Assembly: GCA_038496445.1 (NCBI GenBank) | Contig: JALMLS010000196.1 | Coordinates: 82,040 to 146,039 of the forward strand | Direction of reading: 5' to 3' | DNA length: 64,000 bases | From: Trichosphaerium sp. ATCC 40318 | Lineage: Eukaryota > Protista > Tubulinea | In this document: in pieces, positions 1 through 64,000 of the stretch | Layout of the letters: every line of letters begins with the position of its first letter | Position numbering within the stretch: position 1 is the first letter of the stretch | The notes under the pieces: model-generated | The model's input: the letters and a program-made list of their open reading frames with translations, nothing else | Database searches by the model: none | Told to the model about the DNA's origin: nothing | Program-made: the position numbers and the translations under genes

Positions 1-2085
1 ATACCTGACATGTGAAAATAACTCTACGTGCCTGTACAAATCTTACAACATCAAGAGTAACTATAAGACTCAAAGGAATAAGATAACTCAATATTACAAA
101 GTAACTGAAAAAGTTTTTCATAGCTTGGAATTCTGGATTGCTTGGTGCTAAACCAATATGTTCAAGGAACCTTCCTTTCTAATTATGCATAAGATAGAAC
201 AACCAAAACCTTGACATGTATTTACTTACCTCAAAGAAGTATCCCATGATTGTTACAAAGAGGCATAGTAATATTTTGAAAGCGAACACAGCAATAATGT
301 ACTTATTGAGGTTTACATCCTTCGTGCATTTTAGTGAATTATGTGAAAAAAATGAAACATTTCGCTTTTGTTCTTAAACTAGTGTACCAGCGTTGAAAAT
401 TTAGATGGTGGTGATCTCTGATTCATCCCAAGCTTACTTTCAGGTCCAGCATAAACACAAACACCAGCAATCCAATCTGTGTTACGAGATGTCGATCCCT
501 TTTTAAAGATAAGTGACTTTAAAACTTGATAACAATCTCCGTACCATCAATAAGAAATTATCTTTTGAAAGGGTTATATGCTTGCTTTCATCTCCATCAT
601 TAGTAAGTGTCATGGCACCTAGTATTTTATGTAAGCTTTACAACATAGTTAAGTTTCAAGAGTCTAGAGATTTTGTTACAAAGCAATATTATTGAATGCT
701 AAGTCCAATTGAAGTACAACAATAAATGGATTCATAGTGTGCCTTTAAAGTCATATAAACTAGGAGACGGATCATTACAAGTAATTCGTCCTCTTAGCGT
801 GCTAAGTTCGTATATAGATAACCCAGCTGTCTCTGCTGGACATCTTCTTGGCTTCAAGTTTGTTTCTCTGTAGCAAGTTATTACCATCAATTATTAGTGG
901 AGTGACTGATGTACCCATCCAATTGAGCAGTTTCTATGTATGAAATACCGTCATCGCTAGATGCTGTAAGGAGTACCAAATCAGCAGGTATAATTTCGTC
1001 AGCACGAACTACAACAATATCCCCAACTTGAAGTTCAAAACTGGCAACTGAAACCAATTGCCTATTTGCGAACAATTAAAAATTACAATTAATCTCATTG
1101 TACGAACCCTGTATCATGTTCTACCACCGCTCGCTTTTCTTTGTTTACTTTAAGATCCGCTTGTAACCTAAGCTGAACAAAAACATGAATACAAGCACAT
1201 TGTGATACTTGTAGAAAACAAGAAAAACAAACAACGAAAGGTGTACCCAATCTTCATATGCTTCTCTGATTGCAGAGACTCCTATTATAAATAACAATCC
1301 ACTAAAACTCGTCCAAGGATCGATGGGTGATATTGCAGGTATAGCAACAACAACACAAACAGCTAGAAAATAAATAGACGTCATTTTCCTGAACTGCTCA
1401 AAAAGCACCTAATAATTGTAAAAAAAAAACAAAACCGCCTTTGTTGGAGTGCAAACAAAAAGCACGTGACTTACTTTAGGTAAGTATGACCATAATGTAT
1501 ATCTATATAACGTTAATATGTTATTGAAAGACTTATAGAGCGTACTTGGTCGTATATAACGCATTTTCAGGAAAGTTACGTGTGGCGTTATCGGCAGGAT
1601 TGTTCAAAGTGATCACTAGCGAAAATACATGAGTAAGCAGGCGATTAAAATGTAAATTAATAATATTACGCACCAGGGTAATTACCCTTTCTACCACCTT
1701 GTAAAAATTTCTTGTCTGTCCTTGTAGTGATTCTACCCATCGTTTGGTTCACTTCTATTGGCATTCTGTCTCTAAACAATATTTTTTGTAAAGCCGTTGG
1801 CAAAAATCGTACGACAGAGCGCGTTTAAGAGCGTATATAATCGATAGCGACGTACTTGACCATTTTTAAAGGATTTTTTGTTTTATTTCGCCGTTTCGCC
1901 TTTCTCGCTGTCATCGGCGTGAGACTACGATCGGAGGTATCGGTTGTTTCGCTATCTATGCGTACGTACACGTTAAATTGGAAAGGTCAGTGATATTTTC
2001 TAGGCATACGAGCATTGGCGAGCGGCGTTGGCACCACCGCATCGGCTTGCACGTCTGTGCTATTAATTTCTGACTCACCACTCAT
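1..2085 (-). CDS. P4-type ATPase (phospholipid flippase), 5' part; runs off the window start
   Basis: Spliced exons give [71 protein letters not shown] and [11 protein letters not shown], typical of P4-ATPases. Start ATG 2085 is tentative. Confidence 0.92.
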
Positions 2086-2422
2086 ATTTTGGTACAAATG
2101 ATTCAAATACCCATTAATGTGACTCTTTCTCGTTTAATACGGTACCTTGATCGGATAAACTATTTAATAACGCCCAAATTCGTGAATTTTCAGTATTTCC
2201 GTTTTAGCCTCAACACAGGCATTAGGCAGATTAGCAGATTACTTTCTTGCTCATTGGCGTACTGAGTAAGATAACGCGTTTCCAGCTCACTACGAGCATA
2301 TGAAACTTATAGTCACCTTGAACAAGGAAACCATCTTTACTGTGTACAGTGGTGTCCATGTATTGTGTTTATTTACAAAAAAGGGTACTACAACCCACGT
2401 GACGTGTATCTTTTTTTGGAAA

Positions 2423-3969
2423 TTAATCGTAAACAAGTATTGGAAATGATAAGCCATCAAAACCCAACTCACAGTCTAATCCGGTTTTCTTGAGTTCAGC
2501 AAGTTCTGGGTTGACTTTGTTATAATCTATACCATGTGATAATCCAATAAAGTAAGTTTTTTTAGCCTTCAATTCTCTAGCTGCTTCAATGCTTTGTTTC
2601 AAACAAAAGTGAGATCTACGCTGTGTTACTCTTACTTCTGATAAGAAATCACTTACGAATGAGGTTCATCATACTTTAGAGCATCTATTATAAGTATACC
2701 AATGCCCTTAGGTAACCCTTTAAGCATTGTCATAACATCATCTGGTATTCTTGATACATCCGATATGTAAACCATGTTGCCAAAAATAAAGGCAGTACAA
2801 TCCGAGTGAGCACCATGCTCCACCTCAAAAGGCTTGAAATTTAAACCTACAAAAAGTTTATGTTATACAGTGTTACACAGGTGAACTGCCATACCACAAA
2901 CATTAAAGGCTTCACCATCTTTAAAAGTGTTAAACTCAATATTCGAAACATACATACTCGTTGGACCCTTTGATTGCGTTTAGCAAAGCTATCATTCCTC
3001 GATAATTCAAAAAACGTACAGTCACTTTGTTTATCAAGTAAGGAAATACACTTGCTATTTTAGGCATATAAATATCCTGTAAGTGTACAGGTATAGATTT
3101 CTGTACACGCTTTTCTGATGTAGTTTTTGTAATATCCATACAAAACTCTCTGAGATCATCAAGCCCAAAACAAGCATCAGCATGATGATGTGTTAAAATT
3201 ACTCCATCTATCTCAGAGAATTTATGTTCAAGCATACGCTCTACCAACAAATAAGTAAAAATTCAAAATCGGGAAAATGTACATAATTTATGACACGTGT
3301 CAAAAAACAGGGCATGGGAATTGTCATGTGCGTACTTAGTATAGCTTCACGAAATGTTTTTCCTACATCTATGATGATATTTTTCCCTTTGTATTGTACA
3401 AGAAGAGAAGGATTCCGTCGAGTATTTTTGCTACCAGGTACATTCAATGCATCAGTACAACAGCTGCACATGTTCGCTGACTAGAAAAGGCATGTGAGAA
3501 TAAACTGTTGTTAGACAGTGCTGTACACTCACAGCACGGAGACATGGTATAAAGGGGACACCAGATGAGCTTCCAGAACCAACAAGAATGGCTTTCGCTA
3601 CCTCTATGTTTATATTTAGTGAGCGAGTTTTTTTTGCGTGCTAGTACCGTGTTTAGGCGTAAGAGGTGAGGTTGTAACATTGAATATCTCCCCCAACCGG
3701 TTTGTGAACGTAGGCAAGTCTTTGTTGTAAGTACGCGATCCATTGACGGTGAAATAGTATTTTACAGCGCAATTGTGCGTAGAAGATGCCAATTGTACCC
3801 TTTTGCGAAGGGTTACACGATTGAAAATACACAAGTGACTGTACTTAGTTCTAAATACTCCGTTCTCCTCTGTAAGTTGTATGGTAGATGTAAAATCGTC
3901 CCATTGACCTGAAATGCTGACTGTTTTGGCTTCGTGTTCCCACGTTATCTCCACAGCTTCACTGGCCAT
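2423..3969 (-). CDS. PhnP-like metallo-beta-lactamase hydrolase with N-terminal CBM48/AMPK-beta glycogen-binding-like domain
   Basis: N-term VEITWEHEAKTVSISGQWDDF...YYFTVNG is CBM48-like. A 44-nt intron (3604-3647) joins it in frame to ILVGSGSSSGVP, RRNPSLL, IIIDVGKTFRE, THHHADACFGLDDLR, YISDVSRIP and the C-terminal GFDGL. Confidence 0.85.
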
Positions 3970-4071
3970 TTTCCACGCGTAAGGAGTGTTGTAACAGTAT
4001 TGGCGTTGACCACTAGTGGTTTTTTTCAGAAAAAAGTAACAATTGTGTAAAGGCTTGTGCTCCATAACAAT

Positions 4072-4720
4072 ATGGATAATTCGTCATGTCGCAGTAGTAG
4101 GTGTTAGATAGGCAATTGTTAACTTATAATTATTATCTAGAGGTAAATGAAGATGCCGTTACGTTACTAGAGCTTCCACATGAACTCCAGAGGCTTATTA
4201 GCGAATACTCTGCTGAAACATTCAGTAAATATAACTTATTATCAAAAAAAGCCGCCGTTGGCACTCACTTTGACGAAGACCTGCGCAAACATGGCCTGTG
4301 GATTCATTGGCGTGGCGATGAGCGCATTTTAGTTGGAAGCTGGAGAAATGGAGTTAAGCATGGCACGTGTTTGTTAGGATTGATTTTAGGTTTTCTCATT
4401 TTTCGTGTGTAGGAACTTGGACAACTTTCTGTGGTAGGAAGTGTAAAATAACCACATGGAACTCTGGTGTACAGCATGGTCCATACAAAGAATGGAACTT
4501 TTCAGGTGTAGTGTTTGAGCAAGGATCAAAAAAATGGGGCAAAGATGATGGCGTTTTTGAGCAATATCATATCAATGGAAAACTAGCTATACAAAGTAAC
4601 TATAAGGATGGGAAACTTGAAGGTGAGTATAAAGAGTGGTGGCTTTCGGGTAAGATCCGCATGCATTGCTTCTACAAGGAGGGCGTTGTAGAACGTTGGG
4701 TGGAAGGTCAAAGTATATAG
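4072..4720 (+). CDS. F-box-like protein with MORN-variant (MORN_2/YwqK-like) repeats
   Basis: LLELPHELQRLISEY (F-box-like), then repeats NGVKHG, NSGVQHGPYKEW, GKDDGVFEQYHINGKL and YKDGKLEGEYKEWWLSGK. Confidence 0.75.
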
Positions 4721-4930
4721 ATGCATAACTTACATTGGCAATGGTATTACTCTATTGTTGGGCTTTGTCGCAATTTAATGGCAGTAAATAAACTCAACAC
4801 TACAATGCTATCCTTTTTAAACGAAAGTTCAACTTTGTACAAACGCACTCGTTCACTGAAGGCCAGTGTTCCTACAACATTCTCATTTTTTGAGTTTATT
4901 GTCAACGGTTTATTAATAAACCTTCATTAC

Positions 4931-6163
4931 ATGAATAACAACAAATCAACATCTTCGTTATACTATGCTCAATGTGCTGTGGGAGGAGCCTTGGCATGTG
5001 GACTAACACACTCAGGTAATGAAGATAATTACTATTAGACAACAAATTGAACTGTTAGCAATTACACCACTTGATGTTCGCAAAGTGCGAAAGCAGATTA
5101 ATATGCCTTCAGCGCATTATCAGCTCCGGTCACTATGGAGACAGCACGGATTAAAAGCGTTAACTGTAGGTTGGAATCCAGCTCTTATAGGTTATGCACT
5201 CCAAGGTACTTTTTAATAACTTAGTGTCCTATGTATTCTAAAATTGGTAGGTACCGGGAAGTATGGTTTCTACGAGGCAAGTTGATGCTTTGGTTTTGTT
5301 TTTTTCTAATTTTCTCGGAAGGTGTTTACACGGATGTATGCCAATCAGGTTGGTCCCGATGCCTATAAGTATAAGGATCTTATCTACTTGGGTGCTAGCG
5401 CTTCTGCGGAATTAATAGCGGACGTAATGCTATGTCCTTGGGAATCTATTAAGGTATACAGACAGTAACTGAATTTATCAACTACCAAGCAATGTATAGG
5501 TACAAATGCAAAGTGCAAAACCTGCAAGTGTGAATCCAGGCATGATTTCAACAATGTCCAATATGTATGCCAGGAATGGTTTCGCAGGGTACGTTGTTTT
5601 GCTAACAACTTACAGTTTTGTTTTTAAAGAAAATTCCAGGTTCTTTTCTGCTCTTGGACCTCTGTGGGGTAGACAAGTACCTTACACTATGATGAAATTC
5701 TGGAGCTTTCAAAGGAGTGTAGACGCAATCTATAGTGTACTTCCAAAGAACAAACAGGATATGAGTGGTGCAGAAAAACTCTGTGTAAGTTTCGCAGGCG
5801 GATATTTGGCAGGAATATTTTGTACACTTGTATCTCAACCTCTGGATACTGTAGTTTCGGTCCTTAATGCAGAGAAATTAGCAGGAAAAAATACTTCTAC
5901 TTTACAAATAATGAAACGACTTGGACCAATAAAGATATGGTCTGGACTTGGAGAACGAAGCACGTGTTTACAATAGTATGCAATAGAAACTAACAAAAAA
6001 TAGTATTGATGATAGGTACACTCACGGCGCTACAATGGCTTATCTATGACTCATACAAGATAGCGGTTGGCCTGTAAGTAGCTCGCAACATTGTTCATAC
6101 ATTCACGTTTTTTTCTTACCTCAGTCTAGTGAAGTTACATCAGGGATTAAAAAACCAGAGTAA
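4931..6163 (+). CDS. Mitochondrial phosphate carrier (SLC25A3/Mir1/Pic2 family)
   Basis: GGALACGLTHS-AITPLDV, GWNPALIGYALQG, YGFYEVF, ASASAELIADVMLCPWESIK, PLWGRQVPYTMMKF, SFAGGYLAGIFCTLVSQPLDT and MIGTLTALQWLIYDSYK. Confidence 0.95.
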
Positions 6164-6390
6164 ACCATTTCTCTCAAGCTTTAATATTCAATCAAGATAT
6201 ACAACACCTTTATTTCCAGAAGGGCTCAGCACTCCTTTTGGCACTCCGTCATGCACTTCCTTGTGTTTTCTATTTACAATAAAACAGCTTTCTTTACATT
6301 ACTACACGAGGAACTGATGTTCTACATGACGCGTGAAGTAATCATTTTTCTGGGTTTCTTTTTTTTTTCTTGTAGTTCTATTCAGTAGGT

Positions 6391-7273
6391 TTATAGCCTT
6401 CCTTTGTATTTACGAATACGATCAGCTGGTTTATAACTTATTCGTTGACCGATAACCGCATAGACCTTTCCGTTTACCCAAAATTGAAAGACACTACCGC
6501 GTTTTGGTACACCTAACAAAGACGTCATTACAAATCAAAAGTGTCACAAAAATCTTTCAAAAAAAGAGCTTACATTTTAGGCGGTTCTGTGCCGTCACAA
6601 TCTTAAATAGATTCTCTGTTTCTATTAGTATTATACCTTCTAATCCAATGAGCTGAGGGCTCCTGGCTTTATGAACTAAGAGAGATGAGACAGGGTTTTT
6701 CAAATTTTAAACTATTAAGGACGTACCACGCGTATGTGCACCGTGATAGTCAGATTTTAGAAAGCGTATAGCAAACTCGTCACTTTGATGTAAAATGTCA
6801 AAATTTCTCACATTAAATCGTTTGCAGCGTACCCTCTGCTACCTTCCATAACTTTGGAGATGTATTGCTTCCATAAATTATTCAAAGGAAGGTAATCTGA
6901 GTACCTAGTAGTTTGTTTGTAACAAGCGGCGTAAAAGACGTAAAAAATAGTTTCAATACGTACACCAACACTTTTGGTAGCGCAAAAAAGCCTTTTTGCT
7001 TCCTTTCACGCGCTGTAATTTGTTTTAATTTCCTTCTCTTCGCTGGCCTCCCATGGCGTATTCTAGGCTTCAGGACAACATCATTTATCTTTGGCATTAG
7101 CCGTTCGATTTCTTACCAACATTTTAACGTAAAGCACCGTTTTTTATCATACCTTGCTGTTTAGTATCAGTAGCAACCTGCGCTACGTAATTAGCCATCT
7201 CTTCATTATCATCTCTGGCATTTGGCCTTTTACCACCGTCGAGTGGTTTATACAAAGAACTAGATGCTGCCAT
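6391..7273 (-). CDS. POP4: RNase P/MRP subunit p29 (POP4/Rpp29)
   Basis: Spliced product includes YLPLNNLWKQYI, DYHGA, KARSPQLIGLEGIILIETENLFKIVT, VPKRGSVFQF and YKPADR. Confidence 0.85.
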
Positions 7274-7387
7274 GGCGAGTACTAACGCGTTTGATGCTCA
7301 AAAGACCAAGACAGACTTTGTACGTAACAACCGAAATTCAAAAAAAAAAATTACTCATACTGAAAGAGTTGTATTTGTACAAGAGGT

Positions 7388-10300
7388 TTACAAGATGGAT
7401 GTGGGCAACAATAGCCATAAAGATAGTATGAAGCAGTTCACGATTGATAGTAAGACGACAAGTGGATTTCCAGAGCATCTGTAAGGCCAAACAGGGAAGA
7501 ATTGTTCAGAGAACATACTCTCATGGCTGTAAAACAGTGCACCAAATCCTATCAATGATACGAACCAAAACAACTTGTACATAAAGGTAGGAACGCCCCT
7601 AGAAGAATTATTAGACCACTTAATAATAACCTCTAGGATAAGACATACCTGCAGAAACAGCAACACATGGAGTAAAGGTAGTAAGAAGTACGCATATACG
7701 CATTGAGGAATATTACTATCCACGCAGTTGTAAAATCTGCTTGCAACCAGCTCCAAGCCATTATAACTTTTATACTTTGTTAGTAAACATGTAATGATAA
7801 TTTTAAAGTTATTTAAAAACAGTTCACGTACCAAAAGTCACATGATACCACACGTGAGCAAATCCAGTAGACTCTCGCTTAAAAATACGGAAAAAAGTGT
7901 CAAGGCGCTCAAAGTGTTTGTACAAATAAAATTGGTAGAACCAAAACAACATGAGTTCTACAACAACAATAAGCCTCAATTATCCAAATTGCAAATTTTT
8001 TTCTTTTGTTCAAAAAACAAGCGTACCGCTTGGTGCCTCTTTGTAACAAAAAAATGATTCGACATCCTCAAAACCATTATTGAATTGCTCATAAGCGCTG
8101 TACGTTATACCACCACATATGATAGCAGACCAAAAAAAGTTGACAACATGATAAGGAAATCTAAAAATAATCATGCTGCTGGGACTCTTTCCTTTCCTAT
8201 ATTCATAATGTCAATGCATATATAACTTACTTTTATCATACCTGAATTGAGTAAATATCATCGCACATACAAGATACAAGAGCGTTGTGAAAACTGGGAA
8301 GTCCCAAGTCGTCATTGGCCAATCAGTTCCTTTAAATGTTGCCAAGTTATGTACCCACTTTATTGATACACCATACTCTTGGGCCAAGCCCTCAAGTTGC
8401 CACAAAATATCGCTTGTACCGGCACTTCCAGACATCAAGTCATAAACTAACTCAGAATTTGCCACTATTAAAAAGTTGTGAGTAACAAAACGCGTTTTAT
8501 ATGCACTGTAAGCGTTACCTGAATCGTATATACTTCTAAATGTATTCACAAAACCTTCTGCTGAAAAGAACTCATTTGCTTGATGTGTTAAATGAACACC
8601 AAATGTCTCCGCCTCACTGAGAATAACGTCCATGTCAAAATTTCCTGAACATAAAAAGTGAGCGACTGACCATACCACAAAAATGTATTTGTACGTGTAA
8701 AGGCGTAGTATCCAGCACCACAAATAATACCAACAAACATGAGTAGGAAAAAAATAAATGAGATCCAACCTACGTGACATACTTAGTTTACATTTAAACA
8801 ACCAAAACAGTTTTTTTTTGTTAACTCACCTCCTTGCTTTTCTATTTTAGTAGCTGCAATGAGTTTATCTGAACCACAAGACAATACTGTTGTGTCATCA
8901 GGAGAAATAGCGACACCTATTCTTCGTTATATTTTTTATATAGCTTTTGTTTAGTACCTGTAATTACAAAGCCATGAACGTCTTTGATCATAATTCTTTT
9001 CAAAGTTGTTGCATCAACCACTGCAATCTTTCCTTTGTTACTACCCAGAGCGACTAATCCGCCTGTACTACTCAAAGCTAGCGCTGTAATTTGCGTTTTC
9101 ATAACATTTTCTTTCTGTCAAACAATCAGCGAAAGTGTCAAACAACTAGCAAACTTACTTGTATTAACTGCCATGTACGCGTACTCCATTTACACAACAA
9201 TCCTTTCATTTTCCCCTGAAACCCTCTAGTATAAAGCACTCGGCCGCTGGGCGAAAATCTAGAGCCTTTAAGAACAACGTATCATCAAAGGCTCAAGCGT
9301 ACTTGCAACCCATAAATTTTAAACCAGGTTGAGATATCTCTGCAATGAGGTCTCCTGTGTGCATGTTCCATATTTTACAACACTGTTCAGTAACTGTAAC
9401 TGCCTTTGATTGAGTGAGCATTGTCTTTTTTAATAACTTTGTGACACTTACCGTCGTACACTCACGGTTTATTGTCAAATCTAAAATAGCATGCTCATGC
9501 GCTTCTATTTGATCTATTTGGTGCATCTCTGGTGTCCAAACACGCACGTGACCATCTTTACCAGCGGTGTAAATCTCATCACCATAACCTGTATTAACCC
9601 AAGCCACTGCTCGCTATTCAAATATTAGGATTAATCATTTTGACTCATTTTTTGTACTTGGCGACCCTTTGTCTCTCTGTCCATATGCGCTTTTACTTCC
9701 GCTTCTGTAAAGTCAAGAAATTGTCTATTGATTATTTAAATAACCTCAAAAGGCGCTATGTAAAATTACCTGTTCAGTTTTTCTATGTAAGCGCGTTTCA
9801 TGTTCTTTAAAAAATACGTTAAAAGTTAAAAAGCAAACAGTGAACAAACCTCATATTTTTCTCCTGACGCTTTAATATCAGTTTCTACTCTTGCAATAGC
9901 TTGTTTGAGTCTGTTGTTTTCTATGTTGTAAACACAACATGTCTCGTCAATACCAACAGCCACCTTCCTGCCCTACACAACGTTATTTAACGAGACGTAA
10001 CATATTTAACAATATATACCTCAGGATGCAATGCAAGATTCAATGGCTGACGTTGCCCAGTTTCGATTGATGACACTGTACGAATGCGACCATCCTGATA
10101 ATGGAGTATATCCTAGTATTGTTTTGATTAATAATTGATTGTAAAGTCGAAAAAAAAAAATTCTCTAAAAGGGAGTTTCAATTTTAGACTTTAAAACGTT
10201 TAAAATGATTACCACTGCGTTTGGGACGCCTGTACGAGATGCTCCGCCGCCTCTGGCGACAATAACGTGTCCAGTACTAGAACAGACTATTGAGTGACAA

Positions 10301-10653
10301 GGAGCCTGTACTTCCACTTGAGGCATCCATGAGCTGAAAAATAGGGGTTCCTTTACTTCATTTAGCGCCTGTCATACAAAATTCGCTAATGGTACCTCTT
10401 GTTCTGCTTTAGGGGCATTGGAGACGCCATTTTGAGGTTTTCTTTCAATTGAAGATGGCGCTTTAGGAAGAGAATTTGTTGTAAGCTGTCCATTAGCGCC
10501 AATTGGTGGAGCATTAAGCGTTAGAGGGGTTTGTTGTATTTTGCGAGCACCATTTGGCTGCAACGTGTTTTTTGCTTTTAACCTTTCGTTGTCACCACCA
10601 TTCGGTTCGCCAGTTTTTCTTTGACGACGCCTCTCTAGCGCTCTTTGGCGCAT
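7388..10653 (-). CDS. SEC12: Sec12/PREB-like WD40 GEF with TM anchor, fused in frame to a degenerate ELO (GNS1/SUR4) elongase-like domain
   Basis: K-loop-like RGGGASRTGVPNAV, WD40 repeats and TM WISFIFFLLMFVGIICGAGYYAF. After intron 8645-8694 the frame continues into WPMTTWDFPVFTTLLYL, FYLYKHFERLDTFF, FAHVWYHVT and LNAYMRTSYYLY. Confidence 0.75.
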
Positions 10654-10876
10654 TGTTATATTGAGAAATGGTTTGTTTTTTGAAAAAAATGTGCTTTTGT
10701 AAAAAAAACCGGCAGGTAATTCAAGGCTTGGCTGTCTCCCCACCTGTTGAATTCGTTACCATTTGTGAAGCCTACTTAGCCTACAAGTCTATGTGTTTCA
10801 AGGCTACCATTCATGACCGGTTTTTTATAGAGCTTCTATTAACGCAGTTAACGCCGCAATTTTTGTTGAAAGAAGT

Positions 10877-13865
10877 ATGGCACAATTCCATGTGGAAGAA
10901 CTGTTTGCGTGGAACGATCTGCCTACTGGGCGAAATTTGCACTCTTGTGTTGCTGTGCGGCAATACTGCTAGCGTTATTACGGCGCTGACAGGTGTAGGT
11001 AACCTCCCATCGCAGTCAAGAGTTATTCGCGTTTGGTGGCTGTTCTAAGTGGAACGATACGCTTGATTGCAGCAGTACGAACTCGTTAAAATTATGTTTT
11101 AACCAACTTTTCACCAACAGTTTAGTTATTTTCCCCTAAAGACTAATTCATGTTTAGTTGTCCACGTCTTTAATATTGGTACAATCGCTTTTTTCAAAAC
11201 GTGTTGTTTGTTGTTTGTTTTTTATTGAATCATTACAGAGTCCCTCAATTGGGAAACCAAGCCTGCAACGACGAGACACGGGCGTGGAAATCTTAAACAT
11301 CGCGCTGGTACGTCTTTCGAAGTTCATTGAAACTTTTTTTTTTCGGCCGTAAAGGGGTTGCTTTTTGAGTTGAACGCGCTCTACGCGTAGGAACTCAATA
11401 TGTGCTTGTTAAAAAAACTGGTTGCTGTGCTATTAACCACCACCTCTTAAGGTCATTCAACAGTAGTTGCAGGAGATAGATTGTTTATTGTATACGGCGG
11501 TTGGGCAAAACCTGGCACCATGCATAACGACTTGTGGTTCACAAAGCGTGAAGAAAGACCAGGTGAAATTAGCTGGGCTCAACTAGCAGCTAAAGGGCAT
11601 TCACCATTTAAGTTATCGGGGCATACCGCGTCATTAGTTGAAGATGATAGAAATACCAGAATGTACATGTTTGGAGGGTTTGCTGTAATGCCAGATGGTA
11701 GAAAAAAGTTAACTAATGCAATGTGGGTTTTGGATCAATTTTTCTGTGCGTAAACAAGCCTGTCGCTCCTGTATTAATGATGAGTAATAGCACAAAATGA
11801 TGAACGTGCATGGAAGAGAATGACAACGACTGGAAAAGGTGAGCGAACTCAACAATGAGTTTTATCTGTTCTGGGTTTAAACTGATTGTTTTAAAGGACC
11901 GTCACCTAGGACAGGTCACACTCAGATTAGTATCACCACTTCAGTGTTTATATTTGGTGGTCGAATGGATGAGGTACATGAGTTCAAATGCATAATATGT
12001 TTCAATAATGGAGAGTGTTATAGGGAGTATCAAACGAATTGTTTGTTTTAGACGCTTCCAGTAATGCATGGATCACTATAGAGATAGAGGTACCTTGAGT
12101 TGTTGTTGGATTTCTTTACCTTATAACTGTACGAAAGGGACCCAAGCCATCTCCTAGATTCCATCATTCAATGTTCTTTGATGAAGAAGACAATGACTAC
12201 TTTTATATTTATGGAGGTACAGATGGTAACACATTTTTCAATGACATTTGGCGATTCGATACAAGTACGATTGAACTTAACTTCTCTCTGGTCCATGTGT
12301 AATTCTTTTTTGTTTAGCTTCATTCGAGTGGATGAAGGTTCAGTTATCTGGTAATGTACCAGCTGTATCAGGTCATAAAACAGTGTGCTCGAGAAGGGTA
12401 AATTCCTAGCTTGATTTTTTTTTTACCTAGTTTCTAACGACCCTGTAGAAATTTTATAATTTTGGTGGCACTTATGAACTAAAGCCTGGGAGCTTTAAGA
12501 TAGCTAAACAAGAAGCTAAATCAGGAGATGATATTGCTACTATTTTTAAAACGCTAAAGTACTCCAACGCAGTGCATGTTATTGAAAAAGGTGCAGAGTT
12601 AATTAAGTCTATCCCTTGATGTTAACTTTCTTGATAGTTTCTCCTTCTCTTGGACCTCACCTTCCTCTTACTGAAGTAGCTCTACATGATAGACCAACTA
12701 TGTTAGATTCTGTTGTTAAGTCTCTAGAAGAGAACAATAGGGCCCTGCTCGGTGAAGAGCTTGCTCTCACTCCACAAGGATTAAAACTTGTTACTGAAAG
12801 CATCACATCATTGAGCAATAGAAAACCACTACAACATTCAGCACAAAGAGTTTGCAACCAGCTGCGAAGGCTATTGTATTGGCCTACTGATAAACGAGCT
12901 CCTGGTACTACTTATCAATGTAGCTCCCTTTGACCTCCTTACAATGTTATAGCGTTACAAGCATTTAGCATACTTGTGCTTAATAAACAAGTAGCTCAGT
13001 ATTGGTACTCTGCTCAAAAAAATGCTACAATGTTTATTCAAACACTCTTGGATATTGGTAAGTTCGTTACCTTGCCTGCCAAAGTATTATTACTAAGGAC
13101 TTTTTTTAAAGGTGTCAATGAACCTATATGCGCAACACGTACTGCAGGATTACGTGTAATACAAAACTTGTTTAGTCACAAAATGTTTGCACGCCCACTT
13201 TACAGATGGGTTAAGAAGGTTAAACAACTTATTTCTTTTCGGTCTGCCTTTTTGTCTTCATTAACGCTTTTCTCAGGTAATTAATTGTATGCAACGTTCT
13301 CTTAGTTATGATGATGAAGACGCATCTGAAAACCAGCTTGTAGAGGAACACGCAGCGATGATTGATGTTCTAACAAAGTACTTTTTTTTTACTTCTTTTT
13401 TTTTGGTGTAGTGGACAAGTTTCTATCTAACGGGGTTTTTTTAAAAAAGCTACTGTATGATGGTACAAAGACAGCAAGGTGGTGATGTCAAGGCAGCACT
13501 GCTAGCTCTAGCATCAGAGGTGTGTATAATCGTTTGATTTTGTTAACTTCTTATCAAATATGATAACATACTGAACAACTTTCCTTTTATAGCTCCTCGC
13601 ATCTGTTGAAAACAACAATAACATATTCAATATCTTGCGCGCTGTTGGAACACTGGTACTAGATAATTCTGAAAAGTCTTAAAGCTTCATATCTTAACAC
13701 GTGATTTAGGTATTCCACAGGGATAAACCTACAATAATTTTAGCTGAGGACTTTAGCTTGGCCATGAAAGGATTACTGATACAACATGATGATTGGCCTG
13801 CCAATATCATTGATACTATAGATCATATTTACGCTTTGCTTGATGAACATGATCCTTTGTTGTAA
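10877..13865 (+). CDS. Kelch-repeat protein with C-terminal PUL-like (armadillo) domain
   Basis: Kelch blades GRNLHS..FAFGG, GHS..IVYGG, SGHTASL..MYMFGG, PSPRTGHT..IFGG, PSPRFHHS..IYGG. C-term LLYWPTDKRAPALQAFSILVLN, GLRVIQNLFSH and FNILRAVGTL resemble a PUL domain. Confidence 0.75.
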
Positions 13866-14274
13866 TGTAACCAAAATAAATTTTGGAGATTTATTGTGTA
13901 CATTGTTTATCGCTTTCCTTTTCTGCAGCTTTACTCGAAACAACCTTACAATGTTGCGGACAAAGCGACGAATAAAGGGGCTTTAGGCGTTGGCTGAGGA
14001 GTACGTACAAGTGTTGATTGAGATGGTGTTGCCGCTTCAGAAACACGTGAGCAGGTATTCCAAATACAACCCAATCTGATTCATGACAGGCACGGAAAAC
14101 AAGAATGTAAACAAAGGTTTATGCCTTCGCTGTTGTAAATGACTTGAGGGTTTACAAAACATACCTAAGTTGTCTGGACACAGCTGATCATTTTGCCAAA
14201 AAACAAAGTCTATTAATTAAAAGTACAAGTATTTTTTATTTACATCGTTGTTAGTTTTTTGTATGGGTTTGGGT

Positions 14275-14742
14275 CTAGGATAACTCTATCCCTTGTTCAA
14301 GAGCCCATTCTTCAAACACTTCACAGAACAGCTTATCGGCAGCTTCTTCAGAGGGATTCACCACCAAGAGTTGCTGGTCCATTGCCAAAGTGGTTGTATC
14401 GCTTGTAGCCACTGGTGATATGACGGTTGGCACCTTTGATGCGGTTTTAAGCACCTTTGAAGATTGCACTGTGTTTTCACACTGTGTCTTGCCCTGGATC
14501 TTCACTTCACGTCGGAAGATCTTCTTGTGTCGTTTGATTTCTGTTTTGGGCAGGTCATCGTGAATTACTTTTATCACTGTAGTCTCTTGGCTGTGACTGT
14601 TCGTGTGAGTGCAGACAGTGCCAGTGGTGTCTTCTCTGTAAATATTGTCGTTGTCGAGGGTGTGCTTCGGTTTTGATCGCTTACCGTTCTTCTTGAATAC
14701 GTTGCAGAATGTGTTGAAGCATTGTCTGATTGTGTCGAACAT
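14275..14742 (-). CDS. Intronless 155-aa orphan protein, copy A
   Basis: ATG-to-TAG ORF, near-identical to 15509-15976, with AATAAA downstream. Confidence 0.7.
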   Translation of the reverse strand: MFDTIRQCFNTFCNVFKKNGKRSKPKHTLDNDNIYREDTTGTVCTHTNSHSQETTVIKVIHDDLPKTEIKRHKKIFRREVKIQGKTQCENTVQSSKVLKTASKVPTVISPVATSDTTTLAMDQQLLVVNPSEEAADKLFCEVFEEWALEQGIELS

Positions 14743-15508
14743 TGGATGAGGTGTTTAATCGGTTTGAGTAGATGATTTGTGTGTTTTTGAAACTCGTGTA
14801 GTTTCTTGTCCAGGAAAGTTGAGAAATGCAAATGATAACTGCATTCAGCAACTGTTTGTTGTTTTTCTCAGAGTTTTGTTTTTAACATATCACCCCAAAC
14901 ACACTGTGGTGCCAATGTGAACCTAATCAAAGCGTTGTAGTTGTTCTCGGAGAAAAAGGGATACGGCAACTACTACATTTAATTAAAAAAGTCATGAATA
15001 ATCCCATAGCAAACAGTACAGATGCATACACTAGTCAACAAACATTGCAACACTTTTTGTAAAGAAGCGCACTAATATTTAAATATTTGGCGCTATTTCT
15101 GTACCTTTCTTTTAGACTTTACACCCACACTCAAAAAGGTTCCATGTACGTATGAAAGTAACATACGATAATTAAAAACTCAACAACTACACAAGTTAAA
15201 ACAGACCTTAAAATACCATGAGCCTTGCGCTGTATACCAAGGACAGACAACTTGAGTTTTTCATCAAGCATAAGTACATTGTACAAACGTTTTATTAATT
15301 CCAATGACCTATTCTACGCGCAGAGAATACATAGCATAGGTACTAGAAGTGTTTGGGGTGATATGTTAAAAACAAAACTCTGAGAAAAACAACAAACAGT
15401 TGCTGAATGCAGTTATCATTTGCATTTCTCAACTTTCCTGGACAAGAAACTACACGAGTTTCAAAAACACACAAATCATCTACTCAAACCGATTAAACAC
15501 CTCATCCA

Positions 15509-15976
15509 ATGTTCGACACAATCAGACAACGCTTCAACACATTCTGCAACGTATTCAAGAAGAACGGAAAGCGATCTAAACCGAAGCACACCCTCGACAA
15601 CGACAATATTCTCCGAGAAGACACCAATGGCACTGCCTACGCCCACACAAACAGTCACAGCCAAGAGACTACAGTGATAAAAGTAATTCACGATGACCTG
15701 CCCAAAACAGAAATCAAACGACACAAGAAGATCTTCCGACGTGAAGTGAAGATCCAGGGCAAGACACAGTGTGAAAACACAGTGCAATCTTCAAAGGTGC
15801 TTAAAACCGCATCAAAGGTGCCAACCGTCATATCACCAGTGGCTACAAGCGATACAACCACTTTGGCAATGGACCAGCAACTCTTGGTGGTGAATCCCTC
15901 TGAAGAAGCTGCCGATAAGCTGTTCTGTGAAGTGTTTGAAGAATGGGCTCTTGAACAAGGGATAGAGTTATCCTAG
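15509..15976 (+). CDS. Intronless 155-aa orphan protein, copy B
   Basis: Inverted duplicate of copy A, with six amino-acid differences all in the first 45 residues. Confidence 0.7.
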   Translation: MFDTIRQRFNTFCNVFKKNGKRSKPKHTLDNDNILREDTNGTAYAHTNSHSQETTVIKVIHDDLPKTEIKRHKKIFRREVKIQGKTQCENTVQSSKVLKTASKVPTVISPVATSDTTTLAMDQQLLVVNPSEEAADKLFCEVFEEWALEQGIELS

Positions 15977-16186
15977 ACCCAAACCCATACAAAAAACTAA
16001 CAACGATGTAAATAAAAAATACTTGTACTTTTAATTAGTAGACTTTGTTTGTGGTATAAATGATCAGTTATTGAGTAAAACTGGATAATTTGTAGTGTCC
16101 ATTGAACCTCGTTTTGTTTCTTTAACCAGAAAATATGATTTGATTTATTAGTCTATACAGCAATAATTACCTTCAAAGGAGAACCA

Positions 16187-16845
16187 CTATAGATTCAGCT
16201 CGAATTCTTTTAAGTCACATGTAAATGAGTCGAATTTGTGCCACTCATCATAACCAAATGAACCGCCAAAAACATTAAATAAAGCAGATACCTTATCAAC
16301 AGTAACTTGCTTTCTATTCCAGTCTACTTCATATTCGAATGGCCCAGCTATATTAATATCTACATAACTAACTTGATATCCCATCCGTATGACATTGGCT
16401 TCTTTCATTAGTTGATGTGACATGTGACGAAGAATTGCAGGGCCAACACGAAAAGCCATAAACAATTTTTTAATGTCATTCGTTTCTTTTGGTGTATTTT
16501 TTAGGTCCTTCTCTGCAAGGTATTTAGGCGAGTATTTGTTAAATGTTGGTGTTGATGGTAAACGTGTTTCTCTTGATAAAGCGATTTCAATGTATCGTGA
16601 GGGCTTGCTAGTAATGAATTAAAGGTATCAGCGTCATTATTGGCAACAATTTCTAGCTGTTCTCTCCAGCTATCTTGAGATAAATCTTTGAACCATAACA
16701 CGTGATAAAAATACTTGTTTGATACCCGCAAAGCACAAAAAGTATCAACAGACATTTGGCCAGCAATTAATACCCACACTTCGTTTGGAAGAGTAGGTAG
16801 GTCTCCAGTGTGTTGGCAATCTTTGTTCACAGAGCTTCCCATCAC
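16187..16845 (-). CDS. F-box protein (junction near 16510 unresolved; may be frameshifted)
   Basis: LPTLPNEVWVLIAGQMSVDTFCALRVSNKYFYHV is a typical F-box. The downstream frame EKDLKNTPKETNDIKKLFMAF needs a splice or a frameshift. Confidence 0.7.
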
Positions 16846-17079
16846 GTTTATTTGATGGCAAACAAGTCTTGCTTTGTGTTAAGTGAAAAGAATACAACTG
16901 AAACTCTTTGACTCTGTAACTGCCTCGTGTTGCACAGCACTTATTAGGTTTTTGATGTTATTAAAATCAAGTGCACAGGCATCAAATTAGTATGCTTGAT
17001 CATAACTCAATGCACCACAACAATGATTGAACAAACCAGAATTTATCAAAAGATATTTAAGTTTTCTGTTGATTCCAGT

Positions 17080-17400
17080 TTATTTTGGGTTAAAATGGAC
17101 CAACTTTTGTACATTTTGACCTTGAAGGTGTATAGCTTTGTAATAAACACAATATGCTGACCATGAGCATTTTGTTAAGTCATTAGTTTCTTTTGGAATC
17201 TGTCTTTCTTCTTTTCTCCAATTCTTCAGCAAGCTTATGCTATTCTTCCGTTTCATCGGGCACAGAGACCATGATATATCGTTTGGAGTTTGTAGAAGTT
17301 GGATAAGGATCGATGTCAATAATTGAGCGAGTACCTGTTCTTCAGAAAGCTTTTGATTTAAGCTTGACTGAATCTGTTGAGTGCTTTATCTGTACTACAT
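17080..17400 (-). pseudogene. Possible degenerate paralog fragment of the adjacent F-box gene
   Basis: PKETNDLTK (ccaaaagaaactaatgacttaacaaaatgctcatgg) resembles PKETNDIKK (ccaaaagaaacgaatgacattaaaaaattgtttatgg). No intact ORF. Confidence 0.35.
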
Positions 17401-17785
17401 TAGAATCTACAAAAGGTCTAAATAAATACAATGCATGCAAGATGTTTGGGACTAAAAACTAGCACCTCCAGACTAGACTGATTTGCCTCTTTTTGCATGT
17501 TCTACGAACCATATCCAAAACGAAAGCTGCTTTCCTTATTTATCATAAAAGCAACACGCACATTTGTCATTCTGTGTTTTGATTTACAGAACATTCTGGG
17601 TGCTATTTACCTATCAACGTGTGTTTACACCAATTAAAACAAATTCAATATCCATGGTAGACTTACTAGTAAGCGAGTCGGACACGTGGGGTTTTTTTCG
17701 AGGTATCAAAACAAGGTGAGTCAGCTTGCAAACTTCTCATTACTATCTTTTTATTTTGACGTTTTAAATACATGCACAACTTGCT

Positions 17786-20700
17786 TTAAGCACTAATGAT
17801 TGTTTTTAGTGGTTTATCACTGTTAACGAAAGCCCCTCTGCTTATTTTTTCGAGTTTTCGTTTTAAGTCAACATTACGTTGTTTTAACTCAGCATTGCTG
17901 TTTTTTAAGTTTTGAACGCTCTTCTTCAAAGCGACTACTTCTTGTTGTAAATCTTCACTGTGAACTGAAGGTTGAGTTCCATTCGCTGTCAAGATCACAG
18001 ATCTTGTTGTCTTGCTTTTTTCTAATTCCTCTTTGGATTTTGTCATGTAATACATTCGAGGAACAATCAATGACAATATTGAGATAAAAGGGCCAAAAAC
18101 AAGACATAAAGATCGAAGAATAAACGCCACCTCGCGATTACTTGATGAAAACATCTATAAATAGTATGAGCACGTGACGGATATATATATAGATATGGAT
18201 ATACGCACTTGAATAATGATGATAATGAGAATGAAGAAAGTAAGGTTATAAACAGCGAATCCGATTACTCTTGATAAAAAAGGTTTAAACAAAAAACTTC
18301 TAAAAAAATCTTCAACGGAAAAAACAACGCACCTTGATTCGTTGTAGAGAACTGCTTTAAGTTTCCATATTTTATATATCCAGTAAAGTCCATATAAGAG
18401 AACACCCGCATTAAATGCCATGAGGACGGAGAAAAAAATTGTATCTGTTGTTGAGTTTGCGCAAGTAAAATAATCATCAGAACGAATAAACGCTTCTTCT
18501 TCCACAATCTCAGCACGGCCTCTACTTACTATTGTCCATATGGTAAGTATTACAACTTCTGTAGCTATAATTGCAGCGACAATTGGAATGATCATCATAT
18601 TCGTGACTTTGAAAACCTTCAATGATTTAACAAGGAATATTTGACCAATTCTGTAAATCCTTGCAAACATTGCGCCGTATGTCAACTACAATCAGTTAAC
18701 ATCATGCTCTTTTTGCTCTCGCAAACTATGAACTTACACCAAATCCGATAGGCAGAAGCCATCTTGTAAGATTACAATGAAGGTCGTCCGTGTGAAGAGT
18801 CCAGAAAAATACAGAAGTATACATCAAAATAGTACCAATCTAATCACTCTTTAGGGATTTTTTTCAGAAAAAAAACAGGAACCCGTACCAGTGTAAGAAC
18901 AACAAACAATGGCTGGGAAGCGCGTATGACTGTGTGATCACGATAAATCAACACCCATACCATAATGCCAAGAGTGATGAGAATTACACAAGCTACAACA
19001 CTTATAATAACAAGCTCACTTGTATACTCTAGAGGAAGTTTATCAGTATAACTCCAAGGAAGTGAGCTAATTTTAGACGTACTGTACCAACCGTATGTGG
19101 TTTCTCGTTCATCCCATTTAGGCGCTGGATATACGAACTGATCAGTGACAGCGAATAGAGGAGCTATTATCTGGTATTCGATATTCTCATCAATCTGATG
19201 TGTTAACCCTGCTCTTCCAATATTTTGACCGAACTGATCAAACTCACACTCTCCACAAAACCCTGTTATATCGATAGAATTGATTACTTCTTGAACTTTG
19301 TCAACATCAAATGTACTAGAAACAAAGTGTTGGTACAAGGTGTAATTTACAGAAAAAAAAACTAAAGGTAAGTTGATTTGACACGTGCTTTGCTGTCTCA
19401 AAAGCGTATTGTATGATGTATCCTGCGCTGTAACCAGCCATGCCTATAAACTCATGATTAACCAAAGAAGCAACGTAAAGAGGGTTGTACCATTGATGTT
19501 CGGTTCAATACCATATTTAGCCTTGTACTGATTGTTGAACATTAACGCTGAAGTCTCAGTTCCGTTGGTAATGAAATGATGATACCGAACTCTTTCGTCA
19601 TATTCTTCATAACGCTCAGAGCGTACCCTCTTATCCCACTGAAAAAATTAGTACACTGAGGCAGATGAAGTTTAAGTTCATACATTTGAACCTCCAACCA
19701 TGACGTATCGAGAGTCTTCTCCTGCCTGTTCAACCAGACATGGTATTGAGAGAACGTAAGCCTAGTTCATATACATAAGTACAACCGTATTATAGTAAAG
19801 ACGGAGAATAAAGGAAGAATAACATACCTTGGCATTGTAATTCATTCTCTTTGCTGTCTGCATGAAAGCAACACAAGAAAAGAAAGTTCCACCCAAAACA
19901 ACGTCTGTTATGAATGTGAGCGATACAATCTATCGCCTATCGCAGAAAAGTTGTGGGTGAAGTGACATACCAGGTTTCTTCTCTTTGAGGACTGTGATTA
20001 GTTTATCAATATCTGGTTGTACTATTGTTGCATTCGAAGAAAAAGCAATACTTGTGTTGTACACAAGCTGCATCCCCAAAAACTCAACACTTCTTAGAGC
20101 ACCCTCGGAAATAGCCCTGGTGAAAGCAGTATCTACCAAAGCGTGATTAAAGAAATAATCATAGTCGCAACAACAAGTGTTATTACCTTCCCAAAAAATA
20201 GCTATTGTTTTAGCATTGTTTGAAACAGCGAGTAAGTTCAATGCTTCAATCATGAACCTTGTGTTTGGCTGTAATACGCTAGTAACATATTTTAATCTTC
20301 TCCCGAAAGGTAGAGCGCATGGAGGGCTTAGATTTTCGTCACAAATGTAATTACTCGGAGTTGAAGCGCTAGCTAAAACAAGTGTTAGTGAAAATAGTCA
20401 AAAGAGTAACATGTGCCAGAATAGAAGAATATATTACAGTGTTACGTCTCATATGGGACTGTAATGGTTTAAAAAATTTGTTGACTTTGACTTTTTTTTT
20501 CAATGTCTAGCACTGAGGCGCATCTAGCCGCATTGCGTACGTAAAATAGAATTTACTTTTAACTCGTTTGCAACGATTGCTGCAGGGACTCCCAAGTGTG
20601 TCGTTAGTGGCTATTGAGAAAGGTTAAGTTTAGACACTAAAAAGCAGTGTAAAAGAACATTAGATTTACAGAACACGTGATAGCACGTCGAGCAAGAACC

Positions 20701-21326
20701 ATACCAACAAAAGGAAATCGACATTTTCATTCATTATTAGATGTGTTGTAGCATTAGCCGTCGAGGCACTATCACCCCCTATGCAAAGAGCAATATGTTA
20801 TTTTCGAGACATACATATGATGACGGAGTTTTACAACTGGACTATCACGTCTAAAAATGTGCTGTTTTAACCTATACTCAAGGGCCCATACCTGTTTCTA
20901 ATTCAATAATTTCTACATTGTAATTGGTTCCGTTCACTTGTATACCTCCTCGAGCGTTTACCTGCGCGTAAGCAATTAATAATTGATCGATTTTGAGACA
21001 AGTACTAAACAGCGTTTTTCTCACTACAACATCTATATAGCACGGAACATCCTCCCTATAAGAACTAGAGTGCTATAGTCACATTCTAGAGACTGATAGC
21101 CCAATTTGTCGATGATGTGGTGAGAAAAGCACAGCTGTAACATCTGGATTTTGAACCGGCTAGGTACCGTTTCTTTCCACATTTGATAAGAGTTCCTCGC
21201 CAGAGTTTGAAAGATGACCGTGGAGCCTTCAGTAGGGTACACATGTCCGATGCGAATAACGTTTTGAGCAACAGAAGGTGCTACAATACATAATATTACC
21301 AAGCCAATAATCACAGAGAAGCGCAT
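17786..21326 (-). CDS. Family C (GABA-B/Grl-like) GPCR with periplasmic-binding-protein ectodomain and C-terminal coiled coil
   Basis: Signal peptide MRFSVIIGLVILCIVAPSVAQ, LivK-type ectodomain (VNARGGIQVNG, KTIAIFWE, GFCGECEFDQFGQN), 7TM motifs VIRASQPLF, YGAMFARIYRIGQIF, YNESR..IGFAVYN, and a heptad tail. Confidence 0.92.
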
Positions 21327-22140
21327 GCTGTACATGTGTGTCGTAATTTGAAATAAATTACGAGTTAAGGAGCACAATTTTCAATCAAAATCTACGCGAA
21401 TATGTGAACACAGCGACCCTTTCGAAGTAGAGGTCACAGAATCCGGTAAGGAAATTGTTTTAGTTTGATTTTTTGTTTTGGTAGAAGTGAATAATATTCG
21501 AAAAAGACTAAATTTAATAAGCACTTTATTGTAGGTAAATGCACGTGTTCGCCCATGACAGTTTTGCTGTTCAAATTTTTTTTGCGAGCACCAGACAAAA
21601 CTAGAAATGAATTATGCTACGCACGTGGGGCCTGCTGTAACCTGAACTAGTTTTTGGGAGCTGCTCAAACAGGGTGAATGATCAACTCCGATCACAGGAA
21701 ATTTCGTGGTGAAGACGTATCGTTGACTTTGCGTACAGCCTTTTTTTATCCTTATACAAACTTGTTTTGGTTTAGACACGTGGTAGCTTCACACGCATAC
21801 ACCGCTAGCAGCACGTCTGTTTAGGCATTTTTAACGGTTTTTGGAAGTAACACGCGCCAGCATTCTCTGCCACGGGTACTTAGTAATTGGCACTTGTCAG
21901 GCTTATGTTTCCTTGGCAACATCTTTTGGGCTAAATGTTGATTTATAACTGGCGTACCTCATGAACGAGCGTTGGCACTACGAATGCTCGTTTAAAAAAT
22001 AACTGGGAGGACTGTCTTGGTATTGTCTGTTCGAACTTGACCAATTTTTCCAAGTCCGCTTGTCAAACTGAAAATGTGCCTTAATCCAAAAGCTGTACAG
22101 TCAGCAATCGTATTTTCGCACTCAACAGAGAAGCGTTAAC

Positions 22141-22928
22141 ATGTCAAGTAACAAGTCAGAGCGAGAAAAGGTACTTGTAGAGAGAAAAGACAACAAAAGC
22201 GCTTTCAGCGTCGTTTCGTAGTTAAACCAGTCTGATGTCGCATACAAACCGTTTTGACATAATTTTATAGATGCTTGCGAGCGAATTGTATGATGCCGGC
22301 GACCTGGAATTAGTACAAGGCCGTAAACGAGCCAAACAGCTCGTACTCAAGATGAATACTTCTGGCGAGTCGCAGGTTAGCAACCCTGACAACAAAGAAG
22401 AATCTCTTCTGAGTCAACTTGTTGGTGCAGCTGGCAAAGGCTGTTGCATCGAACCTCCTTTTTATTGCGACTATGGATCCAACATTACACTAGGCAAGAT
22501 CCAGCACCTCCACTGAAGTCGCCGTTGTCCAACTAATCCTTTTATTAGGTAACAATGTTTTTATGAACTTTGATTGTGTCGTACTCGATTGTGCTCGAGT
22601 TGATATTGGTAGCTACTGCCAAATTGCTCCTAAAGTCCAGATATACACAGCCACACATCCACTAGATCCTGCTTTACGTAAGAGCGGGCAAGAGTTTGCA
22701 AAACCTGTAAAGATTGGAGAGAATGTTTGGATAGGTGGAGGTAACAAAGCTACAAATTGTTTTGTCATGGATTATAAAAAAAACCAACTTCATTTAGGAG
22801 CTATCATTTTGCCTGGAGTGACTGTAGGTGATAATTCAGTAATTGGTGCTGGTTCAGTGGTAACAAAGGATGTACCTAATAATGTAGTCGTTGTCGGCAA
22901 CCCAGCCAAAGTAGTAAAAAAAATATAA
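22141..22928 (+). CDS. maa: Maltose O-acetyltransferase-like hexapeptide acetyltransferase
   Basis: [83 protein letters not shown]. Confidence 0.93.
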
Positions 22929-22964
22929 CAATAAAAGTATGCAATGATTTATATAAACAAGAAG

Positions 22965-23508
22965 CTAATAATCGCTATAGTATCCAGAATCATATCCAGA
23001 GTCATAATTCCCACTTGCGTTGGAGTCGTATCCGGATTCATAACCAGAGCTACTGTCCGAAGAAAATGAACTAAAGCTATCGCTTGAATCGTCACTGTCT
23101 GATGAGTCTGACTACGTTTGGCATTAGAAAAACGCCATTGATGGGCTTTGTAAAGTAATACGTACCACGTCGCCACCTTGAGCACGTCTGTTAGCCTTTG
23201 CTATTGTGGACTGAACATGATTATTTATCAACTTACTTACGTCACGACCAAAAAGATGAAAGTCTATAGTATGAGTAGATTGAGAACGTTGCTGAGTAGT
23301 GATTCTGGTTTTGATTTCTACAAAAGTGTATATTCGTACCATACGGGCGTGTAGGGCGCATTTGACGCCTTCCTCTCGTGTTTCTACGCCGTTGATTTTG
23401 CTGTCTATGTGGTGCTACGCGTTTCATGACATGGTTTTTGATGCTCTCTCTGAACAAATGCGAGAGATCTTTAATCTTAGACTGAAAGTTCTTTCTCTTG
23501 CGGCTCAT
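22965..23508 (-). CDS. Small protein with basic N-terminus and Ser/Asp/Gly/Tyr-rich tail
   Basis: Splicing joins MSRKRKNFQ...RPY, DFHLFGRDVSKLINNHVQ...GGDV and SDSSDSDDSSDSFSSFSSDSSSGYESGYDSNASGNYDSGYDSGYYSDY* in frame. Confidence 0.55.
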
Positions 23509-23781
23509 TAGTTTTCGGTTTAATAAAATTAATCTCTCCCATTTCAATCAGCAGACCACTTTAAGGTAAGGTGCAATCAGAATTTGTCCCTCACTTAACC
23601 CAACAACTAAACACCCTTCCTAAAGTTAACTGGCAGCTCTTCTAGGCCGTTTACGTTCACAGTATTTACAGAATCACATATGGTTGAGATTAAAGGTTAT
23701 AGCCGTGACCTTTTTTCGTATTCTGTTTATTTTTTTCTTTTTTGCATAAAATTGTTTCATTTTTCTCCAACACTTCGGCAT

Positions 23782-24625
23782 CTAGTCTACTTCTGATAAC
23801 TTTGATGCTTGAGGAACTTCTTTGGGTTTTTGTGTGATATGCTTACCTGGAAAATGACTCTTAATACAGTGTGTTCCTCTTCTTGTTCTTATTGTGTACC
23901 ATACGATTCTGCGATTTCTTTACGATCTTCAGCTGACAAGAATTGTGGAGGCAATTGATAACATATTCGCGGAGGTCTTAACCACAACTTGAGGCGATAA
24001 GCATCAACACCATTTAAATAATATCTAGTTACAACGGTAAGAAAAAAATGAGTCATTTTGATTTTGAACATGTCAAAAGATTGACACATTGCGTGGTCGT
24101 TATACCTTAGTAATCGCTTGTCGCGCAAAAATCCAAGACCCTCGTATAGGCGCAGTGCAGCAGTGTTTGTTATTTCTGTTTCTAGAACGACTTCCTCACA
24201 ACCTTCTTCTTTCATGCTTATTATGGCTCTTTCTACAAGATGCTGACCTTTAAACAAGACGTAAATTAATAGAGCTGTTTGCCTTTGTGAATTGGACGTA
24301 CCCATCTTTCTACGCCTGTAGTCGTCATGTACAGCAAGCATTGCAATATAACCTCTGTATGCCTTTGCTTTGTGAATATCAAGCTTACAAACAATGGCTC
24401 CCACCACTTTGTCACCATCCAACGCCTGAACCATTAATTAAATACATTATTGTAAGCGAATCGCACCATCCACGTTAGTTTTGGCCAATTGTTTATAAAA
24501 TACCTATACGTGTATATACAGTACGGTTCTGAGAGGTTTGCTTCCATCAATTTCATAATGGGCTGCATTTGCGCCTCACTTGTAAATTGTTCATACGTCA
24601 ACTCTCCCTTTCCTGGTTCTGCCAT
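23782..24625 (-). CDS. NAA30: N-alpha-acetyltransferase 30 (NatC catalytic subunit, Mak3)
   Basis: [80 protein letters not shown]. Confidence 0.95.
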
Positions 24626-24746
24626 TTCGCACTACGGAGAGTCTGTAATTGTCTTGATCTGGTTTTTTTGCGTCGACCAACGTTTACTTTGCTTTAAAAC
24701 TTGTGCTTTTTTTGTTTATGTGCCACCACTAGCGTTGAAGTTTTAA

Positions 24747-27700
24747 ATGGCAAATCTTACGCGAGTGACCTCTACAGGAGCAGGCTTGACTCATAAAAAG
24801 AAAGACAAGACGTCAACCAGCTCCAAATCGGCTGTATTCAGCATTGAAATACGTAACTTGCGCCTAGAGGCGGTGCAGGGTGGTATTGGCTCTGTAAATA
24901 TCACTTTTAAAGTCTCTGAAGAGCGATGTGAACCAGTACACTTGAATGTGGCTAGTGGGTGCGCAAAGGGTGGAACAGATGACAAATGTTGCTTCAAGCC
25001 TACTTTTAAAGCCAAAGGCGACTCTTGGCACTCACGGGAGTTGACTATTATTTTACGAGCAGACGGAAAGGTTCGTCATCGTACGTTTCGCGTCTTAGTC
25101 GTTAAAAAAGATGTTAGGAAAAGCGTTTAGCCAAAAAGACGGTAGAATTGAATAAATACGTAAAACAGCACAAAGAGAAGTCTGTGTTCGTGATGTGTGA
25201 GGTATTATCCAAAAAAGAAGGGACAAAGGTAAATAATAAACAAATAAAAAACACGCAGCTAACAAAGTTTGAAGCTGCATTTCAAAATGCACGTGCAAAA
25301 GGATATTGAGCGCCCTGACAGCATACAGCGCATTGGCACTTCGTACGAAGACTCACACAAAACTTGCTTTATTTGTCATAACTTTTTTAGACACTCTCTA
25401 TCTGGGGCACGGTTTAAACTAAATCTATCGAGTCCTGGTTTCACCGATGTACCGAATTATTCTGGTGAAAGTTTACAAAGCGCGTAAGTGTGATGCGTGC
25501 ATCAGTCGCATGTTTTTTATTTTTTTTATTTCACCAAATGGGCGGTTTAAATCTTCTATTACAAATAAATCAGCAATAAAATTACCTCATACGTGTGTAG
25601 GAAGAGCCCACGTTCGCTCAAGACGCTAAAGAAGCGATCAAAACGAGCTGAGAGTGCAGGTGGCAAGACTGCTAGGGAAATTGAGCGACCAAAAGTGCAT
25701 GTACAAGTACCTAAACGAAAATCATCGGATTGGACGAGTGGTGCTGTGGATACTGATTTAACAATATTCTTACCTTAACCATAGCGCTTCCAGTTGACGA
25801 TTATTCAAGAGGATCTAAAGCAAGCAACAAGTTCATGGCTGACTATTTGGCACCGTTAGTATTTTATTTTACCTTGCTCTGTGGCGTAACTATGCACGTA
25901 GATCTTCTGAGAGGATTGGGAATGCTAGTAGCACTAGAGCTCCTTTAAGCTCGGATGCAACTGGTAGTGAACGTCTTACACACGGTTACTCTAAGCTTAG
26001 AGTAAGTGCTGGCGCTGGATCGTTGCGCAATGAAGTGCGCAAAGGTAAAGTAGGTTGGTCTACTTCAAAAAGTGCTTCAGGTAATCAAACTGGCTTTTTC
26101 TTTTATTTTTGTGATTAAGTGTATTTAGGTTTCAACGAACTCAACAAAGCTGAAGGAGGCGTCTCGTTTGGTAAAGAAACTAAAGGTGGATCAATGGACA
26201 ACACAAAAGAAAAGAGTGATACCCAAGCTGAACGTGCAGCGAAGCTTGCAAAGAAACGTGGTGCACATCGTCGTGCAAAGAGCGAAGATCCTCGGGCAAA
26301 GTGCGGATTCCTCACAGAGTTCTTTTTTTTTTTTTTGACTGATGTAGGCGCAAAACAACTGCGGCGTCATTTCAGTGCTTTGATATCGCTGGTTCTCGAG
26401 GTGCTGAGCGTGGTTTAGTAAAATCAAGTGATATGGTGGCCAAGGAACTTAGAGAAGAGGATGAACAATATTTAGTGGTATGTTTGGTTTTATCTTTGTT
26501 TTCAACTAAAAAATTTCGTTGCAGGAGCAATTGATTGAACGTGGGAATTTTCAATTTACTGACTCTGGTATATCTATGCTTTCATACATCATTTTTCGGT
26601 GTATGAGGCATTGGAAATGCTTTGAAGCAAACCCTGGGTTCCTTGACAGTCTGTTAGTTTCACTTCCAAAAGTAATTGAGGTATGTCTGAGTTGCGTTTA
26701 TTTTTTTTGTGCTTATTATGTTCTAGATTTCAAAGGATAGGAGACCTCTTGTTTGTTATTGGCTAGCAACGTGCCATGATCTCTTACATTTTGTAATTCA
26801 AGAGAGTGAGCAAACAAACTGCACCAATGATGACTTGCAACAATTTATCATGGATTTGAAGGATGTAGTTGCACAAGCATACAGGAATCTGATAAGATTA
26901 ATGAAACAGGTAACAAATACCAATGCGATTGATTGATTTTTTTTTAAATATCAGCGCTTACAAGTTACTTGTGACGCTGTAAATCTATTCCTCTCGTTTT
27001 GTTTTAGTCGAAACTGATTTTATTACTAACGCCGTGCAGGAAGTTAAAACGATAATTGTGCCTGCGATTCTGCATGCACCATCTCCTTTGGATGAACCGT
27101 ACGCGTTTGGTCTCTATGCTGAGTCTTATAGTTTTTTAATTAGAAAGGAACAGTCTATTAATGTACTGCAATTACTTACTAGTATGGTTGATCAACTGAA
27201 AGCAAATCACATTGCACATGAAGTGTCAAATCAGTTTTATGTAGACACTTTCCGTTATTTGAATGTACGTGCAATCTGTTCATTTATGAAATCATTTTGC
27301 GACCAGTCAAAAAGGAATCTGTTCTGACATTTATCTACAGGCCACTCTTTTGAACGCATTTCTTGGGAAAGAGAATGATGTTTGTAAGTGCTCTGTTGGT
27401 CTTACTGTAAAAATGCAACTTGGATCTCTCGATGATTGGACTGCTTCGCATATGGAGCAAGACACAGCAACAGATTGTATCCAACAGGTACAGAAATGGT
27501 GATTTTTATTGTCTAATTTTTTCAATAGTTGGACATGGTGAAGCAAGGCGTTAACGTTTTGAGTGTAAATAAAGAGCAACTCGCTGATGAGGCACTTCGT
27601 AAGGACATATGTCCTGGACTTTCAATACAACAACTCTGCCTTATTTTACGAAATGTACAACCAGATCAGTACGGTTTTACATTTTTTGGTTTTTGTACTT

Positions 27701-27959
27701 GTTTACTAATTGCTTTCTTCACAGATTTGACCCTGAGCCAAACACTGATAAAGTATTATCTCTTTTGGACGAAGGAAATGCAACTGGGGATTCTTTTTAC
27801 CTACCAGAAGAGGATCAAGACGATCTTTATGTGGATTTTACAGAAGAAGATCCTATTGAATATGGCACTATAGAGTGCCCTCCTAGTGTTTATGAAACAC
27901 GTGTGCGATTCAGTTTTCTACGCGACAAGATATCTGTAGACTCTAGCACGCCATGGTGA
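24747..27959 (+). CDS. Protein with N-terminal C2-like region and C-terminal Dilute (DIL, myosin V cargo-type) domain
   Basis: FRCMRHWKCF, CYWLATC, QFYVDTFRYLNATLLNAFL, CSVGLTVKMQLGSLDDW, KQGVNVL and ICPGLSIQQLCLILRNVQPDQFD match DIL. The C2 call is weaker. Confidence 0.8.
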
Positions 27960-28088
27960 GTATTCTCACCAATGTACAGTATCGCATTATTTGCGTATGT
28001 AAATACAGCAGCAACTACGCATTTGCTTACTTTTGAAGCAGTTTTTTTGGTACAAATTACTTTTTTTATTTAATTTGAGGTTAAAGTA

Positions 28089-29190
28089 TTAGATTTTCCC
28101 CTTCTTTTTCTGGTCGTTTATTATCTGTTCCTTGGCTTGTCCAGTGATTTCTATAACACCAGGCATATTCTTTAGTTTTGCTGTGCCGTATCTAGATGGT
28201 TGTTAGTTCACTAGTACCGCATGATGACTCTTACTTTAAGTGTTTTCCGAAAAATGCCATCAAATCTCTACTCTCAGTCTGGGTATGATAATTAGGACAT
28301 CAAAGGTTTACTTAATTTCGTACCGCATCGCAAATCATTGAATGTCCTTTATTGTATTGTTTCCATGTAATTGCGTGAGTCTTGATTTTAGAATTGACAC
28401 ATTTCATAAGAAAATCAAACTAGATAACAAATAAGAGATGATTACTTTTCCTACTTATTTCTTATGGTGAACGTACACTTCGTTTGGCGGTTGCTAAAGG
28501 TATGGCTTTATCACGTGTACCATGTGTCACTAGAATAGGTGGTAAAGATGTAGTAGTCACCGCGTCAGTTGCTGCGAGTGTAAATTCTGGTAGTATGCTG
28601 CTAGATACACATATACATCCACCAAATTGTTGTTCTTGCCAATGTAACACAGTGTCAAGTGCAACTTGCGCTCCCTTTTATTATAACGTGAGTCTCTAAC
28701 TTAGAAAGGAGTGGTAAGGAACACATACCTGTGAGAAACCAAGGAAGAACATGTCTGAGAAAGCAAAGTTGTACTTGTCACGTAATACCTCCACCACTTG
28801 TTTTATTGGCCCACGCAATGCCTCGAGTGCTTTTCGGCGTTCAATAGAAAATGGAATTGCTGTACGTTTATGTAAGGTGATAGAACGTTACGCAACTTAC
28901 GTGCGTTCTCCTTGGGGTGTAAATGATGGCAACCAACAGAATCCAATGTCTAAAATTGGCCGTGGAGCTTGTAGTGCTATCCAAGAAGTGTTTGGCAATT
29001 TCATTGACTCGCCAAGCTTAGCGTAGGGCTACAGGGCATTAAGGAGGGATTTTAACTGTTAATTTTGATGTACCTTTGGCGTGTCACCTACACCATGTAG
29101 TAAAATGAGTAAATTCATGCTGTTAGGTGCAATATGGCCAATAAAGTTGTTAAAAGGGCTTGGGAAGTCACTTTGCTTAAAGCTAGTCAT
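28089..29190 (-). CDS. Phospholipase/carboxylesterase (acyl-protein thioesterase-like alpha/beta hydrolase)
   Basis: LLILLHGVGD, nucleophile GFSQGA, ILVTHGTRDKAIP and KGHSM. Confidence 0.9.
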
Positions 29191-29300
29191 TTTAGAACTG
29201 TCAGTGTAGTTCTATTCGCTGTGGAGTGATGCTGGTTGTAGCCGTTGTTTTTGAAAGTCAAAACTGAGTCTTTTTCACTGCGTGTTGCTTGTAGCTTGCT

Positions 29301-31056
29301 ATGGCGAAGACCTTCGTTGGCTTTCGCCAAGTTAGACACAGAAAACAAACAAAGAGCCCAAAATTAAGTAGAATACAGCAGTTTGACGCTATCGCCGATC
29401 AGTACGCGCGCTTCACGCCCTTGACCACTAAAGTGCATTTAGTTTAAACATAAAGGTTCTTGATGATTTTTACAACGTGACATGGCTTAATTTGGTCGAT
29501 GCAGGAGCAGGAGCGCTATTGAGACAGTAAGTAACTGATACGAATAGCTTCTAGGTAGTTAAAAAGTAACAAGCACATAGATTCCGTAATTCTACGTTCA
29601 GAGCGCTTAGTATATTGTACCCAGAACATGAGTGGAAACCATGGAAATTTACGTAAGTGACACTTGAAAAAAATTGATTGACATTTATTTCGTTTATAGA
29701 CACGCTCCACATAATCACTGGGAGTCCGTAGAGCATCAAGTTTCGTTTATTAATGATTATGCAAAACGTTACAATATTAAGACTTGTGATGGCTTTTACA
29801 CTGTCAGTTGGACTGACATAAATGAAAATGGAGGAGCTTCAGTGATACATAAGTACGTGTAGCTTTTTCTTTTGACACATTAGTAAAAATAAGGTTTATT
29901 TAATTTTGTTGCTAGATATAATTTTTCAATGTTGAGTATGTTGCGTGCGTTGTGCCCACACTATGACTGGCAAGCTTGGAAATTCGCGTATGTATATTAG
30001 ACGTTTCTAAGACCTGAGCTAAGTACAAATCAGGTCATCACGAATGTCACATTGGGGAGAGCGGTCTCGTCAACACTCCAAATTAAATGCAGTTGCTGCG
30101 TCTCTTGGTGTGAAAACTTTAGAAGATTGGTTCCTAGTTACAAAGGAAGACGTAATCGCATTAGGCGGTAGAGTAGTATTACAAGTGTACGTGCATTTAT
30201 TCGTTACATTGCGTAATTTCTTAAGGCATTCTGGCTCGTTAGAAGCCACATTGACAGCTCTTTTCCCAAAGTTTGAGTGGAAGCTTGGTAGATTTGCGTA
30301 CGTGACTATGACATGGTTGTAATGGCTCATCTATACACTAGTCGCAAACGACTACCATACGCCACGGTTGTAAAACGTAGTGTTTTTGATAGAGTAGCAA
30401 ACTCTTTAGGCATCACAACCCTCTCTGACTGGTATAACGTTCCCACAGATGCTGTATATAGCTCGGAGCTTAGAGGAATTATGAACACGTAAGCTTAGGA
30501 ATGGATATTACAATATACTGACAGCGTTTTATCCAGATACAAGTCTCTTTCTAAAGCCCTTATAGCTGTGTATCCGGAGCACAACTGGCACCGCTGGCAC
30601 TTTTGGTAAAAAGCTACAAAGCAGTTAGTATAATACTAACTAGTTTTTTGCTATAAAGGCGTCAGCATAGAGAAGCTTTACCAATCGGGTATTGGCACGA
30701 ACGTAAGAATCAGTTTGAGTTCTTGCGAAATATAGAAGCAACATACAGCGTCACTAAGGCGACATGGTACTGCAGTTTACCTTTTGTTGTTGAACAACCG
30801 CTCACTACTATATCAAGGCCTAGTGTCTCCATCCAACAGATTTGCAAGTTGGGCGGACACGGTATTCTGTCTTACTACCCTCATATACTATCACAGTACT
30901 ATCCGGAGGTCCCTTGGCGTTGGCAGGAGTTTTCCTCCGTCACAAAGAGATCAAACCAAAGGTAAACTAAACTACTCTAGTTTAATTGAACAAAAAACCT
31001 AAATTTCATACAGACACCTTACATCACGTGCCAAAGGGCTCTTTGCTGGAGCATAA
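29301..31056 (+). CDS. Tandem ~70-aa 'DWY' repeat protein (5 repeats), nuclease domain absent
   Basis: Repeats such as LGVKTLEDWFLVTKEDVIALGG..HSGSLEATLTALFPKFEWKLGRF and LGITTLSDWYNV..YKSLSKALIAVYPEHNWHRWHF; ends KRSNQRHLTSRAKGLFAGA*. Confidence 0.85.
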
Positions 31057-31475
31057 AACGTCCTTAACTGCAATTATTGCCAAGGAAACCTTTCTGACTC
31101 CCAAAAAGTCACACATCGATGTCTATCGTTTGTAGGCTGCGCAATGCAGATCCTAGTTTGTACTGTGCGGAGGACATATTTGTTCCGTAACGAAGGTGGT
31201 CTAACAATAGCGACAACAATCGCGATGAAAGCACACACCCCATAAAAAACCTGCCAGCAACTTGTCAGAGCGTTGTATGCGAATCCGGAATACCAGAGGA
31301 CATTTAATACACAAATCAGAGCCTATTAAAATGCACGCAAATTGGCACATTCGCACCGCCCACGTGCAGCCAGTACAGAAAAATTGTAGCTGTACGAAAA
31401 TTAATAAAAGTCAGTGCTTTTTTTTTTTCTTCTCTTTGTGATTTTTTTTAAGGAGTTCAAACCAAAGCAGCACCT

Positions 31476-33822
<2,347 letters not shown>

Positions 33823-34163
33823 AATCACACAAAATATTCAAAAAAAAAGTAGTGTGCTTTTTGTACAAAGGTGTTATGGTTTAGAATAAATGATTAAGTT
33901 GACGTATGACTGTTTTCTTTCGCTTTTGTGGACGTGGTGTTAAGGTACGTTGGTTAAGGTGCAATTCAAAACAAGGCGATAATGTCAGTGTTGAATTGTA
34001 CAGTGGTAGGTTTTTTTTATTTTCCCCTACAATAGTTTTTGCCGCTTTCTCGGATTTGGTGCGCATTCAGCTTGCATGCTTGCAAGGTACTGTTCATTTA
34101 AAGTAGTTAAGTCTCCATACTGCCTATAACAATGGATTAGGAGTACGGCCTAGATAAAAGTAC

Positions 34164-35056
34164 TCACTGAGAATTTTGTTGTTTTGCAGAAAAGAGTGTG
34201 AGCATGCGATCAATCTGTGGTCTAAAGGTACTCAATTTAAGCTGGTAGACTGACCTTGCCCTATTTTTTGTTGAACAAAATTAGCATCACATGATGTCGA
34301 ATTCCATCGTACCAAGTACGTTCATTGTGCCAATTCACTTGGTGTTCTGCAAGTAAATCTTGCATGTTAAAATTTCCTTCTCTGCGCACTACCCACTTCT
34401 ATAAGCGTTGTTAGTAAGATGTCGTTCATTAATGTATATTACATCAAAGTCCTCTGCTGTGTACTTCTTAGCATGCTCCGGTTTGGGTGGGAGAGCGACT
34501 TCAAGTGGCTTTGGTTTTGCTAAGGCAATCCCTCTCTGTTCGGTCATTTCGCTCTAGTGAACAATTACGAATTCGGAGGCCTAACTACCCAAATGCGTGC
34601 CTTTTCGTTTTCTGGTATGGTATGTCTGTCAGACGCCCACTCTCTCAGAAGAGCGTAAAACGATGCGTCCTTAGGCAAGTCCAAGTTTATTGCTCGTTTC
34701 CTCACCATAACTTCGCCACTGGGGCCACTTTTTAAGTGATTAGGTTGGTACCACAATTTGTGCAAACAATGACAAAAAAAATAAATACGAACCGTTGTGA
34801 CCGTTGCGGCGTCACTTTGGTAGCAGCGCTACGCAAAGGAGATGGTCTTGTCACTATTTTAGTAGGCGTAAAATGTTAGCTCATTCCGGTGTAAGGTTTC
34901 TGTTTGAAAAACAAGCGAACGAGCTATCGTACGTTCTCTTGTGTTGTTTTGGGCAGGATCAGGCATCTGATTATCGGTGTAGTATTCTAACATCTTTTCC
35001 GTCGGTTTTGGCGTGCGACTGCTACGTCGCCTTTCTAGGCGATCTCTTCTTGACAT
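34164..35056 (-). CDS. LIN37: LIN37-like (MuvB/DREAM complex subunit)
   Basis: RKRAINLDLPKDASFYALLREWASD resembles the LIN37 'R.VDL..F.....LY..CR.W' block; C-term DLLAEHQVNWHNERTW resembles the second LIN37 block. Confidence 0.6.
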
Positions 35057-35439
35057 GACGGGTACTTTCAGCTCCAGAAGGTTCGCGGTACGTGTTTTCA
35101 AATAGAAAGCTCTACTTTTCGAAACTAAGGTGTGTAAGTGCCGTTATGGATAGGGTAATAAACTGTGTGAACAGTAATAGATCACCTAATAGCAACTGTG
35201 GCGATTTCAGATACAAGCCATTACCACGAGATGAGGGTCCCGAAATGAGTTGGTGTTTGTGAGAGTAACCGTTTTGAGGCGCTAGTGCGTTTAAAACAAA
35301 AAGAAAGTAAAAGAACGTCTACATTTTCACACAACGACCAATTTTTACACTAAATGCCATAACTGTTTCGTTGCTTACGATAATGAACGCCCTATTTGCG
35401 ATAATGGTTACAGCGCACGGTTTAGCCTTCATTTAACCA

Positions 35440-37754
35440 ATGAATACCCTAACCCGCTCAAAGCTTATAGAAACGCTTAACGTGGTGTCACGGGGTAATG
35501 TTACGCGTATAACACCAAAATGTACGATTATTTTATTACATCTACTCTAACGCGTGTACAAGGTATGTACCGCGCTTACAAGCCATCTGTCAAGCATGAT
35601 GCCTTTACTTCACTGCAACAAGTGTTGAATAACTCTGTTTGCCCTAAACACCGCGTTTTTACAATATCAGATTGGCAACGCATCGATTCAAGAGGCATTA
35701 TGGGTTTTGACGCCCAGATTGACAGGGCATTGGAAGAGTGCGTGTGTCATTATCTTTAACCGCTTACTTACACCGTTGAATAACAGGAGAGAGTACTCTT
35801 TGTACAGTTTAGTTGGCTGGCTAATGCCTGAACACAAATTTCGAATAACTGACTTTTTGTACGTCATTTTTGTGTCAAATTTTTTGGGTCTGATCTCTTT
35901 CAGAGTCGTGTCCCATGGACATTGGACATCTCCCAAGCACCGAAGGACTGCCTTAAATGTAGTTGCACAGTCTAAGGGTGTGAAGGTACTAGAGGACTGG
36001 TACAACTTTACAGGCGTGGATATATTTCGACAAGGCTATGGCTCGCTAATTAATCGGTATTAACATCGGATGTTACCCTCTTTTAAACAATTGTATATGT
36101 AGGTATCAGTACTCCCTTTATGACCTTCTTGTTGCATCATTTCCTTTCTATGAATGGAATCAATTCAATTTTCGAGAGACATGGCTTTCACAACAGCATG
36201 CATGGCTAGATAAGGTTGGTAAGCGTCATGGTATTAAAACCTTATCAGGGTGGTATAATTTCAGTCGCGCAGAGGTATTTGATGTTGTAGATGCACCCAA
36301 GTTTTTGTATGTTCGCCTCTTTCTTCAGATAAATATTTACCCTTCAATGTCAGGTTCAAAAAAACGCCACGGCTTGCTGATTTATTGCGAAGAATCTATC
36401 CTAACTATGACTGGAAAGATTACTTATTCAAGATTGCAGCTATTGGGGCGCATGATGACACCACATTACTACGGGAACACTTTAATGACATTGCGCGAAC
36501 ATTAGGTGTTAAATGTTTGGACGATTGGTATCATATACAGGCTGCTCAAGTTTCTCAAGTTGCAAAACATAGTACATTAAAAAAGTGAGTAAGATTCGTT
36601 TAATGCTTTTATATATTAACACGGCATAGGTATTCTTTGTCACTTGTGAAGGCCCTCAAAGATATATACTCTGAAAAGGACTGGGAGGATTGGAGATTCG
36701 GGTACAAATAAGGATGGTGCTTCGAAGATAACCTCTTATTTAGTACTGGATCACATGGTTACTCTAATTTTATGCGAAGACATAAAATGACTCTTGAAAC
36801 AGCTGCTGAAGCTCTTGGATTAAAAATTGTAGATGATTGGCAACGTATTTCAACTACCCAATTTGGTGAGATGGCTCAACCTGTGTTAAATGCGTTTAAT
36901 AACTCGATGAGAAATGCGCTTACTGCAATATTCCCTGGCCACAAGTGGGATTTAAACATGCCGCTATACCCTCCTAATCACTGGGATATCCAGAGGCGAA
37001 GAGTCTCATTTTTGCGGTCTGTGGAGCAAAAGTTTAATCTCACCAATCCGGAAATGTGGTATGTTGATTTTTATTGACTGTCGTTCTTTCTTACAGTATT
37101 TAGGTATCGCGTGCCTGTTTCGGATATATTTAAAAATGCAAATGGATTACGTCGCCACTTTTTACACGACCTTGAAACATTGCATCCGAACTATGGATGG
37201 GCTTGGGAAAACTTTGGAAGACTAACAAAAAAGGCGACTCAGAAGTACTTTACCGTTGTCATTTGAGTTTCCTTAACCCACGTGCTAGGCGGCTAATAAA
37301 TGCTCTTCAAAGAATTTTACCGGGTGTTCTTATCGAAGAAGAACTCTACATTGGCACTGGAGTCAATGACGCGATTACTGTTGATGTGTTTTTACCACAA
37401 TTTAGTGTGGCCTTGGAGTATCAGGGTAACAAGAACTTTTAATGACAATTTTGCTGAGTACAATTAGGTGAACACCATTATCAAAGCACATTTACTTATG
37501 GTAATCCTGTAAGTGTGTATCAAGCCAGGGATGCAGAGAAAAGAGAGTATTGTGACAATGCTGGGATCACTCTTATTCCAATTCCTTATTGGTGGGACGG
37601 TAGCGCAGCTGAGCTGGCTTCTCGAATTGATGCCCATAGACCAGATTTAAACCTCAGCACCGAGAAGTTGATACCACGACAACCGCAGCTCGGGATTGTA
37701 GAACACAAGTTGCCATTCAAAGGCATGATGGTAACAGAAAGTGCAACAGTGTGA
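35440..37754 (+). CDS. Tandem 'DWY' repeat protein (6 repeats) with C-terminal PD-(D/E)xK (RAP/DUF559-like) nuclease domain
   Basis: Repeats GVKVLEDWYNF, GIKTLSGWYNF, GVKCLDDWYHI, GLKIVDDWQRI. C-term TVDVFLPQFSVALEYQGEHHY...RDAEKREYCDNAGITLIPIPYWWD. Confidence 0.88.
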
Positions 37755-37897
37755 GGCACCGCGTTTGATGTAGAGAAACTGTACAGTAGCAATATATAAA
37801 GTAACATATAAAAGAATGGACCTCCCATTATATTTCTATTGTTGAATCACGTGTCAAACCATTTCAAAGTCAGTTCGGTTAAGGTTTTAGCAACATC

Positions 37898-40301
37898 ATG
37901 TCACATGTCAAAAATGATGAAACAACCGCACTTCTCTTGACGGATGATGAGTTTAACAAGACAGGCGCGGATTCTGTCGAAATTACTTTAGTAGAGCAAA
38001 AAAAACGCACTGGTTGTTGGCAAACGACAAAAAAAATACCGTTTGGGCTGATTGTGGGCTTAATTGGATTTTTCGCATTCTTGTTCATACCAATTAATAA
38101 AACCAGCCCAAAGTCAAACCAGCAATCACACACGCTTGGTACTTTGTAAACAATGGCAACTGAACCTTCATGACGATTGAAATTAGGCGTACTAATCTTA
38201 ATGATGTCATGGTGGTTTACAGAAGCTCTTCCACTTGCTATCACTTCTATGGTGCCTCTTGTGCTTTTTCCTGTGTTAGGCACGTGCTGAAGCACAAAAC
38301 GCTTTCCCAAAAAACACAACTTTGCTGAATTTAGACATTACCACAGGTGTATTGTCTTTGGAGGAAACTGCATCAGAGTATTCAAACAACGTAATTTTCT
38401 TGCTTGCAGGAGGATTTATGATAGCACTGGTACATCCTTTTTCGGTATTCACTCTCTCAAAGAGTTTGTTAAGGCAGTAGAAAAGTGGAATTTGCACAAA
38501 AGAGTTGCGTTTGCTTTCTTGTTAAAGGTAAACATGTGACACAAGGCGGTTTATTCGGACTCAACACTACTGCAGGTCGGAACATCTCAAACGCGCATTT
38601 TCATCGGCTTGATGTGCGTCACAGCGTTCTTCAGTATGTGGATGGCTAACACTACTGCTACCTTGGTACAACCAGTGTTGTGATGCATGTTAACACTGAT
38701 AAGGTCATGACACCAGTAGCAACGGCTCTCAGTCAAGCGCTAAATTCCCCTCCAAATATTCTGAAAGGTTGGCTTCTTGGCATCGCATATTCTGCTAGTA
38801 TTGCCGGAACCTCAACGCCTATAGGTGCTTGACAACTATTGGTACATATGCTCACTATTTGAAGGATCTCCGCCCAACTTGGTGTTAATCAAGCTGCTTA
38901 ATGAATTCTATCCTAACTCTCCTGAACTTTCTTTCCCTGTATGGATGTTGTTTGGTGTACCGTTAATGATTGTTGGTCTTTTGGTACCTCAATAACACGT
39001 GTACTACTCACTTACCATTTTCTTTGGATATTGGGAGTTGCATTGTGGATCATGTGGATACGTAAATCAAAGCGTAACCGTGTGGAAATATCTGATCTAT
39101 CTAATCCGGATGATTTTATTGCCAATGGCATTGTATCTAGCAAAACCTATCTTAGACAACAGCTAGACAAGCTAGGACCTATTGCAACTTGTGAATGGAT
39201 TATAATGGTACAGACATCTACTTTTCTATTTCTAAGTAACCAAATTTGATTAGGTAGACTTTTTGATTGTTGTATCTTTGTGGATATTTAGACCTGACAT
39301 AAACTTTTCGTCTGGAAAGTGCAACCCTTGGAAAGGTATGTTGTTCCAATTACATTTGTGTTAATATAACGATTTGAAGGCTGTATGCCTGGTTGGGCAT
39401 CTTTGTTATCAATGCCAACATACGTGGCAGACAGTTGTGTTGCAATGTTTGGTGCTATTCCTCTTTTTTTCATACCTGCTTTTGATGGCACTAAAAAGCA
39501 TGTATTTGTATTGTTTCACACTAATAAAGTTAGCAAAATAATGGATTTCGAAACGTGCAGGAAAAATCTACCGTGGGGAGTATTGTGGCTGATGGGTTTG
39601 TTCTATGTAGCCTATTGTATACTAAATATTTATTTAAAGGCGGTGGATTTGCTTTGGCGCGGGCTATAGCATCAAGTGGTCTTGCTGAGTTCATAGGTGA
39701 ACAGCTAGTGTCAATAAAAACGTGGCCTCCAGAGGCATTGTTGCTACTTGTTTGTACGTCACTGATTTGTGTTGCTAAATTTATAATTTATTTTAGTGGT
39801 TCTTATTGTGTGGTTGACAGAATTTGTAAATAACACAGCCGCCAGTCAGATATTTATAACGATGTACGTGCAGTATAGTTGCAGCCCAATAAGCTTACCT
39901 GCGTAGATTGGCCAGCATTTCATCCGAGATTTTGGTACATCCATTCTACCTCTGTGTTCCAGCTGCACTAGCCACTTCCTTTGCATTTTGCTTACCTACA
40001 GCGTAAGATATCTCATTTATCCTTTTTCTTTTGCTCATCCAATTCTAGTACAGCACCTAATGCCATTGTATTTGCTACCAACAAGTTGCGTATAACAGAC
40101 ATGGTACCACATTCTAAACTTTTATTACTGTTTTTCATCCTGCTTAACTTTGTTTATCAGATAAAAACAGGAGTGTTGCTAAACATTATCATGAGTTTAT
40201 TGGTTTATGTAATGTGGTTAGCGCTTGGCCCCGTTGTATATAATGCACGTGCGCGTGATTTCCCTGAATGGGGTTTTTTAAATGATACAAGTGTAATTTG
40301 A
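37898..40301 (+). CDS. SLC13/DASS family sodium:anion symporter
   Basis: [72 protein letters not shown] and TAPNAIVF. Confidence 0.93.
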
Positions 40302-40342
40302 AGCAAGATGACAATAAAATCTTTTAGATATATCTATTATTA

Positions 40343-41824
40343 TTAGTCGTATTCTATTGTCTTGTTGTCTTTTCTTTCGCTCTTGAGGTTTGCGATAACT
40401 GCTGCTAGCCAATCATCTCGCTTTTTCTGTGTTTCTTCATTTTGTTTTTCGAGGTGGTATACAATATTCTCAACGCAAGACACACAAAAGAAAGTATTTT
40501 CAAGCTCCTCATTTTGAGTATGCCAAAAAAGGATCGTGTCCGGCATAATACTACCTGAAGTATGCTTTTAACTCGAGGGATGACAGTAAAAAAATCAAAT
40601 AAAGTATAGCCTACCTTGACATGCGTGACATTTGTGATTTTGTGTTGGTACGCCATAACTAAAACGTCCAAAAAGGAGTATCTACATGGAATTAAGAGAC
40701 TGTATTTTTTTTTTGAAATGTCTTTTTTTTTGTACCGAATGTTTACCCTTGTGCTCTTCTTCATGGTCTTTGATAAACGCTGCACGTGAGTTATATTTTT
40801 TGTAGCACTCCCAAAAGTCTTTGCAACCCATAAACAGAGGCGCAATTGCCGAACACTTATCCAAGGCTTCTTGATTTAATTTAATAGTTGCTGCACGCTT
40901 CTTTGTGTTAGTTTTGGATGGATAATGGACCTCAAAAAGCCCAGAATCAAATCTAGCCCTTGTATACTCCTCCCCCCAAAGCTTATGTTTTGCAAAATTA
41001 CAAAGAGCTTCGATGCTATTGTCTGATTTTACCTGTGAAAACATGCGTTTCACACGTACGTTCACCCCTGCAAGTAAATTACTTAAAACTGCTTTTTGAT
41101 TTTAGGCTTTGTAAGTTGGTACTTAGAATGTTCTTCTCCTCGCTTGTTAGCATTTTGGATGAGTCTTTTGGAATTTTGGGTGGTGGAGTGTTGTTTTTTT
41201 GTATTTTTGTTGTTTTCTCTTTTGTTTTGTCTTTTGGGCTCTCAGAGGCAACTCGCTCTACTGAATTATTATTAACGCAAACGTAGAGAATTCTGTACTT
41301 CCTTCGCCATTATTACACGTCAAAAACTGTGATGTTTTCAATTTTGTAGAAAGAAACAAATAAAAAGATAGAAAAAAAGCAAAGCCACGTACGCGTAGGT
41401 GCAGCTACTGTGGTATCAGGGCTCGCGTCTTTTTTTGTAGTTGACGCATTTGATGGTGGTAACCCTTCGTGTTGTCTTTTGGCCTTTTTAGCTGGCGGTT
41501 GCGCCGTTTTTACCTCGTCAGCTTTTTGTTTGCTGGCATTTGAGCAAGTTGTTTTACGCTTTTTTTTCATTTGCGGCTGTGATTGTAACAGTATTGGGTC
41601 ATAACGATCTACTGGCTTTCTCTGGCTGTACGCTTTTTTATTAATAACAAATACAGTGTACGTGCGAGCAAAAATAAGTTCGGTACCGTTTAGTGTCCAC
41701 TACAACAGCTGTAGCGTCAGGATCCTGATTATACGAGCTCAAACTTACCACTTCATTCCTGTAGATGTAATAAGTGACAACAATCAACGTATTCCGGTAT
41801 AACTAAAGCGCCCACGCACCACAT
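40343..41824 (-). CDS. Unknown protein: Lys-rich disordered N-terminus and C-terminal Cys4 zinc-finger-like motif
   Basis: Spliced C-term reads KCHACQGSIMPDTILFWHTQNEELENTFFCVSCVE; NLS-like PPAKKAKRQ near the N-terminus. Confidence 0.55.
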
Positions 41825-42051
41825 GGTGTGCTCGAATGCAATTACAATAAAAACAATTAAAAAAAAAACCAACAAATTGAAAAAAAAAGTCCAGCAATGT
41901 CTAGCCAGAATAAAAATACGCTCAATAAACGGGTGCTTCCTAATAACGTAGGGCGTGTATAAACCAGATTAAAAACAACCGCTACAAAATAAGGCCAGTT
42001 GGGACTTTAACCATCGGAACAATAGCAACACGCATAACAGTGTAACTACAA

Positions 42052-45000
42052 ATGGCGGGGTATCCTCAAGGGAACTTTCCAGGGCAATTTTATCAAGGCA
42101 ACGTGTCTAACTACAGTGGTGGGTCTCCACAGCCTAATTATGCTAATGCAGCGCTACCAAATAATCGTACGCATTATTATAACTTGCTAATTTAACTCAA
42201 GCTTTTTTTGTAGAACAGTGGTTTGGTCCCCAAGGTACAGGTATGCCAAATGCGCAACCTTACGCGAATGTAAGCCCCCAGCCAATGTACACACCTAACG
42301 CTGGTATGTTTGTTTTTCAAATAACCAATCTTTTTTTATTTTGAAGTTGAAGTACAATATTTTTTTCTGGTTGGTAGGGAAAAATACTGACGTGTTATTT
42401 TCAGCTGCCCAATTTAATGTATCTGTGGGAGGCGGTGTCCCAGCAATGAATCCAGTTAGTTGGCAGGGTGCAAATGTTCAACAAGTGTTGCCACGTGTGG
42501 CTAAGGTACGCAATATTTTAGTCTAACAATTGATTTAGCGAGTGGTCTTTTTTTATTATTACACCACTCCCTTTGTTGCGTTATACTTACAGATTTTCTT
42601 GTACATAGCCCAAAATTGTTAAAAAAAAGAAACAAGAGGCGCCAGTGGTGAAAGCTATGCCAAATCCACTAGACAATCTCTTTGCTATAGCGTGCGTTAC
42701 TCCAACTGAGATACACATTTGCTAATTATGTGTCTAATATAGTGCACCTACTCCGACACCAGTTCAGCCTGTAACAGCTACACCCAAGCCTGTGTTTATA
42801 ATTGATGATCCTGGTACTAGTAACAGTACTATAGCGCCACAACCATCTACACTAGAACCACAGGCTACCCAGTTTGCTGTGTCTGCACCGTATGATGATT
42901 TTATTTTTTTTGCTTTGTTAATTTGGCAATAGTGACATTGATGGATTAATTATGGAATCACTGGATCTTAAAAAAACACGAAAAAGGACGATAGCTCCTC
43001 GTAAAAAGTCTGCAAGGCCAAAGCGACAAACAGCGTCCTCTGCTGTGGATTGGGGATCTAGAGGCGATACGGTTAGGAATATCTTTGCAGGCAAGTGGTT
43101 GTTGTAGATTTTGTTTTTTTTTAAACCTGGTTTGACACATTGCGCAATGTGTCAAAATAATTTTTCTCATTTTTTTTTGCAGAGATTGATAGTCAAGAAG
43201 AACAAGCGCGAAAACAAAAAGAGCGTGAAGAAGCAGAAAGAAAGCAACAGGAGGAAATGGAGAAGCAGCTTGCCGCACAAGCATCGCAACAAACCACACC
43301 ACCTGCTCAACAGCCGCCTGGGGATATGGGCCACCAATGGGCCGCATTTACTGGTCCGGGACAGCAGGGTAACGTGGATGATATTGATCAAGCGTTTAAT
43401 TCAGGTTGAATTACTACTCATCCGTATTCCAAAGTTAAAGGTGTTTGTAGCGAGAAGCAGCGATGTAGACTTCTCAGCGTTTGGATCACAAGGCCCAGGA
43501 GCAGCAGTGTTTGGATCCTCTAGTTCACTGGCCCCACTAGACGTGCAACCATCGTACGTTTTGTGTTGCCAGACTACAAGATCAAGCTAAATCTGGAAAT
43601 CTAGGACGCATACCGCGGCGCCTCTATTTCCCTCAACCAGCGCTCCCCTTGCACCGATTAGCGCTCCCATTTTGGTATTTTAAAGAAAATTGTTGCTCAA
43701 CCATTCTTGTTGACACTTCTTTTAGAATAATACCGTGGCTGCAACACCTGCAATAGGTTTGTTTAGAAGAATTTTTTAAGACTTTCCATCTTGTTTTAAT
43801 GGTGTTTCTTAGGTTCAGTTGCTACTACTAACACACCAGCTAATTTTGGAGACTTTTCAGCGCCGCCAACGCAGAACACAGATTTTGGGAACTTTGGCGA
43901 TTTTTCAACACCTAGTGCAAACACTGAGGCAAACTTTGCTGACTTTGGCGATTTTTCAACGCCTTCAACAGAAGCTGCAAGCGCAAACTTTGCTGATTTT
44001 GGCAGCTTTAACTCTGAGGCTCCTAAAGAAGTGATAAAAGAGGCTGAACCGCAGGTTAAAGAGGATAACACAGCTAGCGAGTCATCAACTATGTTTGACG
44101 AACCAAAAAAGAAGTATATTATACCTACTGGAGTTGGCGATGTTATTCAGCGCCGCAGTATGCGTGATGAGCTTGCTGGCAAAACCAAAGAGGACAATAC
44201 GCCAAAGATAGAGGTGGATATTGAAAAAATGACCAGTAAAAGACCAGAGGATGTTCAAGAGGGAATTTTGAAGTTATTTCAGAGTGCAGCAAAAGCAAGA
44301 GAAGGTGTGTTTGGTCTTTCGTTTTTTTTTTTTTGTTCAAAGAAAATATGAAAATTCTTTACCCAACGTATTTTTATCCATTCCTGTGCTTTTTTATTCA
44401 CTGACTTCCCTCCCAGCCAAAAACAAAGGCACCTCTGCAGCTGAAAGTACACAAAAAGCGGAACCACCAACTACAGAAATTGGTTTCGGCGATTTTGGTC
44501 AAGGTGAGGTTGGTACAGGAGATTTGGCCAACTTTTCGTCACTATCCTCGCCAGCGCCTGTTACTGTTGGAGGAGCTGACTTTGGCTCCTTTTCTTCCAA
44601 AATCGACACTGCTTCATCTATTAATAACAAAGAGGAGACTTTGAAAGCCCAAATTGAGGAAGATAACAGCTTTGCTGCATTCACAGCTCCTTCTGGTGCT
44701 GAAGATATGGGTGATTTCTCAGCATTTTCTAGTGCTAACACTGCCTCTAATGAGGATCTCGATAAAGGGTTTGATGCTTTTACAGCTGCACCTGTTACTA
44801 AACTTGAAGGTGTCGAACCAGGCTTCGATTCAGCACTATCTACCCCATCCTTGGCGCCTGTCAGTAATATTACGGAAGATACCGGTTTTGCTAATTTCGA
44901 GATGCCTGCACAAAAGACTACAGAAGATAGCGGAATTACTCTTCCTGCATTTGAGCAACCATCTCTAACCTCGCTCACCCCAAAGGACGGATCTTTTGCA

Positions 45001-46508
45001 GCGTTTTCGAGCGCGTCTAAGCCTATTGAAGATCAGGGCTTTGCGGCTTTCAAGATGGCCACTGAAAACGATGACGCTGAGGCAGGTTTTGCTGCGTTCA
45101 AAGCTGCATCAACGCAATTAAGTACAGACAGCGCTGACGAAGATAGCACTGATTTATTCCGATTGATGATGCGTCTTATTAATAGTGAACGATTGCAAGA
45201 AGCACTTGTGCTAAGAAAGCATGTTGAGGTAAAGCCCTAGTAGTGTGTTTATGTGTTAGACTCAGGTGTTTTAATGAAGCAATTAGGCTACGAAGAAAAT
45301 AACCGACCTTCAAGCGCAGTACAAGAAAGCCAAGGAGAAAGATGAATTGCACGAAGCATTGCAAATTAAGACTAATATTAAGCGTCTTGAGGAGGACAAG
45401 TTATCTGACATGCAGATACAGCGTTTCAGGTAGTTTTACATGTGTATTTCTTTCAACCAAAAAAAATTTCAAAAAAAACCCAATCAACTTATCGTCTTTT
45501 GTCTCTAGAGAATCCCCAAGCGAACCTGTTTTGACACTGTCGGAGATGAGGCGTAAACTCATTTCTAGCGCCAGAGATCAAGCTGGACCGTTTTTATCAC
45601 GCTATGATACGGACAGTCTTTCGTATATAACGCCAGAGGCTCTAGAAGAAGGGATAGAAAAGCGCAAAGCTGCAATACAACTCTATCAGTATGGCATTGT
45701 TGATATTCTTTTTTGTTTTGTATTAACACACCTTGTACAGAAAAATTCTTGCCGGCAAGTCTGTTCTACAAGTAAATGCAAGGGGTGTATATAGGTGGCA
45801 ACAAATGGTATGTGGTTTTTTTTCTTGGCGTTTTTGTTTACTCTAATTTATAAATAGCTTGAAGCATGCCACAACGAAATAAGCAAAGCAGTGACAATGC
45901 TCACCAAATTTAAAAAGGAGCTTCCGTCATCTGGTACAGCCTTGGCACAAGTACTAGGACATGCCAAGACGCTACAGTATTTTAAGGGTGAGCATTGATT
46001 TTCTTTTTTTTTTTTATCCCCTTTTCCTGAACACACTCACATCGTAAAAGGTATATCAGAAATGTTTGGTATTTCCTTGAGGATTGGTCTAGCACAGAAT
46101 GAAGATCCTCAAAAGTGTGAGAAATTGGCTTCACCAGAGCTGCGTTCACCGTCATTCCTCATTTCCAAGATTCAGAAGAGCTGGAAGTCGCTTTTACTCA
46201 TGGCAGACTCACTTGGCTATCCTGAGTTGGTAGCCATTGCCGCTGATTATGTAACCTTAAAACAGAGTTCAGATAGCACTGATGTTTGTGGGTTATGTCT
46301 AAACCCTCTTGACAAGGTTAAGCACATCATTCCATGGTAAGTAATAGCTTTTTTATCTTTGGGTTTTATTTGTTTTTGTACATGTTCTATTTGGAACGAG
46401 TAAGCGGCCCAAAGCTTACGGTTTGATTCTCTTAGGTGTGATAAGCGCTACTGCTCAACTTGTGCGAATCTGTGGGCCAATAGAATATCTAAAACTGCAC
46501 CACATTAA
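42052..46508 (+). CDS. Synergin-gamma/aftiphilin-like AP-1 accessory protein
   Basis: Q/P/G-rich N-terminus, many FGDF/FADF/FAAF gamma-ear-type motifs, helical C-terminal region ending CGLCLNP...YCSTCANLWANRI. Confidence 0.7.
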
Positions 46509-46621
46509 ACAGTTTGTACAAACAAAAAAATAACCAGTAAGGCGCTGTTTTTAGGGTTACCAAGCTACATAACGCCCACCTTTTTGTACATGTAAATAAT
46601 AGTAAACAGCACTTACCGTGG

Positions 46622-47103
46622 TTACAACCTCTTGCGATAGAAGCGCTCATATATCCAGGCAAGCGTTGCGGTTGGTATAAAATCTGTACCGCAAAAAAAA
46701 ATACGTTAGCTTTTGGTACTTTTTTTTTTTTACATTTTGACACGTATACAAAGCAAATGTAGTATTAAAACGTTTTACGTACCTGTGAACGGCATGGCTT
46801 CTTCCGCAATGCCAGCTAGAGCAAAAAAGGAGTAGCCGTACAGAGCGTAGATTATGACGCCACTTATGGGTGCCCAGAGCAAATCAGCCGCTTCTCCAAT
46901 GCCTGGCAAGATGTATGTACCGTATCCTTGTTAAAACGCCTTTTAGTTGTTGCTGAGGTACAGTACGCACCTATCAAATCTACGAATATAGAAATACACA
47001 ACTTTAAAAACATAATACACGACATTGAGCCTTCACCACGCCTACTACGCTGTGGAGCGTAATTGTAGGCGTTGACAGTATCTGCTGGTTGTTTGTACGA
47101 CAT
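46622..47103 (-). CDS. Small conserved membrane protein of unknown function
   Basis: LCISIFVDLIG..LPGIGEAADLLWAPISG...AEEAMPFTDFIPTATLAW; two introns. I recall this pattern from bacterial hypothetical proteins (unverified). Confidence 0.75.
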
Positions 47104-48324
47104 GTTGCGTTGGGTGAGGTGTAGATAAAGGTACAAGTACAACGTTTCACTTAAAACAAAAACAGTACATAATAGCTAAATTCACAAAAGTAGCAGGGAT
47201 CTCCAAAAATCCACAAAAAATTCTGAAAAATTATTTTGATTTTTCGCGATTGTGAAATTAAGTTTAATAAAGTTAACTTACCGCCAAAATTCTCTCATTG
47301 GTCCAACTCAGCCACATGTCACGTTGGGCAAGAGAAAAGCCCGGTTTATCACGCCAGTGTTTGTTAAAAAACCTTCCAATGTATCTGCAACTTGTTGCAC
47401 CAGATACTATCCGACACAACATTGTACAGATTGGTACTCAACCTTTGATGCGTTGTGGAAGGTACTTCAAACAAACCAAAGCGTTGGGAGGGCCTGACTT
47501 TAGAAACTTATCATACAATGGTTTGGGTGCATTAAAGTATTACCATTGCATCAAACCTCTTAACACTTGTGTAAAAATCGTCAATGAAAAAGGAAAATGC
47601 TCAAGTTGTCCAAAAAACTCAAAATGCACTGTAGAACGACACATCTATGTTACTTCAGACAATCCAGAGTTAGCTCACATCAATTCCTATGGAACTCACG
47701 CACCAGAGTTTTCCGCACGTAAAACTGTGGATAAAAAGTTCTTTTATTTTCAGGTACTTTATTTTATACAACATGCTACAAGAGTTAATGTTAACAATGC
47801 CTAGATACGCAAACATGCAAAGTACTACATATCCTCAGTCGCCATCGATCCATAATGTTGTTGGCCATGACCATTTTCGAAAACATGTGCTATAAAAGGT
47901 AAAACATATAAATTAATTAATAACTATTCATGATGGATAGATATGACAAAATAGATAAATGCATTGGATTTCTTGAGCAAAATGGCATACATGTATATGT
48001 ATAAGTGAACCATAGGTAGTCATGTAACTGCAGCCTCCAAGCAAAGATGTATCCAATTTTTCACTAAAAAAATCCCATTGTAAAAATCAAAAAAAATCCA
48101 AAAATCAAAGAATGGCTCACCAAATCGACATATACTGCTATAAAATCCTACAAACCACCAACAATTGGGTAATTTATGCCAGTGTATAAGGTATAAAAAA
48201 CGAAACTGGCTTAAGCGATATGATAAGGTATGTGGTAATGTATGATTCAAATTAAATTCCTAAGATTATTTTATATCTCATAGTCATGAATAGATATGAA
48301 AATAAACAATATCTCATTATGTTG

Positions 48325-49249
48325 CCATGTATGTATAGATATGAATTTAAATTACAGTTTAGCTACACATGATATACTAAAAACTTTGTGTATATGAGAA
48401 GTGTGCATACATATTTTTTTTGTAAAAAAAAAGCCAATTACAAACTCAAAATTGCTTACATCTATATAACTCATCACTATGGATACCTACAAATCAATTA
48501 TTGCTTGTACCATGTTTATATGGCCTAATAACATATATGTACATATATAAAGTAATTAAAAATACATTTGTAAATGCAACCTCCAAACACAACTGAATGG
48601 TAAAAATATTTCAAAATTTGCAAAAAAAAAAAGTTCACGTGTCGCTCACAGGCCATGTAGTGTACAAATATCATTTTCGATGCTGCACACCATAATAATA
48701 CATGCCTGTGCCTAACGGCACAGCCATGAAAGTAGCAAAATCTAATAAAATCGAAAAAGTAGAGGTTTAGGTAACCTTAACCCTATTTCCATGTATGTAT
48801 AGATATGAATTTAAATTACAATTTAGCTACACATGATATACTAAAAACTTTGAGTATATGAGAAATGTGCATACATATTTTTTACCAAAAAAAAAAACCA
48901 ATTACAAACTCAAAATCACTTATATCTATATAACTCATCACTATGGATACCTACAAATCAATTATTGCTTGTACCACGTTTATATGGCCTAATAACATAT
49001 ATGTACATACATAAAGTAATTAAAAATACATTTGTAAATGCAGCCTCCAAACACAACTGCATGGTAAAAATATATCAAAATTTGCAAAAAAAAAAAGTTC
49101 GCGTGTCGCTCACAGGCCATGTAATGCATGAATATCATTTTCGATGCTGCACACCATAATAATACATGCCTGTGCCCAGCGGCACAACCATAAAAGTAGC
49201 AAAATCTAATAAAATCGAAAAAGTAGAGGTTTAGGTAACCTTAACCCTA
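48325..49249 (+). repeat. Tandem duplication, two ~464-bp units
   Basis: Units start ccatgtatgtatagatatg at 48325 and 48789; both end ggtttaggtaaccttaacccta. Confidence 0.95.
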
Positions 49250-49899
49250 ATCTTACCTCAATAGTAGTAAATCGTAAGCTTGTAAGGAAAAAAATACACA
49301 ATGTCAACACAACCCTAGCATAATTTTATGCACGTATTTAATGTTACATAGCATAGGATGAAGCACCATATTAATTCAGGCACGAAAATGCCTTCGGCAT
49401 TTCCGCACCTACCCGCAATGGCCCGTACGGAGCGATATTCGGTGAACGAAAATCACATAGTCTCTAACCCTAACTCATACAAAAAGAAGTTGTTTAAAAA
49501 TAAGCAATGAACGCGCATTCGAATCACTGAAAGCCATGACCATCTATGACCAAATCGTTGCTTGCATCATGTAGTCAGATTATAAGCGCATACAAAAAAG
49601 CTTTGCAGGGTGTTATAGGTGATTTTATAATGCCATTGTGTAAGCAATCCTTAGGCCAACATGATTTTGCTGCTAAAAAGTGCCAAAAAACAATAAAAAT
49701 GCAGCCGAAAACGCTATCTCATTATGAAAGATATCTATGATAATTTTGATGCCATATTTGGTTTGCAACAGCCATTTAAGGGCTAGAAACATATTTCATA
49801 TTTTCATGGGGGGCTTGAAGCCATATTTCCACTTAGCTAGAGGGCTCATTTTCATTACAACCCTAAATCCTAAAACTCTACTTTAATTGCTGTTCTTGT

Positions 49900-50025
49900 A
49901 ACCTAGGATTAGGGGTTACTATTGGATTCCTCATTAGGGCTAGGGTTAGGTTTACAACCCTATGTTGTATTAGGGTTAGGGTTAATATTTTGACAAGCCC
50001 TAACTTACATTAGGGTTAGGGCTGA
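49900..50025 (+). repeat. Interstitial telomere-like TTAGGG cluster
   Basis: ttagggctagggttagg, ttagggttagggtt, ttagggttagggct. Confidence 0.75.
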
Positions 50026-50411
50026 ATTCCATTTCATTTTTAGGTAATGTGCTTTTTGTGCTTGTTTGTTAGTTTTATGGTGTAGAGTCATTTTGATTGT
50101 AGCTTTAGTTTTCTTTAGGTTTCAGCTTCCTAAGTAATACTTTTGTGCAGCGATCTCCAAAAATCCACAAAAAGTTCTAAAAAATTATTTTGATTTTTCG
50201 CGATTGGTTATTCAATATTTTTCTGATTACAAGACGCGATTACACGCAAACCCTCACAAGTGGCCCATCTAGGAACTTACAAGTACGTAATTACGTGTTT
50301 AAACGTTTTTAGGCTGATAGCTACAATAACGACATTTACACCATCATATGTGCTACAATAGAACCAGTGGTAAGCGAGGACACAGTATAAATGACTAAAT
50401 TTTTTTTCTCA

Positions 50412-53400
50412 CTACAACTTATTTTTGTAATACGTAGAACCTCCGTAACACTGGTCAGAGACACGAAAACTGGTGCGTGTACACTTAACGGCAAAAATTT
50501 TCATATTTGACAAAGTGTCAACTTTTACACCTTTTTTGGGTTTTGTTTTATTGTGCTGTTGGTAGTTTTGCGCGTAGTTAATACCACTGCGCATAGTTAG
50601 AAGTGAAAATAAACTTTTGCAGTTTTTTTTTTTTTGTTCAAAAATATGCTACTTCTTTAGCGTTTAAATGGGCTGGATAATGTTCTCACAGCATCTTGTT
50701 TAACCGCCAAAAAAAGTTTTTCCAGGTTTTCCATTTATTTAAGGCACAAACTTACGTTACTTATGTTTATTTAGCGTTTACAAAATAAAGTCATCACCAT
50801 ACTTATTGGATGGCTCAGAGGTACGTTTTTTATCTCTTTTGCGTAATCTTCGCTTGAAAGTCGGTTCACCTTTTTCATTCCAGCCTTCAATCTCATCACC
50901 ATAGAATTCTGCGTGTTGTAAACGCTCAAAATTAGTCTAAACAAATTAATTAATTTAGATTTCTTGACGTTTGATAGTACTTGTTGGTTTTTGGCATCAA
51001 GAGTCTCTATTTCATGCTGCATCAATACCGCTGGTGTACTTTCAGGTACATGTTCATCAATGGCTGTGTTTAACTCCATGAAGTCACTGACAGTGTCTAT
51101 GTTAGGTGTAGTACTTGCATCATCAAGCTTTTGGCTAGGTACAACTCTTGTTTCTGTATTTGTAGTACTTTCAGTTGACTCCTCTTCAATTTGTCGTAAC
51201 TCAAGAGTGAAGGCTGTTGTATCTACTTCAATAGGTTGACGTTTGCGCTTGCGCTTGGCTTTACGTGGGGTACGTTGTTTAGGTTTTTGAACAATGTACA
51301 TTTGTTCTTTTGTTTTGCCTACAAAAATGCTTAAACTTATTTGTTGTCAATACTTTTTGTACTTACCAACCATAGATTGTCTTATGCGTGAGAGGCCACG
51401 CATTGAAATGATGTCATCTTTAGCGATTGAAACAGCAAAAATGTGTTTACAAGGCTTTCCGTACAAATGATATTGGTGACAGGAACAGTATGATTTGTGC
51501 ACGCTCTCACCACTTGTAACATCGTACGTATGATTGGGTATACTTTGTGATTTTACAACATAAAATATTGGTTTGTTGTTTATGTCCAAGATAGGTCGCA
51601 CGTTCCCTCTCTATACATTTGTAAGCGTAAACTACAAACAAAAAGGATTAAGTACACACCACTTCAGATATTTCTTTTCCCAATACCAAACTTCTCCTTG
51701 TATCTGTCTCTTCTTTTGATAACCTCGGAGGAACTTTAGATAAGTATCCAAGTTTCCAACCTTCACTTAGGAGCATATAGCTTGCTTTAAGTGCTAAGGT
51801 TGATACAGCATCACAAGACTTCTTCATTTCTGATACAAGACGTTAGCAAAAGACTTTTGTACTTTGTTTCCATGGTACGTACTATAAATGATTGCTTTTT
51901 GCTTGAAAACAGTTTCTGTCTTATTGTTAGTGTTCCACAACCCCATGCGGGTTTTGTGAATACTTCCACAATCAGACCAAAGATCTCTCCAAAATGGAGT
52001 AAACCAATACGTATTGAAGTATTTTACTAATTTTTGCACTAAATAGAATAAATATATGCTTTCAAGTAAGTTTGGTACCTTTTTTTTCATCGCCGATGAT
52101 CTCCCTCAAAAAACTTGGAAAACTAGCAACCATTGTATTGAATACAGATACAGTTCTACACCGCTCTGTACGTATTAATGCGTCCAAAATGCGTCGTCTA
52201 TCAAAAGCATAAACAAGATGCAATAAAACGGTACTTTGGTGTTTATCGTATTTTCTGGAAGTTAGGCATCGATTTAGGTATGTTTTTGGCAATTATGCGT
52301 GTAAAATTGTTGTGATAGTGCCACTGGCACAACACGACTTTCCATTTTATAGATATCGCTGCTGAGATGGTGGTTTCACATCTGTCGCACATCACTGTTG
52401 GAGTATAAGGTTTGTTGTATTTTTCTTCCATTTTTGCTTTTATAACACCAAAAATAGTTGACGCATTTATTAGATTGTGGGCACTGCAAATAGCAAATAG
52501 AGGTACAAAGCCCCTACCATCTATTGGATGCTATACAGTGACAGCGCACAATGGAAAGCTACAGAGAAGTGAGCGTTTAGAGGTACATAAAAAAAAAATA
52601 AAAAAAAATAAATTGAATTTAAATATTACCGGTGTTTGTTGCTTTTGTACTCCTCGTCCCATCCTATCAGATCTCTACCATATTTATCTAGCATATCCAT
52701 CCAGTTGGTGTCATTGATTCCATCTTCTTCTGTCACACCAAGCAAGAATGCCCAATTTTTGTCTCCGGCTTTAGGGAAGTCAGTTGTGTGTTGTGGATAC
52801 ACTACATATGGATGTAGAGTTGGAGACAACAACACTTCTGATATCTCTTCAGCTACAGTGTCAGGCAGTCTAAAAAGAAATGAGTTGATGAAGGTAAGTA
52901 AACAAAAACGACAAACAAAAAATAGTTTGTACTTGTACTCAGATCATGCTCTAGTTCGCCATGCATGCATCCATTTAGTGATAACACATAGGTCAGGATT
53001 CCATGTTGTTGGTACTTTTAGTTTAGTTATAAGCTTTGGTACCATGACACAATGTATATACGTTGGTTTGATAGCTCCATAATAATTATCTTTGAAAGCA
53101 TCCAGTTCTTTAGCATGTTTGCGTATCAGTGGTAAAATGAAAACGGGATTTTGGATATAAATCCCACTAAATTCCTTTGTTTTAGGGATTTTTAAGGTAA
53201 TTTGTGAAGAATTCTTATTTTTATTTTTTTTTATGGCAGGATTTTTGATAGAATTACCATAATATTCCCTTAAATATGGAATTTTCAGAATTATTGTACA
53301 AAATCCACCAAATAATGTACTAATTTAGTTAGGGTTAGGGTTAGGGCTAGGGTTGAGGTTTATGAAAGTAGTTTTATATTTGCAAAAAACCATCAACACC

Positions 53401-54625
53401 TTAGGTACATAGGTTTTTCTAGCGAACAATATCCACATGCTATTATTAAAGGTGAAAAAACCAATGGTACAGGTTAAAGTGCGTTAATCCAAAAAGTAAC
53501 AGAGAACGCATTTTAGGTGGTTTGGAAAATCACTTAAACATAAATATCTCTTACTTATCTGTTTTAGGATGATTAAAGCATTGCAACAGCCTTATTACAC
53601 CATTAAAGAATGTATTTAAAGCATTAACTCCAAGTACGTTGTTTTTAAAGCTTATTTCCACTTAATTTATCAAAAAACCCTACGCGTTCTTAATTTAGCG
53701 TTTACAAATGCATTAATTATTGTTCAGGCTCTCAAAACCAAATGCGATCAAATTACTTCTTTCATTTATGAAGACACAATGTATTTAACTTGTACATATT
53801 ATTTAGGATGTTTGTATTTTGTAATGATCAATAAATAAAATGACTTTGCATTAAATCTGAACCAAAGTATCAGATAATATTTTGTGTAATTTATAAAGTA
53901 TTTTTTATTGAAATCTACAAAAAATACATTAAGAAATGCTATAAAGAATACATAGAGAATTCTATATAAAATACATACGCAATTCCAAAAGTAATACTCT
54001 AAGAATTCTATGAGTAATACTTACGGAATTTCATATAAATTCAATGGGAATTAAGGAAGAGTTTTTCCGTCTACTTTTCCCATAGGAAAACAGGGTGGAT
54101 TACTTAAAAATTCCCATTTCTATTTTACTACTGATCTAGGCATTGTTAACATTAACTCTTGTAGCATGTTGTATAAAATAAAGTACCTGAAAATAAAAGA
54201 ACTTTTTATCCACAGTTTTACGCGCGGAAAACTCTGGTGTGTGAGTTCCATAGGAATTGATGTGAGCTAACTCTGGATTGTCTGAAGTAACATAGATGTG
54301 TCGTTCTACAGTGCATTTCGAGTTTTTTGGACAACTTGAGCATTTTCCTTTTTCATTGACGATTTTTACACAAGTGTTAAGAGGTTTGATGCAATGGTAA
54401 TACTTTAATGCACCCAAACCATTGTATGATAAGTTTCTAAAGTCAGGCCCTCCCAACGCTTTGGTTTGTTTGAAGTACCTTCCACAACGCATCAAAGGTT
54501 GAGTACCAATCTTTACAATGTTGTGTCGGATAGTATCTGGTGCAACAAGTTGCAGATACATTGGAAGGTTTTTTAACAAACACTGGCGTGATAAACCGGG
54601 CTTTTCTCTTGCCCAACGTGACATG
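50412..54625 (-). pseudogene. MULE transposase pseudogene (WRKY/GCM1-like finger, DDE core, SWIM finger)
   Basis: YYHC...CTVERHIYVTSDNPELAHINSYGTH (C-x23-H); LIGWDEEYKSNKH (D1); VMCDRC..VVLCQWH (D2, CxxH); NTNNKTE (E); CSCHQYHLYGKPCKHIFAV (SWIM). In-frame stops at 52944-52946 and 52531-52533, a frameshift near 52270 and a 1-kb insertion. Confidence 0.9.
53127..54133. mobile_element. Nested non-autonomous TIR element (1007 bp) with AT target duplication
   Basis: Termini cagtggtaaaatgaaaacgggatttt and (rc) cagtagtaaaatagaaatgggaattt; AT on both sides; empty site ctagATacgc at 47801-47810; contains TTAGGG repeats at ~53325-53360. Confidence 0.85.
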
Positions 54626-55336
54626 TGGCTGAGTTGGACCAATGAGAGAATTTTGGCGGTAAGTTAACTTTATTAAACTTAATTTCACAATCGCGAAAAA
54701 TCAAAATAATTTTTCAGAATTTTTTGTGGATTTTTGGAGATCCCTGCAAATACCTTGTTTAGGACTCCTGCCGATAACAGTATTGAAGGAAGAGCGTGAA
54801 AGAGTTTCGAATAATCTAGCCATTGTCGTTTAAAGAAGTGCGAAGCTCGGAAAGATAGAATTGTTACTAAAAAAGGCGGAAAACTGGCCTGTTGAAACTA
54901 CACTGTTTTGGAATTTAGCAAAACATAACACCTTTTAATAAACATCAAAATGACTTTAGAAGCATTTCCGGAGCGAACGGTTCAAAAATGACAAAAAAGG
55001 AAAGTGCGCGTACAAACTGACAGACTTTGTGGCTATTTTAAAATAATGCTCAAAACCAGATCAAGCACTTCTTTTATAACTTTAAATATGGTGATACAGC
55101 GCCTCAAGGCTAAGAAAAGCCAAACTGCGTGCAACATGAGAAAAATAATAGACATCAGAAAAAACTTCTTTATTTTATACTGTCCTTTGTGACATTACAA
55201 TACGCGATAAAGATTGATGCCCAGTACTGTAAAGAGCAAATAGGGGAAAATAGACAGAAAAACAGACAGAAAACCGCGAGTTTTCAACAGTAGGGAGAAA
55301 CTAACAAACCAATTAAAAATATCTTAGAAACGCATC

Positions 55337-55621
55337 ATGTCAACCATTATTAAATCGATCGGCAACTTTACCAAACGCTCATACAACCGACTATTGCGAC
55401 GATCAACGAAGAAATCGACCAATGTCAAGATTGTACAAGAACGAGTATCTGTTGTTACGTTCGAGAAGCGCATACAGTTCATCCCAACGTACGAGGAACA
55501 AAACAACCTTATGACGAGCGCCACATTGGTCGAACACGTTGAAACCGAATGCCATTTGTCTCCTATGCAACCTATATACTTTGGAGCACCTCTAAAACTA
55601 CCGTTGGCGCCTAGAGCTTGA
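55337..55621 (+). CDS. Intronless 94-aa orphan ORF with basic N-terminus
   Basis: ATG-to-TGA ORF, GC-richer than its A-rich flanks; no recognised domain. Confidence 0.5.
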   Translation: MSTIIKSIGNFTKRSYNRLLRRSTKKSTNVKIVQERVSVVTFEKRIQFIPTYEEQNNLMTSATLVEHVETECHLSPMQPIYFGAPLKLPLAPRA

Positions 55622-56592
55622 TTAATTAACACTACCGAAACTCGACTGGAAACAAAAAAAAAAACAAGTGTAAAAACAGTAAACTAAATGTACAACAGTA
55701 AACAGTGTAACCCTAAACTCTTTCAGTTGTTTGTTTTTTGCAAGTTTGCAACAAGAATACTTACCGGTGATTTGAGAACAGCAACGAGCACAGAAAGCGT
55801 CCATATCGCGTACAGAGTGTTTACACAAAGTGTAGAATAGTTAGTTTAGTGGTTCATCCGATTCCGCTTTGTGGGCCAAAATAACACTAAAAAGGTTACA
55901 AGTACGCTCTGAAATGCGATATGAACGCTATTAGAGTTATACTAGCTAATAAAAAACACTTACCGTTACGATCACGTTTTTTCGCCCAAAACTAGAACAA
56001 AAACTGATCAAAGCGACATTGGCGCAATATTACACATACATGGGTTAATTGGGGTAAATATTAACGTATTAACTAAGAGCGTTAAAAAATATTCCTGCTG
56101 TAAAAGTGCCGGTGCGGTTGGCAGCACCACAATTATGCTCGTGCCATAGATTTGGAGAATAATATAAATAAATACTGTAGTGGTTATCGTACACTGCCTT
56201 CTCACTTGTATTACGCGCGTAACCAACAGCTCTTAAAACTGAGCCGCCTAGCACTAAAATCTGCGAACTTTAAGTCGTTGTCTACAATAATTTTAAGTAA
56301 CTACCTTGGTGAACGCATTCGCGCTTGGAAATCATCAGTTTAATGATTCAATAACAAAATGTTTGATTTGAGAACAAAGAAAGTGGCTCGAGCTCGACTA
56401 CGTATTCTTTTTGTGAAGTAACCAGGCCATTGTAAAAAAAAAATACTTTAATCTATGTACAAGCACAACCAACTACGTGTGAAAGACTGAGAAAGGTTGT
56501 TTTCATCCAAAAAGCTTCCTGTAACCTTTCCGTCTCTTTTACCACTTTGAGGTCAGTTGTGTTTTTGTTCGTGTTTCGTTATCCGATAACTC

Positions 56593-59091
56593 TTATAAAT
56601 TCGGATTTGGGTTACTTCTACGTCTGCGATACTTTCCATTAGTGCGGCCATGGTTGTCTCTACAAAATTATAAAATCAGATAAACTTGACTGTACCATCT
56701 TAAACACCCTTTGCAGTGACGTACCTTGGTACAGAAGGTGGAGGACGTGTTCTAGAGTCAGAATTACGCCAAGTGTAAGGATCAGGCCAATTAGCACTAC
56801 TCGTTCTATTATGAGGCAAAGTAGGCGATTGAGAGGCATCGTTTGGGTTTGCAGACATTCTGTTCAATGGCGCTGCACGAGGGCGAATCTCAGAACGTTG
56901 TTCTGAACTACGTGGTGAAGTACTCATAGTGTTGTTGTTGTTTGTGTTTGAATTACGACCAGGTTGGTTATTTACTCGGTTAGTGATATGCGCATTATTA
57001 ACAGCTCCGTTAGGCACCTCTCCTTGGCGTATATTATTACGACGAGGCTGAGTAGTATCAACACGGTTCCCACGATTATTATTTTGAATATTAGAAGGAG
57101 CTTGATGATAGTCACGCTAAAGAAATTCAGTTAGAAGATGAACAAGGAAAATTAAAAAGTAAGGTGAGTTTTTTTTTAAGGGGTGACGACTACGTACGTT
57201 TCCATGTCTTTGGGTAGCAACAGGAACCCATGCACCTGACGGAGCTACATTGTAAGGGTGAGGTACATTCTCGAAAGCACGCCATGGATGCCATGTACGT
57301 TGCTCTACCAGCACGCTCAGCACAATTTTTTTTGAAAGAAAAACGACCTACCTGAGGAACCATTCATTGGAGAATTAGCAGGCCTACGTGGCGACGAAGG
57401 TGAGAACTGGTCTTGGTTTCCATCGTGCACGAATTGTGTTTGGTAGCGCATAGGTACTAGCGTCATTGATGGGTGAACAGGTGTAATAGGACGTGTTGTA
57501 TAATACGGTAGGGTATTGGTGTACCCTGCGTAGTTATAGTGTACGCCACTATGAACAAACGAATTGTCGTCTGTAGCTGGCATTCTCGCGTGGTATCTAG
57601 GTGGAGGCAAGAATGAGCCAGCTGTGTGCAAAAGTTAGTGCTTTACACGAAACTCAATTATGGGCTTACGAGGGTTCTGAGGAGGGGAACGATAGTGCCG
57701 GCGTCTGGGATCTATCATTGGGCAATAGAGCTTGGTAGAAGGTAAGTATAGGTTGAGGTTTGGTCTTGTATTCAACTACAACGCACTGGTGGTGTTCGCG
57801 ATTGTTCAAATGAGGTTGGTGGGCGTGATATTTGCGGCATAAAGTCGTGAAGGAACGGATTCCTTCCATGGAATACGTCTTCTTGCCACATTTCTGAAGG
57901 TCCTAAAAACAACATAGTATTAGAGTAGTCCCTTGTTGTTGCGTTTTAAGCAACATACCACGCAGTGAAAGTCCTGAACTGCTACTGGAAAGAGGGTGAT
58001 CTGAAGGTTCGTTGTTAGGCTCAGTATTAGGGTAACCAGAACGCAAACCGAGTTCGCCCCAAGCGCTAATAAAAATAAGCTTTTTTTGTAATTTCTCCTT
58101 TTTTTGTAGTGTACTCTAATATAGACCTATGCTCTTCTGGTTGCTCCGTATTACCTCTTTCGAAGTTTGCTTGATCATCACGGCACTTTACAAGAATATA
58201 AGAGATTGATTTGAAAAATCAAAAAAAAACAGAAATTACAAGTTCAGAAGAGTGATGAAGACTTTTAACTACCGTGATTTACCTTTTTAACTTGCTCTTT
58301 AGTCATTCTGGCTCTATAGAGCGAGAAACAGTCCTTGCACAAGTAATTATGACGTTCAGTTCCTTCACCTTGTTTACAATTCCATAAACAAGATTGATCA
58401 GTCTCAACACGTTCCTAAAATCACAGTTAGTATCTAGTAATAGATATTGCTTATGATCTAACCAAAAACAGACAAAATCAAAAAAAAAAAAATAAATAGA
58501 ATAAAAAAGCCTTCAGTACCTTTGTAGCTAAAACCTGACATAGAGCTAGATTCTTACGTAGTGGTATACATGGAGAGAAGTCCTCACTTTAAAAAAGGAA
58601 GAGTTTAGTATTGGCGTTATTGCGTTTCTTTAAAAAACTATATCTTACCGGCATATCGGACACTGCCAAGATAAAACGCCCATGATACACTTTATGCAAA
58701 ATGAATGACCACATCGTAGGCTAGTTGGGAACCCTAAAGTGTTAGGTTAATCGTTGAGATTTTAAAACCCCGCTCGAGTTAAGGACGAAGCGTAAAGCAA
58801 TGTGTACAAGCCGTATTGGTAATTCAGAAAAGCGAAATTTTAAAAATGTAACGCAATTGTACCATTACGCCCTAGTGTGTCCAAGCATATCGAGCAGGTG
58901 GGATGCGAGGCTTTTTCTTCCTGTAGGCGCGTTTCGTCATTACTTTCCACAGAGCATGCACAAGAACGCGTAGGAGTAGCCAGCTTAGTACCTAAGAGCC
59001 TATGTAAATAATCGTCTTAACACTTATTAAAATTACGTGGTTTGAGCGCCACCAACGGCTCAACGACTACTTTAGCTGTCTTATTGCTCAT
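56593..59091 (-). CDS. C3HC4 RING-finger protein with long low-complexity tail
   Basis: Spliced CSICLDTL...PTSLRCGHSFCIKCIMGVLSWQCPICR...LRKNLAL, then a Cys/His cluster and an N/P/R-rich tail. Confidence 0.8.
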
Positions 59092-59550
59092 GAAATAATT
59101 CTGTGGCCAACCAATGAGCTTCCGCCAATACTCGACCCATTTCCTACTAGACTTAACAGCATAAAAAAACCCGACTTATTTTAAGGCAAAAATCCATAAC
59201 TGCCTTTTTAGAGTGCACCGGTTCAATAACAAGCAAACTGTAGAAACACAGTTTATAAAAACGTGCCGTGCTTTGAAAAAATCAAGAAAGAGCCGAGTTC
59301 AACAGCAAGTCAAGACACCCTTTTCTTAGTTTTCCATAACGCAATACTGTGTTCGAACTTTCCACAACAAGTTGAGTTTACGTTTCATTTCGCTTATAAA
59401 ATGAGCAGTTTCAACACGTGGGGAAAAAGGGGTAGAGAATTTGAACGAATAGAAATGTATACCGCCTTATTTAGTATTGCACCTCAAGGCTTTGTAACGA
59501 TCAGTGAGACATATGAAAACATTTTATTAATAAGGAGCCAGTAGATTACA

Positions 59551-61957
59551 CTACTCATCTGGTACTGTTATGTCCGGCTTAGGAAGAATAGCTCCAGAAA
59601 ATGCGAAATATGCAGCAGCGAGCGTCAAGAGAAAGTTTACAGTTTGACCGACTAGGTACAAGAGAAGGAGTTTTCCTCCTTTTAGTTTCTTGATTAATAC
59701 TTTAATACTGCATGATAATCCAATACCAACAAAAGCAACAGAAAACCACCACGTGCTAGCTGCCTACACCATAAAAACAAGTTAATTGTAATGACTTTAA
59801 ACAAACAAAACAAAACGTCAAAAGAAGAAAACACGTGCTAGTTTTCAAAGAAGATAATAAAGAAGTCTAAAACTTTGGCTTTAAATTATTTCATATGAAG
59901 TACTTGCCTTTGCCATATCTAGAACAATATCTGTCTTTGCTTCACCGATTGTTGGAACAAGAATAAATGAGTACACAAGAGAAGCAATAAAAAATCCTAA
60001 AACGAATTTTGGAAACTTCTTCCATAGGACCCAGTATGATACACCGTTTCCTTCAGAATCCTTTTCAACCATTCTGTACCAATAAAATGCGATAGCAAGA
60101 CAAACAAAACCTAGAATAAATACAAAGTTAAAAAGAGAAAAAAGAAAGAATTATATCGCTCCAAGTACTTGCCTATAATGGCGTTTTGTACCATCTTTAC
60201 AACGCTAGCAACCTCTTCACATATTGCACTTACAATTGCTCCTGCGGCAACAACTGCAGCGGTTTCTAGACAATCACGTGAGAAAATAAAAAATATTTTA
60301 AAGTGAATTACAACTTACCGTTTATAGATCCTCCGAACCAAGCTCCAGCAACATAGTGATCCATCCCAGAGTAGATGACCAAGTACGGTAATGATACCAT
60401 GAAAATTGTTGTAAAGAAACTTATCACACCAATGGCAATAGCAAGCTTAATACAAGTTGTTAGAAAAAAACAAAAAAAAAAGAGACCGCAAAGCAAAACT
60501 TACATCAGCTGCATTTCCACCAACACTTGCTGAAGCTGCGGCTGCTGCAGATGCACCACAAACGCAAGTACCAGTAGACAGAGTAATAGCAAGCTTCTTG
60601 TTAGCCATTTTGAGTATTTTTGTTCCAAAGAGGTACATGCTTATTAAAGCAACTATTGGATAACACTTAGCGATTCTGCGCCAACTTTTTTGTAAACTTA
60701 CCAGGTGTAACGCAAAACGCAACAATAATTCCCGGTGCTCCCAGGTTGATAACAGTCTGTACTTTAATTGCGAGTAGTACAAGGCCAATCTTCAAAAAAT
60801 ATTCTGGTCTGTTAGGTTTTAAAAGCCATTCGTTTGGTATCTTCAATAAATCCGTAATGTTTACAATAGCTATACCGAAAACAATAGCCTAATAAAAACC
60901 TATGTAAGTACATTCATAAAATTGATCATGTAAGCACCCAAAACGCGTATCCAAGACCATACCTAAAAGAATTTAATTAAGAGATATTTTACTTTAAATT
61001 TCGTCTCGGTCACGTTCATGCACGCGAATGTAACCGACATTTTATAGTACGCACGTTGAAAAGTCTTCTTGTTTTCCCAAGAATAATGCAAGGAAACCAA
61101 ATAAGTGTACAACAACATCTTATCGGCGTCAAACAAAATAAGTTGTTCAAGTCTTTATGGTAGTTGGTAAAATTTTTCAAAAAGGATACATGATAATGAG
61201 AGCGCTTTGAACTCTCTGCCATGAATGAACATGCCAGAAAATGCGTTTATGATAAACATGACAGCAGAATTAAGTAAAATACCAACCCAAACGTCATCCG
61301 TATCAGCTCTTGTTGTCTTGTCTATTGCAATAAAAGCCACCTAAAAAAAAATTAAACACTGACAGCAAGAAAAAGGCCACAAAACGGGTATGGGTTAAAA
61401 AAAGGAAATGTCATGCTTCTAGGCAGTACAAAAAAAAAACCTAATGAAGCCTTATCTAGTGGCATTTACTGCCCAAAATAGCATAAACCAAAACACTCCG
61501 AACATTTTTGATTTTCGAACAACACAAGAAAAAAGTCCTCAAACTATTCTACCTTGGGCTCTTTCCAGGGCCACTTTTGCGGTATGAACGCTGTAAGTGG
61601 CCTGTTGTCAGATGTGAAGACCACAATCAATATTAAGGATATGATAGTCAAAAAACCTAAGGACGCGTTAGCTTCATCAACCATTAGGTCTTGGATGTAC
61701 CTAGCCACACAGAGAACCAATCCTCTGTTATTTTCGGGCCTGCTTGATCCCATATGTAACCCAGCGTTATCTAACGAACCAGTTACACTAATAGAAGTAG
61801 TTTTGTAAAGAAGAAAAGTTGACATTACTTTTGGCTTTTCTTTGTATTGTTTTCCGTATGCGCTGGTGTCTGAACCGTCTGTTACAAGCATTGTACTTTC
61901 TGCCGTCGAAAGCGGTGTGGCTTCATCATTTTGAAGAGAAGTACCGCCGTAAGACAT
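59551..61957 (-). CDS. YeiH/UPF0324 (putative sulfate exporter family) membrane protein
   Basis: GYAFWAIVFGIAIVNI, EYFLKIGLVLL, GTCVCGASAAAA, AGAWFGGSI, VKMVQNAIIG, LWKKFPKFVLGFF and LYLVGQTVN. Confidence 0.9.
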
Positions 61958-62195
61958 TATGGAGTATTTGTAGAACGAAGTATTATGTTTGTTAGTTCAC
62001 CCGCACGTGATGTTTGTACTTGCCTCGCTTAATTCGTTAAGTCATTTCCACAGGCAGTACCTTTGTGGTACAACAAACGGCGCATTCGAAACAAACACTA
62101 ATGAGCCTTGTAAAAAAGCAAGATACTTAATCTTTGTTTTATGTATCACGAGCAATCACTTGTGCTAACTTTTTTTTATTTACGCATTTTTTCCC

Positions 62196-63657
62196 TTAGC
62201 AGTCTTCTTTAAACTCAACCCAAACTGGTTTGTTCACATCTTTTCCAGATTCATATAGAGCGTCGAGTACTTTTGTAATACGCTCAGCCATGTGCACGTA
62301 TGTCTTTCCAGCATCAGGGTTTGTCTTCATTTCTTTAACGACTTTGGCAAAATTGTCTATCATATTGACTTGACCATAGCCAGGTTTCCCTTTTCCTGAA
62401 ACAACCTCTACTTCGGCCTCTCTTGGAGGTGCATGATACTCTATTCCAGAATTAAGTTACGTAGATTACCAGATAGAAAACAACTTACTCGTGTATTGCC
62501 ATTTGTCTGGTACGCTACCCTCACCTTCTGGCCAAGGGAAGCAAAATGATCCATGCCAAGGCAAGTAAACATCATCACAAATAATCCTACCTTTCTTTCC
62601 GACTACTTCAACAGACTGACGGACTGTACCAGCAAGGAATCCTACAGTAGAAATAAGAACAAGAAACTTATACCTTTGTCAGCATACCGAAATCGAAATT
62701 AGCACGACATTCGTCTTCAAAAACAATCATTCCACTGCCAGCATAGATAACACCAAGTTCCTGGTAACAACGTTAATACCTTGATTTATAAAATTGTATA
62801 GATTTCTAGGTACCTCATCACGGAGATACGAACACGTAACACGAGAAATCTTTCTATCAAAACCGGCACACGTGAGAATAATACGGACAGCATACCAACC
62901 AACCTATTCCTCTTATTAATGAAGTCATTTAATAAAGATCACATACGTCTCCTAATGCCCCCATTGGTTCCATCTTTGGATTCCATCTTATGCCTTCCTT
63001 GGTACCACCATGTGGAAAAGAAAAATTTGAGTTAACTTTTATAACTTCTCCTAATTCTCCGTCTTTTCCTTTTGCGCAGATTTCTGCGATCTCTTTTGTC
63101 CTTGGATGATGAGGGAAATGTGTAGCGTCCATAAACAATACACCAGCTAAACGAAAGCGTAAGTTTAACAGTATATTTTGGGAAGAATGTGACTTGTTTT
63201 TTTTTCTTACCTTTTTTACAAGCGTCTGTGATTCTACGAAGCTCTTCGAAGCTAATGAATGGCTTATCTGCTAAAACGTGCTTTCCGCTTTCAGCAACTC
63301 GTACAGCGACATCAGCCATGACAGCTGTAGGTATAGCAATGTCTAATGAAACGTGAGAAACGATATACAGGCTATTAGAGCGTACAGATAGCATCAATGG
63401 CTGAGTCTTTTAACAAGTCATCCTGACTACCGTATGGAGTGATTTTAGGGTCTTTTTGAAGCGTTGTAAACTCGTCAGCGAACTTTGTTGCCTTGTCAAG
63501 CGAACGGCTCGCAACAGCACCAATTACGCTTCCTGACGCCACCATGGCTTTAGCGACATGGCCTAATACCTGTTACGGGAAATAAACTGTTAAAATACGT
63601 ACGCGCAATGAAACCAAGTCCAACGATACCAAATCGAAGAGAAGGTATATCTGTCAT
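62196..63657 (-). CDS. Gfo/Idh/MocA family NAD(P)-dependent oxidoreductase
   Basis: LRFGIVGLGFIA, GAVASRSLDKA, GKHVLADKP, FMDATHFPHHPRT and GALGDVGWY. Confidence 0.92.
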
Positions 63658-64000
63658 TATATTCTTGAAGCCTAAACACTAGTTGCTTCTGTTGTAGGTA
63701 TGAACTGGGATTACAGTTGGCACCACATGACTTAATTCAAGTTACTTTCCCCAAATGTTACCACTACTGCAAAAAGGATGTCCCACTAGGGTATGACACA
63801 GTGACCCTGAGGAACGAATTCAGCTCTACGAATTCGTTGATACTCCGCCTAAGAACGCACTTAAACAGAACAATATGTGTACAGTTTGCTGATCAAAACC
63901 TTCAAAATGACTATGTAGAACAAATCGAAGCTCCAACGAATACTACAATAGAAACAAAGTTGTTTTAGAGCAAAAAATAGCTGGCGAATTCTGAACATTG

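Follow-up and report, generated by a model that had tools for sequence, protein, structure and literature searches.

A Sec12/PREB-type gene and an ELO-like gene arranged head to tail, and probably not fused, in Trichosphaerium sp. ATCC 40318

Does the minus strand at positions 7388-10653 of the window (the whole 64-kb stretch of Trichosphaerium sp. ATCC 40318 DNA that was analysed) encode one protein, in which a Sec12 is continued into an elongase-like domain, or two proteins from neighbouring genes? The initial annotation had favoured the former, an arrangement of which a limited literature search gave no description. The best reading of the sequence and RNA evidence is the latter: a Sec12/PREB-type gene and an ELO/ELOVL-family gene lie head to tail on one strand and are not fused (probability about 0.65), forming an overlapping or dicistronic transcription unit from which two proteins would be made. 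The features of the locus are collected in Table 1.

Table 1. Features of the Sec12 and ELO-like genes, in window coordinates
Feature	Position	Strand	Basis or remark
Possible N-terminal Sec12 exon, low-complexity, basic, 86 aa	10653-10396	-	Would be joined via 45-nt GT..AG intron 10395-10351
Sec12 K-loop exon, alternative start ATG 10326	10350-10213	-	GGGASRTGVPN at 10251-10219
WD40 beta-propeller exons	10112-10020, 9972-9850, 9613-9452, 9403-9303, 9258-9159, 9114-8958, 8916-8830	-	Junction 9303/9258 in run X1; others inferred from GT..AG and frame
5' end of cDNA	8799	-	X2 loose end with template-switch-oligo tag; 30 nt upstream of TM exon, inside Sec12 intron 9 (8829-8770)
TM-anchor exon	8769-8695	-	23-residue hydrophobic stretch 8767-8699; junction 8830/8769 predicted from frame and GT..AG
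Intron, 50 nt	8694-8645	-	GT..AG; joint in X2 contig 6
Luminal-tail exons of Sec12, 73 aa	8644-8519, 8464-8377	-	X2 joints; open for 73 codons over two junctions
Intron, 54 nt	8518-8465	-	X2 joint; stop-free in frame, multiple of 3
Intron, 47 nt	8376-8330	-	Skipped exactly and without mismatch in X2 contig 5; covered by none of the X2 contigs
Sec12 ORF stop TGA	8325-8323	-	Translation of spliced RNA, just past junction 8377/8329
ELO-like ORF, 232 aa, starts MTTWDF	8315-7388	-	Exons 8315-8242, 8196-8027, 7957-7832, 7766-7649, 7598-7388
KHFERLDT (KxxExxDT box, kept)	7919-7896	-	Sequence motif
HVWYH, degenerate HxxHH box	7856-7842	-	Tyr for nucleophilic second His; first and third His kept
NAYMRTSYYLYS, degenerate NxxxHxxMYxYY box	7704-7669	-	Arg for expected catalytic His; Asn kept

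The upstream gene has the sequence features of a Sec12/PREB-type Sar1 exchange factor, with a predicted K-loop, WD40 propeller, single membrane anchor and luminal tail. The exon carrying the K-loop has human PREB (5tf2) as its top PDB match by phmmer (E 0.0089, aligned over GGGGAAKTGIKN), and matches to PREB are collinear over three exons (PREB 39-63, 187-223 and 321-365; PDB search). Two Sec12 exons give weak matches to WD40/beta-propeller Pfam families, and the match of the WD40 exons to yeast Sec12 in the PDB search is weak (E 5.3). As in Sec12/PREB, the K-loop, here GGGASRTGVPN, is of the GGGxxxxGxxN type and stands near the N-terminus of the propeller, and a single C-terminal anchor of type II orientation is provided by the hydrophobic stretch, which is in frame via a GT..AG intron. 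The K-loop, the WD40-type exons and the TM anchor described initially are all present, with PREB as the best PDB match. The hydrophobic run reaches 9 residues upstream of the only Met of its exon, so this exon must be spliced from 8830. A separate small gene beginning at that internal Met was considered and rejected, as this would leave a hydrophobic run of just 14 residues.

Counted from ATG 10326 the Sec12 model has 410 aa, and with the possible N-terminal exon it would have about 504 aa; intron 10395-10351 is the sole GT..AG combination that keeps the frame open for that exon. Between the matched exons PREB exceeds the model by about 40-80 aa, and the model may therefore lack an exon. In a related RNA run, X1, the Sec12 intron near 9300 is 9302-9259, unlike the boundary guessed from the ORFs. 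The differences between the Sec12 exons and X1 are all synonymous (3 of 3) and were counted in support of selection on the predicted protein.

The luminal tail of yeast Sec12 measures some tens of residues. Here the tail is 73 aa, and it is coding, because its frame stays open through 73 codons and two splice junctions. It belongs to no Pfam family, and no relative was found among 1.84 billion representatives. A search of the same 1.84 billion representatives with the 133-aa piece that contains the presumed linker returned only three spurious repeat proteins. Further differences from Sec12/PREB are the possible 86-aa basic N-terminal extension and a stop codon placed 7 nt ahead of the next ORF. 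Decoding of this UGA as a sense codon was rejected, another stop soon following in the Sec12 frame.

Evidence for splicing comes from one small RNA run, X2 (18 Mb, three contigs, k-mer depth 5-10), whose contigs are assemblies in which rare isoforms are dropped and single molecules are not proven. As spliced cDNA these contigs match the window without mismatch, and their depths explain all of the coverage, which is zero within introns and absent from 8805 to 10653. Seven introns, all GT..AG, are removed: 8694-8645, 8518-8465, 8376-8330 and the four within the ELO-like ORF (8241-8197, 8026-7958, 7831-7767 and 7648-7599). The first of these had been predicted correctly in the initial annotation. 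Its linker of about 90 aa, drawn as one exon, does not survive in the RNA, from which 8518-8465 and 8376-8330 are both cut, and the next intron downstream is 8241-8197 (45 nt), with its acceptor at 8197 rather than 8161.

The 47-nt intron decides the reading of the locus. If retained it introduces no stop and keeps both of its flanks in frame; its removal shifts the frame. It is spliced out at a junction (8377/8329) of depth 9.5, so two frames 7 nt apart result and not one fusion protein. In the spliced X2 cDNA the gap runs from the Sec12-frame TGA to the ELO ATG at 8315-8313, and the ELO frame is +1 relative to that of Sec12; the mature RNA thus holds no single uninterrupted frame from Sec12 into ELO. 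The in-frame continuity claimed initially is lost with this intron and with the stop that follows, and the lipid-sensing COPII initiator proposed on the strength of the fusion is therefore left without a physical basis, tight linkage and co-transcription of the two genes being what remains. That Sec12, linker and ELO make up a single protein constitutively, with 8644-8242 an unbroken coding exon, is accordingly extremely improbable: the genomic ORF is continuous and the topology would be fitting, but the spliced RNA cuts 54 and 47 nt out of that supposed exon and changes the frame. The ELO-like part having its own start had been named beforehand as an outcome that would count against fusion, and such a start exists, at MTTWDF rather than at the MDVILSE that had been suggested.

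X2 RNA joins the last three Sec12 coding exons, and only these, to all of the ELO exons. From this we infer a common transcription unit for the two ORFs, in which the Sec12 mRNA must extend at least into ELO exon 1 and the RNA with the ELO ORF would start at or upstream of 8799, within the Sec12 gene. The loose end at 8799 corresponds, in reverse complement, to a SMART-type template-switch oligo that ends in GGGG. The genome is compact here; the next gene on the strand, for RNase P p29, starts 112 nt past the ELO stop. Rfam and tRNA scans of the 64-kb window gave no matches.

The ELO-like ORF is coding, because 232 codons stay open over four spliced junctions, with a chance of about 5e-8 as estimated by assuming some 7% stop codons. 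Its predicted product is a short 7-TM protein of the ELO/ELOVL family. Exon 7957-7832 taken alone scores 26.8 bits against PF01151 (cut-off 27; E 4.5e-6; 41 aa, profile positions 86-124), and 73 of 100 Atlas neighbours of the sequence are ELO, which upholds the ELO-like module of the initial annotation; the other ELO exons have no PF01151 match when taken singly. Hydropathy gives five clear segments and some weaker ones, at intervals that fit a 7-TM ELO protein. A search of PDB sequences with the ELO exons gave no match to ELOVL7. Searched as a region of a stop-free ORF, the last ELO exon had no relative among 5.8 billion clusters. No related locus with the Sec12-ELO arrangement was found in the metagenome contigs searched with this exon, which had no match, and with one Sec12 exon, which had just three generic WD40 matches at 35% identity. 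No ATG precedes 8315 in the ELO frame of the spliced X2 RNA, and by extrapolation from the exon match the Pfam ELO profile begins about 3 residues ahead of the first Met. The protein begins almost at TM1. Ordinary elongases have a longer N-terminus than this ORF, a point against the two-gene reading.

In comparison with ELO/ELOVL proteins (PF01151, human ELOVL7), KxxExxDT is preserved, and the box spacing and the positions of the hydrophobic segments agree; the His box retains its first and third His, and the third box retains its Asn. Three of the four signature boxes are degenerate, however. According to the ELOVL7 structure paper, the second His of the His box (H150) is the acyl-accepting, acyl-imidazole nucleophile, and H181 is essential in both ELOVL7 and EloA. 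Whereas ELOVL7 carries HVFHH at the equivalent place, HVWYH is found here, without the nucleophilic second His; Arg takes the place of H181 in the third box, and TxxQxxQ (the Gln box) is absent throughout the 232-aa ORF, itself short for the family. All three of the boxes listed initially, KHFERLDT kept and HVWYH and NAYMRTSYYLY degenerate, are in the sequence, and the catalytic loss read from them stands when set against the ELOVL7 structure paper. Judged by these residues, the protein almost certainly cannot condense acyl-CoA with malonyl-CoA and probably serves the ER membrane in a non-catalytic role; it possibly still binds acyl-CoA. A precedent for CoA binding is TMEM120A/TACAN, a membrane protein that has an ELOVL-like barrel, binds CoA and is not a demonstrated elongase, and by analogy the dead ELO could bind CoA without elongation. 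In TMEM120A, however, WVFHH is retained and the sequence bears no similarity to ELO, whereas the protein here is ELO by sequence and has lost the HH pair. In a limited literature search no ELO-fold protein was found described that lacks the acyl-accepting His and yet has an intact ORF.

A rival explanation is that the elongase gene was recently inactivated, its ORF persisting untranslated as a spliced 3' UTR of the Sec12 mRNA. In its favour are the three degenerate boxes, the lack of relatives of the last exon in the clusters searched, an ELO frame that offers no AUG in good context, the 7 AUGs that precede it in the RNA, and the sole difference from X1, which is non-synonymous (Ala146 to Thr, in the degenerate NxxxHxxMYxYY box). 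A single substitution is no statistic, however, and the 232 codons contain neither stop nor frameshift and span four correctly spliced introns; KxxExxDT is preserved, as are the Asn and His flanking it and the hydrophobic-segment spacing, so that an untranslated relic is held to be very unlikely.

On the preferred two-gene reading, the way in which the downstream ORF would be translated is a matter of conjecture. The leader from 8799 to the ELO AUG, which has C at -3, contains the 7 upstream AUGs, and ordinary scanning would reach the ELO AUG rarely. Reinitiation after the Sec12-frame ORF is our guess; alternatively, the small data set could have failed to resolve a shorter mRNA, whether one that starts closer to the ELO AUG or one made by trans-splicing at acceptor 8329. 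Any functional link between ER exit and lipid would then run via co-expression, with no covalent tether. Nuclear polycistronic or bicistronic loci, with two ORFs on one spliced RNA, are on record in eukaryotes, e.g. in green algae (PMC7896298, PMC11291117). The present locus would resemble these in placing ORFs for unrelated proteins a very short distance apart on a shared spliced RNA. In the algal studies ribosomes reportedly get to the downstream ORF by leaky scanning, the ORF ahead of it being short and containing few AUGs; the Sec12 ORF is long and AUG-rich, so this mechanism does not fit.

A further point against two separate proteins is that the 54-nt and 47-nt introns are both stop-free while their flanking exons lie in one genomic frame, for which the chance is about 0.02-0.03, as estimated from the stop-free statistics of the 15 introns of the model. 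A fusion by intron retention is thereby at least possible: most transcripts would splice 8376-8330, and a regulated minor isoform would keep the 47-nt intron, or splice from the GT at 8371 and so remove an in-frame 42 nt, and give a Sec12-tail-ELO polypeptide of about 660 aa. Only 4 of the 15 introns lack stops when read on from the exon upstream, the 47-nt intron is among those open in the Sec12 frame, and the model in which it is kept is a single ORF of 661 aa. The start of the ELO protein almost at TM1, with no AUG upstream of 8315 in its frame, would suit such an isoform, as would the topology, the Sec12 C-terminus and the ELO N-terminus both being luminal. The continuous genomic ORF 8801-8211 (196 aa), the second longest in the 64-kb window, counts in its favour as well, although it owes its existence entirely to three short introns that by chance contain no stop in that frame. 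However, intron 8376-8330 is absent from all X2 contigs, in which its spliced junction is seen; the 42-nt intron would have GTGTAT as its donor, unlike the GTA with which 13 of the 15 donors of the model begin; and the open frame, spotted after the fact, is explicable by chance at some 2-3%. Conditional fusion is for these reasons considered unlikely. It is quite improbable, too, that the locus forms a switchable unit in which Sec12 and the dead ELO-fold protein can be converted into a single polypeptide, a lipid- or acyl-CoA-binding barrel tethered to the COPII initiator. Conversion would come about if the 47-nt intron were kept, if its 42-nt variant were used, or by a +1 shift at AAC-UGA-U reading into ...DWPM....

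In an intron-dense genome such as this one, with introns of 41-69 nt of which many are stop-free, an open frame running across neighbouring genes can mimic a domain fusion, and RNA is required before fusions of this kind are believed. With an intact ORF and a lost acyl-accepting His, the downstream product is a candidate non-catalytic ELO-fold protein. If both ORFs are translated from the shared RNA, the locus would be an unusual nuclear dicistronic pair that combines a protein of ER export with a lipid-related one.

The minus-strand coding region at 10653-7388 is eukaryotic, rich in introns and about 38% GC. The 15 introns of the exon model are all GT..AG, 14 of them 41-100 nt long and one of 236 nt. 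The region is best read, with a probability of roughly 0.65, as two separate genes, one for Sec12 and a short one for a catalytically dead ELO-family protein, with common transcribed exons and a 7-nt gap between stop and start. The initial annotation had joined the two in frame as a Sec12 fused to a pseudo-elongase. Its motifs are all found in the sequence (table), and the Sec12 module, the ELO module and the dead active site are all real, but the fusion is unsupported by the available RNA. Its statement that no Sec12-ELO fusion had been described agrees with a literature search, which found none published. The next gene downstream on the same strand, at 6391-7273, encodes RNase P/MRP subunit p29 (Pfam PF01868 matches on two exons). 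No more than 112 nt separate the ELO stop from its likely ATG at 7273, and the genome is thus very compact.

Motifs of the Sec12-type and elongase-like frames
Feature	Position	Strand
K-loop GGGASRTGVPN	10251-10219	minus
Hydrophobic anchor, 23 residues	8767-8699	minus
KHFERLDT	7919-7896	minus
HVWYH	7856-7842	minus
NAYMRTSYYLYS (third ELO box)	7704-7669	minus

Two public sequencing runs hold this stretch, X1 (from a related organism) and X2, and both were compared with the window. X2 is a small run with contigs identical to the window, three of them spliced and jointly covering 8799 to beyond 7388. The predicted 50-nt intron 8694-8645 is indeed spliced out in X2. Also removed are 8518-8465 (54 nt) and 8376-8330 (47 nt), both from the linker that had been taken as one coding exon, which therefore does not hold as such. 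The next intron is 8241-8197 (45 nt) rather than 8241-8161, and introns 8026-7958, 7831-7767 and 7648-7599 are confirmed. X2 contig depths match the depth table exactly, hence no X2 contig lies inside 8694-8645, 8518-8465, 8376-8330, 8241-8197, 8026-7958, 7831-7767 or 7648-7599. When the X2 RNA is translated, the frame of the transmembrane exon runs 73 more residues and stops at TGA 8325-8323, two codons beyond junction 8377|8329. The ELO frame is +1 in this RNA and is closed 25 codons upstream with no ATG in between; its first Met codon (8315-8313) follows the Sec12 stop after 7 nt, and from 8315 it has 232 open codons, to TAA 7390-7388. With this stop and this frame, X2 RNA encodes no in-frame fusion. 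With the 47-nt intron retained, Sec12, tail and ELO would form a 661-aa protein of consistent topology, use of the GT at 8371 as donor would give a 42-nt in-frame intron, and a +1 shift at AAC-UGA-U, the Sec12 stop, would read on into the ELO frame; assembled contigs lose rare isoforms, yet none of the three is supported by the data.

The genomic sequence itself mimics a fusion. The exons flanking the 54-nt and 47-nt introns share one genomic frame, in which both introns are stop-free. Of the 15 introns, 4 contain no stop when read in the frame of the preceding exon; across all frames, 11 of 45 intron-frame combinations lack one. The combined chance of a shared frame and two open introns is estimated at ~2-3%, uncommon but unremarkable post hoc. 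Only one ORF of the window is longer than the resulting one of 196 aa (8801-8211), and this length is probably why the stretch drew notice.

Contig 5 of X2 spans 8549, in the Sec12 tail exon, to 7846, including the stop and the ELO start. Contig 6 extends from 8529 to 8799 and then carries 20 extra letters, which in reverse complement are a SMART-type template-switch oligo with GGGG at its end. The tag places a cDNA 5' end at 8799, 30 nt upstream of the transmembrane exon and within Sec12 intron 8829-8770; X2 has no coverage of 8805-10653. Given this 5' end, at least one RNA bearing the ELO ORF begins inside the Sec12 gene, or else the cDNA is a truncated copy of a precursor retaining intron 9. 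The X2 RNA bearing the ELO ORF has the last three coding exons of Sec12, spliced correctly, and since the Sec12 stop is in ELO exon 1, Sec12 mRNA extends at least into that exon. The two genes thus either overlap in transcription or form a dicistronic unit. Nuclear polycistronic mRNAs are recorded in green algae (PMC7896298, PMC11291117).

The leader from 8799 to the ELO start is 333 nt long and holds seven AUGs, one of which starts an ORF of 88 codons that is in frame with Sec12 and ends 7 nt before the ELO AUG. The latter has C at -3. Ordinary scanning would seldom arrive at it. Translation may proceed by reinitiation after the 88-codon ORF or from a shorter mRNA, made from a nearer start site or by trans-splicing at acceptor 8329, with no preference between these options. 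The poor start context, the lost catalytic boxes and a non-synonymous change (position 7701, Ala146 to Thr) as the sole ELO-ORF difference to X1 would suit an untranslated relic, but such a relic would hardly keep 232 codons intact across four spliced introns. The X1 contig with this difference (7617-7767) is unspliced from ELO exon 7766-7649 through 32 nt of intron 7648-7599, which would mean that the intron is retained or that this putative RNA library contains DNA.

PREB is the mammalian Sec12. Human PREB (5tf2) is the top PDB match of the 38-aa K-loop exon (E 0.0089), aligned across the K-loop itself. In PDB sequence searches, exons 9613-9452 (residues 187-223, E 6.6e-5) and 9114-8958 (residues 321-365) match PREB in collinear order, the latter also matching yeast Sec12 (4h5i) weakly. 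Pfam matches of the Sec12 exons are generic, to WD40 and beta-propeller. All three differences from X1, taken as the related organism's RNA, are synonymous in these exons. On these similarities the gene is accepted as Sec12/PREB-type. Judged from the PREB offsets, its exon model may be short by 40-80 residues, perhaps concealed in the 236-nt intron 9849-9614. Each of the other 14 introns is far shorter (41-100 nt). Between the K-loop exon and exon 9613-9452 the PREB offsets suggest a shortfall of ~40 residues in the model; the 236-nt intron (minus strand) may contain a small exon, and an X1 contig ends exactly at 9613. Intron 9404-9451 (minus, 48 nt) is a multiple of three and stop-free in frame; retained, it would add 16 residues to the propeller, and it is outside RNA coverage. 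A basic, low-complexity 86-aa ORF starting at ATG 10653 (minus) is joinable in frame to the K-loop exon via one 45-nt GT..AG intron, 10395-10351, and would form an N-terminal extension of Sec12.

Elsewhere in the window, near-identical ORFs form inverted pairs of 155 aa (14275-14742, minus; 15509-15976, plus) and 168 aa (47298-47804, plus; 54136-54642, minus), both local inverted duplications. A mitochondrial carrier exon is at 5506-5976 (plus), its nearest Atlas cluster (score 0.95) mostly Rotifera.

The Pfam ELO profile PF01151 (242 positions) is matched at 86-124 by exon 7957-7832 (41 aa) with E 4.5e-6; the score of 26.8 bits compares with a cut-off of 27 bits set for whole proteins. Of the 100 ESM Atlas clusters nearest to this exon, 73 are ELO. 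The remaining ELO exons, too short or too divergent, give no score alone. Relatives of the Sec12 tail or the last ELO exon were not found in the protein collections searched, nor was any relative found among metagenome contigs. Hydrophobic segments are spaced as for a 7-TM ELO protein. According to the ELOVL7 structure paper, elongation proceeds via an acyl-imidazole on H150, the second His of HxxHH (HVFHH in ELOVL7); K124, D130, H150, H151, N177, H181 and Q211 are essential, and a Q214 mutant retains ~10% activity. The ELO frame keeps the first-box Lys and Asp, the first and last His, and the Asn. However, the second His is Tyr (HVWYH), the third-box His is Arg and TxxQxxQ is absent, the Arg and the Gln box being placed by motif spacing without a computed alignment. 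Given these losses, "pseudo-elongase" is a fair label. An ELOVL-like barrel can bind CoA without demonstrated elongase activity, as in TMEM120A. The striking claim of a fusion fails on present evidence; the arrangement of the two genes and the dead elongase are unusual.

Follow-up and report, generated by a model that had tools for sequence, protein, structure and literature searches.

The question raised by this locus is what two genes built from tandem copies of one repeat, of which only one ends in a nuclease-like domain, do for their host. Within the window (the whole 64-kb stretch of DNA that was analysed), both genes, named g1 and g2, were modelled by removing ten canonical GT..AG introns of 39–68 nt from each, which left an open frame throughout. 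An earlier note had read them as two paralogs with five and six copies of a repeat unit, and the spliced models agree, with five units in g1 and six in g2. Their features are as follows.

29301-31056, + strand: gene g1, 11 exons, 422 aa, five tandem units, no nuclease domain
29402-29442, 29527-29580, 29653-29699, 29853-29915, 29988-30033, + strand: g1 introns 1-5 (manual splice model)
30187-30225, 30298-30341, 30489-30536, 30606-30658, 30962-31013, + strand: g1 introns 6-10 (manual splice model)
29301-30932, + strand: g1 unit array (unit alignment and coordinate mapping)
29301-29650 (with leader), 29651-29985, + strand: g1 units 1-2, introns included
29986-30295, 30296-30603, 30604-30932, + strand: g1 units 3-5, introns included
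35440-37754, + strand: gene g2, 11 exons, 613 aa, six tandem units and a C-terminal nuclease
35495-35562, 35738-35786, 35859-35903, 36057-36102, 36307-36353, + strand: g2 introns 1-5 (splice model)
36585-36629, 36702-36743, 37059-37103, 37245-37288, 37426-37467, + strand: g2 introns 6-10 (splice model)
35440-37215, + strand: g2 unit array (unit alignment, unit HMM and coordinate mapping)
35440-35856 (leader and degenerate unit 1), 35857-36172, 36173-36429, + strand: g2 units 1-3
36430-36699, 36700-36960, 36961-37215, + strand: g2 units 4-6
37216-37670, + strand: g2 linker and Vsr-type PD-(D/E)xK nuclease domain (aa 464-586; family tail HMM)
37671-37754, + strand: g2 C-terminal extension, 27 aa past the nuclease, then stop (translation)

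Spliced contigs in public runs confirmed two of the g2 introns (36057-36102 and 37426-37467) and indicated that the window genes are expressed. The least certain part of the g2 model is the predicted start codon with the first exon and first intron, and that of g1 is the intron at 30962-31013 (the ORF without that splice stops at 30965). The two genes are surrounded by ordinary nuclear genes, one of them an adjoining kinase gene, and share the positions of their ten spliceosomal introns. Recent duplication is ruled out by their identity of 24%.

The units of both genes are mostly ~70–75 aa long, while g1 unit 5, with an insertion of ~17 aa, and g2 unit 1, counted with its leader, reach 92–100 aa. 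The scaffold drawn from their alignment reads ..W...NQR.F....L....DWY.V.....GG..LL..Y..S....L...YP...W....F. A unit HMM rebuilt from the units of other organisms matched both genes with E-values from 1e-5 to 4e-21, far beyond chance. All significant matches of this HMM in the 64-kb window fall inside g1 (from 29432 to 30962) and g2. Units within and between the two genes are only 10–35% identical, as expected if the modules were individually specialised. The proteins are also basic, with a pI of 9.8 for g1 and 9.1 for g2 (family median 9.3) and a net charge of about +2 per unit.

Structure models were obtained by letting a homologue (P0086) and single exons stand in for the spliced g1 and g2 proteins. 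The AF2 model of the six-unit P0086 (pLDDT 90.4) displays five helices per unit, an alpha/beta tail and a disordered leader of 35 residues, and the fifth unit of g2 (36745-36975), modelled with a 147-row alignment, again gave five helices (pLDDT 89.6). The earlier proposal of a PPR/TALE-like family is not supported at the level of the unit: that of PPR, TALE, OPR and HPR is a helical hairpin of ~33–40 aa within a solenoid, whereas the models point to a five-helix module of ~75 aa. What remains comparable to PPR, TALE and PUF proteins is the tandem arrangement of individually diverged modules, the variable array length and the large paralogous families, together with organelle-type leaders in the case of PPR. 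In contrast, the present unit has no evident pair of specificity positions limited to few residues. Entropy over 913 units showed variable positions spread over helices 1, 3, 4 and 5, on exposed faces as judged from their i/i+4 spacing, and no small set of restricted 'code' positions stood out; the positions with a restricted alphabet precede helix starts and were read as N-caps.

No Pfam family covers the repeat, whether exon pieces, whole homologues or 147 single units were searched, and neither the full alignment nor the unit nor the tail matched anything in sequence-profile searches of the PDB. The fold of the single unit could not be assigned, as its best scores were a Foldseek E-value of 4.7 and a VIA Z of 4.4; Swiss-Prot models gave no structural match to it, and Foldseek with the whole model against the PDB returned only low-TM helical-repeat matches. 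With no structural match of the single unit reaching significance, it is the charge and context of the units that suggest nucleic-acid binding. Note that a Myb_Rap1 match on homologue P0002 (44 bits cumulative) was rejected because it corresponds to no single stretch but to summed matches to YPEH.W..W.F, which is coil in the models. A fold search of the ESM Atlas placed the window's unit on clusters named after DUF4046 (PF13255), with a TM of 0.60–0.69 over 67–70 residues and an rmsd of 2.2–2.8, a comparison of a short domain with predicted models on both sides. Bacterial DUF4046 proteins were among the AFDB matches, and some family members carry weak precomputed PF13255 matches. However, sequence matches stayed below the 22.8-bit cut-off (P0160 at E 0.15; one of 147 units at E 0.009), and DUF4046 is only a marginal relative of the module.

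The C-terminus of g2 reads ..VDVFLP..ALEYQG/EHHY..RDAEK..GITLIPIPYWWD, with the EYQG/EHHY motif split by an intron; the linker and nuclease domain are interrupted by the introns at 37245-37288 and 37426-37467. The spliced tail scored E 6e-37 against the family tail HMM and keeps all invariant residues, namely Q, the D of VDVFLP, E-Y-Q-G, the H of EHHY, the D and K of RDAEK and P-Y-W-W; across the family, the columns D, E, G, H, D, K and PYWW show almost no variation or none. The 27-aa extension lies outside the tail profile. In structural comparisons, the modelled tail of P0086 matched I-Bth0305I (3r3p, Z 10.1), Vsr (1cw0, Z 10.0) and 3hrl (Z 8.9), with each of these alignments spanning the whole domain, but also the RAP domain of FASTKD4 (Z 8.9) and mitoribosomal proteins of Toxoplasma (Z 9.5, taken as RAP type) and Tetrahymena (Z 8.2). 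The modelled tail thus has a Vsr-type PD-(D/E)xK fold that resembles Vsr and the homing endonuclease I-Bth0305I as much as it does RAP domains, and the nearest solved relatives are, by a small margin, DNA enzymes. The Vsr/DUF559/RAP-type tail proposed earlier behind the helical repeats accordingly stands as a fold (Z 8–10) but not as a match to the Pfam RAP model (PF08373), for which neither the g2 exon pieces nor ten homologous tails gave a match at E<=1. The nearest Pfam family is DUF2726, with one homologue above the cut-off (26.6 versus 24.7 bits) and weaker matches for four other homologous tails (E 0.0015–0.06) and a g2 exon piece (E 0.097); DUF559 matched a few family members weakly. 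Another RAP profile may reach some members, since one AFDB relative bears the automatic UniProt name 'RAP domain-containing protein (Fragment)'.

By motif reading, the catalytic residues D51, H69 and D97 of Vsr, whose roles have been described (PMC3239194, PMC11879112), align with the D of DIFxP, the H of EYQGxxH and the D of RDxxK in the family, and these columns are invariant or at least 90% conserved and present in g2. The same Asp, His and Asp are conserved in EDxHD, Vsr, DUF559 and DUF2726 nucleases. In contrast, the Vsr-like domain of FASTKD4, where Asn replaces the catalytic-type His that is kept here, is reported to be inactive (PMC11879112). Judged by these residues, the g2 nuclease is apparently active. 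For g1, the downstream DNA gave no match to the tail HMM, so that a nuclease relic 3′ of this gene was rejected.

The family extends well beyond this locus, with 1369 cluster representatives at E<=1e-3, units that recur every ~75 aa and as many as 24 of them in one protein. Among Amoebozoa, where it has multiple paralogues, it is present in Cavostelium and Echinamoeba, in keeping with the similar amoebozoan proteins mentioned in the earlier note; further members lie on giant-virus contigs, and at least one bacterium has the module too. The nuclease tail was present in 91 of the 152 family proteins examined (150 listed hits and two cluster members), nearly always at the C-terminus, and members without nuclease, like g1, are common. 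The literature searched, on DUF4046, DUF4379, amoebozoan RAP proteins and the mitochondrial proteomes of Amoebozoa, does not describe the family, in line with the expectation that it had no functional description, and does not mention DUF4046.

The basic, acid-poor leaders first noticed in both proteins are clear in g1 (8 K/R and no D/E in residues 1–28), whereas the predicted leader of g2 is basic but contains one Glu. Such leaders are also seen family-wide: compared with the mature parts, those of 80 members contain half as much D/E and twice as much Arg, and 41% of them lack D/E and have three or more K/R in residues 2–19, a presequence-like composition shown by 4.6% of random internal windows. 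Thus, by composition, the N-termini of the family look like mitochondrial presequences, and many leaders are Arg/Ser-rich and acid-free, which would be classic presequence-like rather than NLS-like.

The plan of this uncharacterised family is therefore a presequence-like leader, tandem basic five-helix modules of ~75 aa and usually a C-terminal Vsr-type PD-(D/E)xK endonuclease. We tentatively propose, at somewhat less than even confidence, that g1 and g2, which are nuclear members of it with spliceosomal introns, encode mitochondrial site-specific nucleic-acid binders, with g2 cutting its target. Here we infer import, nucleic-acid binding, specificity, catalysis and substrate: the two proteins would be imported into the mitochondrion, the modules of the array would line up along a specific stretch of nucleic acid, and the array would position at a defined site a nuclease in which the counterparts of the Vsr catalytic Asp, His and Asp are retained, so that g2 would act as a site-specific endonuclease. 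The nuclease-less paralogue g1 would only bind, and thereby protect or mark a site or compete for it. By analogy with the FASTK, HPR-RAP and OPR-RAP processing factors, mitochondrial transcripts are slightly favoured as the substrate, mitochondrial DNA being nearly as likely. Indeed, FASTK, apicomplexan and ciliate HPR-RAP and algal OPR-RAP proteins share with the present family the order of presequence (predicted here), helical repeats and C-terminal Vsr-like PD-(D/E)xK domain, a hydrophobic-Pro-Tyr-x-x-Trp type motif at the domain end and the status of multi-paralogue nuclear families. Their repeats, however, are helical hairpins of 37–40 aa or FAST_1/FAST_2 instead of the five-helix module, and the bacterial and viral relatives found here set the present family apart.

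Most large repeat families targeted to organelles consist of RNA factors (PPR, OPR, HPR and FASTK), and this weighs against the serious, if doubtful, alternative that the arrays bind sites in mitochondrial DNA, where the Vsr-type domain would nick or cut in repair, recombination, replication or a homing-like process and ligase paralogues would reseal. Such an alternative draws on the top structural matches, Vsr and I-Bth0305I, which are DNA enzymes whose catalytic set is kept (PMC3239194), and on some Cavostelium members that add an ATP-dependent DNA-ligase domain (PF01068, KxDG motif; KMDGIR). In addition, what weak structural similarity the unit shows is to helical domains that bind DNA (TetR, RepB, integrase N-domain and HNH_repeat). 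It would nevertheless be unusual to direct many diverged, apparently active sequence-specific nucleases against one small organellar genome; nuclease-less members such as g1 are common, and the structural scores of RAP domains are nearly as high. The relatives of the nuclease cassette also speak for DNA: with a 12-row tail alignment as query, the same tail was found at 382 loci in bacterial and archaeal genomes, 30–45% identical and with the EYQGxxH and PYWW motifs. Following other kinds of tandem module, the cassette occurs commonly in bacteria, archaea, phages and giant viruses, and its prokaryotic, phage and giant-virus relatives bear annotations as homing or restriction endonucleases. Since a true bacterial genome also encodes a six-unit member, the architecture does not require an organelle, and the family is not exclusively organellar but looks descended from homing-endonuclease-like DNA enzymes.

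An unlikely reading is that the family is not organellar but a repertoire of selfish homing-endonuclease-like genes, or of antiviral DNA nucleases of the amoeba nucleus or cytoplasm, shared and exchanged with giant viruses and bacteria. Members on giant-virus contigs adjoin core genes (Rpb2 and MutS; an intein-bearing ribonucleotide reductase), Nucleocytoviricota are listed among the taxa of the Atlas clusters, the bacterial member lies next to a Schlafen/AlbA_2 gene and the paralogues are strongly diverged, all of which speak for this reading. However, g1 and g2 sit among ordinary nuclear genes and are expressed. Unlike EDxHD homing endonucleases, they are neither intron- nor intein-borne but nuclear genes with spliceosomal introns at shared positions; no mobile-element hallmarks were seen beside them in the region examined, and many family leaders resemble mitochondrial presequences rather than NLSs. 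Least probable, and in our view very unlikely, are arrays that act as protein-protein scaffolds or structural proteins with a non-catalytic, nuclease-like binding tail. This would fit a unit fold that lacks a significant match to any nucleic-acid-binding domain and the inactivity reported for FASTKD4 (PMC11879112), but the catalytic-type D, E, H, D and K, which are nearly invariant among family members, the basic units and the ligase fusion argue against it. Preference thus stays with mitochondrial site-specific binders, g2 being the putative endonuclease.

A published survey found no Pfam-detectable RAP proteins in Amoebozoa (PMC8190603), which leaves room for an analogue. The family could fill this gap as organellar machinery for processing or repair, and it offers concrete candidates. 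The 75-residue module defines more than 1000 protein clusters, yet there is no Pfam model dedicated to it, no solved counterpart and no literature. It is a rather improbable but far-reaching idea that it is a new 'reading head' whose arrays recognise sequence modularly and predictably, forming a programmed cutting system for mitochondrial RNA or DNA in Amoebozoa (with cut-and-rejoin in the ligase paralogues). If the arrays did read modularly, they would provide targeting scaffolds with a built-in nuclease, of practical interest, and a fourth programmable protein scaffold after TALE, PPR and PUF, naturally coupled to a nuclease whose sequence suggests activity.

The family also connects the eukaryotic 'repeat plus RAP' organellar factors with homing-endonuclease-like genes of bacteria, phages and giant viruses in which tandem modules are joined to a Vsr nuclease, and this link bears on the origin of RAP-type proteins. 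Note that the unit showed no relation, by hhalign, to the N-terminal regions of two bacterial tail-bearing proteins without a Pfam family. DUF4379 proteins of prokaryotes, phages and giant viruses, for which the searched literature gave no function in combination with a nuclease, likewise join a tandem array to the same nuclease at the C-terminus, but their array consists of Cys-rich treble-clef zinc modules of ~55 aa, unrelated to the 75-aa helical unit. I-Bth0305I, with two NUMOD motifs and a Vsr-like domain (PMC3239194), has a similar architecture of tandem small binding modules and one Vsr-like domain, whereas the modules of the present family are not NUMODs and its arrays are far longer (5–24 units).

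The window has a eukaryotic character, with a GC content of ~38% and short, broken ORFs, and three-frame translation of two of its ranges revealed a repeat motif that shifts frame across short GT..AG intervals. Splice models of the two neighbouring paralogues, g1 and g2, were assembled by hand from the DNA:

29301..31056, + strand: g1, 11 exons, 422 aa; last intron predicted (hand splice model)
35440..37754, + strand: g2, 11 exons, 613 aa; first exon predicted (hand splice model)

All 20 introns of these models (g1 29402-31013, g2 35495-37467) display GT..AG borders and lengths of 39-68 nt. Spliced contigs from public runs skip two g2 introns exactly (36057-36102 and 37426-37467), with an identity to the window of at least 99% in one run and of 95-99% in the runs for the other junction, thus demonstrating that g2 is expressed and that at least these two junctions are correct; one RNA-confirmed junction splits the nuclease motif between EYQG and EHHY. 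Note that the spliced contigs of runs X2 and X3, which are 95-99% identical to g2 and show three base differences (window 35955, 37679 and 37685), indicate that a close relative or another strain expresses a g2 orthologue. Between the two genes, an exon at 32419-32721 (+) encodes a protein-kinase ATP-binding motif (GxGxFSVV...VAIK) and is probably part of a CaMK-like Ser/Thr kinase gene.

The architecture proposed in the earlier note, tandem units combined with a Vsr/RAP-type nuclease, proved right; the spliced g2 tail reaches E 6e-37 against the family profile. g1 contains 5 tandem units and g2 contains 6, and within the 64-kb window a unit HMM rebuilt from units of other organisms gave significant matches in g1 and g2 only, while the nuclease profile matched g2 only. 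The two proteins share only 24% identity and single units are 10-35% identical, which rules out a recent duplication and leaves old, individually diverged modules. The array-internal introns of both genes are all in phase 2 (18 of 20 when both entire genes are considered), and nearly all lie either ~23 residues ahead of a unit end or in the first codon of the following unit, at sites common to g1 and g2. Since these unit positions recur despite such low protein identity, the introns probably predate the g1/g2 split, or the units were duplicated as two-exon blocks.

Using one exon (window:36745-37056) as a phmmer query against 1.84 billion cluster representatives, we obtained 1369 matches at E<=1e-3, 434 of them at E<=1e-10, with up to 18 matched stretches per protein (up to 24 units with the unit HMM). 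Most often the tandem spacing is 74-77 aa, roughly three quarters of a protein's length consist of units, and the family consensus approximates K.P.GYW...eNQR.Fld.la..Lgi..leDWY.V....i...GG..LL..Y..Sl...L...YPEh.W....F. The amoebozoan sources named are Cavostelium apophysatum and Echinamoeba exundans, the taxa given for Atlas clusters are Evosea, Discosea and Tubulinea, and dictyostelid proteins occur among the AFDB matches; in one metagenome assembly, several paralogues adjoin ordinary eukaryotic genes on megabase eukaryotic contigs. The family is real, large and undescribed. For the 75-aa module itself, we found neither a dedicated Pfam model nor a solved counterpart, and the literature searched does not describe it; the combination of tandem binding modules with a Vsr/RAP-type nuclease is of a known kind.

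In the model of the six-unit homologue P0086 (602 aa, 86-row alignment, pLDDT 90.4, pTM 0.62), a 35-residue disordered leader is predicted ahead of units of five helices each (one long and four short) and an alpha/beta tail; the fifth g2 unit, modelled with 147 aligned units (pLDDT 89.6), is predicted to have the same five helices. The unit showed no significant match to solved structures (Foldseek E>4; best Z 4.4) or to Swiss-Prot models. Its counterparts among the predicted models of the ESM Atlas are amoebozoan clusters and clusters named DUF4046 (superposition at TM 0.60-0.69), the DUF4046 match being marginal at the sequence level; superposition is weaker (TM ~0.5) for integrase N-domains and for HNH_repeat, a domain associated with homing endonucleases. 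Units are basic (net charge ~+2), and the pI reaches 9.8 in g1 and 9.1 in g2. Across 913 units, variability is highest on helices 1, 3, 4 and 5, at positions whose i/i+4 spacing suggests exposed faces, and positions of restricted alphabet sit just ahead of helix starts, where we take them to be N-caps. We saw no obvious pair of code positions of the PPR or TALE kind, and a repeat code is at this stage conjectural.

The leaders were compared in 80 family members starting with Met 17-89 residues ahead of the first unit. They are poor in D/E (5.8% vs 11.6% in the remaining sequence) and rich in Arg (9.0% vs 4.8%) and S/T (17% vs 10.6%), and 41% of them combine no acidic residue with three or more K/R in residues 2-19, vs 4.6% of random internal windows. 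By their composition, many leaders resemble textbook mitochondrial presequences; g1 belongs to this acid-free, basic class, and g2 is left out of it by one Glu.

When the P0086 tail was aligned over its whole length with solved structures, the matches included the I-Bth0305I catalytic domain (Z 10.1), Vsr (Z 10.0), a Toxoplasma mitoribosomal protein that we take to be RAP-type (Z 9.5), and the FASTKD4 RAP domain and NGO0050, a putative endonuclease-like protein (both Z 8.9). Pfam RAP did not match the g2 exon pieces or homologous tails, and the best Pfam family was DUF2726, with one homologue above threshold and further matches weak. The (nearly) invariant tail residues, namely D (DIFxP), E-Y-x-G, H, D and K (RDxxK) and P-Y-W-W, are all kept in g2. 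In our alignment, the conserved D, H and D columns correspond to Vsr D51, H69 and D97, the roles of which have been described (PMC3239194). As a separate observation, the metagenomic P0164 (1010 aa) carries two successive array-nuclease blocks in one ORF (tails at 369-485 and 888-999); they may be two adjacent genes that were read as a single ORF, or else a genuine double enzyme.

A scan of prokaryotic genomes returned 382 tail relatives. One of them, a deltaproteobacterial MAG ORF (L010:1681-3522), carries six 75-aa units before the tail, each matching at E 1e-18 to 1e-25, and its flanks (a Schlafen/AlbA_2-HATPase_c_4 gene, a sigma-54 response regulator and a histidine kinase) show that this member is truly bacterial, which suggests a possible transfer between bacteria and amoebae. 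In the others, the tail follows different N-terminal regions, among them arrays of DUF4379 treble-clef zinc modules, and no similarity was found between the 75-aa unit and two further bacterial regions that precede the tail. DUF4379 arrays with the same EYQGxxH...PYWW nuclease were seen in archaea/bacteria (L008:4807-6312, L063:5218-6930, L027:5344-6675), a parallel design to our family. Since the tail lies behind other N-terminal arrays and its BFVD matches, which come from phages and giant viruses, are homing or restriction endonucleases, the nuclease is a cassette joined to different tandem-module arrays. Giant-virus-like contigs also carry family members (L004:8001-9026 and L005:4719-6728) next to core genes (RNA polymerase Rpb2 and MutS; an intein-bearing ribonucleotide reductase), and a position directly beside core genes is typical of free-standing homing endonuclease genes.

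Altogether, the best-supported mechanism is that of an array that would be targeted to the mitochondrion and would bring a Vsr/RAP-type endonuclease that appears active to particular sites on nucleic acids, g1 being a putative binding-only paralogue. RNA is our tentative choice of substrate, by analogy with FASTK, HPR and OPR-RAP factors; the large number of diverged paralogues, the frequency of members without a nuclease and a report that Amoebozoa lack canonical RAP proteins (PMC8190603) also speak for it. DNA is a somewhat less probable substrate, favoured by the nearest solved enzymes, by the relatives in bacteria and viruses and by the ligase fusions, in which an ATP-dependent DNA-ligase domain (PF01068, motif KMDGIR) follows the nuclease in Cavostelium P0127 and P0198 and in one metagenomic protein. 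A selfish or defence role outside organelles seems unlikely, and a non-catalytic scaffold very improbable. Catalysis is probably retained in the family, as its tails keep the Vsr-type residues, whereas FASTKD4, reported to be non-catalytic, has Asn at the His position (PMC11879112).

Follow-up and report, generated by a model that had tools for sequence, protein, structure and literature searches.

The 1-1 class of symmetric exon dominates metazoan exon shuffling. Phase-symmetric exons that result from tandem exon duplication or shuffling are represented by the 54-bp exons of collagen genes and the 1-1 modules of Ig/EGF-type genes, and the general principle is described in PMC3632108. The two genes analysed here share with these systems introns that lie at homologous positions of successive repeats, and exons whose two ends agree in phase and whose length is divisible by 3, so that modules can be added or removed in frame. 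They differ from Ig/EGF-type genes in that their exons belong to the 2-2 class, and from both collagen and Ig/EGF-type genes in that each repeat is built from two unequal exons, in a protist host with introns of 40–60 nt. In addition, Ig/EGF-type modules are autonomous extracellular domains, whereas the modules here are parts of one compact helical repeat, with no evidence of exchange with unrelated genes.

At the protein level, the family resembles FASTK proteins, apicomplexan HPR/RAP mitoribosomal proteins and Chlamydomonas OPR-RAP proteins, in which helical repeats are likewise followed by a C-terminal Vsr-like PD-(D/E)XK domain, and which have also undergone large lineage-specific expansion. 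The repeat described here comprises 75 residues and five helices, as opposed to the helix pair of 37–40 residues in those families. Unlike RAP-domain proteins, the present proteins give no match to the Pfam models RAP (PF08373), FAST_1 or FAST_2 (searched with the window exons and paralogs L008, L029 and L030 at E ≤ 1, and with ten family homologs at E ≤ 0.01), and the putative catalytic residues D, E, H, D and K of their nuclease-like domain are conserved. In a published survey, RAP was undetectable in Amoebozoa (PMC8190603). The C-terminal fold is shared with the Vsr/DUF559/I-Bth0305I endonucleases (Z 9.0–9.8, based on a homolog model). The Vsr-type motif D...E-V-D-G-x-x-H is paralleled here by D...E-Y-Q-G-x-x-H, but unlike the Vsr-type enzymes, the putative nuclease domain is attached to a long repeat array of eukaryotic type and is split by phase-1 introns.

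The window is a stretch of 64,000 nucleotides from Trichosphaerium sp. ATCC 40318. Gene models were built from open reading frame (ORF) breaks and GT..AG sites in genomic DNA; exons were searched singly, with the intron-free ORFs of paralogs L008 and L029 as full-length stand-ins. All repeats of both genes and of the paralogs match a single 75-position HMM, indicating that the repeated exons are mutually homologous. We use position A to refer to the codon before Y..S (HMM 52), B to the codon after W..W.F (HMM 1), C to the W of DWY (HMM 33), which occurs in the terminal repeat only, and E to a site 10 residues past the last W..W.F. The model of gene 1 is as follows (a slash marks the intron within a split codon).

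29301–31056, + strand, gene 1: basic N-terminal leader, ~5 modules of 75 residues and a short tail; 12 exons, 405 codons (model)
29402–29442, + strand, intron 1: 41 nt, phase 2 (CA/T), position D, within the first partial repeat
29527–29580, + strand, intron 2: 54 nt, phase 2, position A
29653–29699, + strand, intron 3: 47 nt, phase 2, position B
29853–29915, + strand, intron 4: 63 nt, phase 2, position A
29988–30033, + strand, intron 5: 46 nt, phase 2, position B
30187–30225, + strand, intron 6: 39 nt, phase 2, position A; placed by repeat alignment and a GTACGT donor
30298–30341, + strand, intron 7: 44 nt, phase 2, position B
30489–30536, + strand, intron 8: 48 nt, phase 2, position A
30606–30658, + strand, intron 9: 53 nt, phase 2, position B
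30767–30817, + strand, intron 10: 51 nt, phase 2, position C, 3' of the W in DWY; placed by spacing and the C introns of paralogs
30962–31013, + strand, intron 11: 52 nt, phase 2, position E, 10 residues past the last W..W.F

The preliminary description of this locus had assigned phase 2 to all 11 introns of gene 1, and the rebuilt model (ORF breaks and GT..AG sites) returns the same phases, in 11 of 11 introns of 39–63 nt, with identical split codons (CA/T, CA/A, AC/A, AA/A, GC/G, GT/G, GC/T, AC/A, TG/G, TG/G and AG/A). The internal exons all have lengths divisible by 3, and are basically of two sizes (153/147 and 72/69 nt). Introns 6 and 10 are stop-free and in frame, so that no ORF break marks them, and they are supported by the repeat alignment and by homologous introns in paralogs. 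Read by eye, the N-terminus is basic and contains no acidic residues (MAKTFVGFRQVRHRKQTKSPKLSRIQ). The gene 1 model (29301–31056) lacks the nuclease domain. A frame-shifted nuclease remnant 3' of the gene 1 stop (31014–31135) was considered and rejected, as this segment gives no BLASTP alignment to exon 9 of gene 2 and no match to the domain HMM.

Gene 2 has the same kind of array, with the nuclease-like domain attached.

35520–37754, + strand, gene 2: ~6 repeats, then a C-terminal Vsr/RAP-like PD-(D/E)XK domain; 609 codons from the ATG at 35520, with a possible start at 35055
35055–35087, + strand, candidate first exon: MTGTFSSRRFA, similar to MAKTFVGFRQ of gene 1; read from sequence
35738–35786, + strand, intron 1: 49 nt, phase 2, position A
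35859–35903, + strand, intron 2: 45 nt, phase 2, position B
36057–36102, + strand, intron 3: 46 nt, phase 2, position A
36307–36353, + strand, intron 4: 47 nt, phase 2, position A; the B site before it is intron-free
36585–36629, + strand, intron 5: 45 nt, phase 2, position A; the B site before it is intron-free
36702–36743, + strand, intron 6: 42 nt, phase 2, position B
37059–37103, + strand, intron 7: 45 nt, phase 2, position C
37245–37288, + strand, intron 8: 44 nt, phase 2, position E, at the array/nuclease boundary
37426–37467, + strand, intron 9: 42 nt, phase 1, position N1, in the G codon of EYQ[G]EHHY; kept in 10 paralogs

Thus eight phase-2 introns lie within or just past the array, and one phase-1 intron lies in the nuclease motif. 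Exons 9 and 10 match the family nuclease-domain HMM with 28.6 and 62.6 bits, respectively. These phases agree with the preliminary description for the array and for the nuclease intron; its phase-1 leader intron was not reproduced, and the best candidate (35088–35582, 495 nt), which in a tentative best model would join the 35055–35087 exon to the array, is of phase 0. In both genes, all internal array exons are 2-2 symmetric.

The same junctions are found outside the window. Approximately 25 other loci of the 70-Mb genome were sampled; they were selected for their resemblance to a single fused exon of gene 2, so that the sample is biased. In these paralogs, the introns in phase 2 number 61 of 61 at position A, 63 of 66 at B and 4 of 4 at C. 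The E intron is of phase 2 in eight genes, N1 is of phase 1 in ten genes, and a further nuclease intron (N2) is of phase 1 in five of six. The earlier claim that the introns recur at fixed spots of the repeat is therefore confirmed: A (before Y..S) and B (after W..W.F) recur at homologous repeat positions in both window genes and in 26–27 sampled genes. The paralog exons again fall into a long and a short type, L (median 153 nt; 31 of 32 divisible by 3) and S (median 72 nt; 37 of 39). The 3' architecture, with its C, E, N1 and N2 introns, is kept across paralogs.

Several paralogs deviate from this arrangement. In L020, all three B introns occupy a shared, derived phase-1 position, which makes the exons 1-2 and 2-1 and is an exception to the 2-2 pattern. 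The arrays of L008 and L029 contain no introns. In L024, an A donor is joined to a B acceptor across 98 nt, with no space for an S exon, and this appears to be an in-frame loss of one S exon, i.e., of a half-repeat. Because L and S exons are 2-2 symmetric in nearly all sampled paralogs, gain, loss or skipping of a module would stay in frame; given the L020 exons and the intron-free arrays of L008 and L029, symmetry of the individual exon is nonetheless dispensable.

The preliminary description proposed a comparison with genome-wide intron phases. As background, a home-made gene finder was applied to the window and to twenty random loci of 10 kb, giving 74 unrelated genes. Phases 0, 1 and 2 make up 40, 34 and 26% of 611 background introns (44, 35 and 21% in a strict subset of 215), so that phase 2, which is near-uniform in the family, accounts for only 21–26% of the background; exons of the 2-2 class account for 7%. 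A naive calculation for 19 of 19 introns in phase 2 gives p ~9e-12, although these introns are not independent. With ~4 independent positions, p is ~0.002–0.005 for all being phase 2 and ~0.04–0.05 for any one common phase. The introns of the two genes have GTA or GTG donors, YAG or AAG acceptors, and lengths of 39–63 nt, in line with a genomic median of 54 nt.

The module consists of 75 residues in five helices, and the array often ends in the Vsr/RAP-like PD-(D/E)XK domain. An AF2 model of a homolog (P0057; pLDDT 93.4) has five helices per repeat, and its C-terminal domain matches a T. gondii mitoribosomal protein (9i05_Xr, Z 10.4), I-Bth0305I (9.8), Vsr (9.1–9.3) and the RAP module of FASTKD4 (9.1). 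A single repeat finds no convincing match among solved structures, the best being TetR-like HTH bundles (Z 4.4). Pfam scans give weak matches only, to DUF2726 and the restriction-endonuclease-like MTES_1575, and a sequence search of the PDB found nothing. The family has no Pfam model, and we found no publication on it. A first look at the genome gives 3137 candidates, and all 150 that were scored match at E ≤ 1.5e-10; family copies probably number in the hundreds, and those on C461, C137 and C117 are near-identical and exemplify the youngest paralog pairs. Relatives are represented by 6882 cluster representatives in a library of 1.84 billion proteins, and the one that was traced is amoebozoan, from Cavostelium; no loci related to P0010 were found in metagenomes. 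Judging from fold, architecture and basic N-termini, the proteins most likely bind mitochondrial RNA or DNA.

We consider it probable that the periodic phase-2 introns are an inheritance from one amplified two-exon unit, and not an active device for shuffling. The ancestral 75-residue unit would have been encoded by two exons, one of ~153 nt (helices 1–4) and one of ~72 nt (helix 5 and the W..W.F linker), with phase-2 introns at both boundaries. Tandem duplication of this unit would have generated the array, each new repeat receiving its introns at the same position and in the same phase; both follow automatically when an intron-bearing unit is duplicated. Through duplication of whole genes, paralogs that probably number in the hundreds would then have come to carry this architecture, in which the terminal repeat is specialised and contains intron C, intron E marks the boundary, and N1 and N2 interrupt the nuclease domain in phase 1. 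The changes that followed would be of an ordinary kind, namely scattered intron loss (giving fused exons), fully intron-free arrays, and the one-nucleotide shift of B in one lineage. The symmetry of the exons would permit in-frame gain or loss of modules as a side effect of this duplication history. That A, B, C and E all share phase 2 is mildly surprising, being slightly above chance expectation (p ~0.002–0.05) and unexplained by descent alone.

The duplications appear to be old, since the repeats are saturated and their introns unalignable. Repeat exons have a median pairwise identity of 27% and a maximum of 54%, and no residual similarity is found among 127 A and B introns, whose local alignment scores equal those of shuffled controls. 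The sampled repeat exons therefore bear no sign of duplication or swapping, a statement which, with a saturated signal, applies to recent exchange only. Identity between repeats is slightly higher within genes than between genes (28.8 versus 27.3%; permutation, 4 of 2000), and repeats are colinear between paralogs in 7 of 53 gene pairs, which is approximately the chance level for this saturated signal. The shared B shift of L020 hints that arrays have been rebuilt by duplication of units within a gene at least once; together, the low colinearity, the slight intragenic excess and this shift would allow for within-gene rebuilding of arrays after the paralogs diverged.

The latter observations bear on an alternative, in which half-repeats are duplicated, deleted, swapped or skipped by way of their 2-2 exons, either in evolution or in splicing, and binding specificity is altered as a result. 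The symmetry of all internal array exons, the variation in module number among paralogs and the half-repeat loss in L024 agree with such a role, as would within-gene duplication of units after paralog divergence, to which the concerted B shift of L020 and the intragenic excess point. We nevertheless regard this reading as unlikely, given the ceiling of 54% identity, the absence of residual intron similarity and the conserved 3' architecture. Moreover, the asymmetric single exons of L020 and the intron-free arrays of L008 and L029 indicate that symmetry is dispensable, unequal crossing-over between repeats would remain in frame even without introns, and skipping a half-repeat would delete either helix 5 or helices 1–4 from a compact five-helix unit. 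The preliminary description had proposed that symmetric half-repeat exons permit frame-neutral changes of modules and so provide a means of diversifying specificity; the exon lengths and L024 bear out the first part, whereas the divergent exons, the unalignable introns and paralogs L020, L008 and L029 speak against the second. An extended form, in which the cell or recent evolution mixes half- or whole-repeat exons among hundreds of paralogs, whether by skipping exons in frame, by using them as mutually exclusive alternatives or by exchanging them through their introns, seems very unlikely; it would give combinatorial arrays for nucleic-acid recognition, some of which would aim a putative Vsr/RAP-type nuclease, and so a programmable binder system built from exons.

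Two further readings concern the introns themselves. Parallel gain of introns at the same target in each repeat, by an introner-like or protosplice-driven process, would likewise produce a common position and phase. In its favour, intron-free arrays occur in the same genome (L008 and L029), and presumably elsewhere, as many database relatives are long single ORFs. However, the intron sequences have nothing in common above chance, and there is no common target motif, as both the flanking exon bases and the split codons at A and B vary (CA/A, AA/A, GT/G, AC/A, GC/G, TG/G and others). More than 120 independent insertions at two exact nucleotide positions would be needed, and copying is far more parsimonious, which makes parallel gain highly improbable. 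An artefact of modelling, with introns and phases picked to fit the repeats, is conceivable for the stop-free gene 1 introns at 30187–30225 and 30767–30817, which could be coding. As an account of the whole pattern it is scarcely credible, as the other 17 introns are forced by stops or frame changes between open, HMM-matching exons, the introns have GTA or GTG donors, YAG or AAG acceptors and lengths that match the genomic median, and the same junctions recur in 25 paralogs.

As it stands, the intron pattern requires no new mechanism. Inheritance from a two-exon unit would make this family an unusually large and clean case in which intron position and phase were copied with a repeat unit and then frozen: in the sample, over 120 introns share just two precise codon positions, while the coding sequence drifted to ~27% identity. 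The conserved introns mark the repeat register and the gene architecture, and so can aid the annotation of a family that ordinary gene finders handle poorly, and L020, with B in phase 1, and the intron-free arrays provide natural markers of array growth. If transcripts do skip exons in frame, the family would be a candidate for combinatorial specificity.

The window DNA is eukaryotic, with ~38% GC and very short GT-AG introns. Models of the two neighbouring repeat-array genes, gene 1 and gene 2, were built by combining six-frame translation with ORF breaks and splice sites, and are listed here with the features that surround them.

29301 to 31056, forward strand: gene 1, with 12 exons and 11 introns of 39-63 nt, all in phase 2
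31600 to 33820, forward strand: CaMK-type protein kinase gene between gene 1 and gene 2, with a possible C2-like N-terminal part (by eye)
34200 to 34990, reverse strand: gene that starts ~65 nt away from gene 2's candidate first ATG (35055, forward strand)
35055 to 35087, forward strand: candidate first exon of gene 2, MTGTFSSRRFA, resembling MAKTFVGFRQ of gene 1, followed by a putative 495-nt phase-0 intron ending at 35582
37426 to 37467, forward strand: phase-1 intron of gene 2, splitting the G codon of the nuclease motif EYQ[G]EHHY
37754, forward strand: 3' end of gene 2, which has eight phase-2 introns within and just past the repeat array, and one phase-1 intron in the nuclease motif
31361, 31605, 32110, 32351, 33685, 33696, 37279 and 37848: examples of the palindrome CACGTG

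The preliminary description had assigned all introns of gene 1 to phase 2, and the rebuilt model agrees for 11 of 11, with exactly the same split codons. The phase-2 array introns and the phase-1 nuclease intron described for gene 2 were also recovered (eight and one, respectively); a phase-1 leader intron was not reproduced, and the best 5' model, itself a candidate, gives phase 0. Two introns of gene 1, 30187-30225 and 30767-30817, keep the frame and contain no stop codon, and were placed by repeat spacing and by homologous introns elsewhere rather than by a frame break. In both genes, the internal array exons all have lengths that are multiples of three, and are either L exons (helices 1-4; 153 or 147 nt), S exons (helix 5 and the W..W.F linker; 72 or 69 nt), or L/S fusions.

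When mapped onto a 75-position repeat HMM, trained on intron-free paralogs and two database homologs, most introns directly precede the Y..S helix or directly follow WxF, as had been proposed. Position A is the codon preceding Y..S (HMM 52), at the helix 4/helix 5 junction, and position B is the codon following W..W.F (HMM 1), in the linker between repeats. Position C, at the W of DWY (HMM 33), occurs in the last repeat only, and position E lies ten residues past the final W..W.F; the first, partial repeat of gene 1 has one additional position.

The family extends well beyond these two genes. Searching the 70-Mb assembly in six frames gave at least 47 matches to one exon, and a repeat-profile search gave 3137 first-look candidates, of which the 150 that were scored all match at E ≤ 1.5e-10; the family therefore probably comprises hundreds of genes in this genome. 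The contig carries a third member ~9 kb upstream of the window (G000:C159:72886-73095), so that gene 1 and gene 2 are part of a loose local cluster. Near-identical family genes also occur on separate contigs (L009/L011/L012 on C461, C137 and C117; L013/L014 on C107 and C288), and represent either segmental duplicates of recent origin or haplotypes left uncollapsed; small indels at one B junction distinguish the three L009-type copies.

Thirty paralog loci (~25 distinct genes) were fetched, with an ascertainment bias since they were picked by similarity to a fused exon, and junctions were inferred by scoring all GT..AG joins between adjacent HMM-matching ORF pieces. Phase 2 was found at 179 of 190 junctions with duplicate loci counted, and, after these were dropped, at 61/61 A, 63/66 B and 4/4 C junctions. 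A second HMM, made for the C-terminal domain, placed E in phase 2 (8 genes), and two nuclease-domain introns, N1 (EYQ[G] codon; 10 genes) and N2 (A[G]ITL codon; 5 of 6 genes), in phase 1. Across the paralogs, the entire exon-intron architecture is thus conserved.

For comparison, background introns were predicted in the window and in twenty 10-kb stretches drawn at random from the genome with our own small gene finder, based on dicodon coding scores and on splice matrices restricted to intronic bases; its models are sensible, with good recovery of the central exons in the kinase gene and in a metallo-beta-lactamase-fold gene. Background phases 0/1/2 are 40/34/26% (611 introns in 74 non-family genes), or 44/35/21% in a strict subset of 215 introns, with a median intron of 54 nt, and 2-2 exons make up 7% of internal exons. 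The central introns of the kinase gene show an ordinary mix (0, 0, 1, 0, 1, 2). Phase 2 thus accounts for 21-26% of background introns versus 19 of 19 array introns in the two genes, but the naive probability of ~9e-12, which treats introns as independent, is misleading because a small number of ancestral introns gave rise to them all by copying. For approximately four independent positions (A, B, C and E), the probability that all are phase 2 is ~0.002-0.005, and that all share one common phase ~0.04-0.05, so that the residual excess, once copying is allowed for, is only mildly surprising.

Several paralogs deviate from the standard arrangement, and in some of them exon symmetry is dispensable. 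In L020 (G000:C69:102482-105637, minus strand), all three B introns are phase 1, one nucleotide earlier within the same codon, while the A introns are still phase 2; its single exons are consequently asymmetric (1-2/2-1), which makes this locus a useful marker for within-gene repeat duplication. L008 (G000:C160:107073-110354) and L029 (G000:C4:343040-346312) have intron-free arrays, with ORFs of 375 and 397 codons. Intron loss is usually biased to the 3' end; in L008 the reverse is seen, with the array intron-free and the nuclease part at the 3' end keeping its introns. One or two fused repeats occur in many family genes, which partly reflects the selection of loci via a fused exon. In L024 (G000:C70:47060-50209, minus strand, near locus position 1773), an A-type donor joins a B-type acceptor over a span of 98 nt that contains no candidate S exon and has no room for one; apparently a half-repeat exon was lost or decayed here with the frame intact.

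The preliminary description had further proposed that symmetric exons allow modules to change without a frameshift, and so diversify specificity. L-exon identity between repeats is low (median 27%, maximum 54%), reciprocal-best matches between genes are colinear at chance level (7/53), and the A/B intron sequences (n = 127) align no better than shuffled controls; these data therefore give no sign of recent duplication, exchange or introner-like insertion. The repeat signal is saturated, and ancient exchange between repeats may have occurred. The concerted B shift in L020, together with the small excess of identity within genes (28.8% versus 27.3% between genes; permutation 4/2000), suggests that, once paralogs had separated, duplication of units rebuilt some arrays. 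The recurrence of intron position and phase is an automatic consequence of duplicating a unit that bears introns.

At the protein level, window exons, paralogs and database homologs matched no Pfam family, and a PDB sequence search gave no match. A word search of a protein database returned two relatives, and an exhaustive search 6882 cluster representatives at E ≤ 0.001, including 1151 at E ≤ 1e-30; one relative was traced to the amoebozoan Cavostelium, and the closest clusters in the Atlas likewise come from Amoebozoa, while a metagenome look-up yielded nothing. The motif D..(L/V)A(F/I)EYQG ends 62 of 153 retrieved proteins, and in an alignment of 40 motif-bearing proteins D, E, G, H and D are invariant, with K370 of the following RD.EK motif present in at least 90%. 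The AlphaFold2 model of one database homolog, P0057 (pLDDT 93.4, pTM 0.80), shows repeats of five helices each and a C-terminal domain of alpha/beta type. This predicted domain resembles T. gondii mitoribosomal proteins (Z 10.4, 9.4), I-Bth0305I (9.8), Vsr (9.1-9.3), the FASTKD4 RAP module (9.1) and a DUF559-like protein (9.0), while a single repeat (pLDDT 90.7) found no convincing structural neighbour (best Z 4.4, TetR-like helix bundles). By fold, the family is thus predicted to work like helical-repeat/RAP organellar nucleic-acid binders, although by sequence it is not a member of RAP, FASTK, HPR or OPR. In a published survey, RAP was undetectable in Amoebozoa (PMC8190603). Mitochondrial targeting is possible, judging by the basic N-terminus of the gene 1 protein.

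Outside the arrays, the reverse-strand gene and gene 2, with its candidate start at 35055, form a very tight divergent pair. CACGTG (E-box) occurs 41 times in the whole window versus 10.6 expected (0 of 100 shuffles reach 41), with many copies within introns and in the short spacers between genes, suggesting a regulatory motif in wide use.

The same-phase introns of the preliminary description are therefore confirmed, and hold family-wide. Its shuffling interpretation finds partial support, in that symmetric exons make module gain or loss safe for the frame and the data hint at earlier duplication of units and at the loss of one exon; against it, some paralogs dispense with symmetry, and recent or ongoing shuffling is not visible. 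Repeat exons with the same phase at both ends are textbook knowledge (e.g. PMC3632108), and this family is a new, large protist case of them.
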